This document shows positions 1 to 64,000 of a stretch of DNA of 64,000 nt, one piece after another. Positions within the stretch are counted from its first letter, which is position 1. Every line of letters starts with the position of its first letter. The stretch is from an uncultured Clostridia bacterium (lineage in GTDB: Bacteria > Bacillota > Clostridia > TANB77 > CAG-508): positions 51,953 to 115,952 of the forward strand of contig CAOSLI010000002.1 in NCBI GenBank assembly GCA_948524275.1. The letters run 5' to 3'. The notes beneath the pieces were generated by a model, which was given only the letters and a program-made list of their open reading frames with translations, made no database searches and was not told the origin of the DNA. The position numbers and the translations under genes were made by a program.

Positions 1-8820: not shown

Positions 8821-10770
8821 TCATCTTCCCCGTCTGCTTAAATCAATTATATAACTAATTGCTTTTGAAAATTCATCTAGTACAACTGTCTTAATTGTAA
8901 TAGGTTTTCCATCAACATAATCATCAATAATTTGCTTTAATTTAACCATATTATCAACTTCTTCTATGATAACTTGTCTATTTTTATTGGCTCTTGTTAA
9001 TAATTTTTCCTTTATAATTACAACATCTTCGTTGCTTGCACAAGATAATCTCTGGAATATTTGATATGGGTCACTATACTTAAATATTGGTATATTCATG
9101 CACTCTTTATCAAATCTATCATAGAATGTTTCCATTTTCATAGGAATATTCTTGAATATCTCTTCTGCTTTTTCTTTATACATCTTATCCTTTAATTGCA
9201 TGTTAAGATCATTAAATCTATCTAAAACCTCATTTAAATCATATTCGCTGTCTTCTACATAAATTGCATCTAATTCTTCACTTGGATTCTCACAATAATC
9301 TGATGTTAGTGATGCAATGTTAAGCCCATTTAAAAAAATGCTTTTCAATGTTCCTTCATCATAAAGTATTAGGTCTTTCTTTACGAAATACATAAAATAT
9401 GCATACATTTTCACTGTATCAATTAGACTTAATTTTCCGTTTCTAACTGAATCTAGTACATCGCTAACAACTTTAGGGAATTCATCATCAGATATCTTCC
9501 AATATTCTTCTGTAAGAAGTCTCTTGTATCCTGGTAAGTTACTTGTATCTATGGTATTTATTATATCTTCCATATCACGTTTAAAAATTTTCATATCAAA
9601 AATTCTTGTACGTACGAATAACTCAATAAATTTAAAGAATCTATATTCTGCTTTAAAGTTATAATAATAGTTGTTGTCAAATTCCTTAATATAGAATTGT
9701 CTGTTATCCATAAATATCCTTGAAGATACAACGATTGACTTATATTCCTCATTATCTTTAACATTTATAAACTTATCCTTTGTAATCTTACCAGCTTTAA
9801 TTTCGAATGAAATAGCTATTGTAAATATAAGCATTGTTTGCAAAATTCTATTGTTAGTATTAGGATATGATTTGCTAACCATGTCAAATACCTTTTTAAA
9901 ATCTGCTAGTGCGTGTTTTAATATTCTAAGATTTCTCGTACCACTTCTTTCAAATGTTGATGTAATAAGCCCTGTATTCGATTTCAAGAATCTAATCAAA
10001 TCAGGATATCTCTCATATCTCATAAGTATTCCATTTATAATATATGTGAACTCTGGTTGATATTCAAATGTTTCACCAACTAATTTTTCCTTAATTCTTT
10101 CGTAGTCATTTGCTTTATCAAATACATCTTCTATTGTATCTTTGATTTTTTCAACCATTGGCTTATCTGTTGTAAGAAGCTTACTCTCTTTATCTAAAAG
10201 GTATGTTGCTATAAATGTTTTCATTTCTATGTTGTTGCTCTTAAGCTTGGTTGAAAGCTCTTTTTCATTACAGATAATAATTGTTTTTATATGGTCATGT
10301 TCAACAAAATTATTGATGTACCCTAAAATATCAATAACATCAACATTAGCCCTCTCCAAGTCATCAAAGCAAAGTACTTTGTCATCTGTTGAAAAGAAAT
10401 TGCCATAGTCAATCTTGTCTCCATTTTGTGTAACGCCAAAGAAGTTAGCCATATCTAGTCCAGTTTTTGCATACTCTGGTATTGTTGTTTGTCCATTAGA
10501 ATCCATGTATTTTTTTAGGTTTTTGTCCATCAATTGAGTTGTTTCAATAAATATCTTTTTGCTTATTTCTTCTAGGTTTGAAATTCCATAAAGTGACATG
10601 TAGATAGTCGTAAGTTCTTTCCCATTTACTTGCATAGACTCTATCTTATTTCTGATTTTATTATTCCAGAAGTATGTTTTACCACTCCCCCACTCACCAT
10701 TTATCATTATTGCGTAGTCTGTATAGTCTGATCTTATGTAGTCTAATATGCTCTCAACTAAATCATCCAT
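8821..10770 (-). CDS. KAP family P-loop NTPase
   Basis: N-terminal GEWGSGKTYFWN Walker A and a CFDDLER Walker B-like motif, typical KAP architecture. 649 aa. Confidence 0.75.
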   Translation of the reverse strand: MDDLVESILDYIRSDYTDYAIMINGEWGSGKTYFWNNKIRNKIESMQVNGKELTTIYMSLYGISNLEEISKKIFIETTQLMDKNLKKYMDSNGQTTIPEYAKTGLDMANFFGVTQNGDKIDYGNFFSTDDKVLCFDDLERANVDVIDILGYINNFVEHDHIKTIIICNEKELSTKLKSNNIEMKTFIATYLLDKESKLLTTDKPMVEKIKDTIEDVFDKANDYERIKEKLVGETFEYQPEFTYIINGILMRYERYPDLIRFLKSNTGLITSTFERSGTRNLRILKHALADFKKVFDMVSKSYPNTNNRILQTMLIFTIAISFEIKAGKITKDKFINVKDNEEYKSIVVSSRIFMDNRQFYIKEFDNNYYYNFKAEYRFFKFIELFVRTRIFDMKIFKRDMEDIINTIDTSNLPGYKRLLTEEYWKISDDEFPKVVSDVLDSVRNGKLSLIDTVKMYAYFMYFVKKDLILYDEGTLKSIFLNGLNIASLTSDYCENPSEELDAIYVEDSEYDLNEVLDRFNDLNMQLKDKMYKEKAEEIFKNIPMKMETFYDRFDKECMNIPIFKYSDPYQIFQRLSCASNEDVVIIKEKLLTRANKNRQVIIEEVDNMVKLKQIIDDYVDGKPITIKTVVLDEFSKAISYIIDLSRRGR

Positions 10771-10796
10771 TGCGTATTTTTCTCCTTCTTTGTTTT

Positions 10797-11447
10797 TTAA
10801 TCTATGTAATCTTTTGCAATTGCAAGAATGCCAACTTTAGATGCTCCCGCTTCAAGTAAAACTTTCTTGCATTCCTTTGATGTACTTCCAGTTGTATATA
10901 TATCATCAAATAAAACTATTCTCTTTTCTTTGATAAGATTAGCATTTTTCACTTCATATATCCCTTGAACATCTGTCTTTCTTTGTATTATTCCCTTTTC
11001 ACTTTGAGGATTTATATTTTTGTTCTTTGTTAAAACATTACTAAAACATTCTAGTCTTTTATTGCTCTTACTATTAACATCTTTTGTAATTTCTTTTGCT
11101 ATCAATTCTGCTTGATTATATCCTCTTTTATGTAGCCTTTTTTTATGAAGTGGAACTGGGATAATTATATCATAATCGTTTAAAAATTGGCAAACATTTT
11201 TATTATTTATTAAACATTTTTCTATCGTTTTATATAAGTAACTCATATTATTAAACTTATAATCTAATATTAGCTTTCGCACTACGTCCTCATAGCTATA
11301 TGCAAAAAATAAATCCTTATATTGCTTTTTTATTCCATACTTTTTTACATCCTCATAACATTTTTGGCAAATACTATCACCTATTTTTCCACATATACCA
11401 CACTTTTGTGGAAATATCAAATTTAAAACACATTCTAGAATCTTCAA
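10797..11447 (-). CDS. comFC: ComF family protein (competence ComFC; phosphoribosyltransferase domain with N-terminal Cys4 zinc finger)
   Basis: CGICGK...CQKC zinc finger, PRTase fold, and a C-terminal VLFDDIYTTGST PRPP-binding motif. Confidence 0.8.
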   Translation of the reverse strand: MKILECVLNLIFPQKCGICGKIGDSICQKCYEDVKKYGIKKQYKDLFFAYSYEDVVRKLILDYKFNNMSYLYKTIEKCLINNKNVCQFLNDYDIIIPVPLHKKRLHKRGYNQAELIAKEITKDVNSKSNKRLECFSNVLTKNKNINPQSEKGIIQRKTDVQGIYEVKNANLIKEKRIVLFDDIYTTGSTSKECKKVLLEAGASKVGILAIAKDYID

Positions 11448-11510
11448 AAATCATTCCTTTCTGTGCCCCCAATCTATTTTCAACCAAGGGCCCGTCCCCT
11501 TGGTTGACTT

Positions 11511-13703
11511 TTATAAATTCGTTAGCTTAAATTTAAGTCCTGTATTTCTCTTTTTAGTATTTACATTGTTAATCATAAAGTCAACAGTACTAGTGTTTCC
11601 TATCATAACTAATCTATTTTTAGCTCTGGTCATTCCTGTATATAAAAGATTTCTTGTAAGTAGCATTGGTGCTGCCTGCATTATTGGAAATATTACTTCA
11701 CCAAATTCACTTCCTTGTGATTTGTGTACTGTAATTGCATATGAGTGTTCAAGTTGTTCTAAATCAGAATATTCATAAAGTGCTATTTTCTCATCATCAA
11801 ATTTTATCTTAATCTTTCCCTCTTCTTTATCTATTTTCTCTATAATTCCCATTTCTCCATTAAATATTCCAGAACTTACTTCATCTTCTCTAATCCACAT
11901 GATATCATAATTATTCTTTGTTTGCATAACCTTGTCACCTTCTCTAAAAATGATATCTCCAAACTTTTTCTCTTGCTTATAATCATTTTCTGGATTGTAT
12001 CTTTCTTGGAGTAATTTGTTTAATACTTTTGTTCCAAGGTCTCCTTTTTTAGTTGGAGTAATTATTTGTGAATCCTTATTATACATATCAATGACCATTT
12101 CTTGCACCTTTATACTGCTTATTTCCGGGATAAAATCAAAATCATCAATGGTACCATCTTCTACTTCATTTCCTTCTTCTAAAAAATTAATTCCATCATT
12201 TACCTTGTGAGAATTTACAATTATTTTGCTTTTTGCGGCTTGTCTAAAAATTTTGTTTAGAGTAATATATGGTACCTTATCTGACTCAATGAAATCTTTC
12301 AAAATGCTTCCTGGTCCAACTGATGGAAGCTGATCTGTATCTCCTACTAAAATAAGTTTTGAACCTTTAAATACTGCTTTTAAAACATAATTCATTAGAA
12401 ACATATCAACCATTGAGACTTCATCTATGATAATTACATCTCCATCTATTGGTGTGACATCTAAATCTGGATTAGGCTTTTCATCACTAAATTTTCCTAT
12501 TTCTAATAATCTGTGCAATGTTTTGGATTCCTTGCCTGTTGCTTCTGTCATTCTTTTTGCAGCTCTACCTGTTGGCGCGCAAAGTACTGTTTTATTACCA
12601 ACAGAATCATATAGTTCTATTATAGTTTTTATAATAGTTGTTTTACCAGTTCCAGGTCCACCAGTTATGATACTTACATTGTTTTCATTTATAAGCTCTA
12701 TTGCTTCTTTTTGCTTATCAGACAAAGTAAGGTCACTTATACTTTTTATTTTGTTATGAATATTGTTAATTTTCTTTATATTTTCAGCTTGCTCTAAGCC
12801 AATTATTCTCTCCGCAATACTCTTCTCTGTTCTATAATATTCTGCTAAGTAAATCCAGTTCATGATACACATTTCAGTCTTACCATCTAAAGTTGCAATT
12901 TCTTCCCTTGCCTCTGTAATAATCTGCTCTCTTGCCCTTAACTCTTTTATTCCATCAATAACATCTTCTTCTGATATTCCTAAAAGTTCTGTTACAAATC
13001 TTATAAGGTTTTCTTCTAGCACACAACAATGTCCATTATATGAAGCTAAATTAAGTGCATGCTTTATTCCACTACCTATTCTCCTCAAGTTGTTTCTCTC
13101 GATTCCAATCTCCAATGCCATTTTATCAATTGCACTAAAATCAACCTTAACACCTAAATCATCTAAAATATAAGGGTCTTCTTCAATCTTATGTACTGTA
13201 TCCTTTCCAAGTTTCTTGTAGATACTCTGAGCACTGCCAGCACTAATTCCAAACTTCTCTAAGAAACCAACTATTTGCCATAATTCCCAATTTTCTATAA
13301 AACTTTCAGAAATTTCTTCTGCTTTTTGCTGTGTGATTCCTTTAATTTGTACTAATTGCTCTGGCTCATACTTTAAAATCTCAATTGTTGCCTCTCCAAA
13401 TTTCTTTACAATCTTTTTAGCTGTAGCTGGTCCTATGCCTTTTATAATTCCGTTTGCAAGGTATTTCTCAATTGCATCCAAGGTTTCTGGCATTATCTTT
13501 TCAAAAGTTTCAACCTTAAATTGCTCTCCATAATCTGGATGTGTAACTACTGTACCAATAACCTTAATATTATCTCCTTTGTCAACAAATGGCATATATC
13601 CTACAATTGTTGTCTCGACTTTACTTCCATATAGATTAGCAATTAGATAACCATTTGATTCGTTTTTATAAATTATGTCTGTTATTTCTCCCTTAAGTTC
13701 CAT
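11511..13703 (-). CDS. recD2: ATP-dependent RecD-like DNA helicase (RecD2/YrrC family)
   Basis: 730 aa with N-terminal HhH region, GGPGTGKTT Walker A, DEVSM Walker B and an SH3-like C-terminus. Confidence 0.88.
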   Translation of the reverse strand: MELKGEITDIIYKNESNGYLIANLYGSKVETTIVGYMPFVDKGDNIKVIGTVVTHPDYGEQFKVETFEKIMPETLDAIEKYLANGIIKGIGPATAKKIVKKFGEATIEILKYEPEQLVQIKGITQQKAEEISESFIENWELWQIVGFLEKFGISAGSAQSIYKKLGKDTVHKIEEDPYILDDLGVKVDFSAIDKMALEIGIERNNLRRIGSGIKHALNLASYNGHCCVLEENLIRFVTELLGISEEDVIDGIKELRAREQIITEAREEIATLDGKTEMCIMNWIYLAEYYRTEKSIAERIIGLEQAENIKKINNIHNKIKSISDLTLSDKQKEAIELINENNVSIITGGPGTGKTTIIKTIIELYDSVGNKTVLCAPTGRAAKRMTEATGKESKTLHRLLEIGKFSDEKPNPDLDVTPIDGDVIIIDEVSMVDMFLMNYVLKAVFKGSKLILVGDTDQLPSVGPGSILKDFIESDKVPYITLNKIFRQAAKSKIIVNSHKVNDGINFLEEGNEVEDGTIDDFDFIPEISSIKVQEMVIDMYNKDSQIITPTKKGDLGTKVLNKLLQERYNPENDYKQEKKFGDIIFREGDKVMQTKNNYDIMWIREDEVSSGIFNGEMGIIEKIDKEEGKIKIKFDDEKIALYEYSDLEQLEHSYAITVHKSQGSEFGEVIFPIMQAAPMLLTRNLLYTGMTRAKNRLVMIGNTSTVDFMINNVNTKKRNTGLKFKLTNL

Positions 13704-13934
13704 CTATCCTCTTTCACTGTGTTAGCATATTGCCAATATTTTTAACACAGAACATCTTATAGTTTTACTTTTGTATTATATAATATTTTACTATTATATT
13801 TCAACTTTTTTGCTTATTTTTTTAATTTTTTTGCTATTATTTGCGCTTCAAACATTGACATATTATGGAAATCAAATTATAATTAGAGCTATCCTTTCTT
13901 ACGAGGAAATCTCTAGGAAGGGAGGTGATGATAT

Positions 13935-14024
13935 ATGTATATTCTTTTGGCACTAAAGATAATGGCTGTTGTGATTGACCTCATAGTTATAGCACTAGAA
14001 TTTTACTTCAATCTACATAAATAG
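13935..14024 (+). CDS. small hydrophobic peptide (29 aa, MYILLALKIMAVVIDLIVIALEFYFNLHK), missed by the 60-aa ORF cutoff
   Basis: Perfect RBS GGAGGTGATGATATATG, its own hairpin terminator, and a paralog at 58746-58832. Confidence 0.55.
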   Translation: MYILLALKIMAVVIDLIVIALEFYFNLHK

Positions 14025-14030
14025 CGAAAG

Positions 14031-14068
14031 AAAAACCTGAGAGGCAATTCTCAGGTTTTTAATTTTTC
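14031..14068 (+). terminator. intrinsic terminator (AAACCTGAGAG-gcaatt-CTCAGGTTT followed by a T-run)
   Basis: Seen directly downstream of the 29-aa ORF. Confidence 0.7.
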
Positions 14069-14185
14069 TTTTCTATGCATATTCTTTTAGTTTATTTAAC
14101 TATAAAGTATTATAGCATAATACATTTTTATATGCAATACTTTTTCTATAATTTTCTAATTTATTTTTATAAAATATACTTGAAA

Positions 14186-14911
14186 TTACTCTGCTGTTTC
14201 TTCTCTCTTTTCTTCGCTTACTTCATTTCGTTCAACTGATAATTCATCTTCTAATTCATTTCCTTCTTTGTTAACTAACTCTAAACTTGCAATTGAAACC
14301 TCATATGCAACTCTAGGCTCTACTGTTCCATCTTCGTGTTTCTTTTCATACATTCTTGATTGAACTCTACCTATTATTTTTACTTCTGTTCCAACTTCCA
14401 TTTTAGAACAAAATCTTGCATTTCTTCCCCATGCTATACATGGTATATAGTCTGATTTATTATAAGCTCTATTTACTGCTAGAAGTATATCTGCAATCTC
14501 TCTTCCAAATGGAGTCTGTCTATATATAGGAGCTTTACATATATATCCTATTAATGTAACTTCATTTGAAACTAAATCTTTACTTGCTACAACTTCTTCA
14601 TCTTGATTTTCTAAAAATTCTATATCTTTAGCAAATACAGTTAATATTAATTTATTTTTTTCGTTTTCATAACTATTATATGATCTGAATTGTCCCTTTA
14701 CACTGATTTTTGCGTCTATTTTTAATTCGTCTTCTTTAAATAATCTTTCTGAAATTGTAATTGGTATTATATCTGCATTTCCGCTAAGTCTTGGTACACT
14801 TAGGTTAAAGCTATAAAATTTCTCGCCATATATTTCATGACTAAATTTCTTCTCCTCTGTAATTTTTCCTACTAATACTAAATTATTGTTCTCTAAAAAA
14901 TTTGTTTCCAA
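14186..14911 (-). CDS. SSB-like protein with two tandem OB folds and an acidic C-terminal tail
   Basis: Both halves follow the SSB pattern (V.L.G.I....F..NL.V.R.......I.....A.........G..V...G......Y). Acidic tail EDELSVERNEVSEEKREETAE lacks the terminal DIPF. Confidence 0.5.
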   Translation of the reverse strand: METNFLENNNLVLVGKITEEKKFSHEIYGEKFYSFNLSVPRLSGNADIIPITISERLFKEDELKIDAKISVKGQFRSYNSYENEKNKLILTVFAKDIEFLENQDEEVVASKDLVSNEVTLIGYICKAPIYRQTPFGREIADILLAVNRAYNKSDYIPCIAWGRNARFCSKMEVGTEVKIIGRVQSRMYEKKHEDGTVEPRVAYEVSIASLELVNKEGNELEDELSVERNEVSEEKREETAE

Positions 14912-15068
14912 TTTGTTTTCCTCCTTAAAATTTGTTCTTGTGTGTCTTTTTTAACTTAACCTATTCTTTATTATACTACACTTTTTCAGTTTTGTCTACA
15001 TAAAAAGTTAATTTTCTTTTATTTTTGTAATAATTTTGTAATAATTCCGTATTTTTACATTTAATATA

Positions 15069-15365
15069 TTATATATTATTGACACAATTGTTTTGATTTA
15101 TATCATTGTAAGTCTGTTCATTACAATTTATATTGTTAATAACTTGGTTAAGGCTCCTATTATTGCAACTTTCATTGTTAGTAATTTGATTTGTGCTTGT
15201 TGTATTTGCAGACGTCTCTAAAATCTCATTATTATTTGTTGTCATGGCAAAAGACATTACAAAAAGTAGAGCTACAGTTCCTAATGAAATTAAATAAGAT
15301 AGTATTTTTTCCTTGCTAAAAACCATAAACATAAAATAAAGCCTCCACAATAATATAATCTCCAA
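15069..15365 (-). CDS. hypothetical small membrane-anchored Asn/Thr-rich protein
   Basis: N-terminal hydrophobic segment followed by an N/T/Q-rich low-complexity region. The start is probably at an internal Met (MVFSKEK...). Confidence 0.35.
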   Translation of the reverse strand: MEIILLWRLYFMFMVFSKEKILSYLISLGTVALLFVMSFAMTTNNNEILETSANTTSTNQITNNESCNNRSLNQVINNINCNEQTYNDINQNNCVNNI

Positions 15366-15517
15366 CTAATCTATATTACAACTAAAGAAAAATTATTACT
15401 ATTTTTTATCTTATAAATAAAATTTAACTATATTTTTAATAGTTCACAATATAAAAAATCAAGTTAAATTACCTTAAAAATAAAGTAATCTAACTTGGTA
15501 TATAGAAATAATAATTA

Positions 15518-15655
15518 TTATAATATTCCCATTTTCTTAAACATCTTTTTTCCTTGCTTTAACATTTTATTATGTCCCATTGTACATTCAGCACATACCA
15601 TAGCTGCACCTGCAGTTATTACCATTCCTGTAATCATTCCTTTAACAAATTTCAT
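15518..15655 (-). CDS. small membrane peptide (45 aa, MKFVKGMITGMVITAGAAMVCAECTMGHNKMLKQGKKMFKKMGIL)
   Basis: RBS GGAGGT 7 nt upstream of the ATG. Hydrophobic core and basic C-terminus. Not in the ORF track because it is under 60 aa. Confidence 0.45.
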   Translation of the reverse strand: MKFVKGMITGMVITAGAAMVCAECTMGHNKMLKQGKKMFKKMGIL

Positions 15656-15676
15656 AATTATTACCTCCTAAAATTA

Positions 15677-16045
15677 TTATGTCTTTTTTATATATTTTCT
15701 ATACCAATAAATTGCTTCATATATTGCAATTAATAGCAAAAATACTCCAAATATTTTCTTTAATATTTTTGTTTCCATATTAACTGCGATATTAGATCCT
15801 ATAGCAGCTCCAAATATACCTGCAATTGTTAGTGGTATTGCGATTTTCCATCTTATGTTTTTATTTTTTATATTAACAATTGTTGCTGAAACTGAAGTTG
15901 GAATAAAGAAAATTATATTAGTCGATTGAGCTATCTTTTGATTTATATCCGAGAAACACGTAAGTATTGTAATAAGAATGCTTCCTCCGCCCATTCCCAT
16001 TCCACTTACAATTCCAGAAATAATCCCTATTAGAATATTTACCAT
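15677..16045 (-). CDS. sulfite exporter TauE/SafE family, C-terminal half-type subunit
   Basis: GMGGGSILITIL motif, 4 TM segments, ATGGTAA overlap with the upstream partner. Confidence 0.7.
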   Translation of the reverse strand: MVNILIGIISGIVSGMGMGGGSILITILTCFSDINQKIAQSTNIIFFIPTSVSATIVNIKNKNIRWKIAIPLTIAGIFGAAIGSNIAVNMETKILKKIFGVFLLLIAIYEAIYWYRKYIKKT

Positions 16046-16461
16046 TTATTAAATATTAGTATTGCGGCATATATTAGAAAAATTATAAATATTAAAACTA
16101 AATATTTATCTTGAATCTTTTTTAAAAGATTTGCTCCTATAATGCCACCTACTATGCCTCCTATTCCACAAAGTACACCCAATTTCCAGTTGATTTCGCC
16201 TGCCATTTTATAAAAAATCATACTTGTTAAAGTCATTGGCAATATACTAAAAAGTGCAATTGCTCGTGCTTCTTTTTCACCTGTATGTATTAAGTATACA
16301 AGACCTGGTACAGCAATTAAGCCCCCTCCTGAGCCAAATAATCCACTTAAGAACCCAGTAAAAATTCCTAAAATTATAATCTTCGCAGTTACCATTTTTT
16401 CTTTATTTGCAACCAAATTATCATTATTAATTGATTTATTTACTTTGTTTTCTCTTTTCAT
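16039..16461 (-). CDS. sulfite exporter TauE/SafE family, N-terminal half-type subunit
   Basis: GGGLIAVPGLVYL motif, 4 TM segments, translationally coupled to the 15677 gene. Confidence 0.7.
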   Translation of the reverse strand: MKRENKVNKSINNDNLVANKEKMVTAKIIILGIFTGFLSGLFGSGGGLIAVPGLVYLIHTGEKEARAIALFSILPMTLTSMIFYKMAGEINWKLGVLCGIGGIVGGIIGANLLKKIQDKYLVLIFIIFLIYAAILIFNKW

Positions 16462-16575
16462 ATATTTATTTTTTCACATTTTAATTATTTTATTCTAAAT
16501 TTATTGCAAACTAAATATCGTAATGCTATAATAAAGTAGAATTAATCTAAAGATAAGGAGAATGGAAAATAATAC

Positions 16576-16974
16576 ATGACAGTTTTAGCAATAATATTTA
16601 TTTTGTTAATTTTTATAATACTACTAATTTCGACGTCTTTCATCCAAATGCAAAATGCTGGCATTAAAGTTAAAGACTTTATGTCATTTATTAAGGCAAA
16701 TGAAGACTTAGATAGACTTTCTGTGTTTGCTAAGAAATATGACAAAATGTCTCCACAAGAACAACTCATATATTTGATGGAAGCAGAAAAAATGTTTGAT
16801 GCATTTGATAAAATTCCATCAAGTGTTTGGGAAGATGAACATGGTAAATATAACGAAGTTTTAGATACTTATAAAAATATAAAGGTAATGAGATGGAATG
16901 AAGCTCAGTCTTATGAGCTTTCTAAAAATATAAAAAGAATCAAGCCAAAAGAAATAAATATAGATAATGCATAA
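16576..16974 (+). CDS. hypothetical protein with N-terminal TM anchor
   Basis: ORF with one N-terminal TM helix. No conserved motifs recognised. Confidence 0.45.
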   Translation: MTVLAIIFILLIFIILLISTSFIQMQNAGIKVKDFMSFIKANEDLDRLSVFAKKYDKMSPQEQLIYLMEAEKMFDAFDKIPSSVWEDEHGKYNEVLDTYKNIKVMRWNEAQSYELSKNIKRIKPKEINIDNA

Positions 16975-17008
16975 AAGGAGGGGACTGTCGTCCCCTCCTT
17001 TCTTTGGA
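16974..17008. terminator. GC-rich bidirectional hairpin terminator (AGGAGGGGA-ctgtcg-TCCCCTCCT)
   Basis: 9-bp GC stem with a T-run on plus and an A-run upstream (T-run on minus). Confidence 0.7.
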
Positions 17009-17321
17009 GTTTAGTCCGCTGCACATGCAACTCGGACTCCTTCATCGTCGAATGTAGATATTCCGTTGTAGGCGTGATAGTGTAAATCTTTTTCCCAAAC
17101 ACGGACATCTTCAGCGTCAAATCTCTTTTTACTCACACAGCTGCCACCACAATGTCGATTCCAGTCTTAGCAATCATCCGTGCATAGTCAAGCGATAATG
17201 CCTGAGGTATTGCTGAACATGTCTTGTTAGCCAACCAAGCATCGCCGATGCTCTTTATAGCCATATCATACGCCTTTACCTTTTCAATGTACGCTGTCTT
17301 TCTCATGTTGTTTTCCTCCAT
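17004..17321 (-). pseudogene. frameshifted paralog of the 17515-17898 gene (62-aa ORF plus 42 codons in the -1 frame)
   Basis: The N-part (..DYARMIAKTGIDIVVAAV) aligns to copy 2 (..FEDAQMIAKQGRSVVIV). The C-part in another frame (..EKDLHYHAYNGISTFDDEGVRVACAAD*) aligns to copy 2's C-terminus. The promoter region is also duplicated. Confidence 0.5.
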
Positions 17322-17479
17322 AAATACTTAATTATTTTGAGTCTCGTCATGCGACCCTTACATATATTATAGCATTAAACGCGTGTTTTGTCAAATAATG
17401 CCTTTATGTTTTACATAATTTTATATTGTTTACTTCTTTTCATTTATCTTCTTTTGATTCAACATTATTAACATTGCAA

Positions 17480-17512
17480 AAGGGAGGACTGTTGCCCTCC
17501 CCCTGCTTTGGA
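17480..17512. terminator. GC-rich hairpin, paralogous to the 16974-17008 element
   Basis: AAAGGGAGGACTGTTGCCCTCCCCCTGCTTTGG is similar to the hairpin downstream of copy 1. Confidence 0.55.
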
Positions 17513-17514
17513 TT

Positions 17515-17898
17515 TTAGCTTGCGACTACAGTCGCATTCTCGATGGTATAATTAGTGTCTATTGTACCATTTTCGCTGATGCAGTGATCTTCGACAGTTA
17601 AACAGTCTCCGTCAACTAACGCGGTAAGAACTGTGTTCTTACCAAGATAAGTAACTCTTCCATTTCTCCTGTCAGTCCATGCCACTGTTGTAGTTGCGGA
17701 TTCGCTACCGTTATTTACAATTACAACAGATCGGCCCTGCTTTGCAATCATCTGCGCATCTTCAAATGACAGTAATCTATCTGTGGCAGTAATAAACAAC
17801 CCTATACGTTCTGCATCCTCGATGCACTGCATTACTTTGTTTAATGCCTCAGCCTGCATTCTCTCATCTGCTTCAATGTTTAATCTTGTTTTCTCCAT
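17515..17898 (-). CDS. hypothetical protein (127 aa), about 41 % GC, intact copy of a tandem pair
   Basis: Intact ORF with atypical GC content. The upstream about 100 bp is about 80 % identical to the region upstream of copy 1. Confidence 0.55.
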   Translation of the reverse strand: MEKTRLNIEADERMQAEALNKVMQCIEDAERIGLFITATDRLLSFEDAQMIAKQGRSVVIVNNGSESATTTVAWTDRRNGRVTYLGKNTVLTALVDGDCLTVEDHCISENGTIDTNYTIENATVVAS

Positions 17899-18057
17899 GG
17901 TGTATCCTCCAAAAATGTATTAGATTTTGAGTGCGTCATGCTACTCTTATAGTTTATTATAACATTCACTATAGTTTTTGTCAAATAATACCTAAACATT
18001 TTACATAAACTCTCTAAGTTTTTTTATTGGAGTTTAAAGAATAAGCCTTTACCTAAA

Positions 18058-64000: not shown

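Follow-up and report, generated by a model that had tools for sequence, protein, structure and literature searches.

What is encoded at two sites in the window, a 64,000-nt stretch of DNA from an uncultured Clostridia bacterium, where a hydrophobic open reading frame (ORF) of fewer than 30 codons stands alone behind a near-perfect ribosome-binding site? A preliminary description took the two ORFs for a paralogous pair and remarked on their resemblance to the peptide toxins of type I systems or to small regulators in the membrane. Here, we describe the DNA module to which each ORF belongs, its relatives in other genomes, and the reading of the loci that these data favour.

Two paralogous ORFs in a repeated module

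The two ORFs, referred to below as LKI-type, are indeed paralogous (Table 1): they align without gaps at 46% identity and have L4, L7, K8, I9, A11, I14, D15, I17, L21, E22, F23 and N26 in common, in agreement with the proposed core LKI-A--ID-I-I-LEF. With one peptide as tblastn query against the window, the other copy is found at E=6e-6 and the next best match at 0.087, a gap from which we conclude that the window holds exactly two LKI-type copies. A pattern of Shine–Dalgarno (SD) sequence, ATG and the positions of K, A, D and E is matched only at these two sites (expected 0.00). Each ORF has its own promoter and, as had been noted, is followed by a terminator-like hairpin, of which shuffled sequences would be expected to give 0.1–0.2. 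Locus 1 has the SD sequence GGGAGGT and locus 2 has AGGAGGT; both end 8 nt 5' of the ATG.

Two statements need small amendments. Locus 1 had been placed after recD2, and is in fact intergenic, between the SSB gene (14186–14911, minus strand) and the start of recD2 (11511–13703, minus strand). The similarity had been described as that of a peptide pair, whereas it extends beyond the ORF to the promoter, the leader, the terminator and a block downstream, such that a whole module of ~290 nt is homologous. The module 2 ORF recurs without a change in three further assemblies or runs of sequencing, and in another assembly with the same SSB gene the intergenic region is 100% identical, for which reason no presence/absence boundary can be drawn there.

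Table 1. Features of the three modules in the window (predicted RNAs and folds included)
Module	Feature	Position	Strand	Details
1	Peptide mRNA promoter, TTGACA-17-TATAAT	13855–13883	+	12/12 consensus; aligns with module 2 promoter
1	5' leader, predicted two-tier stem-loop	13891–13926	+	5' UCCUUUCUU pairs with SD region AGGAAGGGA; MFE -14.6 kcal/mol, z -2.06
1	SD, GGGAGGT	13920–13926	+	SD unpaired probability 0.27
1	LKI-type ORF 1, hydrophobic, putative toxin	13935–14024	+	29 aa, MYILLALKIMAVVIDLIVIALEFYFNLHK
1	Hairpin terminator	14031–14060		12-nt perfect arms, 13 pairs; A-run before and T-run after, usable in both directions
1	Direct repeat, TATG(T/C)ATATTCTTTT	13934–13948 (first, over start codon); 14074–14088 (second)	+	93% identity, spacing 140
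1	Predicted antisense RNA, ~80 nt	14022–14102	-	Ends inferred; z -3.85
1	Antisense promoter, TTGCAT-17-TGcTATAAT	14109–14137	-	Position conserved in 21/21 loci; -35 only 3/6
2	Peptide mRNA promoter, TTTACA-17-TGtTATTAT	58669–58697	+
2	5' leader, predicted stem-loop UCCUU ... CAAG-GAAAU-CUUG ... AAGGA, with SD AGGAGGT	58704–58737	+	-7.9 kcal/mol
2	LKI-type ORF 2, hydrophobic	58746–58832	+	28 aa, MFFLYILKIIAIIIDSIILILEFHENNN
2	Common hairpin terminator	58838–58867		Hairpin 58842–58863 (9 pairs, 6 GC)
2	Direct repeat, ATGTTCTTTTTAT	58746–58758 (first, over start codon); 58875–58887 (second)	+	100% identity, spacing 129
2	Predicted antisense RNA, ~73 nt	58828–58900	-	z -4.17
2	Antisense promoter, TTGCAC-17-TGcTATATT	58907–58935	-	Same -10 box in promoter scan
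3	Whole module	53994–54308	-	Peptide different from LKI type
3	Peptide mRNA promoter, TAGACA-17-TATAAT, and leader hairpin	54308–54280 (promoter), within 54140–54308	-
3	SD, AAGGAGG	54245–54239	-
3	LIW-type ORF	54229–54140	-	29 aa, MSSYELIWRLIVLLLLSDDNSENQDNKKE
3	Peptide mRNA terminator	54105–54131	-	From sequence and fold
3	Convergent antisense RNA gene	53994–54099	+	Promoter TTGCAT-17-TATAAT, 53994–54022
3	Predicted antisense RNA with own terminator	~54030–54099	+	z -4.88

Distribution and conservation of the peptides

A scan of one genome per species, using a pattern that included the Ala codon and forced hydrophobic codons, gave 20 matches, of which 19 are ORFs of 26–30 aa belonging to the LKI family, all in uncultured Clostridia and all with the same anatomy. 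A second scan with the leader alone, and thus blind to the ORF, added members with intact ORFs, including 6 metagenome loci. The family is present in 19 species of uncultured Clostridia and in metagenomes from the gut, with the consensus M.L.KILLKI.AIVVD.IILVIEIIENLHK. The second codon position is near-invariant, an observation that is partly circular given the forced hydrophobic codons, and since the pattern partly imposes this signal dN/dS was computed on the ORF-agnostic set, where it is ~0.45 for the ORF core, an only moderate value. The other two forward frames contain stops in 21/21 loci. The possibility that the DNA alone, and not the ORF, is conserved in related genomes, which had been named as the outcome that would count against a peptide, is therefore at odds with the intact frames of 26–30 codons and their dN/dS.

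The peptides have a GRAVY of 1.3–1.9 and a predicted transmembrane helix, properties that, together with a size below 60 aa, are general to type I toxins. The intramembrane K, D and E positions are strictly conserved in an alignment of 20 members, and in the consensus K5, K9, D16, E23, E26, N27 and K30 fall within ~100 degrees of an otherwise hydrophobic helix. Several orthogonal copies can occur per genome, one of them frameshifted, and modules are clustered in tandem at loci L028, L030 and L031. Flanking genes differ in every genome without a conserved partner, and homologues of RecD2, SSB, Alr and DUF5052 were not found near related modules.

Many type I systems reside on phages or plasmids. 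Neither the strict back-translated pattern nor the SD..K-A-D-E pattern found a match in viral contigs; 15 viral matches that appeared once the Ala codon was dropped were rejected as noise or unrelated small ORFs. Annotated plasmids and phages likewise gave no tblastn match to a family member, a search in which peptides of this kind may be masked by the low-complexity filter of BLAST. The peptide has no counterpart in Pfam, NCBIfam, PDB, PHROGs or Rfam, and the family motifs were not found in print in the searchable literature. By exact look-up in a collection of 15 billion proteins, four 30-aa relatives are present only as unnamed singleton clusters and the window peptides are not present; HMMER, run exhaustively with an extended form of the ORF (30 aa), found nothing at E<=0.001, which is uninformative for so short a query. 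In the window, only two tRNAs reach the Rfam gathering score. None of the Rfam models for antitoxin RNAs (RNAII/par, SprA1as, RatA, SR4, Sib, OhsC and others) does so, and in permissive mode the best of them stay below it (OhsC, 18.9 of 50 bits; RatA, 20 of 49 bits).

The 5' leader

The leader of module 1 is predicted to pair with its own SD region in a two-tier stem-loop, and that of module 2 is predicted to adopt the same fold, with a stability that does not exceed that of shuffles (z -0.57). With the two-tier fold given as a defined structure, 92.5% of cells across 16 loci are paired in the outer helix UCCUU:AAGGA(SD). The inner helix carries 10 double-sided changes, a number reached by 8/500 shuffles; the probability that the SD is unpaired ranges from 0.05 to 0.35. 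RNAalifold, applied to a MAFFT alignment of the leaders, gave a proximal hairpin of 5 bp and nothing else. In the predicted folds, the extreme 5' end of the mRNA would form part of the leader stem.

Predicted antisense RNAs and direct repeats

On the opposite strand, where the preliminary description advised looking for an antisense promoter, a convergent promoter (TTGACA or TTGCAT, a 17–18-nt spacer and usually TGnTATAAT) lies 69–89 nt past the stop codon in 21/21 loci. In modules 1 and 2 its -35 box matches the consensus at only 3/6 positions, and that of module 1 was not listed by the promoter scan. The antisense promoter block is also matched over 13 nt at 24709–24721, where no module surrounds it. 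Convergent promoters for a putative toxin mRNA and antitoxin RNA, a single GC-rich hairpin between them (in modules 1 and 2 and all LKI-type relatives) that could terminate both, and direct repeats of the start region (in both LKI loci of the window) are, at the level of sequence, the marks of a par-like locus. In the minus direction, the U-tract after the hairpin is U-rich but imperfect in many relatives, which makes the 3' end of the antisense RNA, and the existence of its tail, uncertain.

In module 1, the duplex derived from the repeats has 17 bp and -20.0 kcal/mol, reached by 0/500 shuffles; that of module 2 has only 13 bp and -13.8 kcal/mol, reached by 3/500. The module 1 antisense RNA is predicted to fold with its 5', target-complementary part single-stranded, followed by the terminator hairpin. 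The 3' tail of the module 2 antisense RNA, AUUUUACC, pairs with GGUAAAAU between SD and AUG at -8.2 kcal/mol (18/500 shuffles), and the equivalent tail pairing in module 1 is no better than chance (411/500 shuffles).

The 5' part of each predicted antisense RNA pairs with its own initiation region at a mean of -20.3 kcal/mol and with those of other loci at -11.2, the cognate target ranking first in 19/21 cases. For 12 non-redundant loci, in which the pairing is centred on AUG to +11, the values are -20.15 against -10.64 +/- 1.10 kcal/mol, with 0/20,000 permutations reaching the former and the cognate first in 12/12. The second repeat, which links the SD–AUG spacer to the sequence past the stop, co-varies as well (-9.24 against -5.66 +/- 0.52; 0/20,000), and among the scaffold loci from the leader scan the cognate energy is -27.3 against -14.4, with rank 1 in 12/13. 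Antisense regulation of toxin translation, a general property of type I systems, is what this co-varying complementarity predicts. RNAalifold on a MAFFT alignment of the antisense RNA returned only the terminator stem.

A third module with a different peptide

The preliminary description did not include a third module of the same design, located between the two LKI loci on the minus strand (Table 1). Its LIW-type peptide differs from the LKI type, and in this module, as in other LIW-type loci, two back-to-back terminators take the place of one common hairpin. The duplex of its antisense RNA with the SD–AUG region reaches -30.1 kcal/mol (0/500 shuffles), and each of the three antisense RNAs in the window favours its own target by 5–20 kcal/mol. 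Further small ORFs on this scaffold came out of the leader-only scan. The scaffold carries at least three dissimilar kinds of peptide: the LKI type, the LIW type, in which the tail is long and acidic or polar, and peptides of 22–23 aa.

A probable type I toxin–antitoxin-like module

We consider it likely that each locus is a self-contained type I toxin–antitoxin-like module built on the plan of par from Enterococcus faecalis, and we infer that both RNAs are made and end about where Table 1 places them, that translation is blocked when they pair, and that the peptide acts as a toxin. The resemblance to type I toxins remarked on at the outset thus gains computational support from the antisense promoter, the co-varying complementarity and the conserved ORF. 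A constitutive-looking promoter would give an mRNA of ~175 nt, the 5' end of which would fold back onto the SD sequence and which would encode a membrane peptide of 28–30 aa. The promoter on the opposite strand, 70–90 nt past the stop, would give an antisense RNA of ~75 nt with its end at the hairpin that also terminates the mRNA. A pair of short direct repeats in the DNA would render the antisense RNA complementary to the initiation region of the mRNA without overlapping it: its single-stranded 5' part could pair with the AUG and the next 10–15 nt, and its 3' tail, which is complementary to the nucleotides immediately past the stop, with the SD–AUG spacer. In effect, the antisense RNA would carry the complement of the ribosome-binding site in two parts, with its terminator hairpin between them, and its binding would block ribosome entry, with the complementary terminator stem-loops as a possible extra contact between the two RNAs. 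When antisense RNA falls short, the peptide would be made and insert into the membrane, where the confinement of charged residues to one narrow stripe of a hydrophobic helix suggests oligomers through which protons or ions leak, a mechanism also proposed for TisB. The layout corresponds to the published definition of par-like loci (PMC7472228) and to the Fst/RNAII-SprA1 class of T1TAdb (PMC8594479), and tandem clusters are typical of type I loci (PMC2887945). The LKI peptides and their antisense modules would be a new family within this known type of system.

The same antisense-controlled module could instead set the level of a non-toxic small membrane protein, such as a regulator or a subunit of a transporter or sensor. 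Strictly conserved intramembrane K, D and E residues could equally mark a protein–protein interface, and the modules are chromosomal, with none found on phages or plasmids. However, the modules sit in unrelated contexts without a conserved partner gene, they have several orthogonal copies per genome, tandem clusters and a frameshifted copy, and at least three dissimilar peptides are found on one scaffold, all of which speaks for selfish or addictive type I loci and against a dedicated accessory subunit. This layout has so far been described only for toxin loci (PMC7472228, PMC8594479), and we regard a non-toxic role as unlikely. Less probable still is that the ORF is incidental to an intergenic repeat of promoters and terminators serving alr, ssb and recD2, or to a pair of non-coding RNAs. 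Neither alr before module 2 nor the ssb gene before module 1 has a terminator of its own, so the module hairpins probably terminate those genes too, and AT-rich intergenic DNA is rich in promoter-like sites (4–5 expected per 600 nt). Yet the SD, in-frame ATG, length and stop are kept in 19 species and in the ORF-agnostic set, the ORF core is conserved with synonymous changes at the stated dN/dS although it lies outside the antisense overlap and the repeats, the flanking genes are different in every genome, and the co-variation is specific to the ribosome-binding site, such that we give this reading hardly any weight. Three other candidates were rejected: a leader peptide or attenuator, as there is nothing downstream and the ORF has its own terminator; a bacteriocin or quorum peptide, for want of processing or export genes and of a leader; and a MITE or REP element, as terminal inverted repeats are absent and functional signals stand in fixed order.

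[quoted passage not shown] In its regulatory layout the module agrees with par feature by feature, Clostridiales are reported to have Fst-like toxins (PMC2887945, PMC7472228), similarity between such short peptides fades quickly, and two relatives have a Trp near the C-terminus (L024, ...DLWHE; L050, ...AWLHK). That Trp is nevertheless absent from 18–19/20 aligned members, being present only in L024 and L050/51; no Gly or Pro occurs in any of the 20, which excludes the P/D/S/T-XXX-G(C) motif; and the tail, E-I-I-E-N-L-H-K, is only mildly charged, so that unlike Fst/Ldr peptides those described here have no conserved Trp, PXXXG(C) or highly charged tail. Nor is there similarity at the level of profiles: the 20 members have no Pfam match at E up to 10, except a chance one to Glycophorin_A (0.55), and match no PDB chain at E up to 10 even though Fst and PepA1 structures are deposited, while hhalign gives probabilities of 1.7% for Fst and 0.5% for PepA1. 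Fst/Ldr descent is accordingly improbable.

Comparison with known systems

The two repeats of par are both located in the 5' part of RNA II, in keeping with PMC7472228, whereas here one lies beyond the terminator, and the predicted antisense RNA would hold the initiation region at two points, through its 5' part and through its 3' tail. The par locus of Enterococcus faecalis pAD1 (Fst RNA I/RNA II) and par-like loci otherwise have in common with these modules convergent promoters and a bidirectional intrinsic terminator, direct repeats in the DNA that provide RNA complementarity at the toxin initiation site, a single-helix peptide of ~30 aa and multiple chromosomal copies (PMC7472228), and possibly an intramolecular 5' stem-loop over the SD. 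Par-like loci further feature an upstream helix that shields the extreme 5' end and a U-turn (YUNR) motif in the terminator loop; in the modules here the loop sequences, judged by eye, are not uniform. Unlike par, the modules described here are hosted by uncultured low-GC Clostridia.

PepA1, the peptide of the S. aureus SprA1/SprA1AS system, is an Fst-family peptide with PXXXGC and Trp and is encoded on a pathogenicity island; it differs from the present family as the hhalign value indicates. The likeness lies in the regulation, as SprA1AS is a cis-encoded 3'-side antisense RNA with a region outside the overlap that blocks initiation of a membrane peptide of ~30 aa (PMC8594479). For TisB of E. 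coli tisB/istR-1, no homology to the family is apparent (no Pfam match; hhalign 6.1%), and the hydrophobic moment is 1.45 for the family consensus against 1.18 for TisB. The expression of TisB is under SOS control, and a divergent, trans-acting sRNA represses it at a standby site, in place of the convergent RNA with a common terminator predicted for the modules here. The resemblance is one of form: TisB is a 29-aa helix in which charges alternate in sign along a narrow stripe, and for which antiparallel dimers and narrow proton-conducting pores have been proposed (PMC8309996).

Among Clostridia, type I systems have been studied experimentally only in Clostridioides difficile (e.g. CD2517.1-RCd8 and CD0977.1-RCd11), where, as proposed here, a small membrane toxin is paired with an antisense RNA as antitoxin, and several copies exist (PMC6563280). 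Their toxins have 34–59 aa and no sequence similarity to the peptides here (26–31 aa), and their loci lie in prophages or beside CRISPR arrays, often with Sigma B promoters (PMC6563280), whereas searches of viral contigs did not turn up the present modules, whose promoters are of sigma-A type. The txpA/RatA and bsrG/SR4 systems of B. subtilis are comparable as Gram-positive loci with a convergent, 3'-overlapping antisense RNA and a sequestered SD in the toxin mRNA, here a predicted one. In these, the antisense RNA overlaps the 3' part of the ORF and acts mainly through this overlap, promoting mRNA decay; in the modules here the overlap covers only the terminator, and is lacking altogether in module 3, with complementarity to the initiation region supplied by repeats.

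The scaffold as a possible heritable unit

One interpretation, which we put forward tentatively, is that the unit inherited is the RNA scaffold rather than the toxin, comprising the leader with its anti-SD, a split-complement antisense RNA starting AGCUUAAGC, and convergent promoters at fixed spacing, onto which different peptides are swapped. The antitoxin RNA would then grip the ribosome-binding site with sequences on either side of its terminator hairpin. The family would extend the par-type regulatory design beyond Fst-type toxins. If peptides are exchanged on a common chassis and several orthogonal copies are kept per genome, these loci would amount to natural portable and insulated antisense switches; three orthogonal antisense/target pairs occur in the 64-kb window alone, and such pairs could serve as post-transcriptional switches. 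The comparative evidence is unusually clean, with two independent repeat pairs co-varying with the ribosome-binding site over dozens of loci, and the strictly conserved K-D-E stripe makes the peptide a test of how minimal helices breach membranes. The family is absent from the gene calls of the carrier genomes as well as from Pfam, NCBIfam, Rfam and PHROGs, and both the 28–30-aa ORFs and the ~75-nt RNAs deserve to be called in these MAGs. Across the uncultured low-GC gut Clostridia that carry it, the scaffold occurs with one common terminator or with two separate ones.

Convergent modules around two short ORFs

Judged from their sequence, the two LKI-type ORFs, named for their peptide motif, are best described as belonging to type I toxin-antitoxin modules of the par type that form a new family in uncultured gut Clostridia; the window appears to hold three mutually orthogonal copies (see table). 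The preliminary description had proposed two paralogous peptides of about 29 aa, each with a strong ribosome-binding site and its own terminator, that resembled type I toxins or small membrane regulators. Both ORFs exist as described, sharing 46% identity in a gapless alignment and retrieving one another in tblastn of the window with E=6e-6 (next best match, 0.087), and each has a Shine-Dalgarno (SD) sequence before its ATG, a hairpin downstream and a promoter-like site upstream. The toxin-like reading is upheld, at the level of par-like anatomy and co-variation. Of the contexts given, module 2 does follow alr, starting 15 nt past its stop codon; module 1 lies not after recD2 but between the SSB gene and the recD2 start, both genes being on the minus strand. 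The window has a G+C content of 30%, and neither ORF is annotated as a gene in MAG GCA_950022725.1.

Features of the three window modules and of related loci outside the window (L-numbers)
Feature	Position	Strand	Sequence or detail
Module 1 promoter-like site	13855-13883		TTGACA-17-TATAAT, 5' of ORF
Module 1 SD			GGGAGGT, ends 8 nt 5' of ATG
Module 1 ORF, LKI-type	13935-14024	+	29 aa
Module 1 terminator-like hairpin	14031-14060		3' of ORF
Module 1 start-region repeat	13934 and 14074		TATG(T/C)ATATTCTTTT
Module 1 antisense promoter	14137-14109	-	TTGCAT-17-TGcTATAAT
Module 2 promoter-like site	58669-58697		TTTACA-17-TATTAT, 5' of ORF
Module 2 SD			AGGAGGT, ends 8 nt 5' of ATG
Module 2 ORF, LKI-type	58746-58832	+	28 aa
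Module 2 terminator-like hairpin	58842-58863		3' of ORF
Module 2 start-region repeat	58746 and 58875		ATGTTCTTTTTAT
Module 2 antisense promoter	58935-58907	-	TTGCAC-17-TGcTATATT
Leader common to modules 1 and 2			ATCCTT...AGGAAATCT...GGAGGT
Downstream block common to modules 1 and 2			TATAGCATA...TGCAATACTTTTT
Module 3 antisense promoter	from 53994	+	TTGCAT-17-TATAAT
Module 3 antisense RNA	~54030-54099	+	~70 nt, AGCUAGCAAGCUUAAAGGAACUCAAAAUUUAAGUUUGUACC + hairpin + U7
Module 3 ORF, LIW-type	54229-54140	-	29 aa, MSSYELIWRLIVLLLLSDDNSENQDNKKE
Module 3 leader hairpin and SD		-	SD AAGGAGG
Module 3 peptide promoter	54308-54280	-	convergent to antisense gene
Tandem clusters	L031:7086-7900; L028 ~5657-6022; L030:946-1400	L028, -	
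Loci with other peptide types (metagenomes)	L039-L075, e.g. L039:2038, L055:3744, L063:2568, L074:4339		
Leader matches before longer ORF	L042, L045, L054, L059-L061, e.g. L045:10340-10700		

No terminator lies at 58654-58669, between the end of alr (58654) and the module 2 promoter, or at 14147-14186, between the end of ssb (14186) and the module 1 antisense promoter. Read-through from alr would raise the sense (toxin) transcript in module 2, and that from ssb the antisense transcript in module 1; the module terminators probably double as terminators for both genes.

A predicted antisense RNA against the start codon

When some 420 nt around each ORF were aligned, the two loci shared sequence in four places, namely the promoter, the leader, the terminator and a downstream block, which is a minus-strand promoter directed back at the ORF, so that the antisense promoter sought on the opposite strand is present at both loci. 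The -35 boxes of the window antisense promoters match the consensus at only three of six positions; support comes from the extended -10 and from a perfect TTGACA at the equivalent position in about half of the relatives. Between this promoter and the terminator the start-codon region is duplicated, separately in each locus. The minus-strand promoter would give an RNA of about 75 nt that would stop at the hairpin common to both strands and be complementary to the peptide mRNA at its AUG and initial codons. Its predicted folds leave the target-complementary segment single-stranded, with the terminator hairpin coming next. The duplex is 17 bp at locus 1 (-20.0 kcal/mol, reached by 0/500 shuffles) and 13 bp at locus 2 (-13.8 kcal/mol, 3/500).

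A stretch of 27 nt matching the antisense promoter block pointed to 53994-54099 and to module 3, which is absent from the preliminary description and sits between rpsU and an AAA_14/DUF4143 ATPase gene. It has two back-to-back terminators, one per RNA, rather than a single common hairpin. Its antisense RNA pairs with the target from the 3' end of the SD to codon 6 at -30.1 kcal/mol (0/500 shuffles) and with the other two targets at -10.3 and -12.8; the corresponding off-target values are -8.9 and -6.2 kcal/mol for module 1 and -8.5 and -6.5 for module 2. Rfam has no match for any of the three modules; its only matches in the window at gathering score are two tRNA genes (31185-31361, minus strand).

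Conservation of the ORF and co-variation of the RNA

Copies elsewhere were sought with a DNA pattern specifying the SD, ATG, K/R, A and two D/E positions and T at the second base of hydrophobic codons, which in the window matches loci 1 and 2 alone (0.00 expected). With a single genome taken for each species, 20 matches were returned, 19 of them ORFs of 26-30 aa from uncultured Clostridia, Clostridium or Eubacteriales MAGs of 24-34% G+C; the other, in Flavobacterium, is noise. The pattern had no match in viral contigs, and no copy of the family was found in the viral contigs, phages or plasmids searched. The consensus is M.L.KILLKI.AIVVD.IILVIEIIENLHK, with L7, K8, A11 and D15 (window numbering) invariant and I9, I12 and E22 almost so. 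Kept although the pattern left them free are the in-frame ATG, ORF length, stop codon and C-terminal E-I-I-E-N-L-H-K, and the remaining two forward frames carry stops in every locus. Four 30-aa relatives occur in a 15-billion-protein collection, solely as unnamed singletons.

Because this pattern had forced hydrophobic codons, metagenomes were also scanned with a leader-only pattern that stops before the ATG. Among 37 matches, six distinct loci carry intact LKI-type ORFs of 28-30 aa, including variants beyond the reach of the first pattern (D15N; D15E with E22D; an AWLHK tail), and with the two window copies they give a dN/dS of ~0.45 over a 17-codon core. The possibility that only the DNA is conserved, raised in the preliminary description, is thus countered by the ORF being kept in 19 relatives and six ORF-agnostic loci. 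One of the reverse-strand frames stays open over the ORF in 15/21 loci, for which the abundance of NTN codons in such AT-rich DNA is the probable reason. At the 3' end of the ORF, the codons AAC TTA CAT AAA TAG (N-L-H-K-stop; e.g. window 14010-14030) show unusually strong DNA-level conservation; since their complement, CUAUUUAUG, would lie past the hairpin as a U-rich stretch of the antisense RNA, the peptide's C-terminus may be constrained by antisense termination as well as protein function.

The order of parts (promoter, leader, SD, ORF, hairpin, start-region repeat, minus-strand promoter) is identical in 21/21 loci, with a GC-rich hairpin 5-10 nt and the minus-strand promoter (TTGACA or TTGCAT, 17-18 nt, usually TGnTATAAT) 69-89 nt past the stop codon in all. 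The N-terminal codons vary among loci (MFF, MLL, MSL, MTL, MYIL, MIF, others) and the downstream repeat varies in step: across the 21 loci the mean pairing energy between the 5' part of the predicted antisense RNA and the initiation region of its own locus is -20.3 kcal/mol, against -11.2 for the regions of other loci, and the cognate target ranks first in 19. Restricted to 12 non-redundant loci, the comparison gives means of -20.15 and, permuted, -10.64 +/- 1.10 (0/20,000 pairing permutations reach the observed value; cognate first in 12/12). Paired positions cluster on the AUG and the next ~10 nt.

A second repeat places a copy of the SD-AUG spacer (GCAAGC, GCAAAAC, GTAAAGC, GCAACAC; GGTAAAAT in window locus 2) directly 3' of the stop codon, so the antisense 3' tail would pair with the spacer. 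The 3' end of the antisense RNA, hence its tail, is an uncertain prediction. The pairing co-varies (-9.24 vs -5.66 +/- 0.52 kcal/mol, 0/20,000 permutations), window locus 1 giving no support for this second pairing. By its sequence, the antisense RNA would be the complement of the ribosome-binding site, split by its own terminator hairpin.

In minimum free energy folds of full mRNAs the 5'-terminal UCCUU(U) pairs with the AAGGA of the SD, leaving the SD an unpaired probability of 0.05-0.35, and this outer helix surrounds an inner stem with a GAAAU loop. In a count over 16 loci, pairing of the outer helix holds in 92.5% of cells, and the inner helix has two-sided changes in 10 cells (UUCAAG/CUUGAA, GAG/CUC, UGAG/CUCA), equalled by 8/500 shuffles. 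These counts lend moderate backing to the predicted SD-sequestering structure; the locus 2 leader does not exceed shuffled sequence in stability.

Comparison with known systems

A review on Fst/Ldr toxins (PMC7472228) recognises par-like loci by five features: promoters that converge, one bidirectional terminator used by both RNAs, two direct repeats that make the RNAs complementary where translation of the toxin starts, a 5' stem-loop over the SD and a helix upstream. Modules of the window type share the first three in their sequence and probably, as modelled, the stem-loop. The putative toxin is not recognisably Fst, since the LKI-type peptide lacks the defining Trp, the P/D/S/T-XXX-G(C) motif and database matches (none to a Pfam, NCBIfam or PHROG family or a PDB chain); no member contains Gly or Pro. 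In hhalign comparisons with the family, Fst reached a probability of 1.7%, PepA1 one of 0.5% and TisB one of 6.1%. The type I toxins of C. difficile, of 34-59 aa and found in prophages or beside CRISPR arrays, are unrelated in sequence (PMC6563280), and the family motifs were not found in print within the literature searched.

On a helical wheel of the 30-residue consensus, K5, K9, D16, E23, E26, N27 and K30 (consensus numbering) fall within ~100 degrees and the rest is hydrophobic. For TisB, a narrow stripe of alternating charges has been described, together with a proposed assembly into antiparallel dimers and narrow pores that conduct protons (PMC8309996); the likeness is one of design, not descent, and by analogy the LKI-type peptide might act in the same manner through its charge stripe.

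Other peptides on the same scaffold

The leader also stands upstream of the LIW group (28-31 aa, M[ST]S[YF][DE]LIW[RI]L..., ending in an extended tail of acidic or polar residues) and of hydrophobic 22-23-aa peptides with acidic ends, e.g. MHSLIKLLVLVIVYLIIKDDED. At these loci the downstream anatomy matches that of LKI-type loci and the cognate preference holds (-27.3 vs -14.4 kcal/mol; rank 1 in 12/13). Since the same leader and convergent antisense gene accompany at least two other peptide types, a single RNA scaffold bearing exchangeable or fast-diverging peptides is suggested.

A longer ORF (MKRMSSNPAMRDAAFEHNRR..., carrying (E/Q)GIEKGI repeats) likewise has the leader pattern 5' of it, in contigs that are unrelated and of higher, ~50% G+C; this is probably a chance match or an SD context of similar sequence in some unrelated role. 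The loosest pattern matched small hydrophobic ORFs in viral contigs (L004:385, L011:1414, L014, L016), of 28 aa (MLPKSSNYLSKVVIFLIEILVFIIDKAF) or 25-37 aa (MQRYLMVKLILILLEQIMVF...), which are not of the LKI-type family.

An ORF-independent scan for the signature of SD, small ORF and convergent promoter returned three modules in the window and no more, and in related loci tandem clusters of two or three within ~1 kb. The middle copy of the L031 cluster (ATG at 7452) has one extra T in a T-run and a premature stop after MFF; it could be a pseudogene or a phase-variable switch, or the extra T could be an error of sequencing.
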